A stretch of DNA of 64,000 nucleotides, from the IMG/VR virus record IMGVR_UViG_3300042560_002875; one strand, 5' to 3'. A program made the position numbers and the translations under genes. Within the stretch, counting starts at the first letter, position 1, and every line of letters starts with the position of its first letter. Below, piece by piece: positions 1 through 64,000 of this stretch. Under the pieces are notes generated by a model that saw nothing but the letters and a program-made list of their open reading frames with translations, did no database searches and was not told the origin of the DNA. This DNA comes from an uncultured virus (IMG/VR IMGVR_UViG_3300042560_002875) (Duplodnaviria; Heunggongvirae; Uroviricota; Caudoviricetes).

Positions 1-2263
1 TGAGGGCTTGATCGGCACCATACTTGCTAGTCCTCTCTTGAGAATCAGCTGTATAGCGAGTCCGCTCAGATTCTTGTTGTTGACCAAAACGAGAGGATCG
101 CTCCTGGCTATCAGAGGAATACCGGGTGGCGTCAAGAGAGCGGTCAGCGCCATACATTTGGCCGCGGACCTGAGCCTGGGTCCCCCTTAGGGCTTGATCA
201 GCGCCGTACTTGCTGGTCCTCTCCTGGGAATCGGCCGTGTACTTGGTCCGGCCACTCTCTGCGTCCTGGCTGTAGCGGCTAATGGCCCGCTGGGTGTCAG
301 CCGTGTATCTCGTCCTGCCACTTTCCGCATCCTGCCCATAGCGGGAGGATCGCTCTTGGCTATCAGAGGAATACCGGGTGGCATCAAGGGAGCGATCAGC
401 CCCGTACATCTGACCGCGAACCTGGGCCCTGGTGCCTCTTAGGGTCTGATCAGCGCCGTACTTACTGGTTCTCTCCTGGGAGTCCGCGGTGTAACGTGTG
501 CGTCCGGTCTCCTCTTTTTGGCCGAGAGCGAATCGCTCGCTCTCCCGGTCCTGGGAGTACCGGTTGATGTCCCGCTGGGTGTCAGCTGTGTACCTGGTGC
601 GCCCCGTTTCGGCATCTTGTGAGTACCGAACGCGGCCAGTCTCCTCCCGCTGACCAAGGCCAAATCGGTCAGTTTCGGCGTCCTGTGCATAGCGAAGGCG
701 TCCAGTCTCTTCCCGCTGGCCAAGGGTGAACCTGCCAGTTTCTTGATCCTGGGCGTAGCGAGAGCGGGCGCTCTCCGCATCCTGTGAGTATCTGACCCGC
801 CCGGTCTCTTCTCGCTGGCCAAGGCCAAACCTGTCGGTTTCAGCATCTTGCGCGTAACGAAGGCGACCGGTCTCCTCTCTTTGGCCAAGAGTGAACCTTC
901 CGGTCTCTTGGTCCTGGCTGTATCGAGAGCGGGCGGTTTCTGCATCTTGCGAATACCTGACTCGCCCGGTCTCCTGTCTCTGGCCAAACTTGAATCTGCC
1001 AGTCTCTTGCTCTTGGGCAAATCGGGAACGACCCGTCTCTGCGTCCTGGGAATATCTGACTCGGCCAGTTTCCTCTCTTTGGCCAAGACCGAACCTGTCG
1101 GTCTCGGCATCCTGGGCATACCGAAGGCGACCAGTCTCTTGTTCTTGCGTGAATCGAGAGCGCCCCGTCTCTGCGTCCTGGGAGTACCTGACGCGTCCAG
1201 TTTCTTCTCTTTGGCCAAGACCAAACCTGTCGGTCTCTGCGTCCTGGGCGTAACGAAGACGTCCAGTCTCTTCTCTTTGGCCAAGATTAAATCGACCTGT
1301 CTCCGCGTCCTGAGAGTATCTGACACGTCCGGTTTCCTCTCGCTGGCCAAGGCCAAACCTATCGGTCTCGGCGTCCTGGGCGTAGCGTAGGCGGCCGGTC
1401 TCTTCTCTTTGACCAAGATTAAATCGACCTGTCTCTGCGTCCTGAGAGTATCTGACACGTCCAGTTTCTTCTCTTTGGCCAAGACCAAACCTGTCAGTCT
1501 CGGCGTCTTGAGCGTAACGAAGACGTCCAGTCTCTTCTCTTTGGCCGAGATTGAATCGACCCGTTTCTGCGTCTTGTGCGTAGCGAACGCGGCCGGTCTC
1601 TTCTCGCTGGCCAAGGGTGAATCTGCCTGTCTCCTGCTCCTGGCCGAAGCGGAAGCGGCCAGTCTCCTGGTCTTGCCCGTAACGTGATCGCCCTGTTTCT
1701 GCGTCCTGAGAATAACGATTGATTGCTGTCTGAGCATCAGTCGTATAACGGCTCCTGCCGCTTTCTGCGTCTTGGGCGTACTTTGTCCCCTCTAGTTGTC
1801 TGTCGTAGGCGTACTTCTGTCCGCCGACCCTGATGCCCTCAAGGTCTCGATCAATGACTCCTCTTTCATTCTGCAGGCGGCTTTGAATGTTTCCCTGCTC
1901 CTGCTGCAGGTAATTTTCGTTGGCCGTGTCGGCCTGTCTTAGTTGAAGCTGAATATCTCTGTCGACCCCGGACTGCCTGGTGTAACTGTCATCGGCGATG
2001 GACTGGGACTGCCGGGCATAGTCCAATGCCTTTGGCGCCATGGCATCGGTGTACCTGACGTTTAAGCCAAGCTGCTCTTCACCGATGCGCTTCCCCATTT
2101 GGAAGTCTTCTTCTGCCGCCTCTTTATAGGCCCTCGCCCGATCAGCAGCGGACTTCTGGTTGTCCTTGCTGGAGGACTTGCTCTTGCTAGAGGACTTGCT
2201 CTTGCTAGAGGAGTTGCTCTTGCTAGAGGAGTTGCTCTTGTTGTTCGACTTTTTAGGAGCCAT
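1..2263 (-). CDS. Long 11-aa-repeat protein (putative internal virion/ejection or tape-measure-like); 3' end beyond window
   Basis: ATG at 2263 (MAPKKSNNKSNSSSK...). Frame read open over the 5' part and at the window start. Alternating repeats RYAQDAETGRF/NLGQREETGRL. Absent from the ORF track because there is no stop in the window. Confidence 0.8.
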   Translation of the reverse strand, partial: MAPKKSNNKSNSSSKSNSSSKSKSSSKSKSSSKDNQKSAADRARAYKEAAEEDFQMGKRIGEEQLGLNVRYTDAMAPKALDYARQSQSIADDSYTRQSGVDRDIQLQLRQADTANENYLQQEQGNIQSRLQNERGVIDRDLEGIRVGGQKYAYDRQLEGTKYAQDAESGRSRYTTDAQTAINRYSQDAETGRSRYGQDQETGRFRFGQEQETGRFTLGQREETGRVRYAQDAETGRFNLGQREETGRLRYAQDAETDRFGLGQREETGRVRYSQDAETGRFNLGQREETGRLRYAQDAETDRFGLGQREETGRVRYSQDAETGRFNLGQREETGRLRYAQDAETDRFGLGQREETGRVRYSQDAETGRSRFTQEQETGRLRYAQDAETDRFGLGQREETGRVRYSQDAETGRSRFAQEQETGRFKFGQRQETGRVRYSQDAETARSRYSQDQETGRFTLGQREETGRLRYAQDAETDRFGLGQREETGRVRYSQDAESARSRYAQDQETGRFTLGQREETGRLRYAQDAETDRFGLGQREETGRVRYSQDAETGRTRYTADTQRDINRYSQDRESERFALGQKEETGRTRYTADSQERTSKYGADQTLRGTRAQVRGQMYGADRSLDATRYSSDSQERSSRYGQDAESGRTRYTADTQRAISRYSQDAESGRTKYTADSQERTSKYGADQALRGTQAQVRGQMYGADRSLDATRYSSDSQERSSRFGQQQESERTRYTADSQERTSKYGADQAL

Positions 2264-2266
2264 TGT

Positions 2267-2905
2267 TTACGCCCCGAACATCCCCAGAACCGTCCCCAGC
2301 AGCGCTGGTGCGTTTGCCGCTAGCACTGTTCCGAGCTTGGGTCTCATTCTTTCCTGCATTTCCATCATTCGTTGGTAGCTTCTTTCCCTTTCCCGCTCTT
2401 CAGCATTGATCGCGTACTGAAGGCCGTTTGTGAGAAGATTAGATTGCTGTGCCAGGACCCCATCGTTGACCATGGGGAACACAGCCTGAAAAGCGGTCGT
2501 AGCACCCTTCCTCTGCGTGGCATCGTAACTTTCGCTTGCTTGCCCCGCGGTCACTATGGTCTTTCTGTCCTGCTCTCCCTTGCCTTCGCCTATCTGTATG
2601 GTCGATGCCGTCTTGACAGGAATGATCCGGTTCAGCAGCTCGGTTTCACTAGCCTGCTTTGCGATACCACGCGTTAGATCGTTATCCTTGCCTTGCTCCC
2701 CACGGTTGAACGCTTTGTTTGCGTTTTGCTCGTCAATTGCGGTGAGCCCTCTCAGTTGCCCAAAGAAATCCTGCTGGGCCAGGGCTCGCCGCGTTCGCTC
2801 TTCGGCCTCCTTTTCCAGCCGCAGCCTCCTTTGATCGTTTCGCGCCGCTGTCGACTGGCTGGGGTCAATAGCTTTGCCGACCCCGTAGAGAAAGTTCCCA
2901 ACCAT
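2267..2905 (-). CDS. Hypothetical phage protein, putative virion
   Basis: 212-aa ORF co-oriented and abutting neighbours; hydrophobic C-terminus. Confidence 0.65.
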   Translation of the reverse strand: MVGNFLYGVGKAIDPSQSTAARNDQRRLRLEKEAEERTRRALAQQDFFGQLRGLTAIDEQNANKAFNRGEQGKDNDLTRGIAKQASETELLNRIIPVKTASTIQIGEGKGEQDRKTIVTAGQASESYDATQRKGATTAFQAVFPMVNDGVLAQQSNLLTNGLQYAINAEERERERSYQRMMEMQERMRPKLGTVLAANAPALLGTVLGMFGA

Positions 2906-2942
2906 GGCCTAATCTCCTCGGATGCCAGACTTGTCAGTCATG

Positions 2943-3476
2943 CTAGCCCGGCCGGAAATAGGAGAGTCGAGGTGCGGTCCATAGATCCTTGTTTGAGTTG
3001 ATTAGATCCGCCTGAAATGCAAGGGGCACGGCTGCTCCCAAGTTGTTGACATTGGCAGCTATCTCGCTTGCGTCCTGAAGTGCTTTGATCCCCACGTCAG
3101 TCATGGATGGTCGTTGTTCTATGGACTTCTGATATGCATTCATCAGGGATTTGCCCCCCTCGGTAGGGAAGCCAGCTACAGCATTAGCGATATTGGCTAA
3201 CGCACCTGTATTGGCAAGAGCAAAGAGGCGATCACTGAATTTAGGCTTGGCCGACTTCGCGCTGCCGGGTGCAAGTTCTCGCAAGCTTTGCTCGTGCTTC
3301 CACCTATCGGACTCCAGTTCCGTATCAAGACGCAGCTGGCTCGCTCTGAGCTCGGCGTCCTGCTCATCTCTGCTCCGCTGGGCGGCGGCGAACCCACCAG
3401 CGCCGGGGATAATCTGCGGGCCCGGCAGTCCCCTTGTTAGGTCTGCGAATGTGCTTTGCGGCAGGATGTATGCCAT
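2943..3476 (-). CDS. Hypothetical phage protein
   Basis: 177-aa ORF coupled to the upstream gene at 3476. Confidence 0.65.
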   Translation of the reverse strand: MAYILPQSTFADLTRGLPGPQIIPGAGGFAAAQRSRDEQDAELRASQLRLDTELESDRWKHEQSLRELAPGSAKSAKPKFSDRLFALANTGALANIANAVAGFPTEGGKSLMNAYQKSIEQRPSMTDVGIKALQDASEIAANVNNLGAAVPLAFQADLINSNKDLWTAPRLSYFRPG

Positions 3477-4150
3477 TAGGCGAATCCCCCAAGAGCGTAT
3501 TGAGCGAGAGCGGTGGAGAACCCGTTGTCCTGTACGGGTGGCCGATTGACTACCCCGTAAAGAGCAGAGCGATAGGCATCGAGTCCGCGGGCTCTCTCTT
3601 CAAGCAGCATTTGATCTGCGTACCCGCGTAACGCCAAATCTTGCTGACTGCGCATCAAAGGAAGCGAAGCCTCCTGAGCTTCTCTTTGGAGTCGCGCCTG
3701 AGACTCGAACAGCCGCTCATTCATCCTGATCTGCTGCGAGAGGGCGTCCCCCTTTGTGAACCCTGCCACCCCTTGACCGACGTTGGCCCCTACCCCTGCA
3801 AGAGCCAATCCGCCGAGGGCCCCGCCAATGGTTCCCCCCACTTGACCACCGAGTCTCACTCCGGGGATGTCTGGATTCAATGGCTTACCAGTGCGGTAAG
3901 CAAGGGATCGCCCGCCCCTCCTGCCCAGGTACGAGCCAAGGAGCGCCCCGGGAATTCCAACACCAAGGCTGCCCACTGCGGCACCTATGTTGTCAGACGT
4001 ATCACGCGTGGGATCGGGATTATTCAGCTGGCTTGCTGCTTGGAAGATGAGTGGCCCGTAGGTCGCAGCAGCCATCAGCCCCTGGCGGGTCATGAGTCCC
4101 GACAATCCAGACAGGAATGAGCCACCTGCGGCTAGAGCGGGCAGCGGCAT
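3476..4150 (-). CDS. Glycine-zipper-like putative virion/ejection protein
   Basis: GxxxG-rich hydrophobic segments followed by a Q/R/E-rich helix. Confidence 0.6.
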   Translation of the reverse strand: MPLPALAAGGSFLSGLSGLMTRQGLMAAATYGPLIFQAASQLNNPDPTRDTSDNIGAAVGSLGVGIPGALLGSYLGRRGGRSLAYRTGKPLNPDIPGVRLGGQVGGTIGGALGGLALAGVGANVGQGVAGFTKGDALSQQIRMNERLFESQARLQREAQEASLPLMRSQQDLALRGYADQMLLEERARGLDAYRSALYGVVNRPPVQDNGFSTALAQYALGGFA

Positions 4151-4202
4151 TGTTCAGGGCTCCTCATTGTGTTGATTCTAGTGAGCATCGATAGGTGGCC
4201 TG

Positions 4203-4670
4203 TTAGGAGAAAGCATTGATACCGGCACTGATGAGAGGCCCGACGCCTGGGATAAAGCTTGCAGCAGAGCTGACAAGTCCGAGGACTCCTCTTCTCCTTT
4301 GTTGTCCTTGGGCCCTCTTTTGTGCTTCCTCCTGGGCCTCCTTCGCAATCTTGGAGGTACTGTCTTGCAGTTTGAAGCCTCTTTCCTGAGCCTCGAGCGC
4401 AAAGTCGTGTTCGTCATCCTCGTAGGCTTTTTGCCAGTCCTCAAGTGAGTCCTGCGCGAAGCTGTCCTTGGCGCCGCTGTATTTGAACTGGGAGCTGCCA
4501 AACTTATTGTCAAATGGATTGAAACTGCTGGAGATATTGCTTTTGTAGGCGGGGTCCTTGTCGAAGGAAGGCCAGGCGCTGGAGCGTGCTTTCCTAGCGG
4601 CGCGTGCTCGATCAAATGCGAGCTTTTGAGACTGCATTCGATCGTCTCTGCCGGCGGAGTAGTAACTCAT
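4203..4670 (-). CDS. Hypothetical phage protein
   Basis: 155 aa; shares an AGR(E/D)D.M..QKLA..RAR motif with the 4667-5098 ORF. Confidence 0.65.
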   Translation of the reverse strand: MSYYSAGRDDRMQSQKLAFDRARAARKARSSAWPSFDKDPAYKSNISSSFNPFDNKFGSSQFKYSGAKDSFAQDSLEDWQKAYEDDEHDFALEAQERGFKLQDSTSKIAKEAQEEAQKRAQGQQRRRGVLGLVSSAASFIPGVGPLISAGINAFS

Positions 4671-5098
4671 GGGTTAAAGGCTTTCGAGGGGTCAAAGCCC
4701 CAAGAGCTACGCGTGTTTAGAAAATCAGAGGTTACATCCCTTACTGCCTGTGGAACCTCATTCCGCCTCGACATATTGAAGGTCGTCTCTATGGGCCGAG
4801 TGTTGTCAGTTTTTGGCCGGAACAATCCCTGCTCCTTTGCAATTCCTAAAGCAGTTGAAGCAGCGTTGGCCGCAGAAGATACCCAGTCCTTCGGCTGGAA
4901 TGGCACCTTGTATTCCTTGGCCATTTTCTCTCCTTGTTTGTATTCATTTTCAAGTAGTTCGCGCTTCTTCTCTCGGGCGCGCTCCAGTGCAAGCTTTTGT
5001 CTTTCCATCTGATCCTCCCTACCCGCAAAGGCGCGATATCCGCCGCCCTCGAAGGCGTTGCTGAACGGACTCGCTCCTGGGTTAAACGGATCGAACAT
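4667..5098 (-). CDS. Hypothetical phage protein
   Basis: 143 aa; ATGA-type overlap with the next gene. Confidence 0.65.
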   Translation of the reverse strand: MFDPFNPGASPFSNAFEGGGYRAFAGREDQMERQKLALERAREKKRELLENEYKQGEKMAKEYKVPFQPKDWVSSAANAASTALGIAKEQGLFRPKTDNTRPIETTFNMSRRNEVPQAVRDVTSDFLNTRSSWGFDPSKAFNP

Positions 5099-5122
5099 GG
5101 GAAAAGGTGCCCGGTTTCAATT

Positions 5123-6439
5123 CTAGTACGCTTCCACGGGTGTCAATTCTTCTGACTGCTTCTGGCGGTTTTCCTCCGCATTGGCCGCCCTGCGCATCTG
5201 CTCCATCAGCGAGGCTCCGGCAGCCGTGATACTGAGTCCAGCAGCTGAGCCGCCAACGCCTCCGAGGAAGAGTGCATCTTCTATTTGGTTCTGAGCCTGT
5301 CTCTTCCGTTGTGAGGTTTTAGAGATCAACCTGTTGAGGTCCCTGCTTTTTTGCTCAGCCCTCTCGCGCTCCTGGTTAATAGAGGCGGCCCATCCGGATA
5401 GACGTGAATCCTCGGAGGTGGGAGACATGCGATCCAGTCTCTCGATCTCGCGATCCACTTCCAGTGCTTGCTTGCGGAGTTGGCCGATTTTATCGTCCAT
5501 TCTTTGTTGGGCCTGGAATTTATTGATCCTCCCGCTGGATGCCAGTCGCTTGCCGGCCATCCTCACTCCAAGGGCCCCTCCGGCAACGCCAGCCGCGACG
5601 GGGAGAATCCCGGTCAAAAGTGGAATCGGCTTGCCCAACAGGTTGACTTCCGCTCCGTGAATCCCGTCCATGTTGACCTTCACGGGCATGGGGTTTCCAT
5701 GAAGGTAGGCCTTGTAGGACTCGTATTCGTCCCTAGAAACGTCTGGTCGTTCCTGAATGAAATCCTTGTACGGCAGAAGGCTTCCTGTCATGCCAAGCGA
5801 GCGCAGTCCAGCCTCCATGAGTGGATTGGAGGACTCAGTTCGATCCTCCTCATCAGGGAGTACCGCCGAATATCCAGGCTGCCGGAAGAGGTTCCCGACT
5901 GCGGCGCTGGCCCCTAGGACGAGGGGGAAAGTCGCAGAGACTGCGTAGTGCTGGCGAGTAAATGGAGTCTTCGGCGCGCCTGGTATTCCCCTGAGGGAAT
6001 GATGCATAGCCTGCTGCCCCGCGGCAGATGAGGCTGCCTGGAAGGCGTTGATGAACCACCACAGGGATTGCGCGCCTTGGCTGGTGGCGTCTGCCGCAAG
6101 CATTCCTGCTCCTTGGGCTGCTCGTCGCGCTGCCTCTGCGGCAATCCCGTCTTTCTTTGGAATCGAGTCGGGGTACTCGCCCAATCGGACTGTTTGATCA
6201 CGGAAAACCGGATCCTCGAGGCGTTCACGGTCGAACTCCTCCATTTGCTTTTTGCTATACCCGCCGGGGAGGCCTGCCATGGCCTGGCGGATTGCATGTA
6301 GAGACTGGGGCCTTTGGGCGAGCACCTCGAAGGGGCTCAATTCACGGTTTTCCCCGTTGATCCGAGTGGAGGCCCGGTAGGCGTGAGCGGCGATGTCTCT
6401 TAGCCCCAGCCCTGTTCGCGGGATCTTCGGGAACTCCAT
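5123..6439 (-). CDS. Hypothetical phage protein (coiled coil plus hydrophobic segments)
   Basis: 438-aa ORF in the operon. Confidence 0.7.
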   Translation of the reverse strand: MEFPKIPRTGLGLRDIAAHAYRASTRINGENRELSPFEVLAQRPQSLHAIRQAMAGLPGGYSKKQMEEFDRERLEDPVFRDQTVRLGEYPDSIPKKDGIAAEAARRAAQGAGMLAADATSQGAQSLWWFINAFQAASSAAGQQAMHHSLRGIPGAPKTPFTRQHYAVSATFPLVLGASAAVGNLFRQPGYSAVLPDEEDRTESSNPLMEAGLRSLGMTGSLLPYKDFIQERPDVSRDEYESYKAYLHGNPMPVKVNMDGIHGAEVNLLGKPIPLLTGILPVAAGVAGGALGVRMAGKRLASSGRINKFQAQQRMDDKIGQLRKQALEVDREIERLDRMSPTSEDSRLSGWAASINQERERAEQKSRDLNRLISKTSQRKRQAQNQIEDALFLGGVGGSAAGLSITAAGASLMEQMRRAANAEENRQKQSEELTPVEAY

Positions 6440-7077
6440 CAGCCAAGTCCCCCGAGGCCAGGGAAGCCCTCGAAGCCATACGAGGACAGCGCTGCTCCAG
6501 CCCCGCCATAGCCAGCCAGTGCCTGGGTCCGGCGCTGCCGCTCTTGTTCCGCTTCTGCCAGAATCTGTTCGCGATAGGCGCGCTTGTCGTTCTCCTGCAT
6601 GGCCATGGCGACCTGGTTGTAGCGCTCGATGGCGCTATTGGTGAAGGGGTTCTGGACGACGCCAGACCCCCAGAGCGCTGTTTCGGCCCCCATGCCGGCC
6701 ACACCCTGGATGCCCATTTCCCAGCCTGGAGATAGCGGGCGCTTGCTGACACGGCCAATCCCTCTACTCAAACCCGCGCCGAGCAGTCGTCCCCCCATCC
6801 CGACGGGAATCGAGGTGGCCGCGTCAAATGCTGCGGCACCGGCTCTTTCCCCGAATGACGCGCCTTCGTATCCTGTGGCCCTGTCTTGTCCGGGCAGGGA
6901 GAAGCCAGTCATTCCAGCAAAGAGGAGGTTGCTGCCCAGGTCCATGGCGATATCTGGCGCCGCAGCGGAGAGGGACTCCATGGAGCGAATGCGCGGACCA
7001 GCGGCCAACCCCGGGTAGAGGACCTTGAGTGCCTTCGAGGCGAACGGAGCAGCAGCTGCAAATCGAAGGGGAAGCAT
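6439..7077 (-). CDS. Gly/Ala-rich hypothetical protein
   Basis: 212-aa ORF coupled at 6439. Confidence 0.65.
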   Translation of the reverse strand: MLPLRFAAAAPFASKALKVLYPGLAAGPRIRSMESLSAAAPDIAMDLGSNLLFAGMTGFSLPGQDRATGYEGASFGERAGAAAFDAATSIPVGMGGRLLGAGLSRGIGRVSKRPLSPGWEMGIQGVAGMGAETALWGSGVVQNPFTNSAIERYNQVAMAMQENDKRAYREQILAEAEQERQRRTQALAGYGGAGAALSSYGFEGFPGLGGLG

Positions 7078-7083
7078 GGCGTG

Positions 7084-7377
7084 TTAGGCGGAAGGGCCTG
7101 GTTGGGGTCCGAAGTTCATCCCGGGCCCGGCCAAATGACGCGCCGTCCACTCCTCGAAGTAGCCAGGGTTCTTGGCGGCGTCCTCTCCGAAAGGGGCGTA
7201 CATTCCAACCCGGTCAAATTCAGGTGATCCGATTGTCTTGGCCATTCCATGGCTGCGCGGCAGGGGGCCAGAAGGGTTGTCGCCCTGTTTCCTCTTGGCC
7301 TCAAGACCCTTCGCAAGTCCATACATCACGGACCTGTCTCGTGCTTGTTGTCGCGCCGGATTTAGCGGGAAAGCCAC
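7084..7377 (-). CDS. Hypothetical protein
   Basis: 97-aa ORF filling the operon gap. Confidence 0.5.
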   Translation of the reverse strand: MAFPLNPARQQARDRSVMYGLAKGLEAKRKQGDNPSGPLPRSHGMAKTIGSPEFDRVGMYAPFGEDAAKNPGYFEEWTARHLAGPGMNFGPQPGPSA

Positions 7378-7412
7378 AAAGGAATACCAGCCTCACCACA
7401 GTCTAGGAGGAA

Positions 7413-9893
7413 TCAATTTGGCTGGAAAACCCTGTTCCTGCTTCTGAGTTGAGCGAGCAGCCCGAGACTTTCCAACTCTTCCTGCGTAGCCGGCAATTCA
7501 TCTCTGCCTAGTGGGCGGACGGAGGGTTCAATCTGTTCCCTCCTGTAAGTCGAGGCAGAGGGATTTACGCGTGAGGCGGGGAAGAACTCTCCCTGTTGGG
7601 TGGATGCATTTCTGACTCCTGCGCGTGGCACGCTTGCGGCCCGGCGCGCCATATAGTCTGCCACTTCGTCGATGTAGCTTGGAGTGTATTGGCCGCCCAA
7701 GTCGCTCACTGGTAGAGACATCTGGCCCGATTGACGCAGTATCCTCCTGGCGGCCTCTGCTTGAGGATGGGCTTCATTGAGATTGATCCCCAGCTGCACG
7801 ACTCTCGGGTCCACTCGAGGTGCTGCCGTGGACCGCTCGAAGCCTTGAGGTCTCCAGGTCTTCCAGAATTCGTTTGGTGATGACTGCCCTGCCGAGGGGG
7901 TTTCCGTCGCCGCGCCAGTGAGGGGGGCAAGGAGGTCTCGCCGGGCCCCGCCGGAGGAGCCCAATACCTCCTGCTCGAGGATTCTCCTTGCGTGGCTGCC
8001 CGGTCGGAACAGATGAGACAGCCTTGGATCCCCTTGGATCTGTTCTGCTGTCAGGCGTCCACTCGCAAGCATCGGAGCAATGACGTCCCTGATCCCATCG
8101 GCAGTCCTCGGGCTTTGCATAAAAGCCCCCTTGCCAAGCCGATTCAATGTGCCCTCGAACCCCGATTCGTACTGGCTCATTCCGCCACGTCGTGACCCAA
8201 ATTCCTCTCCCCTGATTCGCTCAAGGGGCGTGGGCATAAGGAATGAAGGCCCCTCCGCCCGCTCCTGCAAGGGCAAGAATCGGCCTGTGTAAGTGCCGCC
8301 TCGGTCAACCTCGGGCACTATCGATTGAAGAAGCTGGCCATCTTTGTAGACGTCAAGCCGACCTCCAAACGAATTCATTGGCCGACCCGTCTCGCTGTCG
8401 ATATCGGCAGACTGCTGCCTGAGCATGGCAACACGCGCTTTCAATCCCTCAGGGGAAACACTCAGCAAGGGGGTGTCAGCCGAGACAATTTCAAATCCTT
8501 CGTCAGACTTCGTCAACAGAGCAGCAAGGCTTACAGGGCGATCAGCCTGCGGCGCAAGTCTTGTCCGGACCTGTAACTGGGGGATGTTGTTTAGCTCTGC
8601 CCTGATGAAGTCGTCGTCTCGATTTAGTGGAAGGCCGACCCTGTATGCCTGCTCAGGAACCTGCTTCACGTAGTCACCATAGGGGCCTCTCATCGCGATA
8701 TCACGCGTCATCATGAGTGGCTCGTCGCCATCCATCGGTGCAAAGATTGGCTTGCCGTCTAAATGGCCGATAAGGGTTCCATCTGGTTCCGAGAGGGGCT
8801 TGAACCGACCGTTGCGCCACGCTTGAATCAGCGCCGATCTCGGCATTATTGGGGTTTTGGCCTCTTCTTGAATTTCCCTGACGCGCTCTCCAAGTAGGAC
8901 GTCTTTTGTTCGCTCGAACGCGGCAGTGCTATCCGGATTCGGTGTTGCCTGGTCGACAGCGATTTGCGGGTCTATCATTGTTCTCCTTGCGATCCCATCA
9001 GCGCCGACGACGACGATTGGTTCCAGGGAGTTCAATGCCGCCTCAGTTCCAATTGCTCTTTGTCGCAGCGAGATCGTCCCAGGATCTTGAGACCTAAACC
9101 CCAGCGCATCGCCCGAAAGGCGTTCATTTTCCAGTGACTCACTGGCATAGCGCCCCCTGGCTGCTAAGGGCGTGTCTGACGGAAGGCCGGTTTTCCAGTC
9201 GATAGGAAATGTTTCGACTGGCGCCCCTCCCGAGTAATCCATGGACACCCGATCTCTGTATAACGGGGTCCGAGGGGCTTCACTGAGGAATTCGCGGTAG
9301 AAATCAATCCGGGCGGGGTCTTGGTCTAGTCCAAGGCTCCGATTTCTGGAGTCGGGGGAGCTGAGTCCAAGGGACGTGGTTTTCGGGTGGCCGCGCTTCG
9401 CTTCAGCAGGGGAGGGGGTCAAGAATTCACCTCTGCTTATGAGCTCTTTCCTGGTGTTTTTCCCTGTAATCGAGGGATCGACGACCGTTACAGAATCAGC
9501 AATCCCCGAAATTAGGCTTGCCAGCGAGCTTTTTAAGGGAGTTCGCTCTGGGGTGTCTTCAGGCTCGTAAAAGGGGCGCGACACGCTAGAAACATTGTTT
9601 GGCCGCTGTCCTAGTTCCTCTTCGGAGGGCGTAAACCACCTTCCTTGGGCCACGCTTCCGCGGTCAGCCAGTGGAGGTTCGTAGGGGATGACAGAAATCG
9701 GTTCGATGCTGCGATTTCCACCCAGGTAGGCCTCCGTGACGGGGAAAGCTACTTCCTGTCTTGTCCCGTCTGGACGAGGTAAGCCAAAAACTCCCCCACC
9801 AACGGTCTTGAATTTGCGTCGCCCTGCTACTTCGAGCCCATTCCACCTGTCGGGCAAGCGACCTGGAGAACCAAAAAACCCTGATTGCACCAC
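7413..9893 (-). CDS. Large hypothetical phage protein, putative internal virion
   Basis: 826-aa ORF; no recognisable motif. Confidence 0.75.
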   Translation of the reverse strand: MVQSGFFGSPGRLPDRWNGLEVAGRRKFKTVGGGVFGLPRPDGTRQEVAFPVTEAYLGGNRSIEPISVIPYEPPLADRGSVAQGRWFTPSEEELGQRPNNVSSVSRPFYEPEDTPERTPLKSSLASLISGIADSVTVVDPSITGKNTRKELISRGEFLTPSPAEAKRGHPKTTSLGLSSPDSRNRSLGLDQDPARIDFYREFLSEAPRTPLYRDRVSMDYSGGAPVETFPIDWKTGLPSDTPLAARGRYASESLENERLSGDALGFRSQDPGTISLRQRAIGTEAALNSLEPIVVVGADGIARRTMIDPQIAVDQATPNPDSTAAFERTKDVLLGERVREIQEEAKTPIMPRSALIQAWRNGRFKPLSEPDGTLIGHLDGKPIFAPMDGDEPLMMTRDIAMRGPYGDYVKQVPEQAYRVGLPLNRDDDFIRAELNNIPQLQVRTRLAPQADRPVSLAALLTKSDEGFEIVSADTPLLSVSPEGLKARVAMLRQQSADIDSETGRPMNSFGGRLDVYKDGQLLQSIVPEVDRGGTYTGRFLPLQERAEGPSFLMPTPLERIRGEEFGSRRGGMSQYESGFEGTLNRLGKGAFMQSPRTADGIRDVIAPMLASGRLTAEQIQGDPRLSHLFRPGSHARRILEQEVLGSSGGARRDLLAPLTGAATETPSAGQSSPNEFWKTWRPQGFERSTAAPRVDPRVVQLGINLNEAHPQAEAARRILRQSGQMSLPVSDLGGQYTPSYIDEVADYMARRAASVPRAGVRNASTQQGEFFPASRVNPSASTYRREQIEPSVRPLGRDELPATQEELESLGLLAQLRSRNRVFQPN

Positions 9894-9980
9894 GAATCGA
9901 GCGCGTCTTGCTGTCAGACCAGTCTATCGGGGTTGATTTTGTTGTCTTACGGGGACACGGGGCGCCTGATTTTCCCTGAA

Positions 9981-10511
9981 TCAGCCCTTGCGTGACTCGT
10001 CTTCGGCCATTTGCTCGTCAATCTCTTTACGAGCGCTATTCATTTCGTTCTCGCTGCAGGTTCCGTGGCCGCATAACCCTCTTTCCTCCATGAAATAGCC
10101 ATTCCCTTGCAGTATCCAGCGCATGCGTGCGGCATCGGCGGCCTCGCTGGTGTCTGGTGGGCGGCGGACTGTGCGGAGCTCCTCAGCAAGCCTTTGTTGT
10201 CCCTTCTCCACCAGGAACTTTGCGCACTCTTCCAGTTCTTCTTCGCGAGCTCGTTGCAGCGCGTAGCCAGGCGTCGGGGTTGCTTTGATGGGAGCTGCCG
10301 CCTCAGCCCATGGAACGGGGAACAGGCGTGAATCGTCATGCCCAGGGACCCGCCCTGCGAAAGCGGACAGGCCGCCAGGCACCGCAGCAGCCCCTCCTCC
10401 TGCGCTTCTTTCTGTGGGGCGACGCCAGCCCTGTCGTCCGGATTCCACAGCCCAGAAGTGATCCGGCGAATTAGGGGGATTCGTTGGGTGCTGGGGTTTT
10501 GGATCGGTCAT
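9981..10511 (-). CDS. Mosaic hypothetical phage protein
   Basis: Likely start MTDPKPQHP; shares segments with the ORFs at 25752 and 48267. Confidence 0.6.
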   Translation of the reverse strand: MTDPKPQHPTNPPNSPDHFWAVESGRQGWRRPTERSAGGGAAAVPGGLSAFAGRVPGHDDSRLFPVPWAEAAAPIKATPTPGYALQRAREEELEECAKFLVEKGQQRLAEELRTVRRPPDTSEAADAARMRWILQGNGYFMEERGLCGHGTCSENEMNSARKEIDEQMAEDESRKG

Positions 10512-11111
10512 TGGGGCTGCTCCGATGGTTGGCTGCGCTTGCGTGCTGTGTCGCGCACTGCGAATCATAACGCCTTTCACCCCATGAATCAAACAACAGA
10601 AGCAAGCTCCCCTATGGAATTCTGAAAATTTTTTGCGGCGCGCCCCATACATTAAAAACCCCCCACGCAAAATGGGAACCTGGGAGGAAAAAAAAAGATT
10701 AGGCATGTAGCGCCCCTGTCAGCAGCGGTAGCAAGCGCCGCGAGCGGAGCAGCGAGGGGGGATACGTGCCTTGCCGCAACGCGTAGCAGTAGGTCGCGTA
10801 GCTAATGCATAGCAGCAGCTAGCGCCAATGCAGCGGATGCAGCAGCAGCAGCGATAGCTGCGGCATACGCTATACCTCCCTGGTTCCTTTTATCCTTTCT
10901 ATACTTTTGCTACACTCCCTATACTACGCTCTACTCTTATACTCTACCCTCACTATCTCTATCTTACCCTTACATCTCTCATCCTCCCCTTCCCTTGCAG
11001 CACCTGCTATCTCTCGCTTCCCTAGCTCCCTACACTACACTCCCGCTCCCGCTCCTACTCACACACACTCACGCACGCAGCGCGGTTGCACTACTCGTGA
11101 TCACATCATCA

Positions 11112-11148
11112 GTGAAGCAACTCAGCAGTGCACACCATCTGTTGAGAA
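11112..11148 (+). promoter_or_regulatory. First copy of the conserved TG-N8-TCAGCAGTG(C/G)(A/G)CAC element (11 copies, 11.1-27.3 kb)
   Basis: Cores near 11121, 11442, 11730, 11987, 12502, 12900, 17839, 20008, 22243, 23234 and 27266, each upstream of a plus-strand ORF. Confidence 0.8.
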
Positions 11149-11209
11149 GCATAGCGCTTTCACGGGAGATAAGCGCCCGACAACTACTGCTATTGCAGCA
11201 GCAACCTCA

Positions 11210-11389
11210 ATGGCTACCGTCATTCTTACTGATCGGATCTACCGCTTCAGCACTCTCAATCCTGAGACCGTGGCAGTTAGCGTCTACCCCCTCAAGGGAG
11301 CGCGTGGGCTATGGCCCCAATCCACGAGTTACTGCATCGAGAGGGCTCGCCGCCTTCTCGCCACACTTCGGACTCAGGCGATTGCTTGA
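11210..11389 (+). CDS. Small early cassette protein
   Basis: MATVILTDRIY..., lying between the conserved element and a terminator. Confidence 0.6.
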   Translation: MATVILTDRIYRFSTLNPETVAVSVYPLKGARGLWPQSTSYCIERARRLLATLRTQAIA

Positions 11390-11396
11390 TCCCTTA

Positions 11397-11430
11397 GCCC
11401 CTGGTCCTTTACTGGATCAGGGGCTTTTCT
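11397..11430 (+). terminator. Intrinsic terminator
   Basis: AGCCCCTGGTCC...GGATCAGGGGCT hairpin followed by TTTCT. Confidence 0.7.
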
Positions 11431-11470
11431 TGTTGAACCTTCTCAGCAGTGCACACCACCTGCTTTCCGC

Positions 11471-11659
11471 GTGACTCTTCCCTCTAATCTCCACTTCGGC
11501 TACGACATCTGGTACGGGCCCGTCCTCTGCTCCAATACCCTCCACGCAGTGGATGAGGCCCTGGGCTATCAAGACAGCCCCCTCGATGTCCTGAGATCCC
11601 TAACCTTCATCCCTGTCGGCCTTGAGTATTCTCGATGGCCACAGCTCACCATCTCCTAG
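11471..11659 (+). CDS. Small early cassette protein
   Basis: 62-aa ORF between element and terminator. Confidence 0.55.
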   Translation: MTLPSNLHFGYDIWYGPVLCSNTLHAVDEALGYQDSPLDVLRSLTFIPVGLEYSRWPQLTIS

Positions 11660-11685
11660 TGCCACATCTGGCACCCCCTACCCTC

Positions 11686-11718
11686 GCCCCGCTTGGAGTC
11701 GTCCAAGTGGGGCTTTTT
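11686..11718 (+). terminator. Intrinsic terminator
   Basis: GCCCCGCTTGGA-GTCG-TCCAAGTGGGGC followed by TTTTT. Confidence 0.75.
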
Positions 11719-11758
11719 CGCTGGACCTTCTCAGCAGTGGACACCACTGCTTCGACTT

Positions 11759-11923
11759 ATGGCAACCGCCTCCCCTCGCTCAGTGGCTGATCTCAATTGG
11801 CTCATTTCTCACGTCTCCGAGCGTTCTCGTGCGGGCGATCTTGAGGCGCAGGAACGCTTATCCGAGCTTCTCTGCGAACTCGAGGACCGCCTGGAGGCCA
11901 GCGGCTTCTACGACCGCAACTGA
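11759..11923 (+). CDS. Small early cassette protein
   Basis: MATASPRSVADLNW... between element and terminator. Confidence 0.6.
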   Translation: MATASPRSVADLNWLISHVSERSRAGDLEAQERLSELLCELEDRLEASGFYDRN

Positions 11924-11938
11924 ACTCTCACGCCATCC

Positions 11939-11975
11939 GCCCCTGACTCCGCTCCGCGGGGATCGGGGGCTTTTT
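11939..11975 (+). terminator. Intrinsic terminator
   Basis: GCCCCTGA...TCGGGGGC followed by TTTTT. Confidence 0.65.
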
Positions 11976-12017
11976 CACTGAGTCCACTCAGCAGTGGACA
12001 CCACCTTCTTCGTTTCT

Positions 12018-12242
12018 ATGTCCCTTACATCCCTTTCCGATTTCCAGCTCCATCAACTAGCTGACCAGCTCGCCGACCAATACCGCCTCACGGAAGACGC
12101 ATCCGTGGATGACCGCCTTATGGAGGTCTTCCGCGAAATGTCCCGCCGTGAGCACGCCATAGATGACCACTCCATGCAGGCTTTCTTCGACACGTCCTAC
12201 CGTGAGCAAGTAGCCGAAATCCCTGTCATCGACTGGCTATGA
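12018..12242 (+). CDS. Small early cassette protein
   Basis: Acidic 74-aa ORF. Confidence 0.6.
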   Translation: MSLTSLSDFQLHQLADQLADQYRLTEDASVDDRLMEVFREMSRREHAIDDHSMQAFFDTSYREQVAEIPVIDWL

Positions 12243-12430
12243 GCATCAACCACGCCTGGATGGGCTCCGCGATCGAATGCATGCACATGCGTGCTATCGA
12301 TAGCGATGGAGACTACCGATCCCATCCCGACTACAACGCCGGATGGAATCTCTTCTCCTCCTCCTCCTTCATGCCCATAGGGGACATGCTCCTCTCCCCA
12401 GAGGAGGATGATCCCCGCTGGTACACCTAG
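12239..12430 (+). CDS. Small early cassette protein
   Basis: ATGA-coupled 63-aa ORF. Confidence 0.55.
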   Translation: MSINHAWMGSAIECMHMRAIDSDGDYRSHPDYNAGWNLFSSSSFMPIGDMLLSPEEDDPRWYT

Positions 12431-12456
12431 TGCCACATCTGGCACCCCCTACCCCT

Positions 12457-12491
12457 GCCCCATCCGGCTATCCCCCGGGTGGGGCTTTTTT
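12457..12491 (+). terminator. Intrinsic terminator
   Basis: GCCCCATCCGG...CCGGGTGGGGC followed by TTTTTT. Confidence 0.75.
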
Positions 12492-12570
12492 AGTGAGCCT
12501 TCTCAGCAGTGCCACCTGCTGTCTACGGCTCACATCCCTTCGCCCCGGTTAGCAACCGGGCTACCCCTCA

Positions 12571-12840
12571 ATGACCGAGAACAACCTTCATTCTCTGTCT
12601 ATTGATCTACGCTTGCTCGCAAGGGCAAGCATCTGGACCTGCCCCTCCACTGGGCGGGTCCTCCAAGGCTCTATCGATCGCAAAATCGAAGCCCTCCGTG
12701 AGGTCATCCTTGATGCCCTCTGGGCCAAGCAAGATGGCCTCACCATCACCCAGCAGATGGTCGCCGCTGTCACCACAGCACGCACCCTCTGCCTCGATAA
12801 CCAGCAAACGCTTCGCCAGCTGCGGCGAGCGGCTGCCTGA
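12571..12840 (+). CDS. Small early cassette protein
   Basis: 89-aa ORF after a conserved element. Confidence 0.6.
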   Translation: MTENNLHSLSIDLRLLARASIWTCPSTGRVLQGSIDRKIEALREVILDALWAKQDGLTITQQMVAAVTTARTLCLDNQQTLRQLRRAAA

Positions 12841-12954
12841 TGTATCTTCTGGGGTGTCATACCTGGCACCCCTCCCTTTGGTCCTATTCACTGAGCCAAA
12901 TCAGCAGTGCACACCGCCTGTTGTGCGGCTCAATACCCCTCACTGGAAATCCCC

Positions 12955-13518
12955 ATGTCCACTGCCACCAAGTCCAAGCCTTCCTCTACCGCCACCCCCG
13001 TGGCACCTGAAGCTCCCGAAGAACAGCCCATCTTTGGTATCTACGAAGAGCTCGTCGCTGAGCTCGAAGCCGCCAAGGCAAGAATCACTGAGCTGGAGTC
13101 CTCAGGCGAACAGCTCAATCAAATCCTTTGGCTCCAAAAGACTCCCCCTAGGGGCTCTCGCCAGGGCTTCACTGACGGCGGCACGCCCTTTATTGAGTTT
13201 GGTGCCCAATTTGCGACTTTCAACAAGAAGACCAATTCCAGGGTTTTCGGCGCCTGGAAGAACTTCACCGCATACGGCGAACTCGCTGAGACCATCGGTG
13301 AATTCTTCAACACAGACGATCGCCTCGTGCGCATCACTGCATACGAGCGCCCCTGGCACGGCACTGTTGCCGGTCCAGAGGGCCCTGTAAGCACCCGCAA
13401 CACCGAATGGATCGTTGTCTCCTTCCAGCCCGTCGCAAGGCTGGATAGCCCCTCTCCGATGAGCGAGCCCGAGGCTCCCTTCTCGGGTGAGCCCACCTCG
13501 GAGGAAGTTTCCTTCTGA
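12955..13518 (+). CDS. SSB-like OB-fold protein
   Basis: WKNFTAYGELAE...LVRITAY pattern and acidic EEVSF C-terminal tail. Confidence 0.55.
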   Translation: MSTATKSKPSSTATPVAPEAPEEQPIFGIYEELVAELEAAKARITELESSGEQLNQILWLQKTPPRGSRQGFTDGGTPFIEFGAQFATFNKKTNSRVFGAWKNFTAYGELAETIGEFFNTDDRLVRITAYERPWHGTVAGPEGPVSTRNTEWIVVSFQPVARLDSPSPMSEPEAPFSGEPTSEEVSF

Positions 13519-13703
13519 GGTACATCCAGGCCCCGCCCGGGTGGGGCCCTAATCCATCCAGTGGCCCCTTCCATGGCCGTTGCTCGGCCTCTCCTGGAGT
13601 CCATAACCATCAAGCAATTGTGTGTCCTAGCGCTCTTACAGAGCCGTGCCGGGCGACTTGCTAGCCATGGCATGCGGGCTAACCTCCTCTCAATTCTTTT
13701 CTT

Positions 13704-14420
13704 ATGACCACCCTCACCAAGAACACCGACCTCCTCAAACAGGAGGTCCACGAACACATCACGGCGGATGCCGTCGTCCAGGGTAATTACTGGTCAGACG
13801 GCAAAGGCTGCTTCATCGGGTGCCTGACTTATTCAGGCGACCCCACTCCTGCTGTGGAGCGATTTGGGCTCACTGAGTCCATTCTTCGCATCGCGGAACG
13901 CATCTTTGAATCTCTTCCGCTTGAGGAAGCTAAGCAATTCTTCTTCGACTTTCCCGACGCCGTCGCTATGGACGGTAAAAACCTCTCCTTGATCCATTGG
14001 GTCTTCCTCGGTGAAACCCTAGGAAATCTCCCTCCTCAGCGGCCCGGAATCCAGGCCGTTATTGACCCAGTTATTCATGGCATGGATTTACTGGCTTCTG
14101 GCAACGTCTGGGGGACAGACGCCAGTGCCGCCGCCAGAGACGCCGCCTGGAACGCCGCCGGTGACGCCGCCTGGGCCGCCTCCTGTGCCGGCGCTAGGAC
14201 CGGCTCCTGGGCCGCCTCCTGTGCCGCCTCCTGTGCCGGCGCTAGGACCGGCTCCTGGGCCGCCGCCATGGCCGCCGGTGACGCCGCCGGGGCCGCCTCC
14301 TGCGCCGCCAGGGACGCCGCCTGGAACGCCGCCGGTGACGCCAGTGACGCCGAAACTCGCCGGCAGCGGGACTCCCTGTTGTGGCTCATTCGAGAGGCGC
14401 CTGTTGTGACCCCTTCCTGA
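13704..14420 (+). CDS. Phage protein with Ala/Trp (AARDAAW) low-complexity repeats
   Basis: GKGCFIGC N-terminus; repeated DAAWNAAGDA and AASCAGARTGSW segments. Confidence 0.75.
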   Translation: MTTLTKNTDLLKQEVHEHITADAVVQGNYWSDGKGCFIGCLTYSGDPTPAVERFGLTESILRIAERIFESLPLEEAKQFFFDFPDAVAMDGKNLSLIHWVFLGETLGNLPPQRPGIQAVIDPVIHGMDLLASGNVWGTDASAAARDAAWNAAGDAAWAASCAGARTGSWAASCAASCAGARTGSWAAAMAAGDAAGAASCAARDAAWNAAGDASDAETRRQRDSLLWLIREAPVVTPS

Positions 14421-14460
14421 TCACCCCTGTCCTGCAACCCTCTCTGATGTCTACTCCTTC

Positions 14461-14619
14461 ATGACAGCGCTATACACCCCTCGGCTGCTGCGCGGCGGCT
14501 CCTGGTTCAACTTCCCCAGGGACTGCCCCTCGGCCCATCGCTACCGCGCCCTGCCTGCTGATACCAGCGGCATCATCGGTTTCCGTGTGGTGTACCTCCC
14601 CCGGGAGGTAACACCATGA
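14461..14619 (+). CDS. Stand-alone FGE/CLec variable-region mini-protein, unit 1
   Basis: MTALYTPRLLRGGSWFNFPRDCPSAHRYRALPADTSGIIGFRVVYLPREVTP (52 aa, below the ORF-track cutoff). Confidence 0.8.
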   Translation: MTALYTPRLLRGGSWFNFPRDCPSAHRYRALPADTSGIIGFRVVYLPREVTP

Positions 14620-14774
14620 CAACCCTTGACGCTTCTCGGCTACTGCGCGGGGGCTCCTGGATCTTTTATCCCGGGAGCTACGACTCGGCCTTCCGCTACC
14701 CCTTCCGGTGCGGCGGTGCCTTCAGTTTCATCGGTTTCCGCGTGGTGTACCTCCCCCAGGAGGTAGCGCCATGA
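14616..14774 (+). CDS. Stand-alone FGE/CLec variable-region mini-protein, unit 2
   Basis: MTTLDASRLLRGGSWIFYPGSYDSAFRYPFRCGGAFSFIGFRVVYLPQEVAP; GGAGG RBS and ATGA overlap. Confidence 0.8.
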   Translation: MTTLDASRLLRGGSWIFYPGSYDSAFRYPFRCGGAFSFIGFRVVYLPQEVAP

Positions 14775-15475
14775 CAGCCCCCGCAGTGCGCGGCGGCTCC
14801 TGGGTCAACGGACCGCTTGACTGCCGCGCCGCCTACCGGGGCAGCAGCGACCCGGCCTTCGTCAACTCCGACCTCGGCGTTCGCCCCTGCCGCCTCCTCC
14901 ATCCATCTTCCATTTCTTCAGAGACCATGACTACCTCCAATCACAGCATCTCCGCTTCCGCCCTCAACCTGCCGATGGTTTCCATCGCTCCAGGGCGCTT
15001 CATGATGGGATCCGATTCACCCTCCGCTTTCTCTGATGAGAAGCCGGTCCATGAGGTGATCATCGACAAAGGCTTTGAGATGGCGGAAGCTCCGACCACT
15101 CAAGCCCAGTGGCGATGGGTCGCCGAGAACCTGCCCAAGGTCGAGCGCGATCTCAATCCCGATCCCTCACGCTTCAAGGGCGATGATCGCCCCGTCGAAT
15201 GCGTCTCCTGGTATGACGCCATGGAATTCTGTGCCCGCCTCAGTCAGGCCACAGGTAAGACCTACACCCTCCCTACCGAGGAGCAGTGGGAATACGCCTG
15301 CCGCGCAGGCACCACCACTGAATTCGCTTTCGGTGACACCCTCGATGAGTCCCAGGCACGCTTCAACGCAGATTCCACCTGCGATGTCAAGCAGTACCAA
15401 CCCAACGCCTGGGGCCTCTACGACATGCATGGCCAGGTCTTCGAGTGGTGCCGCAACGAATACAAGCCCTATTGA
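14771..15475 (+). CDS. Circularly permuted FGE-sulfatase (SUMF1/CLec-fold) domain protein; unit 3 fused N-terminally, possible internal start at 14927
   Basis: RGGSW..CRAAYR..LGVR precedes MVSIAPGRFMMGS, PVECVSWYDA, LPTEEQWEYACRAG, PNAWGLYDMHGQVFEWC; stop follows before any C-terminal RGGSW. Confidence 0.85.
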   Translation: MTAPAVRGGSWVNGPLDCRAAYRGSSDPAFVNSDLGVRPCRLLHPSSISSETMTTSNHSISASALNLPMVSIAPGRFMMGSDSPSAFSDEKPVHEVIIDKGFEMAEAPTTQAQWRWVAENLPKVERDLNPDPSRFKGDDRPVECVSWYDAMEFCARLSQATGKTYTLPTEEQWEYACRAGTTTEFAFGDTLDESQARFNADSTCDVKQYQPNAWGLYDMHGQVFEWCRNEYKPY

Positions 15476-15485
15476 TTCCCTGCCC

Positions 15486-15890
15486 ATGCATTCCGATCTG
15501 ATTGGGGGCCGGCTTCGACATTTCATGCATCAAGCCGCCCCCTTTTTCTGCATTGCTATTGCCCTGCTCTGGCATCTTGTCGATGCCTCCTACGCCGCCG
15601 GCAGCCAGCTGCGTCTTGCCCTGGAAGAGCGCAGCCAGCAGCTAGCAGCCCTCCATCTCCACCTCCTCGGCCTCACTCCCCCTGAACCCCAATCCATCCC
15701 TCCTATGACCCTCTCTGTGCCCACTGCGGAAGACCCGGAGCTGACAGCCTTCCGCTGCGCTCTCAATGGAATCGACCTCAGCCTCAATGTGTCCCAGCTG
15801 CGTGCCCTGGCTCGCGAGCGGGGGCACCGCGGCAACAAGGTCTCCCGAGCTCGCCGCTCTGACCTGCTCCTCCTGTTGAGCAGGTCATGA
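15486..15890 (+). CDS. Protein with hydrophobic helix and C-terminal Rho-N/HeH-like motif
   Basis: LNVSQLRALARERG...ARRSDLLLLL. Confidence 0.55.
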   Translation: MHSDLIGGRLRHFMHQAAPFFCIAIALLWHLVDASYAAGSQLRLALEERSQQLAALHLHLLGLTPPEPQSIPPMTLSVPTAEDPELTAFRCALNGIDLSLNVSQLRALARERGHRGNKVSRARRSDLLLLLSRS

Positions 15891-16192
15891 CGCATTATCG
15901 AGTACAACGCGGCGGTACTTGGTTTTACAGGAGGAAACAACAGGCGTATTTACGCTTGGCCTACCGACGCGTCGATAAAGCGCACCACGTAGACGATCTC
16001 GTCGGCTTCCGCGTGGTGTGCCTCCCTCCGGAGGTAGCACCACCTTGGATGCCACTGCCACTGCGCGGCGGCTCCTGGGGCAACCTCCCCGGGGGCCGCC
16101 GCTCGGCCTCCCGCAGCCGCTACCGGCCCGGCTTTGCCTACAGCGGCGTCGGTTTCCGCGTGGTGTGCCTCCCCCGGGAGGAAGCACCATGA
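15887..16192 (+). CDS. Variable-region mini-protein, units 4+5 in tandem
   Basis: RGGTW...GFRVVCLP followed by RGGSW...GFRVVCLP. Confidence 0.8.
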   Translation: MTHYRVQRGGTWFYRRKQQAYLRLAYRRVDKAHHVDDLVGFRVVCLPPEVAPPWMPLPLRGGSWGNLPGGRRSASRSRYRPGFAYSGVGFRVVCLPREEAP

Positions 16193-16527
16193 CAACCCCC
16201 GCAATGCGGGGCGGCTCCTGGTTCAGCGCTCCGCCGGTTCAACTTCCCCAGGAACCGCCGCTCGGCCTACCGCTCGGCTGCCGCGCCGCCAGCCGGCTCA
16301 GCATCAACCCGGCCGACGTCAGCACCATCGTCGGATTTCGCGTGGTGTGCCTCCCTCCGGAGGTCAAGCCCACGCAGGTAGCCATACGCGGCGGCTCCCA
16401 CGCCCAGCTCAACTACCCCTGGTGCCGCTCGACCTGGTGCCGCTCGGCCTGTCGCTGCGTTTGCCATTCGCCCGACTATACCTACGACGACATCGGCTTC
16501 CGCGTGATCTGTCTTCCGCCCTCCTGA
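16189..16527 (+). CDS. Variable-region mini-protein, units 6+7 in tandem
   Basis: RGGSW...GFRVVCLP followed by RGGSH...CRSACR...GFRVICLP; GGAGG and ATGA coupling. Confidence 0.8.
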   Translation: MTTPAMRGGSWFSAPPVQLPQEPPLGLPLGCRAASRLSINPADVSTIVGFRVVCLPPEVKPTQVAIRGGSHAQLNYPWCRSTWCRSACRCVCHSPDYTYDDIGFRVICLPPS

Positions 16528-16678
16528 ACAACACACTTCACTTCTTTCTCAACCCCATGACTTCTCTCCATCGACCCAAGCTCGGTAAAAGCCTCCGGTT
16601 CTCCATTTCTGCAGCCCTATTCCTCTACCTCGGGGCTGCAGCAGCTAACGATGCCAAGGACTTCTTCCTTGGAGGGCC

Positions 16679-17077
16679 CTATTGCGCGTGGTTCTCACTC
16701 GCTAGGCCCGTCTGCCAGCCTCCTTCCATTAGAAACTCCAACAACTCGGTCTTGTTGAACATCCATGCCCCAGTCAAACCCTTAAGCCTTGCCAGCGTCC
16801 TCAACTCGTCAGCCTTGAGGCCATAAGCCATCTCTGGATTGGCCTCCCACTCCTCGATCGTTGGTGGCATGCGAGACCCCTTCTGTCTCGGCTCCGCCGC
16901 ACGGCATGGCCTCCCATCTGTCCACTGCCTCAGCTCAGCTGGGATCACCTCCTCCGGCTGTTGAGACGTCCACAGCATTTGACTGCAACAGTCGCACTTC
17001 CTAGCCCGAACTCGTATCCCGTCTTCCCCCTTGTAGGTGTGAGCCACCTTTGTCTCACCACCGCATTCGCACTGCAT
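16679..17077 (-). CDS. NrdR-like Zn-ribbon plus Rho-N-like domain protein
   Basis: MQCECGG.TKV..T......RARKC..C; C-terminal ELRTLARLKG...NKTELLEFL. Confidence 0.6.
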   Translation of the reverse strand: MQCECGGETKVAHTYKGEDGIRVRARKCDCCSQMLWTSQQPEEVIPAELRQWTDGRPCRAAEPRQKGSRMPPTIEEWEANPEMAYGLKADELRTLARLKGLTGAWMFNKTELLEFLMEGGWQTGLASENHAQ

Positions 17078-17104
17078 GACGTGTGTTGCGCAATGCCCGA
17101 CAAC

Positions 17105-17287
17105 CTACCCCATGTCATGCATTAGTGCATCCCATCCAGGCAGCTGGAGGCCCGCCAGGTCTTCAGTTGCAAACTTCCGGCGGAATCCCTCCAGCAGGGA
17201 GTGCTGAAGAATGGCCAGCTCCAAATCGCGCCGCATGGCGTCCTCGATCAGCTGCGCCAGCTCAGTCTCCTCCCCTGCGTATCGCAT
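17105..17287 (-). CDS. Hypothetical protein
   Basis: 60-aa ORF coupled to the upstream gene. Confidence 0.5.
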   Translation of the reverse strand: MRYAGEETELAQLIEDAMRRDLELAILQHSLLEGFRRKFATEDLAGLQLPGWDALMHDMG

Positions 17288-17790
17288 CAGGCCAGTGGGC
17301 TCTCCTCAGTCCGCTGGACCTGTTGCTGCCCCTGCTGCATGAAGCCCATTAGAGCCATCAGTTGCTGAGCGCCTTCAGTCATGGCCGCACCGCCGGCCAC
17401 TGCACCGCCAGCAGCCAATGCTGGGTAGGCGCCACGCCGAACAAGCGCGCTATTCGCGTACTGGTGGCTCAGGCGCTCCCTTGGCCCCATCGAGCCAAGT
17501 CCACCTATTCCTCGTTTCATCTGGGGTGAATACCTTGCCACGAAGTCGCTCTCCCCCATCTCGCTGAAGTCCTTTCGAATCGCTCCCATCTCGATCTGCT
17601 TGCCAGATCCATCCCTGGCCCGATCAGCAATCACCTTGATCATCTCGTCGGGATTGTTCTTGTAGAGCCTCCCGACATGATCGGCCTGCCTTGCATTGCC
17701 CGACGTCCTATAGGCAATCTCGTCTGCAATGGCTTTATCGATCATCTTCTGCTCGATGCCACCCAGCCATTTCAGCGGATTCATGCCCAT
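17287..17790 (-). CDS. Hypothetical, virion-style Gly/Ala-rich protein
   Basis: Likely start MGMNPLKW; composition resembles the 1-10 kb genes. Confidence 0.55.
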   Translation of the reverse strand: MGMNPLKWLGGIEQKMIDKAIADEIAYRTSGNARQADHVGRLYKNNPDEMIKVIADRARDGSGKQIEMGAIRKDFSEMGESDFVARYSPQMKRGIGGLGSMGPRERLSHQYANSALVRRGAYPALAAGGAVAGGAAMTEGAQQLMALMGFMQQGQQQVQRTEESPLA

Positions 17791-17897
17791 AACTCGATCC
17801 TGGATCTCTCTCAGTCTAGTTCCTGTTTTGTGAGCCTTCTCAGCAGTGCACACTGCCTATTGAGCGGGCCAATGTCCCTTTACCCTTTCCTCTTATC

Positions 17898-18317
17898 ATG
17901 CCCCAAATCTCACTTCCCCTCGTTCCCATCGAGCTTCGTTGGTACAACATTCTCGACAGCGACAACTCCGAAAAGTCCAACTGGACTGAGGCCACCCTGG
18001 CTTTCGTGACCGGCCGCAAGGACGGCATCGCTGTTCGTGAGACAGCCGTCAAGGTTGGCTTTAAGTCCGACCACGCCATCGAAATGTTTGGCGAGGATGA
18101 CCCATCCGAGTCCGTCGAGATCAACGGAGTGACCTACTTCGCCAAGATCGTCCAATCCCCGGAGGAAGGGAAGCCATACCGGCTGAGTGCCCTCCAGGTC
18201 GGCATGCGCGCCTGTCAGCTCAAGCAGCTGCAGGACGCCAGGAAGCAAGCCAAAGTGATCAACATCACTGACGCTCCCAGCAAGTCCGACGACTCCGGCG
18301 AGGCTCAAACCGCCTAA
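17898..18317 (+). CDS. Hypothetical early protein
   Basis: Follows a conserved element; hairpin-T terminator at about 18344-18370. Confidence 0.7.
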   Translation: MPQISLPLVPIELRWYNILDSDNSEKSNWTEATLAFVTGRKDGIAVRETAVKVGFKSDHAIEMFGEDDPSESVEINGVTYFAKIVQSPEEGKPYRLSALQVGMRACQLKQLQDARKQAKVINITDAPSKSDDSGEAQTA

Positions 18318-18430
18318 GACCAACATCTGTTTCGGTAGCAACGAGCCCTGGCGCAAGCCGGGGCTTTTCTGCTTCAATGACCGCCACGTCAGGCATACCG
18401 CCAGACACTCCATCCTTCCATCTCACCCCT

Positions 18431-19219
18431 ATGACTGTCGCTCCACCACCTAAACCCACCACCTTTGAGCCCATTGTTCAGGCCAATAGCAGATCCCTCT
18501 TCCACCTGGCCATGGAGGCCCAGGAGATTGACGGCGAGCTTGCGATTGCCGTCGCCCAGCTCTCCTCTGAGGACCCCGAAGAGGCAGCTACTGCAGAAGA
18601 GCTCATCTCCTCTATCCTCCAACGCGCCAATACCAGCCAGCAGTCCTTGCTGGACAAGGTCAATCAAATGGCCTTTGTTGTTAAGTCACTGGAGAACCGT
18701 GCTGCTTACTTCAAGCAGCAGGTCGAGGCCTACAAGGAGAAGAGCAATCGCGACCAAGCCGATTCCGATCGCTTGCTCCGCTACCTGGTGCGAACCTTGG
18801 CGGCCCTCCATCCCGGCAAGAAGGAATTCCATCTTTCGGATTACGACCTCTGCTCGCGTCAGAGTGACTCCACCGAGATCCTGGATGACCAGCAGGTCCC
18901 GCCGGATTTGTGCCGGCACGAAATCATCATCCAAGTCCCTGCTGGCAAGGGTGACTTAGCCCCCATGCTTCACAAGGAAATCAGTGATTTCATTGCTGAG
19001 CTCATCACTGGTGTGTCGGGAGGTGATTATCTCTTGCCAACCCTTAATTCCTATCCAATCAAGAATCTTGTCAAGGAACGCATCAAGCAAAATCCAGCCC
19101 CCGAAGAAGCCCGCTCCCTCTCAGTGGCTTACGGCCCAGCAACGCATGCGGTCGTCCTGAGATCAGACGCAGTCCCTGGCGCTGAGGTCATTCGCAAGAA
19201 GACCTGGTCCGTCAAGTGA
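18431..19219 (+). CDS. Siphovirus Gp157-like protein
   Basis: Coiled coil (KVNQMAFVVKSLE...DRLLRYL) and C-terminal VPGAEV..K.TWSVK. Confidence 0.6.
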   Translation: MTVAPPPKPTTFEPIVQANSRSLFHLAMEAQEIDGELAIAVAQLSSEDPEEAATAEELISSILQRANTSQQSLLDKVNQMAFVVKSLENRAAYFKQQVEAYKEKSNRDQADSDRLLRYLVRTLAALHPGKKEFHLSDYDLCSRQSDSTEILDDQQVPPDLCRHEIIIQVPAGKGDLAPMLHKEISDFIAELITGVSGGDYLLPTLNSYPIKNLVKERIKQNPAPEEARSLSVAYGPATHAVVLRSDAVPGAEVIRKKTWSVK

Positions 19220-19409
19220 CGCTCCAGCCGCCATGGCTGCAAGTGAGTTACACCCCGACCGGAGATGGGCTAATCACGCCCATCAATGGTCGGGCCAAAA
19301 GCGCCCTCATCACTCTCTTCCCTCTCTACCAATTTGAGCGCATCGGCGAATCAGTCTTGCTCCCTCCTGAGCAGCTGAGCGCGATGTGCTCTTTCCTTTC
19401 ATCCCTCCA

Positions 19410-19991
19410 ATGCCAATTCACACCGTCACAACCCATCCCAAGCCCAGCTACAGAACCCCCGGCTGGCACTATTCCTACTTCGATAAACCCACCAACACAG
19501 GCGGGCAGTCCGTCGCTGTCTTCTCGCCCGCAATTTCAGACATCATCAAGCCTGGATTTCAGTTCGACGAAAGCCAGCTCCGCTTCGAACCAACTCTCGG
19601 TGCTTCTGTCCTCGAGTTGGACTTCCATGAGCCGCAGCAAATGGAAGAGCCTTCGATCCCTCCTGACCCTGAGGCCGGGTGGGGAGATCCTGACTATCTC
19701 CCTACCGCGGAATTAGGACACGGCAACAACGGGCATCGACCGCCCCATCCCCATACCGCCCGTAAGCGGGCCAGGGAGGAGGGGGCCCAAACCCTTCCAG
19801 CTGCTCTCGTCCGGATCGCAAGTGAAATTGCCTCCTGCTACTGCATGATATACAGGCTGATCTCGCCTGTCGTCAACGAGGCACGCCGAGCTGACGTCGC
19901 TCAGAAACTTACAGCTATTGCTTGTATTCCCTATTACAGGGCAGCAGGCGTCGAACTCAGTGAGGACGACGTCAAAGGCATGACCATGTGA
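19410..19991 (+). CDS. Hypothetical protein
   Basis: 193-aa ORF. Confidence 0.55.
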   Translation: MPIHTVTTHPKPSYRTPGWHYSYFDKPTNTGGQSVAVFSPAISDIIKPGFQFDESQLRFEPTLGASVLELDFHEPQQMEEPSIPPDPEAGWGDPDYLPTAELGHGNNGHRPPHPHTARKRAREEGAQTLPAALVRIASEIASCYCMIYRLISPVVNEARRADVAQKLTAIACIPYYRAAGVELSEDDVKGMTM

Positions 19992-20049
19992 CAAATTCTT
20001 GCGCCTGTTCAGCAGTGCGCACAACCTGCTGCGTTCATTTCGTTTGCCC

Positions 20050-20634
20050 ATGACTTCCTCTCTAGCTACTCAATCACCTGAGCTGCCCGAATGGGCCACT
20101 CCTACTCCTCCCCCTCCTCGGCCGATGACCTATGGCATCGACGTCATGGGCAATTTCTACCCCTATGACCGCAGGGACCTTGTCATTCCTGAGATCCGCG
20201 GGGCGATTACTGGTCTCCGCTTGATCCAGCTAGCGGGGAACACCGAGTCAGGGCCTCGTGATTACCTCGAGGTCCGCATGATCTTTAATACTCCCGCAAA
20301 ACAGTTTCGCCTGCTCCTACCTGCTGATGAGCGTCCCGTGGACAGAGAGCCTGGCCAGGTTTCTACTTCCAACTCCATCAAGAGCCTTCTAGGGGCGCTA
20401 CTCGTTCTTGATCTGACTACCCAGGCAGTCAAATTGATTGCCTCAAAGGGTGAGGGTCGAGTCAAAAACCGCAAGCCGACGTTCATCAATGTCTGCGTCT
20501 GCGGTCCTGACTGGAAATCCATTGCCCAAGTCAGCGCTAAAAACATCGGCGGCTCCAAAGCCGACATGGTTGCAGCCATCGCCCAAATCAATCAATCCCT
20601 TCAGCAAGGGGCAGTGGCTCTCCCCAGTCGCTAG
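20050..20634 (+). CDS. Hypothetical protein
   Basis: Follows a conserved element at about 20008. Confidence 0.65.
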   Translation: MTSSLATQSPELPEWATPTPPPPRPMTYGIDVMGNFYPYDRRDLVIPEIRGAITGLRLIQLAGNTESGPRDYLEVRMIFNTPAKQFRLLLPADERPVDREPGQVSTSNSIKSLLGALLVLDLTTQAVKLIASKGEGRVKNRKPTFINVCVCGPDWKSIAQVSAKNIGGSKADMVAAIAQINQSLQQGAVALPSR

Positions 20635-20677
20635 CCCCGTCTTCTCCTTTCACTTTCTCATCCATTTCTTAATTCTC

Positions 20678-21766
20678 ATGGCACACGAATTTACTAGCGG
20701 CCTTCTGCTTAACAACACCCCCGCCTGGCACGGCCTCGGCGAGGTCCTCGAAGGTACCATGCCCGCCCCTGACGCCTTCCGCCGAGCTGGAGCTCTCTTC
20801 CCTGTGGAGAAGCTCCAGCTCTGGGCCGGCGACCTCAACAATCCTGAGCTCCTCGATGCCATTGCCCTGGCGGCCGACCAGCCCTTCTCTACCCCGCAAG
20901 AGCGTGGAGAAGCTATCCACCAGGCCGCGCATCAACACCTGATCAACATGGCGGACAGCCGTGTTGCTATCTGGCGGCCCGACACCCGCAAGATTCTGGG
21001 CACCGCCAGCCCCGATTACAAGATCATCCCCAACCAGCGCCTGCTGGATTTCGCTTCTGCCCTACGGGAAGAATGCGACATGGATGCCGTGATCGTCCTG
21101 CGCGAGGGCGCCAAGGTGGCCTTCACTGCCAAGATCCGCGGCACTGACCAGCAGGTCATCCCTGGTGACAAGGTCTACCGCAACATCGTCGGCTACCTCG
21201 GCCACGATGGCAGCACCGCCTTCGGAGGGATCTTCACTGACACCAGGGTCGTCTGTTTGAACACCCTCGGCTACGCCATGAACGACGCTAACCGCCACGG
21301 TCGGCAGTTCACCATCAAGCACACCGAGAACGATGTGGCCCAGATCGATCAAATCCTTTCCAATATCGACATTGCTCGCCAGAGCTTTGCCCAAGTCGTC
21401 GATGAGTACCGCGCCATGCGGGAGGTGCCCATGACCACCGATCTCTACCGGCACTTCCTCGAGCAGGTCTACGAAAAGCAGATCTCACCTGTCCGCATGG
21501 ACAACGGCGGCACCCGCCCTGGCTCCATCGAAGACATGCCCCGCAAGTGGGCCAAGCTCGAGCACGCCTGGAATTACGGCCTCGGACGTGACATCCCGGG
21601 CGTTGCGGGCACCCTCTACTGGGGCCTCAATGCCGTCACCGAGGTCGAATCCTCCGGCAAGACCCAAGGCGCCGGCAAGCGCCGTATCCACTCGGCCCTC
21701 TTTGGCACCGGTGCTGGTGTCATCAAGCGGGCCAATGAAGTCGCCCGCGAACTGGTCCATGCCTGA
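20678..21766 (+). CDS. DUF932 family phage/plasmid protein
   Basis: PAWHGLG, YKIIPN, GHDGS, RVVCLNTL, GTLYWGLNAVTE motifs. Confidence 0.85.
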   Translation: MAHEFTSGLLLNNTPAWHGLGEVLEGTMPAPDAFRRAGALFPVEKLQLWAGDLNNPELLDAIALAADQPFSTPQERGEAIHQAAHQHLINMADSRVAIWRPDTRKILGTASPDYKIIPNQRLLDFASALREECDMDAVIVLREGAKVAFTAKIRGTDQQVIPGDKVYRNIVGYLGHDGSTAFGGIFTDTRVVCLNTLGYAMNDANRHGRQFTIKHTENDVAQIDQILSNIDIARQSFAQVVDEYRAMREVPMTTDLYRHFLEQVYEKQISPVRMDNGGTRPGSIEDMPRKWAKLEHAWNYGLGRDIPGVAGTLYWGLNAVTEVESSGKTQGAGKRRIHSALFGTGAGVIKRANEVARELVHA

Positions 21767-21952
21767 TCGCTTCCGTCAACAGGGCCGCGCTTGGCGGCCC
21801 TTCTCCTTTCCGCGGCCATCGGCGGATGTATCAGCGCTGGTTTGCGTTGCTTGCTGCGCGATCGCCATGTATCTAGCCCTGCACAGCCTTCTTTTCCCTG
21901 CTCTGGCCGTTCTTGGCGTTGCCGTTCTACTTCTTCCTTTTGTTCTATTCCA

Positions 21953-22228
21953 ATGACCAATCCAGTCACCACGAGGACTACACCCCAATTCATCATATTT
22001 GGCCGATTCCAGGACCTCGCAAGCCGCTTGCGTAATTGTGGTGCCTGCGTTCAGAACGATTGGAACCTGCTGGTCCAAGACAACTACGCAACCGAAGCGG
22101 AACTCAAGGCTTCCGTTGATGAAACCTGCGCTCGACTCGACGACCTTGCTGAGCAAGTGACGAACCTGAGACACCGCCTGCGCCATTTCGCTGACACATA
22201 CAAGGCGCCTGAAAGCACTGATTCCTGA
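21953..22228 (+). CDS. Hypothetical coiled-coil protein
   Basis: 91-aa ORF. Confidence 0.5.
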   Translation: MTNPVTTRTTPQFIIFGRFQDLASRLRNCGACVQNDWNLLVQDNYATEAELKASVDETCARLDDLAEQVTNLRHRLRHFADTYKAPESTDS

Positions 22229-22233
22229 TCTGG

Positions 22234-22340
22234 TTGGGTCCACTCAGCAGTGCGCATTGCCTGTTTCAGTGCGCAGTTCCCCTTATCCCTGAACTCTCTA
22301 CCTCATTTCATTCATGGCAACATTTCAGCTCACCATCAGC
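22234..22340 (+). repeat. ~107-bp direct repeat, copy 1 (element, leader and first 9 codons of the GHKL gene)
   Basis: Near-identical to 23225-23331. Confidence 0.95.
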
Positions 22341-22373
22341 CCCGAATACGTCAGTGAGCGGATGTGGCTTGAA

Positions 22374-23078
22374 TCAGCCTTGCTTCACGAGGGTAGAGAA
22401 TTTGCGCAGCTTGCGCACAGAGCCGAAGGCCGCCGCAGCACCAAGAATGGGCAGAGGGCCTGGAACGCTATCAGATACCGGAACGATCTGGGTCAGGGTT
22501 TGGGTCAACTGCTGAGGACCATCAGCTCCCGGCACGGTGTTAAGTAGAACAGAGAAGTTGCTGCTGGTGGTTCCAGGAGTGAAATTGGTTAGGGGGCTCA
22601 AGCCAGAGGTTTCATCACGGTTGACGGTTGCCACAGGATTTGTGGCTGAGGTGGCCACAGTGTAATCCGGGTTGCCTAGAGAAGAAGTGCTCGCAGGCCT
22701 CCACGAGTTGAACGTTGTGCCAGGAACAGCAGTTGCGTTGACAGCAACCGTGTAATCAAATTGGTAGCTAGGGCCATTGAAACCCGTAGCAGATGAAAAC
22801 ACCAAGGAATGGGACTGGCCGAGAGCTCCTGACTCACTGATCGCAATATTGGTGTCGAAGGGGAAAGAACCCCAGGCGGCGGTGTTGAAGCCGCTATAGG
22901 TTTTATCACCGATGGCACAACCCCCAGGATTGGCAGCGAGGAACGCGGCGAATTGAGTGAGGCTGCCGGTGGAAGAATTGGTTCCACAACCCACGTATTG
23001 AGCCTGGGCAGGGCTGCCGATGGTGAGGAGGGTAGCAGCAGAAGCACCTGCAACCGCAAGAGTTTTAAGGAATCGCAT
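22374..23078 (-). CDS. Cyanobacterial PEP-CTERM-type exported surface protein
   Basis: Signal peptide MRFLKTLAVAGA...AQA; C-terminal VPGPLPILGAAAAFGSVRKLRK. Confidence 0.85.
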   Translation of the reverse strand: MRFLKTLAVAGASAATLLTIGSPAQAQYVGCGTNSSTGSLTQFAAFLAANPGGCAIGDKTYSGFNTAAWGSFPFDTNIAISESGALGQSHSLVFSSATGFNGPSYQFDYTVAVNATAVPGTTFNSWRPASTSSLGNPDYTVATSATNPVATVNRDETSGLSPLTNFTPGTTSSNFSVLLNTVPGADGPQQLTQTLTQIVPVSDSVPGPLPILGAAAAFGSVRKLRKFSTLVKQG

Positions 23079-23224
23079 GGGTGGTCTGGGAAAATTGTGA
23101 ATGGAACTAGCCAGTGAGGTTGGCATCATTCTTTCAAAGTCATCATAGCGCATAACAGGGCACCCCCACAGCGCTCAGTGGTTTGAGTATTCAGCGCTTT
23201 CCCGGGAGCCGCTGATTCCCAGTG

Positions 23225-23331
23225 TTGGGCCCACTCAGCAGTGCACACTGCCTGTTTCAGTGCGCAGTTCCCCTTATCCCTGAACTCTCTACCTCATTTC
23301 ATTCATGGCAACATTTCAGCTCACCATCAGC
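23225..23331 (+). repeat. ~107-bp direct repeat, copy 2
   Basis: Near-identical to 22234-22340. Confidence 0.95.
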
Positions 23332-24702
23332 GTCGACGGCTTCAGCGACTGGGGCATCTACGAAGGTGTTCGCGAAGTCATCCAAAACGCCCTCGATGCC
23401 CGTGATGTTGGCCACGAGCTCTCCATCAGTCACACCGGCCGGCACCTGCGTGTCAGCAACCGTGGCGCCAGGCTGCAGCGCAATGTCTGGCTCGTGGGCC
23501 AAAGCACCAAAGCTGGTGATGGCTCCCAGCGTGGCCGCTTCGGCGAGGGCCTCAAGTTCGGTGCTCTAGCCCTAGTCCGGGCCGGTCGCCACGTCCGCTT
23601 CCTCAACGGGGAAGAATCCTGGACGCCACTCATTGCTCCATCCAAGGAGTTCGACCAGGACGTTCTCACCATCCGCACCCGTCATCTCCCCAGGGCCGCA
23701 GAGGATTTCGTCGTTGAAGTCCAGGTCACCCTTGCCGAATGGCAGTCCTTCCGTGATCGCTTCCTCGATTTCCAAGACACAACAGCCATCAAGACCACCA
23801 GCGGCCAGGTCCTGATGGAGCCCAAATTCCACGGCCAGTCCTACGTCAAGGGCATCTGGGTGGAAGGCGATGACAACCTTCAGTACGGCTACAACTTCCT
23901 CCACGCCTCGACCGATCGGGACCGGCGCATGGTCAACAACTATGACGCCAAGTACGGCAGGTTCAGGCTGTGGGAGCAGTTGTTCAACCACTTCGAGGAG
24001 AGCCGAGAAGCATTCACCGACAGCATCGGCTCTGAGTCCGTGGCCCAGCAAGTCCTGGATCTTCTGGGTTCAGGCAAGCAGGACCTCTGCTACTACGAGT
24101 TCACTACTCCCGATCAAGGCCTCCGCGCTTGCGTCGAGGGACTCTTCCAGAAAGTCCATGGCGACACGGCCATCCCTGTCCACTCCGCCTCCGACTACAA
24201 GGAGGCCGGCCACTACGGACGGGTGGGGATCCTCTCCTCCAAGCTCCTCTGTGATTTCTTCAAGGGCAGCGACCTTGATCTTGATCAGATCAAAAGGAGC
24301 GAGGTCGGTGCCATCGCTCAGGCCTACACCATCGCTGATCTCGCAGAAAGCGAGCAGGTGATCTACCTGCGTGGCATGGGATTGGTCGGCGGCGCTGGCC
24401 TTGCGCTCGAGTTGGCACCCCTGCTCGGGCGCGTCAGCATCGTCGACTTCTCTAGTCCCATCATTCTTGGTACCTATCACGCCTCCACTAGAAAAATCAG
24501 GGTCTCCCGCCGCTCCCTGGAATCGATGGAATCCTTCCTATCGGTCCTGGTCCATGAGTTGGCCCACGACTGCGGCACTGACGGCAGCGTGGAACACGAC
24601 CGGATGCAAGCTGCCATCTGGGCCAAGGCTGTCGCCTCCTTGATGGAGCAGTCCACCCCGCCAACTCTCGCCGCTAATGCTGCCTGCATCGGCGCCAACT
24701 GA
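23305..24702 (+). CDS. GHKL (HATPase_c) ATPase fused to a HExxH zincin-like domain
   Basis: REVIQNALDA, GRFGEGLK; VLVHELAH near the C-terminus. Confidence 0.8.
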   Translation: MATFQLTISVDGFSDWGIYEGVREVIQNALDARDVGHELSISHTGRHLRVSNRGARLQRNVWLVGQSTKAGDGSQRGRFGEGLKFGALALVRAGRHVRFLNGEESWTPLIAPSKEFDQDVLTIRTRHLPRAAEDFVVEVQVTLAEWQSFRDRFLDFQDTTAIKTTSGQVLMEPKFHGQSYVKGIWVEGDDNLQYGYNFLHASTDRDRRMVNNYDAKYGRFRLWEQLFNHFEESREAFTDSIGSESVAQQVLDLLGSGKQDLCYYEFTTPDQGLRACVEGLFQKVHGDTAIPVHSASDYKEAGHYGRVGILSSKLLCDFFKGSDLDLDQIKRSEVGAIAQAYTIADLAESEQVIYLRGMGLVGGAGLALELAPLLGRVSIVDFSSPIILGTYHASTRKIRVSRRSLESMESFLSVLVHELAHDCGTDGSVEHDRMQAAIWAKAVASLMEQSTPPTLAANAACIGAN

Positions 24703-25444
24703 TCCCACTCCCTCCCTCCACTCACCCCTTCTGACTCATCATGACCCTCAAGATCTACGAGCCCAACAAAAAGCAACCCTTCCTCGAGGCCAATGGCACT
24801 GCCAGATACCTCGCACGACTTGCAAGACGACACGAGCGGGCCTATGGTCCATGCGTTGTTGTGATTGCTGACGAGCGTTGTCACCTTCCCAGACCCTAGC
24901 CTGTGCCACTTATCCCAATGATCAACATCCTTGACAGACTTGTCTTACTTCTGAGCCCTGTCGCCCGTGTGCGACGTCCTGCTGGATGGTCCCTCTATGA
25001 AGGCACCTGGTATGCACCCTTCCACCACGACGGAAAGCCGATCCCTGAACGGGACTGGCTCCTTGAGGGAGACCCCCTCCCTGAGCACCCGGAATACGGG
25101 GGCTTCATCGCAGCCGCATTTCACTACGAGGCCCTGGACAATGACCTTGATCCTGGGTGCCTTGCATGCGGCGCTGCGTTTCCTGGTCACCGATCTCTAC
25201 CTGCTTCTTCAGGGGAGAGTTCGGCTGGATCAACTCATTGATGATCCACACCACTTGGCCACCTACCGGTTTGCCCTGGCTTGGCCCAGGTCAATCCCAG
25301 GCCGCCATCTCACCCTGCCCGGAATTGCTCACATCCTGGCGCGAACCTCCTGTGATGCGCGAGAAGCGTTGTGTCCACCACTGACGTTTGTTGTGCTACA
25401 CGGTGAGCCCCTCCCTTATTCACTCAGTTCTCGCATTTAATTCA

Positions 25445-25678
25445 ATGACTATCCATTTGGATTCCCTTTACGGCGGCCACTGGGGTGAACACCCAGCCTT
25501 CCCGCCTGATAACTGGGCCCACGAAGCCCTTGAGGGTTCCACCCGTCTCAGCTACTGGGACTGGGTTCAGCAACAGATCGACATCGCAGAAGAGGAGGAT
25601 CTTTCTCTTGTGGCCATGCTGATGCCCCAGACAGCAGTACCCATCCCGCCCCTGCCTGACTGGCTGCTGGAGTTCTGA
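25445..25678 (+). CDS. Small protein carrying a C-terminus copied from the 30450 gene
   Basis: WGEHP.FP...W..E.....TRLSYWDWV plus EDLSLVAMLMPQTAVPIPPLPDWLLE. Confidence 0.6.
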   Translation: MTIHLDSLYGGHWGEHPAFPPDNWAHEALEGSTRLSYWDWVQQQIDIAEEEDLSLVAMLMPQTAVPIPPLPDWLLEF

Positions 25679-25751
25679 CGATGAGTGACTCCTGGTGCTA
25701 CCCGCCTAATCCAACTATCCGGAAAAACCTCTGAGTTCAACACCTAAACCC

Positions 25752-26150
25752 ATGACTGAACCACAGCAGCACCCCAGCAGCCCGCCTCAAGAGCTGCGAG
25801 TCAAATGGAGAAAAGAAGCTCCATGGGATTATCCCGACTATATCCAAACTGACGACCTCTCTGATTATCTAATTGCCCAGGCCGCTCAATGGGCCTGGGA
25901 CCAGCGCGAGCCGGAGATTCAGGCCGCTGCAGATGCTGAGCTGGAAGCATGCTTGCATCATTTACGTACCGAGTGGTATCCACAAGCTGTGATCGATGAT
26001 CTCCGCGTCGCCCGACGCCCTGAGCCGCCGAGCTTGAAGGCGCAGGCGCTTGAACAGCTTGGGTGCATCCAAACCGATCTCAACAAGTTCGGCATGGGCA
26101 TCAGTACCGAAACAATCCGCCGCGCTATAGAGGCCCTCCCTGATGGGTAA
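25752..26150 (+). CDS. Hypothetical cyanophage protein
   Basis: AAQW..DAELEAC...LRVARRP.PPSLKAQAL module. Confidence 0.65.
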   Translation: MTEPQQHPSSPPQELRVKWRKEAPWDYPDYIQTDDLSDYLIAQAAQWAWDQREPEIQAAADAELEACLHHLRTEWYPQAVIDDLRVARRPEPPSLKAQALEQLGCIQTDLNKFGMGISTETIRRAIEALPDG

Positions 26151-26437
26151 AACGCTTCCCTCGCTTCCAACACGAATCGAAATGACCGAGATCACCCAAC
26201 CGGGCCTATTCATGGAAACGCCCGAAATCATCCAACCAGACCCGGCTCATGCCTATGCCGCTCTTGCCAGGCATGTCACTGCTATTGATATAGCGCTCAA
26301 GTGTGACAACCATGATAGACATCTCTACATTCAAGGACTGATCGAGGCTGAAGTCCAAGCAGCCATGGAAGTTATTCATCGCTACGAAAACCCCTTTTAC
26401 CGCATCACCTCCCCCGGGCCCTGAGCCGGTAATCCTT

Positions 26438-26779
26438 GTGAATCCACGCATCAAACAGCTTTGGATCAACGCCCTGCGCTCGGGCAGCTACCAGCAGGGT
26501 AGAGGCAGGCTTCGCGGCGAAGACGGCTTCTGCTGTCTCGGAGTCCTTTGCGACCTGCATCCCGGGAGCGGGTTGGAATGGAAGCAGCGTGACGGAAACT
26601 GGTCCTACCTCGGCGACCACGTTCACTACCCTCCCCGAAAAATCTGGGAATGGGCCGGTGCGCTGGATTGCGAAGGGATGCCCACCCGTGGCCCAGTCGA
26701 CGAAGTCGAGCTAGCCAAAATGAACGACAGAGGCGCCTCGTTCAACGACATCGCTGACTTTGTTGAGCAGCGGTTTTGA
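26438..26779 (+). CDS. Hypothetical phage protein, paralog 1
   Basis: W..ALRSG.YQQG...L......CCLGVLCDL...MND.GASF..IADF. Confidence 0.75.
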   Translation: MNPRIKQLWINALRSGSYQQGRGRLRGEDGFCCLGVLCDLHPGSGLEWKQRDGNWSYLGDHVHYPPRKIWEWAGALDCEGMPTRGPVDEVELAKMNDRGASFNDIADFVEQRF

Positions 26780-26835
26780 TTCCGTGGCAACCAATCACTA
26801 CCTCCCCTTCTCCCGGCTCTGAGCCGGTAATTCTC

Positions 26836-27180
26836 ATGCACGAACACATCAAAAAACTCTGGGTTGACGCCCTGCGCTCGGGTAACTACCAGCAGGGCGC
26901 TCACCATCTCCGCTGCGGGGACGCCTACTGCTGTCTGGGGGTCCTCTGTGACCTCCACAATCAAAGCAAGAGTGGACCCGGGTGGGCCAACGACTGGACC
27001 TACCTGGGCTACGACGCACATCTCCCCCTAGAGGTTTGCAAATGGGCTGCCATCATTCCTTGCGGTCTTACGGATGTCTCCGTAAAGTCATTCCAGAACT
27101 TCGGGATCAAGCTGTCCCAAATGAACGACGGAGGCGCTTCATTTGACGAGATCGCTGATTTTATAGAGCAGAATCTTTAA
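26836..27180 (+). CDS. Hypothetical phage protein, paralog 2
   Basis: Tandem paralog of 26438-26779. Confidence 0.75.
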   Translation: MHEHIKKLWVDALRSGNYQQGAHHLRCGDAYCCLGVLCDLHNQSKSGPGWANDWTYLGYDAHLPLEVCKWAAIIPCGLTDVSVKSFQNFGIKLSQMNDGGASFDEIADFIEQNL

Positions 27181-27325
27181 TTCCACGGGGGCGCAAGCTA
27201 CTGCCACCCCTTTCACATAACTCACCACCTCGCCGGCCAATGGGTCGGCTTTTTTATTGCCCTTTCTCAGCAGTGCGCACTGCTTGCTGGGCGGGCTTTC
27301 GTTTTTCTATTCAACCACTAATCAC

Positions 27326-27577
27326 ATGTATCCACGTCCCTACATGATCCGCCTGGATCACACTCCCAGGCAGGCGGAGTTCCTCTACTGGGAGCTCCTG
27401 GCTCTTCAGTCGCATTACGACTCCCTGGGTCCATCCAGTCCCTTGACCACCGATGAAGCGCTTACCCTGGCTAACACCCTGTCGCGCCTCAAGTCTGAAC
27501 TTGAAAAAGCGCAAGCCCTGGCTGATGTCCAGCTGCAGCAGCTCAAGCGTGATGTCTCTACTGACTCGGCTAAGTGA
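27326..27577 (+). CDS. Hypothetical protein
   Basis: Follows terminator and conserved element at about 27266. Confidence 0.55.
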   Translation: MYPRPYMIRLDHTPRQAEFLYWELLALQSHYDSLGPSSPLTTDEALTLANTLSRLKSELEKAQALADVQLQQLKRDVSTDSAK

Positions 27578-28383
27578 TCATGACAGTCCTTGTTCGTCCC
27601 ACCCCTGCGCTTGAGGTCAGTACCTTCCGTGAGTTGCCATTCTTCGGTCGAGGCAATGGCAAACTCCCTGATTCCTTCTTGACCTTCTCGCTTCCCTCTG
27701 GGCACACCTGCCCTGGCGCCTTAACCTGCCTTGCGCTTTCCGATCGGAATACCGGCCAAATTACGGATGGCCCTCAACAGATTATTCGTTGCTACGAGGT
27801 CAGTACGGAGCAGCGTTATTCCACGGCTCGCAATAGCCGCTGGCGCAATTTCGATCTTGTGCGCCATGCCGCTCCAGATGCCCTCAGGGACATCCTCCTC
27901 GGCGGCATCGAGCGCTCCAGGCAGCACAAGACCACCCATGTCCGCTGGTTCGCTGGCGGCGACTGTTTCTCGGTGGCCCTCCGTGATGGCATCATTGCCG
28001 CTGCGGAGAGGACTCCTGATTTGATCCACTACTTCTACACCAAGAACCTGCCGCTCTTTGTGGTGGAGAATCCTCCAAGACTTCTTCCCCTGCCACAAAA
28101 CCTCAGGGTCACGGCATCATGGGGCGGCAAGTTCGATCACCTGATCGAGCAGGGAATCTTCCCTCGCTCTGCTCGCGTCCTCAACTATGAGCACGAAGCA
28201 GAAGCCCTGGGACTCCCCGTTGACAAGACGGACTACCTGGCCTGGACGGAGACACCCTCCCACTTCTGCCACCTGAGCCACGGCTTCCAGCCCCCTGGCA
28301 CCCCCGCCGCAGAAGCCATCAAAATACGTCGTCGCAACGGAGAGTTCACAGGCTATGGAAGCAAGCGCAAATCAGGAGCCTGA
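27574..28383 (+). CDS. GP88-like phage protein
   Basis: FSLPSGHTCPGA..C, CY, RWF.GGD.FS, YFYTK motifs. Confidence 0.65.
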   Translation: MIMTVLVRPTPALEVSTFRELPFFGRGNGKLPDSFLTFSLPSGHTCPGALTCLALSDRNTGQITDGPQQIIRCYEVSTEQRYSTARNSRWRNFDLVRHAAPDALRDILLGGIERSRQHKTTHVRWFAGGDCFSVALRDGIIAAAERTPDLIHYFYTKNLPLFVVENPPRLLPLPQNLRVTASWGGKFDHLIEQGIFPRSARVLNYEHEAEALGLPVDKTDYLAWTETPSHFCHLSHGFQPPGTPAAEAIKIRRRNGEFTGYGSKRKSGA

Positions 28384-28982
28384 CTCCATTGAGATCACTA
28401 GCCACTGCCTCTTGCGCTACTACGTTGCCCTCTCCCTCGAGGCCGCCCGTATTGACCACTACTGTCAAAGGGCGGATCGAGAGCTTAATCTCAAGACGCG
28501 GCGGGTTTACTCAGCCAAGCAGTGGCTTAAGATTCTCGAGCCCTACTACCAAAAACGTTTCGCACCTACCAACCAAAATGACCAAGCCCACAAAAAAGGC
28601 TGCGATGACTGACCTTGAGTTTTTGATGGCAATCAAATCCTACATTGAAGAAATGCAGGTAGTAATAGACGGGGAATGGGGATCCTGCCGCCGTATCGCC
28701 GAGCTGATCAGGGCAGGAGAGATGCCGCAGCCGATCTACTCCGAGGTCATTTCCCGTATTGAGTCTCTAACATTCCTAACGTTCACTAGCGATTAGCGCC
28801 TGCCGCCTCGGCAGCGGGTGACAACACCCGTACCAACCCCGACGGAGTACCGCTCGTGACCAAGGCCCGTAGGTGCCGACTAAAGGTGATACCCAGAATC
28901 AACGTCGCTGCCGTAATGACCAACCCGCCAATCAGTATGGCGTTCTCGGTCCTGCGGCAGCAGCGCTCGTTTCCTTGGCAAG

Positions 28983-29219
28983 TCACGGCCTCAGCTCCAG
29001 CTGGGTGATTCGGCGATCGTGTGATTTGAGGTCTACCTTGATCTGCACGATCTCCTCTGATTGCTCCTTCTGATTATCGAGGATGGCATCCAACTGCAGT
29101 GGCACCTTGTAACCAATCCACAAGATCGCAGCACCACCTGCCATCACCAAAGCGGAGACAGCATTCAGTCGAATCTGATACCAGAAATCGACGTCCTCCC
29201 GGTCTTGTTCGTCGCTCAA
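28983..29219 (-). CDS. Small membrane protein with coiled-coil tail
   Basis: One hydrophobic helix followed by a heptad-like tail. Confidence 0.5.
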   Translation of the reverse strand: MSDEQDREDVDFWYQIRLNAVSALVMAGGAAILWIGYKVPLQLDAILDNQKEQSEEIVQIKVDLKSHDRRITQLELRP

Positions 29220-29477
29220 GGCAAGGCGGCTAATCGCCTTCTATCCTATTGAAACCCAGCTGGCACAATGCTTTACACATCAAGCGCAGGTCTCCAGGCT
29301 TCCTAGCCTGGTTCAGCTGATGAAGCTGTCATGTCATTCCGGATGGTCAGACTTGTCCATCGTGAAACCGGTGCGCCCATCCTTGCTGACTGGACGCCAA
29401 CGATCACCATGGACGAATTGCTGGAGGCCAATCATGGGCTCCAGGCGCGCAACCTCCCATGGAAGTGGGTCCTTGCC

Positions 29478-30314
29478 TCAATGGCTCCAGGTGACGTGCG
29501 GCCCGGGACCCCTGAACCACTCGACGAATCTCCGCAGTAAGGACCGCTTCGGCTTCCTTGCCGGTGGGGCAAACCTGGGGCTTTTCCTCCCCCACCAATT
29601 AGCCCCCATTTCGTCAGTGCTTTCCAAGTGGATCAAGAGAATCTCGGGAAGCAATTCCCGTTTGGCTCTTGGCCACTTCTTACAGAACAGCACGTCAGTT
29701 CGATCTGCCGCTCCATGCTCTGTTGGATATCTGGTGATTCCAGAACTCTGTGGATTCCACAGCTGGAAGTATCCCAGCGGTTCGTATCCACCCCAGTAGC
29801 TCATGTACTGGGCCAAGCGAATCCCAACTGGAAATGCTGTTGGGTGAATGAAAACCCAACTGTCCTGGATCGGCTTTGGAGCACACATGAATTCAGCCCA
29901 CGCCTCATAGCTGGGACACATCAGTCGGTCAACCCCGTAGACCTTCTGTGGATCCAGCTGCAGCCGGTCGATAATCGACCTCGTCTGCGGAGGCATGTAA
30001 ATGTCTGCATCCATGTGGACTGTCCAGCCACGAAGAGATAGCTTGGCTAGCCCTTCGTTGATGCCCGCACCCTTGTTGAAATCGTCCCCGTTCCTGTAGA
30101 ACACATCTGTTTCGACGCATTCAACGTTGTAGTAACGGCAAAGGCTCACGGTCTCCTCATCCCCAGGTGCCGTGACCACGACCATGCGATCGAACTGGCT
30201 TTTGTTATGCGGCAACGTGTGGGCTAGGAAGTCTGCATAGTTCACGCAGACCACGACTGCCTCCATCGGCAGCCAGGTGGGCTTTGGTTCCGGCTTGTCG
30301 GGAAGCTGAGACAT
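29478..30314 (-). CDS. Glycosyltransferase family 2 (GT-A)
   Basis: VVCVNYADFL, FNKGAGIN, HMDADI (DxD), GYFQL. Confidence 0.8.
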   Translation of the reverse strand: MSQLPDKPEPKPTWLPMEAVVVCVNYADFLAHTLPHNKSQFDRMVVVTAPGDEETVSLCRYYNVECVETDVFYRNGDDFNKGAGINEGLAKLSLRGWTVHMDADIYMPPQTRSIIDRLQLDPQKVYGVDRLMCPSYEAWAEFMCAPKPIQDSWVFIHPTAFPVGIRLAQYMSYWGGYEPLGYFQLWNPQSSGITRYPTEHGAADRTDVLFCKKWPRAKRELLPEILLIHLESTDEMGANWWGRKSPRFAPPARKPKRSLLRRFVEWFRGPGPHVTWSH

Positions 30315-30449
30315 GGTAGTGCCCTGAAAACAGCCCAGCTCGTAACAGCTCGTGCAGAATGACTCACTGGTCAATCACCACGGCCGAACGACGCAGGGCC
30401 CACCCTTAGCCTAGCGATCTCCGCTTGGTGGCTTTCATCTAATCCATCT

Positions 30450-31067
30450 ATGTTTCGCCTCAATTCTTCCCTCTTCTCCCACGCAGCCGATGTCGTCGGG
30501 AAGTTCGCTCCCTGCCAGGGGATTGAGCTAGCACCGCACCCCTCCGGCAAGGGCGTCACCGTCGCAGCACTTGCCGATTCCCAGGCCATGGTCGTCATCG
30601 GCTACGACCCCAAGGGCGTCACAGATGAACCCGCAACGGTGTTCCTCCCCACCCCTGAGATCAAGACCGCCAGCAAGGGGATCAAAAGCGCTGAAAGGGA
30701 ACTGGCCATTGAAGACGGACTGGCCACGGTGACCACGTACTACCAGTCGCACTCCGTCGGTAAATCATTCCCCATCGCCACAACAAGTGTCCCCTTCCCT
30801 CCGGTTCGCTCTGTCATCGCCAGAGCCGTCGAGTTTTGGGGCTCTGCGCCAATCCAGCTGGGATCCTCTGGGCGATACGACCTGCCCCTGCTGCTCTCTG
30901 CGATGCGGTCTATGGCTGATGCAACCCAATCACTGGTTGTCTCCCCCTATCCCAATGGCCCCCTGCGTCTGCAGAGAGAGGATCTTTCTCTTGTGGCCAT
31001 GCTGATGCCCCAGACAGCGGTCCCCATCCCGCCCCTGCCTGACTGGCTACTGGAGTACGGCGCTTAG
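30450..31067 (+). CDS. Putative sliding-clamp (DNA pol III beta)-like protein
   Basis: GIEL...G.GV...A.D; FP...SVI; VAMLMP C-terminal pattern. Confidence 0.45.
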   Translation: MFRLNSSLFSHAADVVGKFAPCQGIELAPHPSGKGVTVAALADSQAMVVIGYDPKGVTDEPATVFLPTPEIKTASKGIKSAERELAIEDGLATVTTYYQSHSVGKSFPIATTSVPFPPVRSVIARAVEFWGSAPIQLGSSGRYDLPLLLSAMRSMADATQSLVVSPYPNGPLRLQREDLSLVAMLMPQTAVPIPPLPDWLLEYGA

Positions 31068-31094
31068 TGCAATGCCCGATGTATCAAGCAATGC

Positions 31095-31122
31095 TTGACA
31101 CTTCGCGCACTTTAGATATCTT
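31095..31122 (+). promoter_or_regulatory. Putative sigma70 promoter overlapping an inverted repeat
   Basis: TTGACA-16nt-TATCTT; TCAAGCA-A-TGCTTGA palindrome over the -35 box. Confidence 0.45.
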
Positions 31123-31124
31123 GG

Positions 31125-31814
31125 TTGCGCCCTGCCCGAATTCGCTTGACCTATGCGGCAGCTGTCGTTGTCCTGACCGGGAACCCCCAGTCCGTTGTAG
31201 ACGGCAGTCGTGAATTTCTCTGCGCCACTGGGGAGATCCCCTCAGGCCAGACCCCCGTCCTTGTGGATGTGAGGGCTTTCAAAGATGGGCCCGCAGCTGG
31301 GCTCCTTGCACAGAAGATCGTCGGTGATCGCATCCTGGTCTCTGGCGATGTCCTGCTCATGGAAGGCTCCAGCCAGCCTGTCATCACGGCTTTCGTCTGT
31401 TGCCCCGCTACTGACGAGCAGTACCTCAACGAGGTCACTCTTGTCGGTCGCATCGGTAGCGAACCCAAGCCAGCCGGGAAATCAACCCGGCGATCTGTGG
31501 CTCTGAATCGGTACCTCCCCAATCCGCAGGGAGGAGACCCGATTGAGCAGACCGATTGGTATGGTTGCCGGGTATTCGGTACCACCCAGGAGCGCTTCTC
31601 CAGGGTGGATATCGGTGCACTGGTGGAGGTCTCTGGATCGTTCTCCCAGATGACCTCCTCTACCAATGAGCCCTACTGTGAGGTTAAGGTTCGCTCCTTC
31701 CGAGTCCACAGAGGGCGCGGCGGCAGCAGTGATCCCGCTACGGGTACTGCGGCAGTCGGCTACGACCAGGCCTCTTTTGAGGCCGATCACGACATTCATC
31801 CCAACTGGAACTAA
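31125..31814 (+). CDS. ssb: SSB with two OB folds
   Basis: NEVTLVGRIGSEP, TDWYGCRVFG, GALVEVSG; N-terminal half similar. Confidence 0.7.
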   Translation: MRPARIRLTYAAAVVVLTGNPQSVVDGSREFLCATGEIPSGQTPVLVDVRAFKDGPAAGLLAQKIVGDRILVSGDVLLMEGSSQPVITAFVCCPATDEQYLNEVTLVGRIGSEPKPAGKSTRRSVALNRYLPNPQGGDPIEQTDWYGCRVFGTTQERFSRVDIGALVEVSGSFSQMTSSTNEPYCEVKVRSFRVHRGRGGSSDPATGTAAVGYDQASFEADHDIHPNWN

Positions 31815-31828
31815 GCCCAACCCAATTC

Positions 31829-32524
31829 ATGACATCACCATTCCCAACCAACTACAAACCGACCGACGAACGCTTTTCCAGTAACCGCTTCTTCAATGCC
31901 AAGTCCCTATCGGAGGGAAAGACGGTTGAGATCCGCCTCTGCGGCACTGCTGCCACTGGGCATGTGATCTCCGGCTACAAATACTTCACGATGGAGAAGC
32001 GCCCCCGTTTGTTCCCTCTCTTCCCAAGGGGTTACGCCGCTGACATTGGCATGGCCTTCAATGGCCAGGAGAAGGCGGAGCCCTTCTACTTCCTGAGCTG
32101 GGCAGCCCTGATGAAAGGAGCTGACGAGCCCGTGATCTTTGAGATCACCCAGCCTTCTCTCCAGACATCAATCGAGCAGACCCTCGCCCTCGAGGACTAC
32201 CAGGTCGATGACGGTAAGCCTGCGAATTTTTACCTGACCATCTCCAAGGTTTCAAAAAACAACAAGCCCACCTACACGGCGATTCCAACGCTGAAGGCCG
32301 TCTCGAAGAACGATGCCCCATTCAAGCTGTGGGAAGCATCCCGCTCCTCGATCTGGCTACCTGCCATGTTCGAGGGTGGTGATCCCTTTGCTGGTCCCCC
32401 AGCAGGGGCTACAGGTGCGGATCCGCAGCTGAATGCCACTGTGATTCCAGCCGGCGGGAGGGATGTGCTTGGTGCTGACGAAGAACTCGAAAGCACTCCT
32501 GTTGCTGCAGGCAGTGGCTGGTAA
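31829..32524 (+). CDS. Phage ssDNA-binding/recombination-type protein
   Basis: IFEITQ, AMFEGGDPF motif, acidic tail; adjacent to ssb. Confidence 0.45.
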   Translation: MTSPFPTNYKPTDERFSSNRFFNAKSLSEGKTVEIRLCGTAATGHVISGYKYFTMEKRPRLFPLFPRGYAADIGMAFNGQEKAEPFYFLSWAALMKGADEPVIFEITQPSLQTSIEQTLALEDYQVDDGKPANFYLTISKVSKNNKPTYTAIPTLKAVSKNDAPFKLWEASRSSIWLPAMFEGGDPFAGPPAGATGADPQLNATVIPAGGRDVLGADEELESTPVAAGSGW

Positions 32525-33304
32525 TTACTTGTAACGCCCGGCCGCTCACTCGTGGGGCGGCTGGCTGTTTTCCTGCAGTTGCTGGAGGAGGGCCTCCCCG
32601 GGATCTGCGTCATTGCGCATCCCAAGGGACAAGGCCCTGGCCGCCTCCATCCCTGCCCACCGTAGGGCTGCTGGTTGCACAACCAGTGCGTGCTTTCCCA
32701 GCAATAGGCATAGCTCCTTGAGATCCTTGAGCCCTGCCTTCTCAACAAGAAGCTCCAGTTGCCTGTACTGGAAATGGGCTTCAAGGGTTGCCTCCATCTC
32801 CATGCCCGATCCAGTCGTCATTCATTGCGCCCACTCTCGTTACACGCTAACTACTATGAGCCAAAGCCTCCAAGATGACAGTTCTGTCACGCACTCAACG
32901 ACCAGCGTTGGACTCCTAGCCACCCTGGTCGAAGCTTGCGAACAAGTCGCTTCTGCACCGACGGTTCTCGAAGCCCGGGAGGGGGAGGTCATTCTCTTGA
33001 CTCTCCCCCCTTCCTCCAGGTGTAGCGAGGCTGCTATTGGGTGGACCCACATAGCTTGCCTGCGTGAGCTGGTGGACACTGCGTTGATCATTTCTTTCGC
33101 GCCCCTTAAAGGCATGACTTCCGCAACAGGAGATTACGCGTATGTCGTTCTCAGACCCAGGTCTTCTGCAGCTTCTGCAGGAGGCAGTACAGAAGTCGGA
33201 TGTGCGCCAACTGATTGAGCGCTACGGTGTAAACCAGGTCAATCAGGCCTGGAAACAGCTCGATCCTGTGCACCGAGCATCACTCCAATTCTGCCGAGCA
33301 TTCG

Positions 33305-33757
33305 ATGGCGTCCTCGTCCAAAGACTCTCCGACACCCCCGAAGGATCTAGTAGCGATCGAGCTCCGAGCGATCCGCATGGGGATCACCTCGGGGCTCACG
33401 CTTCTTCAGGAGACGAAGCAATTGCAACAGAAGCAGCTGGAGCAGCTCTCGGAGTTGAACCGCCTAATCGACGGCTTCACCTCCAGTGGCAGCAGCTTCC
33501 GCTCGTACCAGACTGATCCCATGGTGATCGTCTACGCCTCCATCCTTGGTCCCATCCTGGGTGACCGATTGGATTCGGTTGTTGCTAAGGCGGCCGACTA
33601 CGAGGATCTCATGATCAAAGGCGCGATTCCTTACGCACGCCGATTGCTGCGAGAGCTTGACGCTTACCAGGAACGCGGAGACGGGCGCAGCTACCTGGAG
33701 CATGTGGCTGGAGATATCAAGCCGCCTACTGAACCACCTGCTACTGCATCAACATGA
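33305..33757 (+). CDS. Hypothetical protein
   Basis: 150-aa ORF coupled to the peptidase gene. Confidence 0.6.
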   Translation: MASSSKDSPTPPKDLVAIELRAIRMGITSGLTLLQETKQLQQKQLEQLSELNRLIDGFTSSGSSFRSYQTDPMVIVYASILGPILGDRLDSVVAKAADYEDLMIKGAIPYARRLLRELDAYQERGDGRSYLEHVAGDIKPPTEPPATAST

Positions 33758-35892
33758 AACCGCTACAGGATCAGCTCTTCACGAGCAGCGTCACCATCAA
33801 TGACCCCGCCCTCACCAACGGCCACTTATGGGGCATGGGCCCTGGCTTTGGCTCCAATGCCGAAGCAGCATGGAAAACGGGCTACACGGGATCGAGGGAT
33901 GTTTATGTGGGAATTATTGACACAGGGGTGGATTTTACCCACCCAGATTTGGCTGCGAATATCTGGCGCAATCCCTTCGAGGTAGAGGGAGACGGAATTG
34001 ATAATGATGGAAACGGCTACATTGATGATATTCGCGGCTGGGATTTTGATAAAAACGACAATACGATTTACGACGGCCCTCAAGATGGCCACGGCACCCA
34101 TGTAGCCGGCATCATCGGGGCTGTTGGTGGCAATGGTCAAGGTGTGGTTGGGGTGGCCCCCAACGTGAAGATTATCTCCCTCAAGTTCATAGGGAATCAC
34201 GGCGGAACGACCATCGGGGTCCAGAGGGCCTTGGATTACCTGACGGATCTAAAGCGTCGTCATGGCCTCAACATCGTGGCCAGTAACAATTCATGGGGAG
34301 GTGGAACAGGCCCTTGGATGGAAGACGCCATGGTTAGAGCCGCGCAAGCGGGCATTTTGTTCGTTGCTGCTTCTGGCAATGCCGGTCGGGACAGCGATGT
34401 TGTCCCCTCCTACCCATCGGGAATTAGCACCTTGCAAAGAGCCGGTTACGAAGCCGTCATCTCTGTAACAGGAATAGACAGCGACGGGAATCAACAATTT
34501 AATTATGGAAGGACAACGGTAGACTTGGGTGCTCCATCTACCGGAATTTATTCTACCCTGCCAGGGAACAACTACAGTACCCTGAGCGGCAGTTCTATGG
34601 CGGCGCCGCATGTTGCGGGAGCGATTGCACTTTACGCCGCAAAGCATCCCAACTCCAGTGCTCGACAGATTCGAGAAGCGTTGCTAGCAAGTACCACTCC
34701 GACAGCCTCTTTGGTAGGCAGAACGGCGACAGGCGGTCGGCTGAATGTAGCGGCATTCCTGAACACTCCACCAACTGGCGCTTCTCCGGCTCCAACACCA
34801 GCTCCGGCACCTGCTCCTGCTCCCATTCCAGCACCTCCAACAACAGCACCTCCAACACCAGCACCTCCACCGGGAGCACTGGTGCCGGTTTCAGTCACCG
34901 CAATAGACCTGGATGGATTCACTGCTTCCCCGGTGTTCGAGCAGGTGGCCAACGCCTTTGATGGCAATGTGAACACCAAGTATCTGAACATCGGTGGAGC
35001 CAACTCAGGCGTTGAGCTGCGCTTTGCAAGCCCAACACGTCTGGGTTCTTTCTCCCTGTCCACGGCGAATGACACACCTGGCAGGGATCCGTCCTCGTAT
35101 CAGATCTATGGATTCCAGAGCGGATCCTGGCAGCTCCTCACCTCAGGTGCTTTGCAACTGCCAGCGGCGCGTCTTACTGCTGGCAACAGCATTGCATTGC
35201 CAGAGCTGCCAATTCTGACGAGCTATCGGGTGATCTTCCCGACTTTGAAGCTGGAGGGCAGCATGATGCAAATCGCAGATCTACGGCTCTACGGCCACTC
35301 GCCGGCTCCCACTCCAGCGCCACCTGCTCCTGCACCACCGGCACCAGCGCCGCCAACACCAGCCCCTGAGCCAGTTCCGCCATCGCCGGCACCAGCGCCA
35401 GCACCAGGGCTTCTTCCCGCACCATCAAGAACCACTGCGATGGATCTCGACGGTTTTAGTGACTCTCCCAGATTCGAGCAGGTGGGGAATGCGTTTGACA
35501 GTGATCCCCTCACCAAGTACCTGAACATCGGGGGGACTCGGTCAGGTGTTGAGTTCTCATATTTAAGAGAGACCCAACTCACTGGGTTCAGGGTAACCAC
35601 AGCAAATGACATGCCCGGCAGGGATCCTGCCTCTTACCAGATCTATGGGCAGAGAAATGGATCCTGGGATCTTCTGATCTCAGGCGGCCTGCAGTTGCCC
35701 ACTGCGCGACTGACAGAAGCTCCAGCCGTCTCCCTTGATGGGCTGTCAGCACTGACCACATACCGCCTGGTGTTTCCAACCCTCAGAGCGGATGGCAACA
35801 TGATGCAAATCGCAGATCTGAAGTTGTATGGCAGCCAGACCGGTTTTGCCACGGCTGATCACCCATTCCAACAATTCATCTCCAACCCATGA
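33754..35892 (+). CDS. S8 subtilisin-like protease with Pro-rich linkers and two repeated discoidin/F5-8C-like domains
   Basis: IIDTG, HGTHVAG, AASGN, GSSMAAPHVAG; two similar NAFD...TKYL...ANDxPGRDP domains. Confidence 0.9.
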   Translation: MKPLQDQLFTSSVTINDPALTNGHLWGMGPGFGSNAEAAWKTGYTGSRDVYVGIIDTGVDFTHPDLAANIWRNPFEVEGDGIDNDGNGYIDDIRGWDFDKNDNTIYDGPQDGHGTHVAGIIGAVGGNGQGVVGVAPNVKIISLKFIGNHGGTTIGVQRALDYLTDLKRRHGLNIVASNNSWGGGTGPWMEDAMVRAAQAGILFVAASGNAGRDSDVVPSYPSGISTLQRAGYEAVISVTGIDSDGNQQFNYGRTTVDLGAPSTGIYSTLPGNNYSTLSGSSMAAPHVAGAIALYAAKHPNSSARQIREALLASTTPTASLVGRTATGGRLNVAAFLNTPPTGASPAPTPAPAPAPAPIPAPPTTAPPTPAPPPGALVPVSVTAIDLDGFTASPVFEQVANAFDGNVNTKYLNIGGANSGVELRFASPTRLGSFSLSTANDTPGRDPSSYQIYGFQSGSWQLLTSGALQLPAARLTAGNSIALPELPILTSYRVIFPTLKLEGSMMQIADLRLYGHSPAPTPAPPAPAPPAPAPPTPAPEPVPPSPAPAPAPGLLPAPSRTTAMDLDGFSDSPRFEQVGNAFDSDPLTKYLNIGGTRSGVEFSYLRETQLTGFRVTTANDMPGRDPASYQIYGQRNGSWDLLISGGLQLPTARLTEAPAVSLDGLSALTTYRLVFPTLRADGNMMQIADLKLYGSQTGFATADHPFQQFISNP

Positions 35893-38367
35893 CCGTTGAA
35901 ACTGAACTCTCCTCCGCCGCGCAAGCGGTACTAGATGCTTATCACATGCGGGCCGATCATGAAGGCCCTAAGTGCCCTGAGGTATGCTTTATTGCCGAAG
36001 CCCTTCTCGCCCTGGAAGAGCAACTCGCGCAAGACAAGCCAGCCCCCATGAGTAGCGATCTTGGGGTTGCGGTTCTTACTGAGCGGATCAGGATGCTTCG
36101 GAAGATAAGCGCCATCGCCGCCGAGCTGGAGGCCTATCCATTCGCCAACACCAAAGGAGACCACAGCTGATGTTTTCAGTCAAGCAAAAGCGTGAGATCG
36201 CAGACGCTGTTCAACAAATCCTGCGAGCAACCAACCATCCCGAGCTGCCAGCTAGTGAAATCCAGTTTCTTCTTCATGTAGACGGTGCCGAATCTTGGAG
36301 CTGGGCCGACATCAGAAACAACGGTGCTGTACAGCGACCGGGTATTAACACTTGGAATGAACTGCAAGACCCCTCTACTGGGGCTTCCGAACTGGAGGGC
36401 GCTGTGGCCTCTCTCAACCGCGTCATTGTTCCAACCATAAACGACTGGAAACAAAGCCATGACTGATTGGAAAGCGCTGTGCGCTGAGCTGCTAGAGGCT
36501 CTTGAAAACGCTATCCGTGTGGTTTACCACGAAGACGGCACTAAGCACATCTCGACAGCCGACCCGGTGATTGCTAAGGCTGATGCCGCCCTGGCCAAGC
36601 CCGATCCGGAGGGGGGAGGGTCGATCCATGGCCCAGGGGGAGAGATCGTAGCGACGATCAGGGCTTACGCCTCGGTGGAGCCGCAGGTGGGCGCCAGCAG
36701 AATTCTTCACGAGTCAGATTTCGGAGTGGTCGCCCGTGCCATCCTCGCCCACCCCGCCATCAAGCCGGAGCTGGGGGAGGGAGAGGTGGAAGAGCTGGTC
36801 AGGCGACTGCGGGACTGGCAATCCATTCCATTACTGTCGGAGCGCGAACGCGCCGCCACCCTGCTCCAGCAGTTGTCTACTATCGCAACCGAGGATCTGG
36901 AAAATGGCTAATTGGAAAGAGCTGTGCGCTGAACTGGCCAACTATCTGCAAGGTCGGAAAGATCTTGAATGCGGCTGGGGGGAGGAAGATCCAGAGCAAG
37001 ACCTGCTAGACCGCACCCGCGCCGAACTGGCTAAGCCGGAGCCGCAGGGGCTTGAGTTGGTCTATCGCTACTGCCCAGTCACTATTGCAGAGTGCGGGGG
37101 CCCGTGCGAGCAAGGTCCTGAATACTGCGACTGCGGCGAAATAAAAGGCGAACCTCCGTCCCAGCCCGACCAGCCCGTGTCGGAGCATCGCCCCGTCTGG
37201 ACCGAGGGCATCTGCGGGGACGGTGCTGCCATCCTGAAGGACGGCGTGATGCAGCCCATAGAAGATGTGATCGCTGCGCTCAACGCCACATCCCTGGCCC
37301 AGCCGCCAGCTTCGTGGTGGAGGAGTGCGGGGCCGACAAACTACAACGAGGATTTTTGGCGCAGAGATGCACTAGAAAAACTTGTTCATGCAGCCGCAAG
37401 TTTCCGATTAGGTGTCTATAGCGCCGAAGAGCTTGAAATTTTTGAAAACAGAGCCCGCGCCATCCTCGCCCGCTGGGGTCGCCCCGGCGGCTTGGCTCCC
37501 CTGCCGGTGCCAACTAGCGAGGAGGCACCATGAGACCCGATATCAAGGCCTGCTGGGCAGAAGCACCGAGGCAGCTACCGAGGATTCCTCGGTCGCTCAA
37601 GGCGAAGGCGGTAGAAACCCCCACCCTGGACGACGACATCATGCGCCTTGCGGGTGAGCACTTCCCCTATATGCGAGGTGACGACTATGGCTCGGGCTTT
37701 ATCCCTGTCGACATGAGTTCCCACACGCTCGGTCGGGACTTGCTCAACTTTGCTCACGCGGTACGCGCCCTGCCGGTGCCGCCGCAGGAGGAGGCGCGGT
37801 GAACTCTGCGCCTCGCCAGCAATGCAAAGACATTCCCGATCGCCCAATCCTGGAGCTCCTTGCCCGAAGCCCAGGTGAATGGCACAACTGGTTTGAATGG
37901 CCGGGCAATACATTGACAGTTCGTCTTGCCATGCCACCCCGTACGCCAGACAAGTTAGCCCTTGCGAAAATGCGTCAATTACTACGTCGCGGCCTAGTCG
38001 ATGGATGCGGATGCGGTTGCCGTGGCGACTTTGAGATCACTAACAAGGGGCTGGCCTTTTTGGCTTTTGAATCACCCCTGTTGGCTCCCAGTTCACCTAC
38101 CCCTGAAACACCATGACGATTTCGCTTGCTGGACCTGAAGACTCCCAGATGTGGATGCAAGTTGGCGCGCCCACTGTCGACAAAACCCTGCCCGACGCTT
38201 ACCGCTTGGCTCGCTTCCAGACCGAGGAAGGCAGGACGCACCTAAAACTCCAGGGCTACTTCACATGGACCCAGGGATGCATGCGGGCGCTTTGTGGCGA
38301 ATGGAGGGACATCGAGACCGTCGATACTGACGCCAGTGACGACGAGCCCTATGGGCCGCTGCCGTGA
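35889..38367 (+). other. Run of 7 short coupled hypothetical ORFs (35889, 36170, 36459, 36904, 37530, 37799, 38113)
   Basis: Overlapping stops and starts; shared modules WK.LCAEL, ARAILA, LPVP..EEA. Confidence 0.6.
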
Positions 38368-38478
38368 TAGCTGCCCCTAGCTGATTCCATTCCCGATTGG
38401 ACGGCCCTACTTTCCGAATCAGCCGCTTGCAATTTCACCCCATGAGATCTAGTTACACTCAAGGAAATCAATTCCTAT

Positions 38479-39231
38479 GTGCAAGCGCCGACCCGATTCG
38501 AAATCAACGGGGTTCGGCATTACAGGGCCGGAGATGACCCCAATCGGGTCTACCCTTCAGTAACTTCCATCCTCGGAAAAACAGCAGGAGCCAAAGCCAA
38601 CCAGCGGCTCCAGGCTTGGAATCTCAATAACCCCGGCGCAAGAGAAGCAGCAGCGAAACGAGGGACGGCAATCCACGCCGCCTGCGAAGACTACATCCGT
38701 GGCAAGGGGGTCAATCTGCCTGATGACCTCCTCCCCTACTGGGAGGGTGTTGCCCAGCACCTCGATCGCTACGAAGGCTTTCTCTGGTCGGAAAAGCCGC
38801 TCCGCAAGGAATGGGACTTCTGCACTGGAGAAGATGGCATCTCCAGGATCTGGTCCCACGAGCACGGCTACTCCGGATGTCCTGACATCGTCGGCCTCAG
38901 AGGCGGTGTCGCCTGGCTGGCTGACGTCAAATCCTCTGTCTCTCCCTATTGCCGCTACTTCCCAAAGGACGAGAACCGAGCACACTTCTCTGGTTGGATG
39001 AAATTCAATAAGTGCGGTCTCCAGCTCGGCGCCTACTCCATTGCTATCGAAGAGACCCTTGGCATCGATGTCGAGTTCGGTGGCATGTTGGTCACAACTC
39101 CAGAGACCGTCCAGTCCTTCATCTTGCGCCCCCATGAATTGCGGAGTTTCCGCTTCAAGTGGCTGCAGAAGGTCGCCGAATACAAGCGCTTGGTCGCGCT
39201 AGAGAAGGAAGCGTTAGCCCTCGCTTCCTAG
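38479..39231 (+). CDS. PD-(D/E)XK exonuclease
   Basis: YPSVTSIL, RGTAIH, SE, GYSGCPD, LADVKS, QLGAY. Confidence 0.85.
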   Translation: MQAPTRFEINGVRHYRAGDDPNRVYPSVTSILGKTAGAKANQRLQAWNLNNPGAREAAAKRGTAIHAACEDYIRGKGVNLPDDLLPYWEGVAQHLDRYEGFLWSEKPLRKEWDFCTGEDGISRIWSHEHGYSGCPDIVGLRGGVAWLADVKSSVSPYCRYFPKDENRAHFSGWMKFNKCGLQLGAYSIAIEETLGIDVEFGGMLVTTPETVQSFILRPHELRSFRFKWLQKVAEYKRLVALEKEALALAS

Positions 39232-39241
39232 TTCACTATGA

Positions 39242-39676
39242 TTGGGTTACAGGATTCTTGACCCCTTCATGAATTTCAGTGGATTCCCAAGGCCTTACCT
39301 CGAAGAAATCAAGCGAGGGATCCCCAAGGGCGGTGGACGGCCAGACGGCTTCAACGCTGCCAAGTTCGGCGCATACATGACTGACGACGGTAACGAAGTT
39401 GCTATGGACCCTCGTCGACTGCTTGGCGGGGTAGTGAAAGGGGCTACCGATTTCCTCAATCCCGACGTGGCTCCACCTGATTCTTTGCAGCGAATCAATG
39501 ACGCTGTCTTTGGGAGGGGCCGGGGAGGCGCTCCATCGCGCCCCGGGCAACTCAGTCCAGGGGAGGAGGCCTGGAGGCGATATGCCCGAGGCAATGACTT
39601 AAAGACTTTCGCTGATGGGGGTAGTGGCGCGTTGGATCGGGAAGAGCAAAAAAGACGTCTTCTTCGCGGCTATTGA
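39242..39676 (+). CDS. Hypothetical protein
   Basis: 144-aa ORF. Confidence 0.5.
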   Translation: MGYRILDPFMNFSGFPRPYLEEIKRGIPKGGGRPDGFNAAKFGAYMTDDGNEVAMDPRRLLGGVVKGATDFLNPDVAPPDSLQRINDAVFGRGRGGAPSRPGQLSPGEEAWRRYARGNDLKTFADGGSGALDREEQKRRLLRGY

Positions 39677-40435
39677 GGACACCTCCCCAGTCAATCATGC
39701 GAATGGCATTCAGTCCTGAAGTAGCACCCCTCCTGCAAGACGCCATTGCGGGGGGGCCTAGCTTCAGGGTGGACACTCCTTACGTTCCAGGGCGCTCACT
39801 GGAGGGGGTGCCAAACGCCAACAGCCCCGCGATGCGCGACAAGATTTACAGGCGTTTCCTGGCAATCCCTCCTGGGAGCCCAAATCAGCCACAGCTTCCA
39901 TCGATCCGGGGCGTATAGATCGCCAGCACTGACGCAGTGGCGCCTGTCCCCGTAACGCAGTGTCTGCACCATGTGCCCCTCGGGTGCTGCATTTGCAGCA
40001 ACGGCCTGCCCTAGCGCCAGCCCAAGCAGCAGCGCCGCCCAGGGGATGTGTGCTGTGCCTAGCCAATTGATTGCTTTCCTGTGCAAGCTTTCGCTCCGTT
40101 CAGGTCAAAAGGTATTCTACCGAATAAGCAGTGGGTATAAGTGCTTACATCCCCGAGCACCACTTGCTTGCCACTGCCAGCCGTGTCGGTCATAATGAAA
40201 GCCCAATCCTTTCACCCCATGGCCCGCAGTCCCTCGATCATCTTTCGCCTTCAGAGCATCGGTGTTGGCTTACTCTTCGCTGCCATCGTGGGCGGTGGCT
40301 CCTACGGCTGGGTCAGCAACATCATCAAGCTCGCTGGCTCCAGCTTTGACCCCCTAGGCGGCGTTGTTGTGATCCGAGCCATTGGGATCCCCATCGTTCC
40401 CCTGGGCATCGTCATGGGCTACGTGCCCTAAACCC

Positions 40436-41053
40436 ATGCTGAAGAACGACCGCTGGATTAAGCAGCAGGCCTCTGCTGGAATGATCGAACCGTTCACTCC
40501 GGAGCTGGTGCGGGAGGTGTATGTGAGCCTCGGCGGCCTTGAGCCGTATGGCCCGATGCGGTGCCCCGTCCTGTCCTACGGCTGCAGCTCCTATGGGTAC
40601 GACCTGCGTCTCTCGCCCAAGGAGTTCCTGATCTTCCGCCACGTCCCCGGCACGGTGATGGACCCCAAGCGGTTCAACCCCGACAACCTGGAGCCTGCTG
40701 CCCTGCACTCAGACAGCGATGGGACCTACTTCATCCTCCCGGCCCACTCCTATGGACTCGGGGTTGCCCGGGAGAAGCTCAAGGTCCCAGCCAATGTCAC
40801 GGTCGTCTGCCTGGGCAAGAGCACTTACGCCCGCCTAGGTATCATTCTCAACACAACTCCCGCCGAGGCCGGCTGGGAGGGCAATCTCACCCTGGAGTTC
40901 AGCAACTCCTCAGGGGCTGACTGCCGCATCTACGCCAATGAAGGCGTTTGCCAGCTCCTGTTCTTCGAGGGGGATCCCTGTGATGTCACCTACGAGGACC
41001 GCGATGGCAAGTATCAGCACCAGCCGGAGAAGGTCGTACTCGCAAGAGTGTGA
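40436..41053 (+). CDS. dcd: dCTP deaminase
   Basis: SYGCSSYGYD, GKSTYARLG, TPAEAGWEG, YANEG.CQ. Confidence 0.95.
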   Translation: MLKNDRWIKQQASAGMIEPFTPELVREVYVSLGGLEPYGPMRCPVLSYGCSSYGYDLRLSPKEFLIFRHVPGTVMDPKRFNPDNLEPAALHSDSDGTYFILPAHSYGLGVAREKLKVPANVTVVCLGKSTYARLGIILNTTPAEAGWEGNLTLEFSNSSGADCRIYANEGVCQLLFFEGDPCDVTYEDRDGKYQHQPEKVVLARV

Positions 41054-41059
41054 ACAGCG

Positions 41060-41374
41060 CTAGACCGGTCCATTCGATAGCCAGCTCCTGATCGCTTGCT
41101 CTTTGTCGGCGCAGTAGAACGGCTGCTCCGTGTACCACTGCCAAACGTCGCAGTGATTCTTTGAGACATTGCACGAAGCACAGGCTGGCACCAGGTTCGA
41201 TCTCTTCGTGGTGCCACCCTTGATCTTGGGAACGACATGATCAAGGGTGACCTTCTCGGGCTGGCATCCGCAGTAACTGCAGCAGCCGTCCCACGCGTTG
41301 ATGATCTCTCGCCTGAAACTGTTCTTGGTGGCCCGCTTCGAGACCAACTCCGATCCTTCAATCCTGTGAGACAA
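41060..41374 (-). CDS. HNH endonuclease
   Basis: C.YC, TLDHVVP..KGG, NLVPAC..CN..K. Confidence 0.9.
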   Translation of the reverse strand: MSHRIEGSELVSKRATKNSFRREIINAWDGCCSYCGCQPEKVTLDHVVPKIKGGTTKRSNLVPACASCNVSKNHCDVWQWYTEQPFYCADKEQAIRSWLSNGPV

Positions 41375-41630
41375 AGGGCTCAGTCTCGCTGGGGTTTAAG
41401 CGCAAGACCAGGCTAGCGAGGATGGGCTATCCCCTTGCTCATCGCTCCGCAGTTGCGCCAATGAAGAGATCTGCCAGTGCTTGTTCTTCACAGATCTTGG
41501 CCATCAAGCATTCTTCACGGGCACACAATTCGGCACCTTTCGGCCATCTTTCACCTTGGTGCCAATAGCCTCGTAGTTCTCCCAGCAGGCGGCGGCAAGT
41601 TTGTCTCCGGCTTTGCGTGTCATGGGTGGT

Positions 41631-42551
41631 TCATCCTCCGCGGGCTAGTCTATCTTCCAATTCGCGGATCTTCTTGTCCTTCGGGCTTTCCATGCCGAGC
41701 TGTTGGGCGAGCAGGGAGCCCACGGCCATCCCTCCAAGGATGCCGACTTCATCACCAGCAAATCGGCCAATCGCTTTACCAAGGTGCTCTCCGGTGACCT
41801 GTTGAACGGGAGCGTCAAGGCCGCTAGTGATCCGGCTAAACATGTCGCCCAACGCCTCTCCGTATTGGCCCCCCGCAGCTTTGCCGATCTCGCCGGCTAT
41901 TGCTTCTCGGTTGGCCATAAACCTGGCAATGTTTTCATCAAAATTGTTGTGGGCTGTTCCGCGTATCAGTTGCTCGACTTCCTCGTAGGGGCCAAGTTTT
42001 TTCATCAGGGTTTCACTGATTGCCTTGCGCTGCTCGGGAGGCATCGACTCCAGGGTCTTGGCAACGGCGGCGCCCCTTTGTCCCATTTGCACCCTGCTGG
42101 CATAGTCCTGGAATTGCTCAGCTGAGATCCCATAGCGGCTCATGAAAAATTCCGGATCGCTGACTGCCTCACGAGCTAAGCGGCTTGAGGCCTCAGAGAG
42201 TAATTCATCTTTGATGAGCTCGCGCCCTAGAAGCGCGTTCTGCTTTAACCCCTTGGCTGTGGTTTCATTTCCAAAAGTTCGGCCAATGAACTGCAACGTC
42301 GGATTCTGGAGCTCTCCTTTGTGAATGCGTTTCCCTAGCTTTGCTCCGATGCCCCTTCCTGCTTTGCCCAAGGCAATACCACCAAGCATGGCTGTCGCTG
42401 TCTCCAGGGCGATCTGGCCCGGCGATTTATCTGTGCCTACCTGGGATAGACCAGCAATCAGCCCTCCTCCGCCACCCTCTAGGATCTCTTCCCCTAGTGG
42501 TGTATCGGTGAAAAACTCAATGATCTTTACAGCCGCTGGCCGTTGATCCAT
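41631..42551 (-). CDS. Gly-rich hypothetical protein, putative virion
   Basis: 306-aa ORF. Confidence 0.65.
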   Translation of the reverse strand: MDQRPAAVKIIEFFTDTPLGEEILEGGGGGLIAGLSQVGTDKSPGQIALETATAMLGGIALGKAGRGIGAKLGKRIHKGELQNPTLQFIGRTFGNETTAKGLKQNALLGRELIKDELLSEASSRLAREAVSDPEFFMSRYGISAEQFQDYASRVQMGQRGAAVAKTLESMPPEQRKAISETLMKKLGPYEEVEQLIRGTAHNNFDENIARFMANREAIAGEIGKAAGGQYGEALGDMFSRITSGLDAPVQQVTGEHLGKAIGRFAGDEVGILGGMAVGSLLAQQLGMESPKDKKIRELEDRLARGG

Positions 42552-42582
42552 GGCTGCCTTGCTACGCCTGCTGGCTTTAATC

Positions 42583-42990
42583 CTAACGAAGTGCAGCTTC
42601 TGGCCCTTGCATGGCCTCCATCACGGACTCGTTGTCGAATGGGTAGGGCTGGACCCGACCCCAGTCATGTACATCTGTCAGTAGATTCATGACCCGCGGT
42701 GGTAGATCTCCGTTGAGTGCCAGGGTGTTGATCTCTTCTCCACTGATTTCTCCGGCCATCATTCCCTGCCTGAGACCTTCAAACAGGGCGAGCTCCTCTA
42801 CGGCAAGCTTGCTGTATTTCTCTCGCATGCCTCCTATGTTGTTCTTGGCGTGATCGGCCTGTGTCATTTCCTGGGAATGCATGGGCGTGCGCTGCTCCTC
42901 CAGGTACCTGATCAATTCATTCAATCCATAGCCGCCAGCGCCTGCCGCTCCGACGCCGAGCAACGTGCCAGCCATGCGAGCAGGTTTCAT
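42583..42990 (-). CDS. Hypothetical protein
   Basis: 135-aa ORF. Confidence 0.6.
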   Translation of the reverse strand: MKPARMAGTLLGVGAAGAGGYGLNELIRYLEEQRTPMHSQEMTQADHAKNNIGGMREKYSKLAVEELALFEGLRQGMMAGEISGEEINTLALNGDLPPRVMNLLTDVHDWGRVQPYPFDNESVMEAMQGPEAALR

Positions 42991-43562
42991 GGCCTGTCCT
43001 CCATCGCGCTCAGGGCGTAAAGACTTCCCAGCGCTCCTCCAAGTCCAGCGCCGGCAATCAGCCCATTCACTCCGTTCCGGCGGAATTTCCTGAGTCCCTC
43101 TGAGCCGGGCGGGTACAGGATGCCGGGACGATCATGGCCCTGGCTCCTCCTCTCGTCGACCTGGGCTTGCATTCTTTGCTCTACCCCTTGTTCCATCCGA
43201 TCCAGCGCCCTGCGTGTATTGGCCAACTTCTGAATATCGCTCGGAGTGTCAATCTTCTTATGACGAGCTTCCAGGGCCAGCAACTCTCTTCTAATGGCAA
43301 TTGGCAGCAGCTCACGCGCCAATCGCGTTTCGCCGTGGGGACTAATCCTTGCGGCTACATCTCCCCCTAGGACGGCGCCGCCAAGTCCCATGAGGGCTAG
43401 TCCAGCGTTCATTGGAATCTCGCCGGAGTTCGTGGAGGTGGGATCACCTGTCGCCACGTCCAGCGCAGCCCCAGCCGCGGGGATCCCAGCGCTAAGGGCC
43501 AAGATCGCAGCTATTGCATCTCGGACGTTATCGTCAGCAGCCATCCGCCTTGGTCGGCTCAT
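42987..43562 (-). CDS. Hypothetical protein with glycine-zipper segments
   Basis: 191-aa ORF. Confidence 0.6.
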   Translation of the reverse strand: MSRPRRMAADDNVRDAIAAILALSAGIPAAGAALDVATGDPTSTNSGEIPMNAGLALMGLGGAVLGGDVAARISPHGETRLARELLPIAIRRELLALEARHKKIDTPSDIQKLANTRRALDRMEQGVEQRMQAQVDERRSQGHDRPGILYPPGSEGLRKFRRNGVNGLIAGAGLGGALGSLYALSAMEDRP

Positions 43563-43771
43563 ATTGGAAGACGCCTGTACCTGCTGCCTTTAATCCTAAC
43601 GAAGTGCAGCTTCTGGCCCCTTCTTGCCAAAAAAAAGCTCCCCTACCACGGAGAGCTCTGAATCCCACTTACCCTCTAGTCGTAATGTCCGGCTCACCCC
43701 GGTCACACCAAGAGGTTCCTTCGACCCTTCAATCGAAGGAACGTGATTACCATAGCATGCATCCTGCCCGC

Positions 43772-44392
43772 CTAGGCAACCGCCTCCCTGTTGGTGAATG
43801 CTTCTCGGACGGCCTCCTCCTCCAGGTTGGTAGCCACCGCGAACGCAGCAACCAACTCATCGCTGAACGTCCCCTCCCTCTCGAGCAGGTCCAGCGCCTC
43901 GGTCGTCAATCCCATCTTCTCCTGTAGCCACTCGGGCACCTCCGCGGCTACAAGCTCCTCCCTGGGCCACGAGTAAAGCGGCTTCTCTTCTGCCGGTGGG
44001 AGAGCCGCAGCCGGGATACTCCTCTGGCTCGCTGTCGTCATGGCCTCCAACATTCCCGAGATGTGCCCTGCACCTGCACTGGAGCGAATCCACGACACGA
44101 CATCCTCGAACGAGATATCGCTTTCGTAGACTCCTGTTTCGTAGTACGCGACCAGCGCGTCCAGCGTGATCCCCATCAGTACTGAGAGGCGCTTGTTGAT
44201 CCCAGTCGAAACCCGCAATGGGTGCACCCCTGCACGAAAGTACTTCTGAGTCGTTCCTATCGTGATACCCAGTTCCGATGCAAGACGCCTCTCGCTCCAT
44301 TCGTGTCTTGCCATCACTTGACGGAGTGCTGCGGCGAATCGCTCGTAATAGGTGGAGTCGTTATCCTTGATTGAGCTTCGTCTTGCCGGCAC
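43772..44392 (-). CDS. XRE-family HTH regulator (repressor candidate)
   Basis: WSERRLASELGITIGTTQKY HTH; divergent from the primase gene. Confidence 0.7.
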   Translation of the reverse strand: MPARRSSIKDNDSTYYERFAAALRQVMARHEWSERRLASELGITIGTTQKYFRAGVHPLRVSTGINKRLSVLMGITLDALVAYYETGVYESDISFEDVVSWIRSSAGAGHISGMLEAMTTASQRSIPAAALPPAEEKPLYSWPREELVAAEVPEWLQEKMGLTTEALDLLEREGTFSDELVAAFAVATNLEEEAVREAFTNREAVA

Positions 44393-44644
44393 TGGGTCCT
44401 ACCTTGCGTATTGAGCGAGATCGGACAGTAGCACCTGTCAATCGCTCACGCCCAGTCGGGCTGCGCTTTTGAGATAGTCCTGCTTAAACTTTTGCACATT
44501 GAATCCCTTATGCAAGATTTAATAAACCACATCTGGCGAACTTCCCCGATCCCCAGTAGGCTTCGCGCCTGTGCTGCAAGACAGGGCACGCAAGGCGCCA
44601 GACTAGCTAAGCAGCCCTAAGACCTTCCGGTCCCCCTCGGCCGA

Positions 44645-47128
44645 ATGCCGCCATCCTTCCCGATCTCGCTCAACCCGGCAATCCACGACAAGCCAGCCTG
44701 GCGTGAGGAGTACGGCAGTAACTGGCAGCAGCGAACAGTCGATAGTGACGGCCTCCTCCAATTGATCCGGGCGGGCACTGGCTGGATTGCTGCTGCCATG
44801 AGCTCAACCCACCGCACCACGTCCGCCTTCAAGTACGCGGATCTGGCAGTGGTCGACATCGACTACGGCATGGACCTGGAGGACTTCCTGACCCATGAGC
44901 TCGCTGCCTCCGCTCTCCTCTATTACACAACCGCCAGTCATCAGCCTCAGCCCGGAGCCAATCGCTTCCGGGTGGTCTTCCGTCTCCCTTGCCGCATCGA
45001 CGACCCCGAGCTCTACAAGGCAGTCGTTACCCAGCTGATCGGCACCCTTGGCAGCGACAAGAGTTGCTCAGACCCCTGCCGCATCTTCTACAGCTATTCC
45101 GGCGGCACCCAAAAACTCCTCCACCCAGAAGCCACACTCCCGGAAGCCGTCATCAATGCAGCACGGGAACAACTGCAAGAGGACCTCAAGCGTCGCCGGC
45201 AGGCTACAGAGGAGGCAGATCCCATCTCCATTGCCCAGGCGGAATGGGTTCTGCAGAACGTCATCAATCCCACCGCTGATGGCGAGCGGCATCTCTTCAT
45301 CCGCATCACAGCAGCGGCGGCATCCGTTGGTGACGCTCTTTATGGGGCCTGGTCCGATTGGGCCTCCCGCGGTCACCACGGCCAGGGCAAGAATCGCCGG
45401 CAAACCAGCGAGCGCTTCTTCCGCGGCTTCTCTGGCAACACCACCTTGGCGACTCTCTTCTTCCTGGCGGGAGAGCAGGACCCCAGCTGGCGCAAGCACC
45501 TGCCTGATCATCTCCGCAGTGAATACAGCGATGCCGGCATCCCAGGAGTAGCTGGCTACTCCCACCAGGATTTCCTGGGTCTCCACGAGATCGACCCAGA
45601 TGATCCCGTCCTTGGAGCCTCCACCCCATCCCTCCTGGAATGGGGCGCCTCCTACTCCTCCAGTCCCGCACCTGCAGACAGCGATCTACCCATGCCCGAG
45701 CCGCCGCCCTTTGATGACGCAGGAATCGAATCACAGCTCGATGACGATTTCGAAACCATCAGTTACGGCGACGTCAGTCCAGACCCCGTCACCCCTCCGC
45801 CCAAAAGAGGCCGAGGCCGCCCCACAGGTAGCAAAGACAAATCAGCAGGTGGAGCCGCTGACGAGATCCTGGATCGCATCCGCATCTTCTACCCAGGCCT
45901 GCGACTGAACGTCCTGACCCAGACCATCGAATACGACGGCAAGGACGGCATCACCGAAGTTCCCGACCCCTCCACCGTCTACACCCGTATCTCCAGAGGG
46001 CGCAAGGGAGACCTCTATCCCAAAGGTGGCGTTCACGACATCCTCCAGGTGGAGGCATGGGAGCGGCGCTACAACCCAGTCACTGACTACCTGGAATCCT
46101 GCGCTGCCACTGCACCTGCTCCCTACTGGGACACCATCGCAGAAGAACTCCTCGGGGTGTCCTACGACGAGATCCTCAACCCCCGACTCCCCGATGGCCG
46201 CTTGCTAGCCAATGTCATCCTGCAGCGATTCCTGATTGGCGCCATTGCACGGGCCACTGAACCTGGCTGCGAGCACAGCTGGATGATGATCCTCATCGGT
46301 GACCAGAACAAGGGCAAGTCCTTTTTCTTCCAATACCTCACCCCGCCGGACCACCTCAATCGCTACCCCATGTGCGCCACCGTGCAGCAGGGGATCGGCT
46401 ACCTCAAGGACAGGCCCCACGTCTTGCATGCAGGCTGGGTTGTCCTTCTCGATGAATGCGACCGCTTCTTTGAGCGCCGCTACGTCGAAGAACTCAAGAA
46501 CCTCGTCTCAGTAGCCACCGACAGGTCCGCTCCCAAATACCAAAACGAAAGGTCCTATCCCAGGTCCTTCGTCCTGGCGGGCAACACCAACCATGACAGC
46601 TTCATGCTGGATCCCACCGGAAATCGGAGGTTTCTTCCCATCCGCGTCACCGGCAAGGTCCTCGCACCTCGCAGCGAGAAGAACCTGATCATCGACCTCG
46701 ACAAGGTCAAGACCGATCGGGACGCCATCTGGTCTGCTGCTCGAAAGGCTTACCTCGATGGCGAGCCCCATGGCTTCAGCTCTGACGAGATCAGCCAGGT
46801 GGAGGAGTACATGACCAACTTCATGGTGGACGACCCATTGATGGATGCCGTCTCCAGGGTCCTGCAGCTCCATCCCAGCACGATCCATGTGGGGCGACCC
46901 GCCTACTTGATGGCTGATATCTGCAAGCACTTGAGCATCGAGGAAAAAGACTTCCACAGAGTGAGGCAGCCGATCGGTGATGTCCTCAAGAGGCTGGGCC
47001 TGCGAAAGGTCCGGATCAGACCTCCAGGCAAACGGAATCCTCAGAACTACTGGATGGAGGGCGACCCTGACGATCCCAACACGGAGGCGGAGCCCTCTGA
47101 GAAGAGCGACATTCCGCTCGACTGGTAG
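44645..47128 (+). CDS. Primase (AEP-like/PriCT) fused to a VirE/VapE-family helicase/ATPase
   Basis: VVDID, YTTASH, RFRVVF; GDQNKGKS Walker A, LLDE Walker B, GNTN, DPTGNRRF. Confidence 0.9.
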   Translation: MPPSFPISLNPAIHDKPAWREEYGSNWQQRTVDSDGLLQLIRAGTGWIAAAMSSTHRTTSAFKYADLAVVDIDYGMDLEDFLTHELAASALLYYTTASHQPQPGANRFRVVFRLPCRIDDPELYKAVVTQLIGTLGSDKSCSDPCRIFYSYSGGTQKLLHPEATLPEAVINAAREQLQEDLKRRRQATEEADPISIAQAEWVLQNVINPTADGERHLFIRITAAAASVGDALYGAWSDWASRGHHGQGKNRRQTSERFFRGFSGNTTLATLFFLAGEQDPSWRKHLPDHLRSEYSDAGIPGVAGYSHQDFLGLHEIDPDDPVLGASTPSLLEWGASYSSSPAPADSDLPMPEPPPFDDAGIESQLDDDFETISYGDVSPDPVTPPPKRGRGRPTGSKDKSAGGAADEILDRIRIFYPGLRLNVLTQTIEYDGKDGITEVPDPSTVYTRISRGRKGDLYPKGGVHDILQVEAWERRYNPVTDYLESCAATAPAPYWDTIAEELLGVSYDEILNPRLPDGRLLANVILQRFLIGAIARATEPGCEHSWMMILIGDQNKGKSFFFQYLTPPDHLNRYPMCATVQQGIGYLKDRPHVLHAGWVVLLDECDRFFERRYVEELKNLVSVATDRSAPKYQNERSYPRSFVLAGNTNHDSFMLDPTGNRRFLPIRVTGKVLAPRSEKNLIIDLDKVKTDRDAIWSAARKAYLDGEPHGFSSDEISQVEEYMTNFMVDDPLMDAVSRVLQLHPSTIHVGRPAYLMADICKHLSIEEKDFHRVRQPIGDVLKRLGLRKVRIRPPGKRNPQNYWMEGDPDDPNTEAEPSEKSDIPLDW

Positions 47129-47240
47129 CCCCTGCGACTATCTGTGTTGCACCCTGCCAGACGCGTCTTGCGGGACTTTTTCTTGCTTGCGGGTGAGACT
47201 CGCTGGACTACCGCCCGGAATGTCCCCACTTGCCGCCTGT

Positions 47241-47551
47241 GTGTCAAGGGGTTTGACACGGGGAAACGCCTGTTGTGGCAAGGGGTTTAAGCTGCGGTGT
47301 TGGCTGTGTCAAGCTTTCTCCAAACCTTTTCTGGGAAAAATAAATTCCAAGGTCTCTCTTGCTGGGTTCCCCTTGGTGTCAAGCTTTTGTCCTTGCCTAG
47401 CTCTTTGAATTCTTGCTATCCTTGACAAGACAGTGCTGACAAGGGATTTCCTGGAATAAGGGAATTTCCCTAGGAAGGTATAGGAAAAGCTTGACGACCT
47501 TGACACACCTCGTCAAACTCCTTCCGCCCCAGTCGTTTTGCCCGTGTCAAG
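47241..47551. repeat. GTGTCAAG/CTTGACAC iteron-like cluster; putative replication origin
   Basis: GTGTCAAG at 47241, 47306, 47376, 47544; inverted copies at about 47253, 47421, 47499. Confidence 0.6.
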
Positions 47552-47698
47552 CTCGAAGGCACTCGCGGCACTGTATCAACATGTACTTTTCCAAATTCTG
47601 GGAAGCCTCCTGATAGGCACCCCGCCGGCTCTTTACATACCAAACCATTGCCCATCTGCGTCAGAAGGCTTACAATCCGCACGCCAGACCTTCACCCC

Positions 47699-48022
47699 AT
47701 GAATCCTGCTGGAACCACAGCCTCGGGCGGCCATCCAATGGACGGCATCGACAGGCAGATCGTCCTCTCCCTTGAACAAGTGGGCACTCCTTGTGAGGCC
47801 GACATCGCTCATGCAGCCCGTCTTGTCCTGCGTTACGAGGGCTCTCTCCTCTCGGGAGATCTCCTTGATCGCCTCAGATCTATCGCTAAGCGGTGGGGGT
47901 TCCTCACCCGTGACCAACTCATGACTCGCGCCAGGGAGATCTGGGAGTCCGGCTGGAAGCCCAACGTCGTCGAAAGCATTGCCGTTCAAGCTGTTGGCTC
48001 CGGCGCCGACGTGGAGGGTTGA
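47699..48022 (+). CDS. DUF3288-like cyanobacterial protein
   Basis: HP...IDR, ARL.LRY.G, W...R..L...AREIW..G. Confidence 0.7.
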   Translation: MNPAGTTASGGHPMDGIDRQIVLSLEQVGTPCEADIAHAARLVLRYEGSLLSGDLLDRLRSIAKRWGFLTRDQLMTRAREIWESGWKPNVVESIAVQAVGSGADVEG

Positions 48023-49179
48023 TCATGGCCAAAGCAACCAAAGCGAGCCACACGAAGCCTGGTCGCAGCCGGCTATCGATCGCCCAACGGCGACTCAGGG
48101 CTTATTCCTGTTCCCCTCGGAACTTGGATTTTCATGTCATTGCCTACGCCACCAACGCCCCCAAGGCACGGCTGATGTGCACGCAGGCCAATACTGAATG
48201 GAGCATTGAACAGTGGACAGCAACGCGCATGAGGGAGGCCGACGGCCTCTCCACCAGTGAGGCGATTTGGGAGGGACCGGAGGACATGCCAGCCCAGCAC
48301 AAGGAGCTTGCATGCATGCTTTGGTCAGATTCATAACAACATTTATCAGGAGGACTAGAACTTTGGACAATCAACACCCGACAGCAGCTGACTCGCTTGA
48401 CAGAAGCGACGCCGCTGACGCCATCCGTTTTCGATGGATCCTCAGAGGCAATGGGTACTTCTTACCAGAACCTGATCCTTATGAGCGCGGGCCAATTGGC
48501 GTTGACGAGACAAGACGAGTGATTGACGGCATCATTGCAAAAAGTTCAATCAACCTCGGAGTCAACGCAAGCGAAGAACCACTAAATGATCTCGAAGAGG
48601 AACAGGAAACCAACCTCGGAGTCAACGCAAGCGAAGAACCGCTAAATACTCCCGAGCCTTTTACTCGTGTGCCGTCGAAAGAGCAGAGCTGCCGCAACTG
48701 CTACTACGCAAGACCCTCTGACAGGGGCAGGGCTTGGAAGGTCTCCTGCCGTGTCCACCCACCGCATCAGGCTTGGAACTTCGCGACAGAAACTTTTGAG
48801 CCGCTATGGCCGCAGGTAGAGGTTGGCGAATGGTGCGGCCATTGGCACGAGGTGGACCAATGAGCTGGATTACTCATCGAGCGCCAACCGAAGAGGACGG
48901 GGACGGTGATGGCGACGTCATGGTGCACCGGCAGGGCACAAGGGGTAACCCCAAGGGTTACTGGGCTTACAGGAAATGGCATGACGTCCAATTAGGGACC
49001 CCTTTCATGCCATACACGGAACCGAAAAAGGTTTCAGATATCGAGGACTTGCTGGGCCACGGATTCAGTATCAACGCAAGCGAAGAGCCGCTAAGAGATC
49101 CCGAAGAGGAACAGGAAACCGAGGCAGGTCTTTCGAGCAGCAGGGCATACAAGATAACTGTAAACATTTCATTTCAGGA

Positions 49180-50091
49180 GTGATGATGACCACGAACCAG
49201 TTCAGCCATCCAACTTATACCAAGCCGTCTCTTATCGGCCTGGTGTCTCACGCGCCCGGATCCGGCAAAAGTGCTATTGCTGAAATTCTGGATATCTACC
49301 ACGGTTTCATCTGTGAGCCATTTGCCGGTCCTGTCAAGGAGTGCGCCTTGGGCGTTTTGATCAATGCTGGTGTTCTGCCTGCAGATGCAGAGGAGTATCT
49401 CTATGAGAACAAGGCAAAAGTCATTCCAGAACTTGGTGTCACGGGGCGTCATATCCTCCAGACCCTTGGCACCGACTGGGGGCGAAAGAAGATCAATCGC
49501 CGACTTTGGCTTCTTTGTTGGGAGAACACGTACCAGATCTACCTCAACGCTCGATACCATCCCATGACCGGGGTTCATTTCCCGGAGTTGGCCGACTTGC
49601 GGGTTGTCGCGGATGATGTCCGTTTTCCGGATGAAGCCGACACAATCCTCCGGCTGGGCGGTCAGCTTTGGGAGATCGTCCGCCCTGGGACACCTCGTCA
49701 TTACCCACTGCCGGAGTGGCTCAGCTGGGCGTCTCGCCTCATCCCTAGGCGCTGGCGATCCCGCTTTCATGCAAGTGAAGGGCGCCTAAGAAATTACCCT
49801 CGATTCAATCTCCGGATTGTCAATGATGGCTCCCTGGATGACCTGGAGGCCACGATCAATTTTTTGCTGAAGGAAGTGCATCAGACCTGCCCTTCTGTGG
49901 CTTCTGTTCTTGGAAAGGCTAATCATCTCTATTCCATTCCCCGGGGATACACCATCTACACCAAAGGGATGTATCGCCAAACCCTAAACATGGATACCCT
50001 TGCTGAGGACCTTGCTAAGGACCTTGCTCTTGCCTTGATCGAACATGAATCGTGCGCGACGGACGCTCCATCCATCACGAAGGCCTCATGA
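49180..50091 (+). CDS. Deoxynucleoside monophosphate kinase
   Basis: APGSGKS, FAGPVKE, LQTLGTDWGR, DDVRFPDEA, HASEG, NDGS. Confidence 0.85.
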   Translation: MMMTTNQFSHPTYTKPSLIGLVSHAPGSGKSAIAEILDIYHGFICEPFAGPVKECALGVLINAGVLPADAEEYLYENKAKVIPELGVTGRHILQTLGTDWGRKKINRRLWLLCWENTYQIYLNARYHPMTGVHFPELADLRVVADDVRFPDEADTILRLGGQLWEIVRPGTPRHYPLPEWLSWASRLIPRRWRSRFHASEGRLRNYPRFNLRIVNDGSLDDLEATINFLLKEVHQTCPSVASVLGKANHLYSIPRGYTIYTKGMYRQTLNMDTLAEDLAKDLALALIEHESCATDAPSITKAS

Positions 50092-50675
50092 TGCCTGATT
50101 TTCAATTGGACGTGAGGCTGCCCGGGGCCGCCTTTCCTCCTGAGTCCACGAATGCCAATCAGTTCTGGCTTCGAATGGCTCGAGACCTGATTGGTCTTTC
50201 AGCAACTCGGCGCCGGACTAGGGCATCCTCTGCTCTAGCCAGAAGAGATGGGCAAATCATTGCCGCAGCCGTTGATGGCTTTCCTCCTTGTGTCAACAAT
50301 TCAGCTGCCAGGGAGGCGGATTTCGCCTGTTGGGATGGCATGCACCTCGGTGCGGAAGCAGCCCTGGTTTCTCACGCGGCCTTGCATGGGACCTCTCTGC
50401 GAGGCAGCACCGTGTATTGCTGGCCCATGCTCAATTCATGCCACGACGCATCTCTGTTAATTGCTGCAGGGGTGTCGGTGATTGTTGAGCCTGACTATCA
50501 AATCCCCGCATCACGGGAAGATGCTCGTCGACTAATTCGCTCAATGGCCGCAGAAGCAGGTGTCCTCTTGGTTAGAGAACAGTTCGACGCTATCTTTGGC
50601 GCGCACTATGAAATCTGTGGTGAACACCAACTCGAACCATCCCATGCACCAAAGAGTTCGACGGACCAACCTTGA
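50088..50675 (+). CDS. dCMP-deaminase-like protein with a degenerate active site
   Basis: DGFP, GAEAA, LRGSTVY, LIAAGV; canonical HAE and PCxxC motifs altered. Confidence 0.65.
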   Translation: MMPDFQLDVRLPGAAFPPESTNANQFWLRMARDLIGLSATRRRTRASSALARRDGQIIAAAVDGFPPCVNNSAAREADFACWDGMHLGAEAALVSHAALHGTSLRGSTVYCWPMLNSCHDASLLIAAGVSVIVEPDYQIPASREDARRLIRSMAAEAGVLLVREQFDAIFGAHYEICGEHQLEPSHAPKSSTDQP

Positions 50676-51126
50676 TGGGCGAGGGCGCCTTGCAATTGTT
50701 ACAGGGGCAGAGCGCATGGAGTCTGGCATTGCGGTAATCGATGTCATCCCAGAAGGATGCACCGATGGCAAACCGCGAACATGGCGACTGACCGACTTTG
50801 AACCTCTCCCGCAGGAGAAACAGCTAGAGAGTCTTGGCGGGTCTTTCAAGCCTCCAAAGGGCTACCCAATGATTCCATCGGATGATGCCAAATGACTAAA
50901 GGAAGTGTTTTTGCTGAAGGCGACAGGGTCATCGAACGCCCGAACCCAGGCGGCCATCTTGCGCCTTCTTCTTTAGAGAAGGGCAAGCGCTTCGGCCGGC
51001 GAATTGGCAGGATCGTTGCCACCGTCTCCATGCATGGCAAATCAGGCGTTTGCGTGAATTACGCCCATGTCATTTGGGACGGGCTCAAGTCTCCCTCCAT
51101 GCACGCTGTCTCCCGACTGCAACACC

Positions 51127-51771
51127 ATGCCACGCTGGAAAATTCCTAACGATCTTCACAGCAGGATCATCCAAGGTCCACTGTGTCCATTCCTGGATCA
51201 CTCCCATGGATCCCTGGACGGTCAGATTCCCCGCTACGACGACAGCCACGCTTGCGTCCGCTGCATTGGGGCTCTCACTGAGGGACGAGTAGAGCTAAGC
51301 CTGCCACGGATTCATCCACAGTTCCGCAAGAGATTTCTTGAGTTCTGGTCTCTCGTGGACATCAGCGACCCAATGGAGTGCTGGGACTGGCAGGGCTCCT
51401 ATTACAAAGACGGCAGCTCCACCTACTTCCGCCTGAAGAGGCATTGGGGTGGAGGCCGTCAATACTCTGCGCCTCGAGTGGCCACTTGGTTCACATGGGG
51501 CGACATCGGAAGGCTGCCGGTTAAGAACATCTGCGAAAATCCCTTCTGTTGCAACCCGTTGCATATTCGAGTGCAAGGGGTCCCACACTTTTACGCCAAC
51601 AGGAAATTGGCCACGATCAAACTATTCCCTGCCGCTTCTGTCCTGATTTCTGACACCCAGTCCTACATCGAGGCTGCTCGTGACTGTTCTCCAGCCGCAT
51701 TCGCCAGGCTTGAGCGAGCCAATGCCGAATGGATCAGGCAGAGAGTGGAAGGACCCCTGGAGTCCGAGTGA
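51127..51771 (+). CDS. HNH-like (homing endonuclease-type) protein
   Basis: CWDWQG, CENPFCCNPLHI. Confidence 0.6.
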   Translation: MPRWKIPNDLHSRIIQGPLCPFLDHSHGSLDGQIPRYDDSHACVRCIGALTEGRVELSLPRIHPQFRKRFLEFWSLVDISDPMECWDWQGSYYKDGSSTYFRLKRHWGGGRQYSAPRVATWFTWGDIGRLPVKNICENPFCCNPLHIRVQGVPHFYANRKLATIKLFPAASVLISDTQSYIEAARDCSPAAFARLERANAEWIRQRVEGPLESE

Positions 51772-51861
51772 TTAAGACTGCAAGACATAGCTTGCACGAT
51801 TGCGCGCTTTAGAGTACGTTGTGCCATGTGAATCATCCGGGCCTCACCCCCGCGGTCTTCA

Positions 51862-52629
51862 ATGTCCACAAAACACGCATTCGAAGGGATGGCCCACCGC
51901 CCGGCCGAGTTGACTCACCACTTTTCATCGTGCCTGCCAGGGCCGGTTGCAAGTATTGCTCTGTCCATTTTCTTTGGGCCTCCCGAAGCATTTCCTCCTG
52001 AAGATCTCGACTCATTTACTGAGTTTTGCGCTCTCTCCAAGGGGAAGGACCTTTCCCTGGTCCTCTGGCAGTTCCTCTCCGCGGAGATCGCTTGCCTATT
52101 AAAATTGGATTCGCCTGCTGACAGGGATATGCAACGTGATTGTGCGCTCGATCCTGTCATTGCTGGCCTTGAGGTCCTTTGCGCAGGCGAGAAATGGGAC
52201 CTAGCCCAAGAAGCGCGTGCTTATGCTTACGAACTGTCTCTTTCTTGGGGGAGGCGGATCGTCAATTCATCAGCCCTCCCCACTTGCCACGACAGCAGCC
52301 CTGAAGCCAAGGCTGAAATCAAGGCAATGCTTGTAGAGTCTCACATTGCACTTTCCGCCGCAGATGCCGCTGCTGTGGCGGAAATGATCGCAGGAGGGCA
52401 ACCTCCGGAAAGCGAAGGTCTAGCTGACCTTGTTTATTGGACTATCAACCATATGTGCATCTGTCATGCCAGGGCCGCCCAAGCGGCCTTGGCTGAGGAC
52501 GCTGACTCTGCTGATGCAGTTCTCCGATCATTGGCCGCAATGAAACAGCATCGATATGTCCAGTTGGGCCGCTTGAGAACCCTGATTGAACAATCCCCAA
52601 CAGTTGACTCTCTATCCACTTCCTCATGA
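51862..52629 (+). CDS. Ala-rich phage protein, paralog of the 13704 ORF
   Basis: GKDLSLVLWQFL / DPVIAGLEVL..GEKW versus GKNLSLIHWVFL / DPVIHGMDLL..GNVW. Confidence 0.65.
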   Translation: MSTKHAFEGMAHRPAELTHHFSSCLPGPVASIALSIFFGPPEAFPPEDLDSFTEFCALSKGKDLSLVLWQFLSAEIACLLKLDSPADRDMQRDCALDPVIAGLEVLCAGEKWDLAQEARAYAYELSLSWGRRIVNSSALPTCHDSSPEAKAEIKAMLVESHIALSAADAAAVAEMIAGGQPPESEGLADLVYWTINHMCICHARAAQAALAEDADSADAVLRSLAAMKQHRYVQLGRLRTLIEQSPTVDSLSTSS

Positions 52630-53426
52630 CTGCAGCGCCCGCCCCAGAGTGGCTCATGGAAACCACCCCAGATGGGGAGGTTGCCCTTGCGCCCCTGCCT
52701 GTTCCGCCCAAATCAGAAAACCCCTTCAAGTTGTGGGTGATAGGACCTACAGGTGATATGCCGCAGCGGCGTATCTACCTTGCTCTTCACAACGATTACT
52801 CGGAAGTCCCTGTCTGGGATACCGATTTACCTGAGGACCGCTGCGGGGAAATTGTCGTCCGCCGTCTACTCAAGGGAGATCGCGGCCATTACGGCCCCCT
52901 AGAGCACGCCCATCTATCGGTGTTATTCCAAGTGGATCACGACACGATGGTTCAACTAAGGACGCATCGCATTGCCTCTTTCGATGTTCAGTCCAATCGA
53001 TACACAGGGCAGCGCTTTATCGATGTCGCCACTGGTGCGCTCCCGGTTCAGGAAGCTTTCCATTTCCGGCCCCCTGGCACCTACAGGGATCGCCAAGGGG
53101 ACCCATATCTCTGGAGCGAGCATGACAACGCCAAGCTGGCCATCGTCTACCAGAACGCTTGCCACCAGTATCACGAACTCAGAAGACAGGGGATATCAGA
53201 GGAGCACGCCAGGCAAGTTTTGCCGGGAGCCTTTCTCCAAAATGTTTTTCTAACCATGAATGCTCGTATGTGGTTGCACCTGCTTGATGTGCGCCTCAAG
53301 CCAGATGCTCAGTACGAAATTCGCTGGGTTATGGAACTTCTGACTGGCGCCATTCGAAATTGGATTCCCGAGATTGCCAATTGGTACTCAGCTAACCGCC
53401 AGGGCAAAGCCCGGCTTGCCCCATGA
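52626..53426 (+). CDS. thyX: FAD-dependent thymidylate synthase
   Basis: GHYGPLEH, QLRTHR.ASFDVQS.RY, EHARQVLP, AQYEIR. Confidence 0.92.
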   Translation: MTAAPAPEWLMETTPDGEVALAPLPVPPKSENPFKLWVIGPTGDMPQRRIYLALHNDYSEVPVWDTDLPEDRCGEIVVRRLLKGDRGHYGPLEHAHLSVLFQVDHDTMVQLRTHRIASFDVQSNRYTGQRFIDVATGALPVQEAFHFRPPGTYRDRQGDPYLWSEHDNAKLAIVYQNACHQYHELRRQGISEEHARQVLPGAFLQNVFLTMNARMWLHLLDVRLKPDAQYEIRWVMELLTGAIRNWIPEIANWYSANRQGKARLAP

Positions 53427-53866
53427 AGAGACCCGATCGCGCCACCCTGCTCAAGAGCTTCTTCCAGGAACTTGGCGACACGCTCACGAAGGCAGATACA
53501 GAGGAGCAAATTGCCCTCAATACCAGGGCCTGTGAAGTGATCCTCGCGGACCACATCAAGCACTTTGATCGGTTCTACGAAAAGCAAGGACCTGGCATCA
53601 TGTGCATCAATTTGGCCAACAAGGGCTCAGCGGCCTACTACCTCACGATTGATGATTTTCAAGCTGACCTCAAAGTTGCCAAAAGCCTCGACCAGATCGA
53701 CATTCATCAGATGCTCGAATCCCTGATCAAGGAGATCGAAGCTGCCAACTTCAAGGAGAAGGTCCTGCTCATGTTGATTGACAACAGCCAAAGCAGCTTG
53801 CTTCCTATCCCCCGGGATCACCCAGCCAAGGGAATCCAGGAGCTGCAGGAGAGACTCACGGTATGA
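53423..53866 (+). CDS. Hypothetical protein
   Basis: 147-aa coupled ORF. Confidence 0.6.
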   Translation: MKRPDRATLLKSFFQELGDTLTKADTEEQIALNTRACEVILADHIKHFDRFYEKQGPGIMCINLANKGSAAYYLTIDDFQADLKVAKSLDQIDIHQMLESLIKEIEAANFKEKVLLMLIDNSQSSLLPIPRDHPAKGIQELQERLTV

Positions 53867-54050
53867 ATTTCGGTACGTTTACAACGGATGATGGAAATAT
53901 CCTTATTCCCAAAGAGCTCTACGAAGCGATCCACGGCCTTTGCCATGGAAGCGATTGGAACCATGGCACCCATGCCCGAATTCACCGTCCGACGATTCGG
54001 CGCATCATGGGCGAACTGGATGGAACTCTTCCAGTGATGGATCCCCAGCC

Positions 54051-54680
54051 ATGAGTCAGCAGCCCCGGCGTGAGTTGATACCACCAAGGGCTGTTATTGA
54101 GATTGCTAGAAGCACCATGGGTGGGATCGATCTTGATCCCTACAGCACCGCGGAGGTGAACCATGTCGTCCAGGCCGCTCGCTATCTGGATCGATCGCCC
54201 CACATTGATGTTGCAGCAGGGCGCCACTGGAGTCCATCGGGAAGCAAGCGTGTCTTCCTGGGAGTTCCCAGTGGGGTGCCCCTTGGCAAGGCCATGGCCA
54301 ACAAGCTTCTGAAGGAATACCGAGCTGGCCACATCTGGGAGGCCATCCTCTGGCCCGGCTCCAACGAGGTCATTACGCGATGTCCCTGGATTTGGGACTT
54401 TCCAGTTTGCTTCCCGTTCAGCAGGCTCGCTCCCCAGTTCTGGGACGACGAACTGGAGGAGGCCGTTCGTGTACCGCCAGCGGACTGGTCCCCGATCGTC
54501 TACCTCCCTAGTGCGTTCCCCTCCACTGCATTCAATTCGTCCCTGGCCAGGTTCCATGCAGCAGCGTCACACCATGGGCGAGTTGTTCTCGATCAATGGA
54601 GCGGAGAAAGCCGTTGGAAGGATTCCTATCGCGCTTCTTTAAGGCGTGATTACGACGACGCATTGCCTGGAGCGGAGTGA
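54051..54680 (+). CDS. Phage DNA adenine methyltransferase-like protein lacking NPPY
   Basis: MGGIDLDPYS...N..V.A motif I; RVFLGVPS where NPPY is expected. Confidence 0.6.
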   Translation: MSQQPRRELIPPRAVIEIARSTMGGIDLDPYSTAEVNHVVQAARYLDRSPHIDVAAGRHWSPSGSKRVFLGVPSGVPLGKAMANKLLKEYRAGHIWEAILWPGSNEVITRCPWIWDFPVCFPFSRLAPQFWDDELEEAVRVPPADWSPIVYLPSAFPSTAFNSSLARFHAAASHHGRVVLDQWSGESRWKDSYRASLRRDYDDALPGAE

Positions 54681-55306
54681 TCTCAGTGCCACACCTACCC
54701 TGGGCAGAAAGCGACGATGACGAGTTCTACCATCCATCTCACGGGTGGTACCTCTTGAGTCGCTCGATCATCCATGATGGATGGCTTTCTTGGCGTCATG
54801 CCATTCCAGATTGCGTGCAAGCTCGGCAAGAGATGCCGCTCGATGTCAGCGCATCGATTGCTTTCCTGGCTCAGGCTCTGCATGACGTCCACATGACGAT
54901 TCCCGGGTACGGAGATCTGGATGACACCCCGTTTCGGGTTTTCCGTTGGTGGGATCCAGAAGCTGATGACGAATGGCAGACGGGATGCTGCATCCTGTTT
55001 CGTTACAACCCGCCATGTCCACTGCTGGAGGACAGGCCAGCAGCAGTCTTTCAATCAGCCTGGGAGGCCAAGTACAGCTGGGAATCTAAGTACAAGCAAG
55101 ACCCACCGGCCAGGCTGATCGCTGTAAGCAACAGGCACCTGGAGGCAACGCTCGTCAGGACACCGTCAGTGCTGAACCCCTGGATCGGGACCGGCTCTCC
55201 GGCTCCGGCGAACCGCCAAAGCTCTTCGAGTCGCCGTAAGTCCCGGACCCTTCCTCCTGGAAGACTCGATCAGCCGAACGACGCTCAGCAGCTCGAGCAG
55301 CACTGA
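54677..55306 (+). CDS. Hypothetical protein
   Basis: 209-aa coupled ORF. Confidence 0.55.
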   Translation: MISVPHLPWAESDDDEFYHPSHGWYLLSRSIIHDGWLSWRHAIPDCVQARQEMPLDVSASIAFLAQALHDVHMTIPGYGDLDDTPFRVFRWWDPEADDEWQTGCCILFRYNPPCPLLEDRPAAVFQSAWEAKYSWESKYKQDPPARLIAVSNRHLEATLVRTPSVLNPWIGTGSPAPANRQSSSSRRKSRTLPPGRLDQPNDAQQLEQH

Positions 55307-55527
55307 CTCTTCCGCCAGTGCCAAACTCGGTTCCCTTGGGACCGCTTTCGTAGCCGGCTCTTTCGCTATTGATGGAGCGGGTCTGGCTTCTTGCGGAGGC
55401 CAGCATGGATCTGGTCAAGGCTTCTCTGCGCGCTTCTCCATTCTTTGACGCCCCCTGGGCCTGCTTATATCTCCTGTCCAAGTAAACCGGCCCCGAGACC
55501 AACCCAGTCTAGGGGTGGTTCCACTCA

Positions 55528-56010
55528 TCATCGATCCCCTGGGGCCGGCATTCCCGCTCGGCGCATTTTCTCTTGTATTCCTGCCATGCGCTCATTCATC
55601 TCAGCAATGGCCTGGGCGGTGGACTGTCCCATATCAGCAGCGGGTGAACTAAATCCTGGCTGGGACCTTGATGCCGCGGCTGCTCTCAATCGAGCCAACT
55701 CCTCTGCCTGGGCCTGGGCCTGGGCGTAAGCGATTTTCTGTTGCTCTGCTTGCGCCATGGCCGCCAGTACCTCGCTCATGGCAAGAGATACTTGTCTCTG
55801 GACGATTTCCTGGATACGCAAATCCATCCCATCGAGCTCGTTCTCGATGATGCCTTCTGTTTCCTCTACCAGCTTGGCGTAGGCCGGGCCAAATTCCCTG
55901 AGGATTTTCTCTGTCCTCCTCCCATTCCGGCGAGAGAAGTACCAGCCACTGCTGGCCCCGCTTGCGATTCCGAGGAACCACAGGATGGACATCAATCCGG
56001 TAGAGATCAT
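55528..56010 (-). CDS. Membrane-anchored coiled-coil protein
   Basis: N-terminal hydrophobic helix; Q/A-rich coil. Confidence 0.55.
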   Translation of the reverse strand: MISTGLMSILWFLGIASGASSGWYFSRRNGRRTEKILREFGPAYAKLVEETEGIIENELDGMDLRIQEIVQRQVSLAMSEVLAAMAQAEQQKIAYAQAQAQAEELARLRAAAASRSQPGFSSPAADMGQSTAQAIAEMNERMAGIQEKMRRAGMPAPGDR

Positions 56011-56088
56011 GGGGCTTGGCGAACGTAGTGCATGCCTGGGCTGTCGCCCTGCGGTAAATGTACCAGTTTCACCCCATCAAGGCGAATT

Positions 56089-56382
56089 TCAGAATTGCTT
56101 TTCTTTTTCGCCCTCTTCCCTCCGAAGACGTGGGTTGTACGTGTTGAAGCCCAGAGCCCAGCTGGCCATGCCGATGGCTCCTGCGATGAGGCCGCCTTCT
56201 GAATTCAGCCCCGCAGCTTGGCGACCGTCCTGCCAGCAGGCTTTGACCTCTCCGCCAGAGCGCCGGCAGTCCCAGATATACACGGCACCAAAAGCCAAGC
56301 TAGCCGCCATGGCAAGAACAGCAACAGAGCCAGCGGCAACAGCTGGGCGTGCTCCGACGCCAGGAACAGGTGTAGATGCCAT
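56089..56382 (-). CDS. Small two-TM membrane protein (holin candidate)
   Basis: Two hydrophobic helices, charged C-terminus, near the lysozyme gene. Confidence 0.45.
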   Translation of the reverse strand: MASTPVPGVGARPAVAAGSVAVLAMAASLAFGAVYIWDCRRSGGEVKACWQDGRQAAGLNSEGGLIAGAIGMASWALGFNTYNPRLRREEGEKEKQF

Positions 56383-56443
56383 AGCGCCGGGACCAAATCA
56401 ATGCGAACCTATTCTGGCAGAAACGCATGACCTCTCTTTCACC

Positions 56444-56773
56444 ATGGATCTCCGCGAGTACCAGATTCGCTCCTCCCAGTTTGCGATCTATCCCGACTGC
56501 GGCAGTAACCCCATCTACCCCACCCTGGGCCTCTGCGGTGAATCAGGGGAGGTGGCAGAGAAAGTCAAAAAGGTGATTCGTGACAAGGAGGGCCACTTTG
56601 ATGGCGCCGCCATCACGGCCATCACTCTTGAATTGGGTGACGTGCTTTGGTACGTGGCGCAGTTGGCCAATGAGCTGGACATCGACCTCGGGGATGTCGC
56701 CGCCAACAACCTAGACAAACTGGCCAACCGGCAACATAGGGGCGTGCTCAGCGGCAGCGGGGACGATCGGTAA
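56444..56773 (+). CDS. mazG: MazG-like nucleotide pyrophosphohydrolase
   Basis: LGLCGESGEVAEKVKK, ELGDVLWY, N..KL..R..RG.L.GSGD.R. Confidence 0.92.
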   Translation: MDLREYQIRSSQFAIYPDCGSNPIYPTLGLCGESGEVAEKVKKVIRDKEGHFDGAAITAITLELGDVLWYVAQLANELDIDLGDVAANNLDKLANRQHRGVLSGSGDDR

Positions 56774-58063
56774 CTACCCCTTCCAGTGGAATGGGAATCG
56801 CTTGATCGATTCGTGTCGCAATTCCACCAACCGCTCAGCAGCCTCCTTCGGGAGGCTCCCGCCTGGGAGGCCTATGTGGATATGTGTTCCGTGTCCTCTG
56901 GGATCATTGTGGGGGCCAAAGATTTCAGCTCCGGTTCCAGCCAGGGCGTTTTGGACTTGTTGCGCGTACCACGTCTTCCTTGGAAGCCAGGAGTTTTTGG
57001 GTTCGTCTGGATCCTGCCAATCGGTGGCGTCGATGGCTTTACCGATGTAGTGCAAAGAATTCTCTGAGTGTTTGCCCACTCCGCCAAAGTCTGGATGCTC
57101 TCTCACCCTGAGTCCTGCGCCCTGAAGCATCTTCCCAAGGTCTGTGATTTTCACCATCGCCCCGCCCCTTTTACTGGCGCGTGCTACCGCTGGAGGTGCT
57201 CCCGTAGTAGCAGCAGCGGCGGGGGCGGCAGGGACTGGCGAGGCCTCTGGTGAATCCGACAGGATGGCCTGCACCAGCGACGGAAAGAATCCTCCTGCGG
57301 CCATCCTGGGGGCTTCTTGCCCGGCGCCCTGGGAGCGCTCTGCTCCGCCTCTCCCGTTCAGCCCAGCGATGGCGCCAACAAGTGGAGCAAAGGCTCCAGC
57401 AACACCGCCGCCCAGTAGGGCACTCGTGAACGGTGAGACCTGTCGATTCCGGGGAGCACTCAATGATGTGATCGGCCTAGATGAGGCCGTGTCGTCATCG
57501 CCGCCGCCCAGCATGGATTTCAGCAGGGTGCGCGTAAAGCTGTCGTTCTCTGGTGGACTAGGGGATGGCGTCGCTGGGGCTGGAGCCGGGGCGCCCCCGC
57601 CTTTAGAGAGAGCTGCAATCTGTGAGTCGTAGAACTTCTTGAGCTCTGGATACTGCTTGACGGGCTGCCCGTAGTAGCTCGTGCCTTTCATCGTCGGGAA
57701 CGATGCCCACTCTGGAGCCAGCTTGGCGGCCACATCCGGAGTGAAGCCTTCTTTGTTGATCAGGTCCCGGGCGCCACGCTGCCTGACCAGCTCAAGTGCT
57801 GCGAAGTCTTGAGACTGAGGCCCAAAATCCTTGAGCCCTAGGCGCTGTTGCAGTGGGCGCCAAGTACCCGGCATGATCTGGTAGGCACCCGCAGCGGCAC
57901 TCCTGTAGCCACCGGAAGCGACGACCCGGTCAGGATGCCGCTCCAGTGACGGTACCATGCCTCCCCCGAACACCACCTGGTATCCGTCGGGCTTCCCATC
58001 CCGCCAGGTGCCTTCTGCGTGCCTGATGGTATTGAGAAGGGCGCGCTCTTGAATTGTTGTCAT
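56774..58063 (-). CDS. Lambda-type lysozyme plus C-terminal M15-like Zn peptidase domain
   Basis: IRHAEGT, AAGAYQI, QD.AA, EWASFP, YYGQP; C-terminal SLHY.GKAID...HIH. Confidence 0.85.
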   Translation of the reverse strand: MTTIQERALLNTIRHAEGTWRDGKPDGYQVVFGGGMVPSLERHPDRVVASGGYRSAAAGAYQIMPGTWRPLQQRLGLKDFGPQSQDFAALELVRQRGARDLINKEGFTPDVAAKLAPEWASFPTMKGTSYYGQPVKQYPELKKFYDSQIAALSKGGGAPAPAPATPSPSPPENDSFTRTLLKSMLGGGDDDTASSRPITSLSAPRNRQVSPFTSALLGGGVAGAFAPLVGAIAGLNGRGGAERSQGAGQEAPRMAAGGFFPSLVQAILSDSPEASPVPAAPAAAATTGAPPAVARASKRGGAMVKITDLGKMLQGAGLRVREHPDFGGVGKHSENSLHYIGKAIDATDWQDPDEPKNSWLPRKTWYAQQVQNALAGTGAEIFGPHNDPRGHGTHIHIGLPGGSLPKEAAERLVELRHESIKRFPFHWKG

Positions 58064-58431
58064 AGATCCCAGTCTCCGTCTTCTTCCATGGCGATATCAC
58101 TGAAGTCAATGTCCATGCCGTGGAAAGCCTGGAAAGCTTGAATGCGCTCTTCTGCGTAGCGCTCCACGTCTTCTGTGCTGGGCCTCCCCCCGAAGACCTG
58201 TACTAGCTCCTCCCCTGAATCAGGAAGACCGCAATCGAAGTCGTCGACAATCTCGATTTGCGTGGCAATCCCCGCCTCTGCAGCGACCTCTCGGAAGTGG
58301 TGGGCTAGGGAGAAGATCTTGGCCTGAGCCGTGATCACCAGATCCAGCAGCTCGGCTTGGGATGCTTGATGCAGGCTGTCCCTCATGCGACGCAGGATGA
58401 ATTCCTCCTCCATCGTCAGCTCACCAGTCAT
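58060..58431 (-). CDS. Acidic hypothetical protein
   Basis: 123-aa ORF coupled to the lysozyme gene. Confidence 0.6.
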   Translation of the reverse strand: MTGELTMEEEFILRRMRDSLHQASQAELLDLVITAQAKIFSLAHHFREVAAEAGIATQIEIVDDFDCGLPDSGEELVQVFGGRPSTEDVERYAEERIQAFQAFHGMDIDFSDIAMEEDGDWDL

Positions 58432-58573
58432 TCAGTGCTCCTGCCCTAGACCCAATCTAAAGCCTGCGCAACTCCACCCATCTTGCTTTTGCGCATGATG
58501 TGTCTTACGCTCCGCCAGCCCCACCTCGACCCCTATGCCAACAACCCATCGCAGGAGCGCGGGTGCTGGCTCC

Positions 58574-58801
58574 ATGTCCTCCGTAAAGATTTCCGTCCCT
58601 ATCGCCAGGCGGGACTGGTTCAAGACCCGGGCCGCCGCTGCTGTCCTGGGCTGCAGTGAACGCACTCTGCGCAGACGGTTGGAGCAGGAGCACTGGATAG
58701 AGGGGGTCCACTGGCGCTGGGTCACTGCCAGGCAGAGGGCAACCCTCGAAATCAATCTCCCAGCCGTGGTGCGCCTGATGAATGCCCGTGGCTGGGTCTA
58801 A
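58574..58801 (+). CDS. Small HTH DNA-binding protein (excisionase-like)
   Basis: AAAVLGCSERTLRR, WIEGVHWR. Confidence 0.6.
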   Translation: MSSVKISVPIARRDWFKTRAAAAVLGCSERTLRRRLEQEHWIEGVHWRWVTARQRATLEINLPAVVRLMNARGWV

Positions 58802-58868
58802 CCCGCCCCCGCCAGGCCGTTGAGGCTGGTCAGCAGGGCCTGAAGGATGTGCTCGCGGCGGGAGGTGG

Positions 58869-59969
58869 TCATAACTTGTTGTCGTATGCGGAAAGCACAC
58901 GGGAGTCAGGAAGCCTTGTAGGTAATGCGTCCCCGTATATTCGGGCAGTTGTGCTGTTATGGGGCACACAAAAAACTCGGCCATCAGATAAAAGAACACC
59001 GCCGGCAAAGGCGTTACCGCCTGAAAAGCTGCCTGCTGGTGTTGTCAGGGTATTAGTCGCAGGGTTGTATATTCGGGCAGTTGCGCTGTTAAAGGGCACA
59101 CAAAAAACACGGCCATCAGATAAAAGAACACCGCCGATAAAGGCGCCACCGCCTGGAAAGCTGCCTGCTGGTGTTGTCAGGGTATCGGTCGTAGGGTTGT
59201 ATATTCGGGCAGTTGCGCTGCTAAAGGGCACACAAAAAACACGGCCATCAGATAAAAGAACACCGCCGGCAAAGGCGCCACCGCCTGGAAAGCTGCCTGT
59301 TGGTGTTGTCAGAGTATCGGTCGTAGGGTTGTATATTCGGGCAGTTGCGCTGCCAAAGGGCACACAAAAAACACGGCCATCAGGTAAAAGAACACCGCCG
59401 TAAAAGGCGCCACCGCCTGGAAAGCTGCCTGTTGTTGTTGTCAGAGTATCGGTCGTAGGGTTGTATATTCGGGCAGTTGCGCTGCTAAAGGGCACACAAA
59501 AAACACGGCCATCAGATAAAAGAACACCGCCGACAAAGGCGTTACCGCCTGGAAAGCTGCCTGTTGGTGTTGTCAGGGTATCGGTCGTAGGGTTGTATAT
59601 TCGGGCAGTTGCGCTGTTAAAGGGCACACAAAAAACACGGCCATCAGATAAAAGAACACCGCCGATAAAGGCGCCACCGCCTGGAAAGCTGCCTGCTGGT
59701 GTTGTCAGGGTATCGGTCGTAGGGTTGTATATTCGGGCAGTTGCGCTGCTAAAGGGCACACAAAAAACACGGCCATCAGATAAAAGAACACCGCCGATAA
59801 AGTCGCCACCGCCTGGAAAGCTGCCTGTTGGTGTTGTCAGGGTATCGGCTGGGGTACCATAATTAGTGGACCTAATCAACTCGAAATAGCTATACGGAGT
59901 TGGAGGAAACCAGTAATCAGCGGACAATCCCCCCAAAAACGCCGGATCCATCAGCCCTAGATTCCTCAT
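58869..59969 (-). CDS. Seven-repeat Kelch-like beta-propeller (receptor-binding candidate)
   Basis: 7 x 44-aa GGVLLSDGRVFCVP..ATARIYNP repeats with a 132-bp period. Confidence 0.85.
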   Translation of the reverse strand: MRNLGLMDPAFLGGLSADYWFPPTPYSYFELIRSTNYGTPADTLTTPTGSFPGGGDFIGGVLLSDGRVFCVPFSSATARIYNPTTDTLTTPAGSFPGGGAFIGGVLLSDGRVFCVPFNSATARIYNPTTDTLTTPTGSFPGGNAFVGGVLLSDGRVFCVPFSSATARIYNPTTDTLTTTTGSFPGGGAFYGGVLLPDGRVFCVPFGSATARIYNPTTDTLTTPTGSFPGGGAFAGGVLLSDGRVFCVPFSSATARIYNPTTDTLTTPAGSFPGGGAFIGGVLLSDGRVFCVPFNSATARIYNPATNTLTTPAGSFSGGNAFAGGVLLSDGRVFCVPHNSTTARIYGDALPTRLPDSRVLSAYDNKL

Positions 59970-60508
59970 GCCAACCCCTCCACAAACTCAGCCGGCAGGT
60001 CATGGGCAACTGCCAGCGCTTGCACAGCAGCCAGCAGCTCAGCAGACACCAACCTCGCAGCTCTAGCCTTCCCCCAGGCGGATGCGAAGGTTCGCGGGTC
60101 GCTTGTGTTCACAGCCTGCAGCAGCCCTCCTGTGAGGCTGTGGGCCAGGATCCGAGGTGCTGTTTCATAGAGCTGCGCAATCTCTGGATTACTGGTCACC
60201 GCCTCCCCAAACTCAACCCACCTCGGCGGATGCGTGGCCCGGTAGATCGCCTGAATTTCTGCCTCGCTCAACTCAATCACCTGCCATTGCTGCCGCCATT
60301 GCCCATTGATTTGCGATGGCGCAATCTCAACCACCCTTTGCAGGCTTGCGTCATGCTCTGGCTGCTCTGTCGGCACCACCAGAAACACTCCGAAATGAGC
60401 CAGCTCAGCCACGGATGGCGCATAGCTAAAGGATCGCTCTGGTTCATCCGCCCGCAACCTGGATAGGTCGTAGGGCCAGCGGTTGGGGCTGGTGCGAATC
60501 CAGTTCAT
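59966..60508 (-). CDS. Tail-associated protein (fibre assembly-like)
   Basis: WPY....LR.D.P..SF, P.H....QRV.E..P..I.GQW.Q.W.V. Confidence 0.55.
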   Translation of the reverse strand: MNWIRTSPNRWPYDLSRLRADEPERSFSYAPSVAELAHFGVFLVVPTEQPEHDASLQRVVEIAPSQINGQWRQQWQVIELSEAEIQAIYRATHPPRWVEFGEAVTSNPEIAQLYETAPRILAHSLTGGLLQAVNTSDPRTFASAWGKARAARLVSAELLAAVQALAVAHDLPAEFVEGLA

Positions 60509-61272
60509 CAGCTCTGCACTCCATAAGCCGCAATGCAATCGGCATCTGCCGTGCCAAAAAATGTCAGGCTGAGCACCGCCACCTTGCTCGCCGCAATGTT
60601 GGCCGGCTTGCTGCCGACAAACTTCCAATCAGTTGGAAAGGTCAGTGTCCGCTGCGTCGAATCACACACCAGCCGAATCGTGACCGTGCGTCCATTGGCC
60701 CGGTTGCTGGTGGTAAAAGTCAGGTTTCCAGTAAGGCTGATCGTCTTAAAAGTGCCATCCAGTGCCGACATGCTCAGATCAACCGTGGCCCCATAGCTGA
60801 TGGCATCAAATGCTGTTGCTGGCGACAGTCCCGCCGCCGATGTGATCACAAGCGGCAGGGTCGCATCATCGCCAGTGCTGCTGGCCAGCGTGCGGGTTGC
60901 GGCGTCATAGCTGAGATTGGTAGCCACATTCACCTGGGCCCCCTCCTGAATCCCGTCCAGCTTCGTCTTCGCCGCTGAGCCGTTCCACCAGCTTGCGATG
61001 GATTGGAAGACTCGAACTGGAGACCAGGCGCGCCTTTCTGTCGATGTGCCCTGGGTGGCCTCCGCTTCCGTGGCTGTTGGAGCGCTCCACTCCCTGGAGT
61101 CGCTCAGCCTGGAGTCACCAGTGCCAACCGCGCCAATATCCGCAGGGCTTAGGGCATCGTTCCCGCCAACAGCATGAGTCGCCTTATGAGCGGCCGGGGT
61201 AATCACCCCCTGCGCCGCTTCGCCCACCATGTCCAGCTCACTGGTTGTGGGATTGAGCTTGTATTTGCCCAT
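60508..61272 (-). CDS. Tail fibre-like protein
   Basis: HK.THA.GG.DALSPADIGA, KTKLDGI..GAQVNV, Thr-rich C-terminal domain. Confidence 0.65.
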   Translation of the reverse strand: MGKYKLNPTTSELDMVGEAAQGVITPAAHKATHAVGGNDALSPADIGAVGTGDSRLSDSREWSAPTATEAEATQGTSTERRAWSPVRVFQSIASWWNGSAAKTKLDGIQEGAQVNVATNLSYDAATRTLASSTGDDATLPLVITSAAGLSPATAFDAISYGATVDLSMSALDGTFKTISLTGNLTFTTSNRANGRTVTIRLVCDSTQRTLTFPTDWKFVGSKPANIAASKVAVLSLTFFGTADADCIAAYGVQS

Positions 61273-61273
61273 C

Positions 61274-61531
61274 TCAGGCCAGGGTCAGCGTGATGCTGGT
61301 GACGTTTGCGCTGCCGTCGTAAGTGAAGGCCTTGGTCGCAACTGTCGTTCCCGAGCTGCCGCCTACCTTGTAGACAATTGCCGTTGGATCCCCTGCGCCG
61401 TTGTACGTGAAACCCCTGTAGTCATGGGGAGGGACGCGCATGCCCCCATCGCTGCCCTCGACCAGTAGCGGATCAGCCGAGACGACCGCAATCTCGTCAT
61501 AGGTCTGACCATAGACGCGACGTGTAGGCAT
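61274..61531 (-). CDS. Small tail/structural protein
   Basis: Beta-rich 85-aa ORF upstream of the fibre gene. Confidence 0.5.
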   Translation of the reverse strand: MPTRRVYGQTYDEIAVVSADPLLVEGSDGGMRVPPHDYRGFTYNGAGDPTAIVYKVGGSSGTTVATKAFTYDGSANVTSITLTLA

Positions 61532-61570
61532 CTCGAATCAACAGCTCTGGCTGATGACATGCTAGCCAGG

Positions 61571-62728
61571 TCAGTCAAAGTACACTCCGATTGGATCCTC
61601 CCCTCCGAGCCACTCTCTGTACACCTGGTTGTGGACTGCAACTGTGTGACCCATGAACAAGGCCGCATGGGTATCGGTCACCCGGTATCTGGGGGAATGA
61701 AGCCGCCTGGCGTATGCATGCCGAAATCCATAGGCAGTGGAACTTCCGCGTTGCAGGATTCCCGTCTGGCGCAGTCGCTGATTGACGCTCCAGCCTGATC
61801 TTGCTTTTCCTGCTCGGCTCGGCAGGGTCTGCGTCCATAGTTGTTCCAGCGCAAAATCCTCCACCCACTCAGGATGGAAAGGAGGCACCTGACGCGGCTT
61901 GGTTGTCCCCCTGTTATTTGTCTTGCCTTCTTTGATCCATGCGCACCCGGGGCGCTTGTTGCACGGTTCAGCGATCCAGGCTTCCCAGGGCCTCAATCCG
62001 TAGACGGCCATGACAGCAACAACACGTCGCCATGGCATAGACAGAGATGGGTGCATCACAATTCGTATCACTTCTTCGTCGGGGAAGAAGGGTTGCCCCC
62101 GTTGGGGTTCCCTGACCGCCGATTGGAGCGGGTCCAGGAGGTCAGCATTCCACGTCCCTCCGCACACCTTGACCACTTTGCGCAGGAAGGGGATCAGTCG
62201 CCTCCTGTGAAGCGTTCCCACCTTGGCCCCCTCGATTGCGCTCAGCAGCGACTCTTCGCTGAGGGGTCGACGCGAATCAAGCCTCTGGAGGATCGGCAGG
62301 TGATTCCTTTGGAAGGTCGACTCGGCGATCCCTTCTGCGAGCTTAAGCCTCTTCCAACGCGCAACAACGTCATCAAGGTCCAGCCTCGACTGGCTCGTCT
62401 TACCCTTCTTTACCCTTTCGACCGCGCAGGCACCCCTCCAGGCGTCTGAGTCAAAGCCGTCCACTTGCGTACTCAGGTAGCCCTTGAGGTCCCATGCACG
62501 CTTTTGGACGGCCTCCGGGCCCGCTTCAAAATCCAGGTGCAGTGGGATTTTCCGGCCACTGACCTGGACGTAGAGGCGCTGTCCGATAGCCCTAAGACGG
62601 AATCCCCTGCCAAAGGTGCCACCGCACTTTTCCGACAGGAGGGCCACTGTTAAATCGACCACCTTTTGCTGGGGGGCCGAGGGTAAGTTTACCCTTTTTT
62701 GACCCCTTTTGCCTCCAGTTGCCTCCAC
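61571..62728 (-). CDS. int: Tyrosine recombinase/integrase
   Basis: YGLRPWE (R), K, FRHAYARR (HxxR), MGH, VHNQVY (Y). Confidence 0.9.
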   Translation of the reverse strand: MEATGGKRGQKRVNLPSAPQQKVVDLTVALLSEKCGGTFGRGFRLRAIGQRLYVQVSGRKIPLHLDFEAGPEAVQKRAWDLKGYLSTQVDGFDSDAWRGACAVERVKKGKTSQSRLDLDDVVARWKRLKLAEGIAESTFQRNHLPILQRLDSRRPLSEESLLSAIEGAKVGTLHRRRLIPFLRKVVKVCGGTWNADLLDPLQSAVREPQRGQPFFPDEEVIRIVMHPSLSMPWRRVVAVMAVYGLRPWEAWIAEPCNKRPGCAWIKEGKTNNRGTTKPRQVPPFHPEWVEDFALEQLWTQTLPSRAGKARSGWSVNQRLRQTGILQRGSSTAYGFRHAYARRLHSPRYRVTDTHAALFMGHTVAVHNQVYREWLGGEDPIGVYFD

Positions 62729-62831
62729 TTGCCTCCAGTTCCAGGAGCCCGAAACCTAGCTGGCAGAGTGGTTTTCTAGCAATAGCAGTGGGTTTGCCCG
62801 TCTCCGCCCCTCCCGCTCTATCAGGGGGGAT

Positions 62832-63221
62832 TCACTCCTCGAAAGCCTTTGCTAGCAGTGGGTTTGAGAGAGTGGTTTTTGGACTTACCCGTGGACTTAC
62901 CCTTTCAATCATTGCCTCCATGTCCCCCCTCGAGGGGTACCTGGCCAGCAGCGCCCTTGCTTCCGCCCTGACAACCCTGGGTACTCTCGGGGTGCGCTTG
63001 GGGTCGATCAGGCTTCCCAGGAAGGTCCGAGCAGCCAGTAGGGCTTCTGTCTGAAGCCACGACACGGACGGCGCCTCTTTGCAGTACCCCCCGCATGGGG
63101 GAGCTTCTCCCGATGAGAGGGGCCCCAAGGGGAGCTCAAGTTGCACGTAAGTCGACACGGAATGTTCCTTGCTTCTGTCAGGATATGCCATATCTGGCAC
63201 TATGCCATACAAATCAATCAC
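62832..63221 (-). CDS. Hypothetical protein
   Basis: FL..LIDPK.TPRVP..VR.EAR.LL..YP motif. Confidence 0.55.
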   Translation of the reverse strand: MIDLYGIVPDMAYPDRSKEHSVSTYVQLELPLGPLSSGEAPPCGGYCKEAPSVSWLQTEALLAARTFLGSLIDPKRTPRVPRVVRAEARALLARYPSRGDMEAMIERVSPRVSPKTTLSNPLLAKAFEE

Positions 63222-63226
63222 TGTTC

Positions 63227-63436
63227 ATGCGTTGCCCCCAGTGTCAGGTGATGGAACACACCTGTGTCCTCAACACGGTTCATAGGGAGGACGGAGTTGT
63301 CCGTCGTCGCAGGGGCTGCAGGGCATGCCAGATCCGCTGGACCACCTACGAGGATATCGAGGTGGGAAGCCTGATCAATGCTTTTGTGCCGCGACCCGTC
63401 GTCGGCGATGGCATCGAAGAAGGAAGGCGGCCTTGA
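63227..63436 (+). CDS. NrdR-like Zn-ribbon protein
   Basis: MRCPQC...V.NT.......RRRRGC..C..RWTTYE. Confidence 0.75.
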   Translation: MRCPQCQVMEHTCVLNTVHREDGVVRRRRGCRACQIRWTTYEDIEVGSLINAFVPRPVVGDGIEEGRRP

Positions 63437-64000
63437 TCAGGGCTCCCGCGGGATCAATCCTTTGGCAGGAATCTCTTCGAGGAACGGCTTCCTAGAGGAG
63501 CCGACCGTGACCAGTTCGACAAAGCGCTCGGTCGATGGATCGAAGACCTTCAAGGTATTGGTCCCTCTCGGGAGCCACCAATCGTCCTTCCGACATCTCA
63601 GTGCCGCTGGCTCCGTATCGGTTGACCAAAGGATTGGAGACCTGTCACCCGTCGGGACTTCTTCGTCGGCGGGGACTGTGTTGCGCGCATCGATCGAGAT
63701 GCGACTGGATTCAGCCAGGGCATTCCCCAGTCGGTCCAGGGTCTGCTCTCTCCGCCTGTGGTAGCGGAGGACCTCACTGCTCTCTAGTCCCTCCCCGCTA
63801 GAGATCCCCTGGAAACCACGGTCTTCATTGCCGCTGATCTGATAGTCGCTGGGCTCGTAGAACGGATAGCCAACAGACCAGCGCACAGCATGAATATGCT
63901 TGCACTCCCTTCGTTGGTCCGAGCGATCAGAGAGCGTCCGAAACCGGCTGCTGTAGCCAACAGCCTGCGACTCCCATCGGCCCTCGAGGGATCGGCCAGC
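63437..64000 (-). CDS. C-terminal part of a protein with a SWIM-like Zn-finger motif; start beyond window
   Basis: Frame open to the window edge; ECKHIHAVRW. Confidence 0.55.
   Translation of the reverse strand, partial: AGRSLEGRWESQAVGYSSRFRTLSDRSDQRRECKHIHAVRWSVGYPFYEPSDYQISGNEDRGFQGISSGEGLESSEVLRYHRRREQTLDRLGNALAESSRISIDARNTVPADEEVPTGDRSPILWSTDTEPAALRCRKDDWWLPRGTNTLKVFDPSTERFVELVTVGSSRKPFLEEIPAKGLIPREP

Follow-up and report, generated by a model that had tools for sequence, protein, structure and literature searches.

An array of seven DGR-type segment units around a single FGE-sulfatase/CLec scaffold lacking its C-terminal segment in an uncultured phage

The window analysed here is a stretch of 64,000 nucleotides from an uncultured phage, and positions 14461-16527 of its plus strand carry, according to the ORF listing, seven units of the form RGGSW…GFRVV distributed over five coupled ORFs. 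Unit 1 (14461-14619) is a mini-ORF of 52 aa, MTALYTPRLLRGGSW...GFRVVYLPREVTP, whose stop codon overlaps the next ATG as ATGA; it matches positions 223-262 of PHROG 18508 and has no Pfam match at E <= 0.01. Unit 2 (14616-14774), also a 52-aa mini-ORF, has an ATGA overlap at either end and a GGAGG 7-8 nt upstream of its ATG, and it matches positions 214-254 of the FGE-sulfatase family PF03781 (E = 1e-3). Unit 3 with a linker (14771-14926) is fused in frame to the N-terminus of a CLec/FGE scaffold (14927-15475), recognised by Pfam and Foldseek, which makes up residues 53-234 of a 234-aa ORF spanning 14771-15475. An earlier reading of the locus from the sequence only had let unit 3 end in GVRPC; the motif is there, as a tail variant G[VIL]RPC.. 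that is kept in relatives while the unit 3 part is hypervariable between phages, but it is not an end, as the ORF goes on as GVRPCRLL and then continues in frame as the scaffold. Scaffold and unit 4 are separated by an inserted ORF of 134 aa (15486-15890), which overlaps unit 4 by ATGA and whose own start, MHSDLIGG, is a remnant of the unit-ORF start MHSDLRGGSW present at the same place in a related phage (L014). Pfam, PHROG and PADLOC searches with this ORF all gave no match; by eye, not by a tool, a helix of hydrophobic residues can be made out, as well as a coiled stretch and a motif like HeH/SAP. The array is closed by two in-frame fusions on the same strand, units 4 and 5 (15887-16192, 101 aa; Pfam positions 217-254, E = 5e-7) and units 6 and 7 (16189-16527, 112 aa; positions 212-254, E = 5e-5).

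When the 64-kb window was searched by nhmmer with a DNA profile of the units, exactly seven copies were found (E from 8e-30 to 1.5e-8), unit 6 appearing as two partial matches, and the sole additional match had an E-value of 0.086. Because this profile was built from these same units, Pfam is the independent check, and it places the unit ORFs at the C-terminal end of the domain; the count of seven DGR-type units (DGR, diversity-generating retroelement) grouped around a scaffold was thus right. What had been missed, besides the 134-aa ORF, are two peculiarities of the last ORF. Unit 6 is chimeric: it joins profile positions 5-60 to 41-128, includes a piece of another unit that is out of frame, and has a 3′ part resembling unit 3 (73 nt, 77%). 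In unit 7 the motif is RGGSH, and 15 nt are duplicated in frame. By eye, one Cys (CRSA) is retained in most units, and the irregular ones are units 4, 6 and 7, with a lost CRSA motif, the chimera and the duplication, respectively.

The division of the domain between scaffold and units is clear from the profiles. The 234-aa ORF covers positions 5-194 of the 255 of PF03781 (E = 4e-40) with 138.5 bits against a curated cut-off of 23.3, while the unit ORFs fall within positions 212-254, the two double-unit ORFs above that cut-off (30.0 and 23.5 bits) and unit 2 below it (19.3 bits). PHROG 18508 is divided in parallel, the scaffold taking positions 13-202 and the units 222-263 of 266. The first codon of the scaffold is an in-frame ATG within a vestigial CCATGAC junction, and its C-terminus, ...EWCRNEYKPY and stop, comes before the last domain segment. 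Foldseek with the scaffold retrieved PvdO (5hha, E = 7.6e-9) and also FGE (2q17) and TvpA (2y3c). A whole domain in the usual order in one polypeptide is absent: the 212-254 part stands upstream in the same ORF, in a permuted arrangement, and in four other ORFs. It had been proposed that the scaffold lacks exactly the segment encoded by the units, and this is so here and in the relatives' loci; likewise, the homology of the units to the segment that varies at the C-terminus of FGE-type CLec domains is borne out by Pfam and PHROG. In true formylglycine-generating enzymes this C-terminal segment holds the catalytic cysteine pair and the copper site. PADLOC had no match for the scaffold, the units or their neighbours. 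It is to be noted that the locus is surrounded by early/accessory genes and is not in the tail module; therefore, its target may be a host or defence component instead of a surface receptor.

The junctions between units have a structure of their own. A tail GGTTTCCGCGTGGTGT(A/G)CCTCCC..GGAGG, described before as conserved in most units, is found in five of the seven (1, 2, 4, 5 and 6); unit 7 has a degenerate form of it and unit 3 has none. Stop and start codons overlap as ATGA at 14616, 14771, 15887 and 16189, and the 4-5 and 6-7 junctions are the in-frame fusions. At 14585-14625 (plus strand) the tail can fold into a hairpin, GGUGU(R)CCUCC-loop4-GGAGGU..CACC, which pairs the Shine-Dalgarno (SD) sequence and ends at the next AUG, and folding gives equivalent hairpins on the same strand at 14740-14780, 16011-16051, 16158-16198 and 16340-16380; the five have energies of -20.6 to -22.0 kcal/mol and z-scores of -3.4 to -4.7, and none or one of 200 shuffles equalled them. 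The junctions of a related array, L064, are without such a hairpin (-1.9 to -7.6 kcal/mol), so that the strong tail hairpin is clade-specific. An SD-like motif with an ATGA overlap, on the other hand, recurs both in the clade of the window and, with an unrelated junction sequence (aatctggagaagtgaaATGAC), in the L062/L064 array; the SD-ATGA coupling pointed out earlier is therefore kept even in that lineage. About 17 metagenomic unit-only proteins start with MT.. and end with ..REV(A/T)P. A scan of viral contigs for the tail pattern returned the same four phage contigs and no others. From these signals and from the constraint described below, we infer that the free-unit mini-ORFs would be translated by coupling.

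Are the units real coding sequences? Three frames are all open across the GC-rich array, and open frames alone are no proof. We compared 41 units from six related phage loci (seven from the window, nine each from L010, L012 and L013, five from L014 and two from L015), and all 41 keep RGGSW and GFRV in one frame inside ORFs started by ATG. The invariant residues are written with varying codons: Gly as GGT (7), GGC (12), GGA (2) and GGG (11), Phe as TTC (17) and TTT (11), Arg as CGT (12) and CGC (20). By this use of synonymous codons at invariant residues, the fold residues of the units are under constraint at the protein level. The scaffold has a dN/dS of 0.07-0.13, that is, strong purifying selection, and that of the units averages about 1. 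Decay with frameshifts, which had been named beforehand as the outcome that would speak against a functional array, was not seen.

The split into scaffold and units recurs in at least four phage lineages, with two to more than 20 units, and the joint is made differently in each. In L014 the scaffold stops 10 nt before the unit ORF MHSDLRGGSW, in L015, whose scaffold is 54% identical, the gap is 2 nt, in L064 scaffold and next unit ORF are joined by a GTGA overlap, and in L045, an unrelated, AT-richer phage-like region, the scaffold overlaps the unit ORF by 28 nt; L015 and L045 are without a fused unit and nevertheless keep the split. Two 100% complete genomes (G002 and G003) have each one scaffold, nine units and no full FGE domain, and the L062/L064 array has 23 units around one scaffold. 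Thus, among relatives the number and the order of units both vary while the frames stay intact. Of the best 150 representatives, about 60 consist of units only, by an eye count from the table. Seven of 115 close homologues are of the P0016 type, with extra units although the domain is complete in a single chain, and bear units on either side; up to nine units stand within one polypeptide in P0156. A strict two-unit pattern had no match in 185,579 species genomes, and a relaxed one had 35, which are 30 ordinary FGE genes, four template-like repeats and one true array (L045). Among GenBank phages the DNA of the locus has no relative except short repeats of the upstream gene, and tblastn of the two-unit ORF against 50,697 GenBank phage records gave no match at E <= 1e-3.

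The variation among units has the pattern of the adenine mutagenesis of DGRs, acting on codon positions 1-2 of AAY and leaving NNY. The variable columns coincide with the Asn columns of the four template-like repeats, one of which adjoins a reverse transcriptase (RT): entropy is 2.99 bits there and 1.12 elsewhere (p = 2e-5). At 11 exposed hypervariable columns the third base is C or T in 94% of codons, and K, E, Q, W and M are 4% of residues. Four-fold codons are NNY in a ratio of 93:5, while the other variable columns have a ratio of 71:69 (Fisher 1e-14), and Ser is AGY at variable columns and TCN at conserved ones. Some columns vary at a single base, as G-N-C, N-T-C, C-N-G and T-N-C. The window clade has 12/13/2 hypervariable bases at the three codon positions, whereas a control of unrelated bacterial FGE ends has 21/20/31, and the pattern is replicated in the 23-unit L062/L064 array (14/15/2; 257 of 276 NNY). 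Unit 5 differs from its counterpart in G002 at 12 of 27 DGR-type positions and at six of 84 others (p = 3e-5), and from the closest template-like sequence, on a related phage contig (L089), at 22 of 29 A and eight of 91 non-A positions. The pattern in the variable nucleotides means that the label DGR-type holds beyond mere homology. Third-base constancy could partly reflect strong positive selection on young paralogues, and depletion of A at conserved positions was dropped as evidence, because unrelated FGE ends show it too (1.8%). Within arrays, positions that are not hypervariable differ by 9-26% pairwise; it follows that no recent rewriting of the units from a single template took place.

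Where, then, is the retroelement? RVT_1 is absent in six related genomes (G002 to G007), the two complete ones among them. A genuine DGR RT (from L092) gave a best tblastn E-value of 0.38 against the window, outside which about 23 kb of the phage lies, and had no homologue in G002-G005 or G008, while as a positive control it recovers the RT in G009 and G010 (E = 1e-20). Among ORFs of at least 130 aa in the scanned parts of loci L059-L067 none is an RT. As for the template repeat (TR), when 31 distinct units were compared in pairs, the share of mismatches falling on the A of one partner never exceeded about half, and G002 and G003 have no further repeat copy beyond their nine arrayed units. Two candidates were rejected. 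Cyanobacterial templates, with the motif in 16 of 401 sampled genomes, are all 20-35% off at non-A positions and are not the template; the RT of the nearest genome (G001, L009) is by eye of the group II intron type. G001, having neither a Photo_RC gene nor units, is silent on the host. As the window and its complete relatives yielded neither RT nor TR, this is not a self-contained DGR.

The proposal that a unit peptide completes the fold of the scaffold was followed by structure prediction. For scaffold residues 53-234 with the unit 1 peptide the predicted complex had an ipSAE of 0.95, against 0.02 for the best of three controls; the mark applied is reached by 116 of 157 solved complexes and two of 215 mismatched pairs, counts that hold only roughly here because the analysis used its own alignments. 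The runs share at least 96% of about 215 contacts, the pLDDT of the peptide is about 86 (at least 85), and the predicted interface takes in peptide residues 6-30 and 32-48. So the model has the peptide completing the fold, and yet the pass may be memory, as the pair are two halves of a fold of which many intact structures have been solved. The two-unit ORF of units 4-5 gave no confident structure by itself (mean pLDDT 45.6, pTM 0.23). For the fused unit 3, the AF2 pLDDT is below 50 over residues 1-26 and rises to about 79 over residues 31-40, which makes for a half-confident and ambiguous prediction of its fit on the scaffold in cis; if it did fit, it would compete with the free peptides.

How can these observations be put together? 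The reading that we prefer, giving it slightly less than an even chance, is that one scaffold is completed by interchangeable tip peptides written by a DGR and reshuffled by recombination; the binding, the translation and the source of the mutagenesis are what we infer in it. The locus would be a phage accessory module in which a lectin-like (FGE-sulfatase/CLec) binding domain is encoded in pieces, as a conserved single scaffold without its last ~45 residues and seven versions of that ligand-contacting segment. The version of unit 3 would be joined to the front of the scaffold, and the six others would be translated by SD-ATGA coupling from four small ORFs. A unit would dock and complete the fold, in cis when fused or in trans as a free one- or two-unit peptide, and several binding specificities would be offered on one constant core from a single genome. 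The diversity would have been written by adenine-specific mutagenesis of AAY-type codons and, as RT and TR are not in the phage, this would have happened in an ancestor or would be supplied in trans. Homologous recombination between the repeated unit ends would then duplicate, delete and exchange units across phages, the fused unit included. A picture of one peptide on one scaffold does not explain the P0016-type loci or the P0156 chain. Possible, and rather doubtful to us, is a natural fragment-complementation library: one genome would make a polyclonal set of lectin-like binders, with many retroelement-written tips, free, chained or attached to other proteins as docking tags, competing for one truncated scaffold, and a co-infecting relative or the host would lend the RT in trans.

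Instead of acting as peptides, the free units might be a store of cassettes, donors of recombination or gene conversion for the fused position, their translated products having no role. Arrays are indeed mosaic among phages 97-100% identical in their flanks, and for L012/L013 the fused unit has a dN of 0.29-0.31 and a dS of 0.24-0.33 and the scaffold a dS of 0.07-0.11, a difference that replacement of the fused unit would give; the chimeric unit 6 with its unit 3-like part, the conserved unit ends that supply the needed homology and a Rad52-family annealing protein 1.2 kb from the 23-unit array all agree with this. We nevertheless take such a store to be unlikely, because silent cassettes need no SD, ATG and coupled stops and these are kept despite an unrelated junction, because the differing 3′ end of unit 3 leaves it without downstream homology with free units, and because no free unit of the sampled phages is more than 77% identical to any fused unit; moreover, L015 and L045 have no fused unit to be served, and the free units are constrained at the protein level. 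Cassette swapping into the scaffold gene, which the sequence-only reading had put beside trans-complementation, thus gains indirect support from the mosaic arrays and the excess synonymous divergence, while trans-complementation has one in-silico prediction that may be memory of intact FGE structures. A third view would see in the locus a canonical FGE gene, once a DGR target, that frameshifts, an insertion and slipped tandem duplications have broken up and whose pieces now drift without function. The irregular units 4, 6 and 7, the ORF inserted in a former unit, a unit dN/dS near 1, the GC-rich stretch with all frames open and the loss of RT and TR would suit it. Set against these, every one of the 41 units is in frame with invariant residues and synonymous variation, at least four lineages, with scaffolds as little as 54% identical, and an unrelated phage-like region all preserve the split and the coupling, arrays have expanded to more than 20 units round one scaffold under strong purifying selection, and unit-only proteins are numerous by the eye count given above. 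By this comparison of sequences we take the arrangement not to be debris, decay being quite improbable.

Equally improbable in our judgement is that no retroelement was ever at work and that duplication with ordinary positive selection on ligand-contacting residues left the pattern as a by-product of young paralogues with C-ending codons. The lack of RT and TR in the window and its complete relatives, of a TR/VR pair among the units, the 9-26% differences at non-variable positions and an N-T-C column that fits a hydrophobic constraint speak for it. Against it, K, E, Q, W and M are scarce at exposed, hypervariable columns and the Ser codons change between column classes; C-N-G (R/L/Q/P) and G-N-C (G/A/D/V) are chemically senseless and fit CAG and GAC templates, the columns match the Asn columns of genuine templates, one beside an RT, and the Asn-rich template-like unit of the related phage contig is 9% off at non-A positions. 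Least credible of all is a split that is merely apparent, ribosomal frameshifting or polymerase slippage joining the scaffold to the downstream unit. The L045 scaffold ends at an A8 run (GAAAAAAAATGG) where a -1 shift reads into METKYNRRIMRGGGG..., and the unit ORF that follows the scaffold in L015 and L064 lies in the -1 frame. Against it, a 134-aa ORF stands between scaffold and unit 4 in the window and its closest relatives, L014 needs a +1 shift and has no visible slippery site, every downstream ORF has its own start codon, and the upstream units are left unexplained. Taking all together, what the sequences show is the anatomy, the conserved split, protein-level constraint, the mutational pattern, mosaicism and, in the window and two complete relatives, the lack of RT and TR; the sequence-only reading is supported in part, and a self-contained DGR is not.

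Placed beside known systems, the proposed completion of one scaffold by interchangeable tips resembles several. DGRs with FGE-type CLec targets (Treponema denticola TvpA, PDB 2Y3C; cyanobacterial and phage DGRs) share the fold and the variable segment, the columns varying here are the Asn (AAY) columns of real templates, and a GC-rich tail with a 4-nt-loop hairpin lies at the 3′ end of units; this hairpin, at five unit tails, also pairs the SD and is absent in L064, and an IMH needs a TR for its definition. Unlike in DGRs, the window and two complete relatives are without RT and TR, the units differ at non-A positions too, and the variable segments are detached as mini-ORFs from a single scaffold that lacks its C-terminal variable segment. 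NNY codons and a spectrum of 15 residues are what AAC would give, according to a survey of DGRs, which also lists target genes in tandem and very small targets, down to 44 aa (Wu et al., 2018; PMC5758913). The earlier remark that no equivalent is described agrees with our searches of the literature as to arrays of variable regions only and a split FGE scaffold, neither of which we found described, but must be tempered by these tandem and 44-aa targets, and the supplementary tables of that survey may list such targets. Canonical cyanophage FGE genes are those of Microcystis phage Ma-LMM01 (gp062) and MaMV-DC, 43-49% identical to the scaffold, with a segment ending in ...RGGSWSSVPDCCRSAIRYDYYRRVFRSDDIGFRVVCVG; gp062 holds the whole domain as one piece, with one C-terminal segment in frame, unlike the split of the window.

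Variation by cassettes is known from Neisseria pilE/pilS, Borrelia vlsE and the orphan C-terminal cassettes of CdiA/Rhs/MafB toxins, and in silent-cassette systems the cassettes have no translation signals of their own while the expression locus is complete. The phage locus shares with them a constant part, an array of alternatives in the same orientation, conserved flanks open to homologous exchange and arrays that are mosaic between strains. It differs in that its "expression" gene is incomplete in all lineages seen, and its units have an ATG, mostly an SD-like motif, coupled stops and constrained fold residues. Fragment or donor-strand complementation is familiar from chaperone-usher pilins, RNase S, split-GFP strand 11 and engineered alternate-frame folding; there, too, an incomplete fold is filled by a short segment from elsewhere, which here is what the complex model predicts. 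We know of no case of a natural library of alternative completing segments encoded beside their acceptor.

CLec domains varied by DGRs are, to our knowledge, the most variable protein sites known, and such a domain is seen as one gene with one variable tip. Here the tip stands apart from the domain, is multiplied (seven copies, and more than 20 in one relative) and has translation signals to itself; of the core there is a single copy, which is never complete. For the DGR field the array raises a question: how do adenine-patterned variable arrays persist in complete phage genomes without RT and template? If the library reading is true, diversity would be displayed via protein assembly and not by one gene per variant, and orphan variable repeats would be serviced by a foreign DGR. 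If the pieces assemble, 2 kb of phage DNA would give many specificities at once, and the locus would be a ready-made natural design for split-scaffold binder libraries.

The sequence-only reading had described seven units, each running from RGGSW to GFRVV, around an FGE-sulfatase/CLec scaffold, and this observation is correct, with small corrections, because ORF calls, the Pfam and PHROG divisions, a seven-unit DNA profile and ATGA overlaps all agree. Coding between 14461 and 16527 is on the + strand throughout. There are two one-unit ORFs of 52 aa each, a 234-aa ORF (14771-15475) that joins unit 3, through a linker of about 20 residues, to the scaffold (residues 53-234), a 134-aa ORF (15486-15890), and ORFs of 101 and 112 aa in which units 4-5 and units 6-7, respectively, are fused in frame; ATGA overlaps at 14616, 14771, 15887 and 16189 couple four ORF pairs. 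On the Pfam profile of the domain (PF03781, 255 positions) the scaffold covers positions 5-194 and the units 212-254, PHROG 18508 is divided likewise, and the unit DNA profile run over all 64 kb found the seven units and no comparable match elsewhere in the window. Cultured cyanophages have the ordinary form: gp062 of Ma-LMM01 is a complete FGE domain, whereas the scaffold of the window has its last segment detached. The 134-aa ORF starts with MHSDLIGG; at the related locus L014 a unit ORF opening with MHSDLRGGSW lies 10 nt beyond the scaffold stop, and thus the 134-aa ORF is an insertion into a former unit ORF. At another related locus (L015), whose scaffold is 54% identical, the gap after the scaffold stop is 2 nt.

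Is such a split a peculiarity of one phage? The separation of scaffold and units is itself conserved across lineages. The variation in unit number and order that had been proposed for relatives is present over six viral loci, with 7 units in the window, 9 each in the related virus records G002, G003 and G004, 5 in G005 and 2 in G006, and with blocks reassorted. Pattern scans brought in two further lineages. In a 19.8-kb metagenome contig (L062-L064), at least 23 units of exactly 33 codons, with a few irregular ones besides, flank a single scaffold in ORFs of 1-3 units that meet as ..KSGEVK(stop)/MTK.. ATGA overlaps; three units are fused to the N-terminus of the scaffold, whose 3' end lies in a GTGA overlap with the following unit ORF. 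The junction sequence of this contig, aatctggagaagtgaaATGAC, is unrelated to that of the window, cccgggaggtaacaccATGAC, and an SD-like motif plus an ATGA overlap is the junction design common to both. The other lineage is L045, a phage-like, AT-richer region in a bacterial MAG, where a truncated scaffold is accompanied by an ORF of three units and by more unit ORFs. Among the best 120 homologues of the 234-aa protein, 115 have the scaffold motif: 79 are canonical, 17 lack a C-terminal unit but bear 1-4 units at the N-terminus, and in 7 the scaffold is flanked by units on either side. When 1.84 billion representatives were searched with a profile, 40,633 matched at E <= 1e-3; roughly 60 of the best 150, by a count made by eye, are proteins of 92-215 aa that consist of units alone, and P0156, also among these 150, is a single chain of 4 units, scaffold and 5 units. 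By these two protein searches, the unit/scaffold pattern is broad. P0178 (scaffold followed by 6 units) and P0162 (5 units followed by scaffold) are also single polypeptides; in these lineages, as in that of P0156, the alternative segments lie in cis. In three homologues (P0009, P0012 and P0013) the scaffold is followed by 1-2 units read out of frame as an Ala/Ser/Pro-rich 'linker' (e.g. ..CAAAPG..VSASAA..) and then by an in-frame unit, so that the frame of units relative to the scaffold varies between relatives. On a 26.8-kb fragment of the related virus G008, in which the scaffold was not found, units occur as N-terminal modules (three, or one) on proteins otherwise not FGE-like (L117 1159-2660). 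The two-unit ORF has no match among GenBank phages.

The complex prediction that had been proposed as a check was run for unit 1, using scaffold residues 53-234, self-made alignments and three controls, and the pair scored 0.95 against 0.02 for the best control; of 157 solved complexes 116 attain the score mark, as do 2 of 215 mismatched pairs, a calibration that is only rough here. Contacts agreed from run to run by at least 96%, the pLDDT of the partner was at least 85, and peptide residues 6-30 and 32-48 are predicted to contact the scaffold. This pass shows a predicted complementarity of scaffold and peptide rather than binding as such, and it may be a memory of intact FGE structures, since these have been solved. 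The two-unit ORF folded alone gave no confident structure (mean pLDDT 45.6, pTM 0.23). The 234-aa ORF was modelled with a mean pLDDT of 75.5 and is closest in structure to PvdO, FGEs and TvpA; the model is uncertain in the N-terminal unit, where residues 1-26 have pLDDT below 50 and no part other than the G-V-R-P-C strand is positioned. A circular permutation of the protein is plausible. Unit ends in the window and its close relatives form a hairpin (12-15 bp, loop of 4 nt; -20.6 to -22 kcal/mol, z -3.4 to -4.7), which pairs the SD and terminates at the next AUG. It could be an enforcer of translational coupling or a relic of a DGR target hairpin; it is absent at the L064 junctions and thus not essential to the split architecture. 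Between L013, a related locus (4100-4135), and the window (14590-14620), a one-base difference in the C-run of the tail, CCTCCCCCCGGG vs CCTCCCCCGGG, converts two separate unit ORFs to a single fused 104-aa ORF. Homopolymer slippage could switch units between the separate and fused states.

How, then, has the diversity of the units been written? Their variable columns fall on the Asn columns of four template-like repeats from bacterial genomes (2.99 vs 1.12 bits, p 2e-5). In these columns 94% of codons end in C or T, and K, E, Q, W or M make up only 4% of residues. In four-fold codon boxes, NNY:NNR is 93:5 at DGR-type columns vs 71:69 at other variable columns; Ser is encoded by AGY at variable columns and by TCN at conserved ones, and the single-column patterns G-N-C, N-T-C, C-N-G and T-N-C are those expected from GAC, ATC, CAG and TAC templates. 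Hypervariable nucleotides at codon positions 1/2/3 number 12/13/2 in the window clade, 14/15/2 in the L062-L064 array and 21/20/31 in 31 unrelated bacterial FGE ends, which served as a control; third-base constancy could partly be due to selection on young paralogues. In unit 5, 12 of 27 DGR-type positions differ between near-identical phages vs 6 of 84 others (p 3e-5). Depletion of A at conserved positions was discarded as evidence, as control FGE ends show it too. Of the template-like sequences, an Asn-rich unit on the related, incomplete phage contig that also carries L117 (L089 3840-3938, G008) is the nearest; compared with it, unit 5 is different at 22 of 29 A positions and at 8 of 91 non-A positions. 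Cyanobacterial templates with the shared peptide pattern occur in 16 of 401 sampled genomes, with non-A differences of 20-35%. The units differ by 9-26% at non-hypervariable positions, and therefore no recent rewriting from one template has occurred; nor did a unit-vs-unit comparison reveal any unit as the template of another. A Pfam scan of all ORFs of at least 300 aa and tblastn with a genuine DGR RT (best E 0.38) revealed no RT in the window, nor did one turn up in six virus records of relatives, of which two are complete; the same search recovered the RTs of two classical DGRs. G002 and G003 hold only nine arrayed units each and thus no template repeat. The earlier designation of the units as DGR-type therefore stands for the mark of adenine mutagenesis and fails for RT in these genomes and for the template in G002 and G003. 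Probably, a DGR wrote much of the unit diversity, either in an ancestor or in trans; that no retroelement was ever involved agrees with these absences, but the mutational mark makes it improbable.

Best supported is the reading of the locus as a split CLec module, in which the fold of a single scaffold would be completed by interchangeable tip segments, translated from coupled mini-ORFs, diversified by DGR-type mutagenesis and reshuffled by recombination. This whole chain is held tentatively, at slightly below an even chance, and we are more confident of the layout, the protein-level constraint, the mutational signature and the lack of RT and template. That the array is mere debris has little to recommend it: instead of the frameshifted, decayed duplicates named beforehand as the counter-case, all 41 units over six loci have RGGSW and GFRV in one frame, inside ATG-started ORFs of 1-4 units. 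Invariant residues use several synonymous codons (GFR glycine: GGT 7, GGC 12, GGA 2, GGG 11; Phe: TTC 17, TTT 11; Arg: CGT 12, CGC 20), which places the constraint at the protein level, and scaffold dN/dS is 0.07-0.13. A silent store of cassettes is unlikely, although less so than debris. As to recombination, which is part of the best-supported reading, upstream and downstream array blocks are reassorted among phages with near-identical flanks, and unit 6 is a chimera, one stretch being 77% identical to unit 3. The fused unit with its linker has dN 0.29-0.31 and dS 0.24-0.33 between phages, vs dS 0.07-0.11 in the adjoining scaffold (L012, L013), a disparity indicating that the fused unit was replaced rather than drifted. 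A Rad52-family recombinase lies 1.2 kb downstream of the largest array (L062-L064), and a Gam-like Gp157 (PHROG) 2 kb downstream of the locus in the window. Recoding that joins scaffold and unit is the least probable reading. In L045 (3205-4178) the truncated scaffold ends at an A8 run (GAAAAAAAATGG); the following unit ORF begins within the scaffold, in the -1 frame, and ribosomal or transcriptional slippage could thus fuse the two there.

The window is part of a tailed-phage genome of about 87 kb, and G002, a 100%-complete record, is 97% identical to window 14300-16181. Pfam and PHROG matches include Gp157/Gam-like, DUF932, GP88, SSB, VapE primase, ThyX and MazG, and the split locus sits in an early/accessory region outside the tail module; the L045 locus adjoins DNA methylases and Mom. 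Nucleotide metabolism is represented by a VapE-type primase (44645-47128), whose best GenBank phage matches are Synechococcus phage S-LBS1 and cyanophage S-2L (about 29% identity), ThyX (52626-53426), a MazG-domain protein (55985-56773) and a dCTP-deaminase-like protein (40382-41053). The product of the gene directly upstream of the array (13704-14420) has 238 aa and, at its C-terminus, an Ala/Trp-rich repeat (..AARDAAWNAAGDAAWAASCAG..); the repeat varies in length and sequence among related phages (238, 214 and 219 aa) and has weak DNA matches in the unrelated phages Skermania SPI1 and Pseudomonas PPpW-3. Most homologues come from cyanobacteria or from Microcystis phages; inside the window itself, the sole hint of a cyanobacterial host is a weak match at 58060-58431 to the NblA phycobilisome-degradation family (E 0.009, below cut-off). 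Of the words sampled from the window, 52% recur in the nearest genome, G001, which may contain phage contigs through binning. No array, units or photosystem reaction-centre gene was found in it; by eye, it has an RT resembling the group II intron type and an FGE domain to which a region resembling a beta-propeller is joined.

In the texts covered by a full-text literature search, neither arrays of VR-only mini-genes nor an always-truncated scaffold was found described. Wu et al. 2018 (PMC5758913) record tandem target genes, up to eight, targets of 44 aa and remote targets. Those targets, too, are tandem and very small, whereas here the mini-genes are VR-only and the scaffold is truncated. Since tandem, 44-aa and remote targets are thus on record, the array is classed here as a variation on the DGR-target architecture and not as a separate category.

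Follow-up and report, generated by a model that had tools for sequence, protein, structure and literature searches.

Adenine-specific mismatch between tandem variable-region cassettes of a lake phage and external retroelement templates

1. Introduction

How does a phage which appears to encode no reverse transcriptase (RT) come to carry a row of gene segments with the footprint of a diversity-generating retroelement (DGR)? This question is raised by a locus within a 64,000-nucleotide stretch of the uncultured virus IMGVR_UViG_3300042560_002875 (Caudoviricetes), referred to here as the window. To our knowledge, DGRs are thought to serve the genome which encodes them, and a remote target is known only where it shares that genome. 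Three reports describe cyanobacterial chromosomal DGRs with several remote targets of the FGE-sulfatase/CLec type (PMC7517822, PMC10907252, and category b of PMC5758913), and PMC10907252 documents, within a single genome, the diversification of targets lying far from the RT and template. Our literature search turned up no account of orphan variable-region arrays carried by phages and matched to templates of a host, which is not proof of their absence.

2. Results

Organization of the cassette array

The array consists of seven tandem cassettes of approximately 150 nt each at positions 14461-16527, rather than six clean ones, and all features described here lie on the plus strand. Each unit is made up of a variable region of approximately 120 nt and a linker of approximately 30 nt containing a ribosome-binding site and ATG, and its product corresponds to the C-terminal variable segment (RGGSW...GFRVV or GVRPC) of the FGE-sulfatase/C-type-lectin fold. 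The cassettes are found on both sides of a scaffold gene which itself stops just before that segment. Units are referred to as template-A-type or template-B-type after the two external templates presented below.

Units 1 (14461-14619) and 2 (14616-14774) appear in the ORF list as mini-ORFs of 52 aa, each with a template-B-type variable cassette. The product of unit 1 (MTALYTPRLLRGGSW...GFRVVYLPREVTP) is encoded by DNA identical in the relative G002, and at the 3' end of this unit GGAGGT and ATGA provide the ribosome-binding site and start codon for unit 2. The 3' end of unit 2, CCTCCCCCAGGA, was the same as in host variable regions when 3' ends were compared. Unit 3 (14771-14926) comprises a template-A-type cassette (RGGSWVNGPLDCRAAYRGSSDPAFVNSDLGVRPCRLL) and linker, which lie upstream of the scaffold gene (14927-15475) and are fused to it in frame. 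The scaffold is followed by an ORF of 134 aa (15486-15890) matching no Pfam or PHROG family; because its start, MHSDL, is also that of a cassette ORF 3' of the scaffold gene in the relative L012, it resembles an insertion within what was once a cassette. Units 4 and 5 form a single listed ORF of 101 aa (15887-16192) which is strongly different in G002. Unit 4 (to approximately 16042) is degenerate, with K and Q residues present, and unit 5 (approximately 16043-16192) is the cleanest template-B-type variable region of the array. A single ORF also spans units 6 and 7 (16189-16527; repeat families D6, D7, and D16). Unit 6 gave two separate matches to the cassette DNA profile and is a mosaic of four pieces, namely a cassette start, an out-of-frame piece resembling unit 1, a core of template-A type, and a 3' end of B type. 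In unit 7, which is degenerate, GGSH is present along with an internal duplication of 15 nt, a stretch missing from other contigs. A candidate programmed frameshift, with an out-of-frame cassette and GGGAAAG at the junction, was sighted once, in loci of the L014 type.

A scaffold gene which stops before the variable segment

The scaffold gene encodes 182 aa ending in EWCRNEYKPY. Its FGE-sulfatase (C-type-lectin-like) match to PF03781 (E 2e-37) is not full-length, covering profile positions 5-194 of 255, and PHROG 18508 was matched over positions 13-202 of 266, while host targets matched PF03781 from position 4 to 252. Approximately the last 60 PF03781 positions are therefore missing from the phage gene, and the stop point was the same in five of five close relatives. 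The missing segment appears to be supplied either upstream, fused in permuted order, or in the form of separate mini-ORFs. The architecture with unit 3 ahead of the scaffold recurs in many database proteins, which carry one to four N-terminal cassettes each. AF2 modelling of the fused unit 3 and scaffold ORF (234 aa) using 18 sequences gave pLDDT values of 70-93 over most of residues 61-180 and values below 35 for cassette residues 1-34. The mini-ORFs are presumably expressed and join the scaffold. The locus has an unusual protein layout, in which a lectin-fold scaffold is cut exactly ahead of the variable tip, and tips come either as modules of their own or fused to the N-terminus.

Mutagenesis footprint in the cassettes

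In the sequence-only reading of this DNA, a 56-nt stretch of unit 3 (14822-14877, in frame with the ORF starting at 14771) was said to differ from one of unit 6 (16279-16334, in frame with the ORF starting at 16189) only at codon positions 1 and 2. Recounting confirmed 13 differences in 56 nt and none at position 3. The differences sit in nine codons, each ending in C. If the three positions were equally affected, the chance that all 13 fall outside position 3 would be (2/3)^13 = 0.005, and ordinary divergence would be expected mostly at position 3. Units 1, 2, and 5 had been described as a second family with mostly the same pattern, which is a fair description, although the pattern is less clean than in units 3 and 6: pairs differ at 33-37 of 129 nt, with 11-14 differences at position 1, 14-17 at position 2, and 5-10, mostly C/T, at position 3.

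As a family-wide control, the comparison was extended to a set of 93 unique cassettes, each of 32 residues, drawn from the window together with 78 viral loci. Hypervariable codon columns carried 1.5-1.98 bits at positions 1 and 2 and only 0.5-0.7 bits at position 3, where the base was C in 85-90%, T in approximately 10%, and A or G in 1-3%. Conserved codons carried 1.1-1.6 bits at position 3. The cassettes have the design of AAC-type codons, with variation at positions 1 and 2, C or T as the third base, and no possibility of a stop codon.

Absence of an RT and template from the phage

Neither an RT nor a template repeat had been noticed in the window, and profile searches bore this out. RVT_1 matched none of the 64 window ORFs and was found in none of the 57 viral records tested using a method which detects cyanobacterial DGR RTs; 56 of these records hold scaffold relatives, and 15 of the 56 are at least 90% complete. 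There was no RT among 89 Pfam-scanned ORFs from the window and the rest of G002, and neither an RT nor a template repeat in G002 or G003, two complete relatives of 87-88 kb. The pairing of template and RT in the same genome which is expected of a DGR was found in none of these three, just as the RT was missing from 57 of 57 viral records. The RT lineage of the DGR described below was also absent from the viral collection searched.

With respect to templates, cassette-like DNA in the window, G002, and G003 was confined to the locus as judged by the DNA profile, and no pair of cassettes was related in an adenine-specific manner. One cassette serving as template of another was considered and rejected, as adenines accounted for at most 0.59 of the mismatches in any of 204 pairs drawn from 79 loci. 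Self-BLAST for template/variable pairs produced one weak pair in 79 viral loci, compared with pairs in 8 of 71 cellular loci. A search of a phage collection returned only low-complexity matches to the upstream repeat gene.

Templates adjoining DGR RTs outside the phage

At least two adenine-rich templates had been predicted to exist elsewhere, and both kinds were found outside the phage, in lake contigs and cyanobacterial MAGs. The AAC-rich copy of template A, which translates as CRAANRNSNHPANVNTNN, differs at only 2 of 56 nt from the template derived mechanically from units 3 and 6. It is present in six metagenome contigs, and in the two checked (L233 and L241) lies just downstream of an RVT_1 RT. 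The RT adjoining the template on metagenome contigs matched RVT_1 with an E value of 2e-21, and in genomes G234 and G235 an RT likewise adjoins the template. FGE-sulfatase genes neighbouring template A mismatch it exclusively at adenines (17/17, 12/12, and 10/10). Template B, from genome G235, differs from its own variable region at 15 of 28 adenines and 1 of 101 other sites. Template owners are genomes titled Cyanobium sp. or uncultured cyanobacterium, and the layout of variable region, RT, and template was seen in L167, L173, L186, L233, L241, and L250. The first genome scan also yielded seven cyanobacterial templates (L167-L227), which were rejected as the source of any of the window units at identities of only 48-69%.

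The phage units differ from these templates mainly at adenines. Over 56 nt, unit 3 is changed at 10 of 17 adenines of template A and unit 6 at 9 of 17, each with 1 of 39 other sites; over 119 nt, the whole of unit 3 has 13 adenine and 9 other mismatches. Unit 5 is changed at 20 of 26 adenines of template B and at 4 of 89 other sites (Fisher p 1.6e-13). The fit is less clean for unit 1, with corresponding values of 17 of 26 and 10 of 93, and for unit 2, with 21 of 27 and 15 of 94. The prospect that mismatches to the best templates might prove indifferent to adenine was not realized, the concentration on adenines having p values of 1e-5 to 1e-13. At non-adenine sites, thirteen cassettes from seven viral loci agree with template B to 92% or more. 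At the family level, the mismatches lie nearly all at adenines, as in a DGR variable region. Because non-adenine mismatches remain, as in the case of the nine in unit 3, the templates found are sisters of those that would have been used; no exact cognate template was present among the genomes and metagenome contigs searched, with units 1 and 2 keeping their 10 and 15 non-adenine mismatches.

The 3' ends of the phage units are of the variable-region type (CCCCCAGG/CCCCCGGG) and not of the template type (CCCCCAGCA). Units 1, 2, and 5 have GCCTCCCCC(A/G)GG in common with host variable regions, where the template has CAGCA instead. The likeness of phage cassettes to the host recognition region at the 3' side stops approximately 12 nt in.

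Allelic change and stability

The window protein and the near-identical phage protein P0144 differ at 16 of 24 core residues in the unit-3 position, at 0 of 28 flank residues, and at 2 of 182 scaffold residues, and all of the core residues are NNC-encodable. In a second trio of proteins, 11-13 of 24 core residues differ compared with 7-11 of 182 scaffold residues. The unit-3 core thus undergoes allelic replacement in near-identical phage proteins. A viral scan for DNA of alternative unit-3 alleles gave L012 alone. A joint at 14512-14875 in lake contigs X7 and X11 was not counted as a second allele, its flank being just 26 letters. Cassettes are 90-97% identical to templates at non-adenine sites, whereas protein identity between the scaffold and host targets is 31-52%, so that the tips are much younger than the scaffold.

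Units 1-3 were letter-identical in G002 and unchanged in the lake contigs of 2020 and 2024, which are consensus contigs rather than reads and would not show rare variants. Rewriting is therefore rare, or its rare variants are hidden by the contigs. Changes which were found in lake contigs were not adenine-specific. The orthologous cassettes of L011 carry a handful of scattered changes, synonymous ones included, which look like ordinary drift.

3. Discussion

Origin of the cassettes

We consider the locus, with a probability of roughly one half, to be a set of orphan, host-templated DGR targets on a siphovirus-like lake phage which has no RT or template of its own. Since seven cassettes match lake cyanobacterial templates and the phage is without an RT, it seems to draw on a mutagenesis system of the host. 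The units would have multiplied by tandem duplication inside the phage, with variable cores written from two template families which adjoin DGR RTs in lake picocyanobacteria. During infection or lysogeny, host RT and template RNA would give rise to adenine-mutagenised cDNA, which could home into any DNA with a short 5' homology (CTGCGCGGCGGCTCCTGG) and a GC-rich 3' end of variable-region type (GCCTCCCCCAGG), and the phage cassettes carry both of these sequences. From the allelic series we infer such retrohoming in trans. The phage would in this way renew the tips with which its split lectin-like protein binds, without having to encode the machinery itself, and its units may be reshuffled, joined, or split by recombination together with one-base changes in the junction C-run. 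Should the link prove functional, DGR output would here be seen to pass between host and virus for the first time, whether through writing on the phage DNA or through the capture of tips already written. A single phage lineage, two families of template, and a series of alleles make this a concrete and testable system.

A possible but less probable account is recombinational capture, in which short homology at the cassette ends lets the phage take up cores as DNA copies of host variable regions or templates. It would then sample host DGR output with no reverse transcription on its own DNA, and would itself be no DGR target. The viral fragment L266 holds a template-B-like cassette in a phage-style mini-ORF, has no RT in 26.8 kb, and is changed at 0 of 26 adenines and 6 of 94 other sites; as mutagenic retrohoming cannot yield this all-adenine copy, plain DNA capture also occurs. 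Capture is further consistent with the mosaic structure of unit 6, to which three cassettes contributed, with a second array in which at least two haplotypes co-exist between identical flanks (depths of 9 versus 67 in X5 and 5.3 versus 55 in X7), with the Gam-like/Gp157 and SSB proteins encoded by the phage, and with 3' flank markers (CGCGTGGTG) which remain phage-type in template-B-related units. The available homology arms, however, measure just approximately 17 and 15-30 nt, and homology to host targets never passes the template/variable-region boundaries, as transfer limited to cDNA predicts. Nor was any phage cassette found to be identical to a host variable region, in what is a tiny sample.

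The reading of host-templated targets could be carried a step further, to phage 'landing pads' which mimic host DGR targets so that the host RT rewrites phage genes, the resulting mini-proteins and permuted scaffold protein being either self-renewing phage binding proteins or decoys which imitate the tips of host sensors and thereby jam them. We regard this extension as doubtful. In PMC10907252, host DGR-diversified lectin-fold proteins are proposed as immune sensors. Many unrelated RT-less lake phage contigs have cassettes which match the same cyanobacterial template, so that, if the landing-pad idea were true, this would be a common and undescribed layer of the arms race between phages and cyanobacteria.

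It is unlikely that the units are fossils of an ancestral full DGR or of a single capture, which have lost the machinery and now drift, duplicate, and recombine with no role in diversification. Such a history would accommodate the constancy of units 1-3 in 2020, in 2024, and in G002, the decayed, degenerate, or mosaic state of units 4, 6, and 7, the third-position C/T drift in units 1, 2, and 5, and the non-adenine mismatches to the best templates. Against it, the unit-3 core has been swapped between proteins with only two scaffold differences, and the non-adenine identity of cassettes to templates is far above the identity of the scaffold to host targets. A phage-borne ancestor element is not supported, because an RT was found in none of the 57 viral records tested and the viral collection contains no member of the RT lineage. 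Ordinary mutation in a GC-rich genome, with a binding surface under diversifying selection and no retroelement involved, is barely credible since, while C makes up 40% of third bases in the genes of this phage, more than any other base, hypervariable codons vary less at that position than conserved codons, nearly lack A/G endings, and mismatch their templates chiefly at adenines.

Relation to known systems

Bordetella phage BPP-1 encodes its own Avd, template, and RT beside the target, Mtd. The locus resembles BPP-1 in having a phage lectin-fold binding protein with a DGR-type variable tip, a GC-rich element at the 3' side, here a putative recognition element, and close by a repeat able to form a hairpin; the difference is that BPP-1 has an RT of its own, whereas none was found in the 57 viral records here. 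In the silent-cassette antigenic variation of Neisseria pilS/pilE and Borrelia vls, as in the phage, incomplete copies of a gene, alike at their ends but variable in the core, lie near an expression site, and mosaic copies occur. Unlike these, the phage cassettes have their own start codons, and their diversity is marked by adenine mutagenesis from an external retroelement. With cyanobacterial chromosomal DGRs the phage locus shares the variable-region class (GGSW..CRSA/CRAA..GFRV/GVRP) and the same AAC-rich templates, but its targets lie on another replicon, that of a virus without RT and template, and are scaffold-less tandem mini-ORFs of approximately 50 aa rather than the C-terminal ends of large proteins with several domains. 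PMC5758913 names TvpA of Treponema denticola (PDB 2Y3C), an FGE-type DGR variable protein; in contrast, the scaffold gene of the window stops before the variable segment (Pfam 5-194 of 255). That surveys requiring an RT beside the variable region are limited is stated in PMC8144416, and such surveys miss a class of phage hypervariable loci.

Host of the phage

Lake picocyanobacteria are the presumed hosts. The nearest 'genome', G001, is 96% complete yet gave no match to a photosystem reaction centre and for this reason is probably not a cyanobacterium; it merely contains a binned phage contig. G001 was rejected as a DGR-bearing host, since the motifs of its single RT read like those of a group II intron protein, and its family (176 genomes) has cassette-like DNA not above noise and RTs with only weak similarity to that of the DGR. 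The phage contig in G001 stops short of the array.

Organization of the cassette array

The window, 64 kb from a siphovirus-like genome of 87 kb, aligns collinearly with G002, a complete viral record, and encodes Gp157/Gam-like, GP88, VapE-like, ThyX, MazG, SSB and lysozyme proteins together with a weakly matched integrase. Positions 14461-16527 of the plus strand, on which all window features described here lie, hold seven tandem units with a period of ~147-182 nt. The product of each unit reads M-x(4-9)-RGGSW, ~25 variable residues and GFRVV(C/Y)LP, which is the variable-region-bearing C-terminal segment of FGE-sulfatase/C-type-lectin-class target proteins of diversity-generating retroelements (DGRs). 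Units 1 (14461-14619) and 2 (14616-14774) are separate 52-aa ORFs, and each has at its 3' end GGAGGT, six bases and ATGA, which provide the following unit with a ribosome-binding site and a start codon. From 14771, unit 3 reads in frame into an FGE-sulfatase scaffold of 182 aa (14927-15475; Pfam PF03781, E 2e-37), which covers only positions 5-194 of 255 and ends exactly before the RGGSW segment. A 134-aa ORF without family match (15486-15890) separates the scaffold from one ORF containing units 4 and 5 (15887-16192; unit 4 degenerate) and another containing units 6 and 7 (16189-16527), unit 6 being a three-cassette mosaic and unit 7 degenerate.

The 134-aa product is hydrophobic at its N-terminus and basic and helix-rich at its C-terminus. 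The ORF occupies the same place in 4/5 relatives and is missing from viral locus L012; it appears to have been inserted into a cassette, because its first five residues are those of the L012 cassette ORF. At the unit 1/2 junction (14593-14597) a run of C is one base longer in viral locus L011 and in one lake contig (depth 8.2/24.4 in X4), merging units 1 and 2 into a single ORF in the manner of a phase-variation toggle. Upstream, a 238-aa ORF (13704-14420) has a C-terminal half made of 16 copies of a 12-nt (4-aa) repeat, AA(W/G)(N/D)AA...; neither Pfam nor PHROG gave a match, and DNA similarity, to hypothetical genes of Skermania and Pseudomonas phages, was weak.

Mutagenesis footprint

The sequence-only reading had seen a footprint of adenine mutagenesis here. 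The unit-3 (14822-14877) and unit-6 (16279-16334) stretches indeed differ at 13 of 56 nt, each time in the first or second position of one of nine NNC codons. The second family that it proposed, units 1, 2 and 5, exists but is looser, with 33-37 differences over 129 nt, 5-10 of them at third positions and mostly C/T. As a family-wide control we took the window together with 78 related viral loci, which gave 93 unique cassettes of 32 residues. Hypervariable codon columns carried 1.5-1.98 bits at positions 1-2 and 0.5-0.7 bits at position 3 (C in 85-90%, T in ~10%); conserved codons carried 1.1-1.6 bits at position 3. The NNC footprint is family-wide and no local accident. Selection at the protein level cannot give the most variable codons the most constant third positions; adenine mutagenesis from AAC/AAT templates can.

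Absence of reverse transcriptase and template from the phage

As had been claimed, the window holds neither reverse transcriptase (RT) nor template: RVT_1 was found in none of its 64 ORFs and no cassette templates another. RVT_1 was likewise absent from the 25 ORFs in the remainder of G002, beyond the stretch that corresponds to the window. A six-frame family search, which detects the relevant RTs in cyanobacterial genomes, found none in 56 viral records with scaffold relatives: G002, G003 (a complete 88-kb relative with terminal repeats) and 54 others. Of these 56 records, 15 are >=90% complete. Out of 72 loci that then remained, the search took in 50; the other 22 were mostly duplicates. Among 204 cassette pairs none had a cassette as template of the other (highest adenine fraction 0.59), and a cassette DNA profile had no match in the window, G002 or G003 beyond the locus itself.

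Templates in lake metagenomes and cyanobacterial genomes

Metagenomes were scanned with the bases common to units 3 and 6, leaving variable codon positions open, which returned 15 loci. Six contigs carry an AAC-rich copy (template A; translation CRAANRNSNHPANVNTNNGVRPCCL) that differs by 2/56 nt from the template reconstructed mechanically from the two units, and on contigs L233 and L241 an RVT_1 protein of 366 aa (E 2e-21) is encoded just upstream of the copy. A template of the kind looked for outside the phage was thus located together with an adjoining RT. On other contigs, complete FGE-sulfatase genes (profile positions 4-252) terminate in variants of the copy, and the mismatches of these variants fall at adenines in 17/17, 12/12, 10/10, 11/13, 10/12, 12/14 and 9/11 cases; the variant on L242 is less clean (11/18). 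On one contig a variant and the AAC-rich copy occur together. We take this element for a working DGR; its neighbours include an IS1595 transposase and DUF2887/DUF4351. Over 56 nt, unit 3 mismatches template A at 10/17 adenines and 1/39 other sites, and unit 6 at 9/17 and 1/39. When the whole alignment of 119 nt is counted, unit 3 mismatches at 13 adenines and 9 other sites, the latter indicating that its true template is a sister of template A.

A DGR of this type, 80% identical across the RT-template stretch, is present in genomes titled Cyanobium sp. MAG (G234) and uncultured cyanobacterium (G235), and a second Cyanobium MAG (G233) also has template or variable-region copies; all three carry photosystem reaction-centre genes. 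A template of the second-family kind also lies outside the phage, as template B of G235, which differs from its own variable region at 15/28 adenines and 1/101 other sites. Against template B, unit 5 is changed at 20/26 adenines and 4/89 other sites (p 1.6e-13), unit 1 at 17/26 and 10/93, and unit 2 at 21/27 and 15/94. Thirteen cassettes from seven viral loci match it at >=92% of non-adenine sites. On contig C1 of G235 (locus L256, ~1640-2890) the WD40-FGE target and template B flank an RT frame that seems split into several, and this DGR copy may rely on the intact RT of contig C26.

Probable replacement of the tips and route of import

Four observations suggest that the tips are younger than the remainder and were replaced in place. 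The scaffold shares only 31-52% protein identity with host targets, and the cassettes agree with the templates at 90-97% of non-adenine sites. Similarity to host DNA is limited to the length common to template and variable region. Unit linkers are mutually homologous, from which we take the array to have grown by duplication within the phage, and the cores differ at templated sites. The 234-aa window product differs from database protein P0144 at 16/24 core, 0/28 flank or linker and 2/182 scaffold residues, and the trio P0003, P0146 and P0004 at 11-13/24 core versus 7-11/182 scaffold residues, all core residues of these allelic proteins being NNC-encodable. At their 3' ends, units 1, 2 and 5 carry the sequence type of variable regions (CCCCCAGG/CCCCCGGG) and not that of templates (CCCCCAGCA).

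We read the locus as a set of host-templated orphan DGR targets, and put at roughly 85% the probability that they originate from cyanobacterial-type templates. DGR action in trans on remote targets inside one genome is documented (PMC10907252, PMC5758913), and large surveys state their blindness to remote targets (PMC8144416); in the literature searched, no RT-less phage was described as carrying variable-region arrays that match templates of its host. As to route, a host DGR would write the phage cassettes by retrohoming in trans, which we consider about an even bet.

Capture of cassettes by short-homology recombination is a weaker candidate. In its favour, viral fragment G236 (31% complete; locus L266) carries an all-adenine template-B copy in a phage-style mini-ORF, with 0/26 adenines changed and no RT found in its 26.8 kb. 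Mutagenic retrohoming cannot yield such a copy; host DGR loci are therefore also captured as plain DNA. In the lake contigs, identical flanks enclose at least two haplotypes of the second array that exist side by side, the window-type one at depth 9 vs 67 in X5 and 5.3 vs 55 in X7, which looks like recombination. These haplotypes and the all-adenine copy count against ongoing activity, as do units 1-3, which are unchanged in G002 and in lake contigs dating from 2020 and 2024, the letter changes in lake contigs, which lack adenine specificity, and the orthologous L011 cassettes, which show scattered differences, synonymous ones included. That the units are pure fossils is improbable. The template-like cassette of L266 lies at ~1480-1760, with a second, diverged cassette directly after it.

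Host of the phage

The phage probably has a cyanobacterial host. Among cellular sequences, those most closely related to the scaffold come mostly from cyanobacteria (an untallied impression from the record titles of 71 loci), and the phage MazG and lysozyme genes have ~70% DNA identity to Cyanobium-type genomes. The nearest genome, G001, merely contains a binned phage contig and is probably no cyanobacterium, since it gave no photosystem reaction-centre match.

Protein architecture

The scaffold is split at the identical point in all five close relatives, and in many database proteins a scaffold ending at the same boundary is preceded by one to four cassettes. These cassette-first FGE proteins are candidates for a circular permutation of the lectin fold, and both findings together suggest that split scaffold plus cassettes form a real architecture, be it a permuted one or one complemented in trans. 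In the AF2 model the scaffold was confidently placed and the N-terminal cassette was not; any function of the cassette and scaffold proteins is one that we infer. In P0010, P0015, P0019, P0022, P0033, P0046, P0048 and P0111 a Met precedes each of the 1-4 N-terminal cassettes, and the FGE scaffold that follows stops exactly where the usual variable segment would begin.

Viral loci L014, L020, L022, L025, L027, L028 and similar ones (~4570-4810) carry two tandem cassettes 124, 127 or 130 nt apart, a spacing that is always 1 mod 3. In their main ORF the first cassette is out of frame and read as an Ala/Ser/Thr/Pro-rich linker, and the second is in frame. The L014 junction GGGAAAG is a possible -1 slippery site, which would yield an alternative C-terminus. 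Beyond the window, G002 18500-43500 (L229, L230) contains, besides two LAGLIDADG homing-endonuclease genes and a Gp80 fibre-like gene, one for a 2364-aa protein whose carbohydrate-binding matches are weak.
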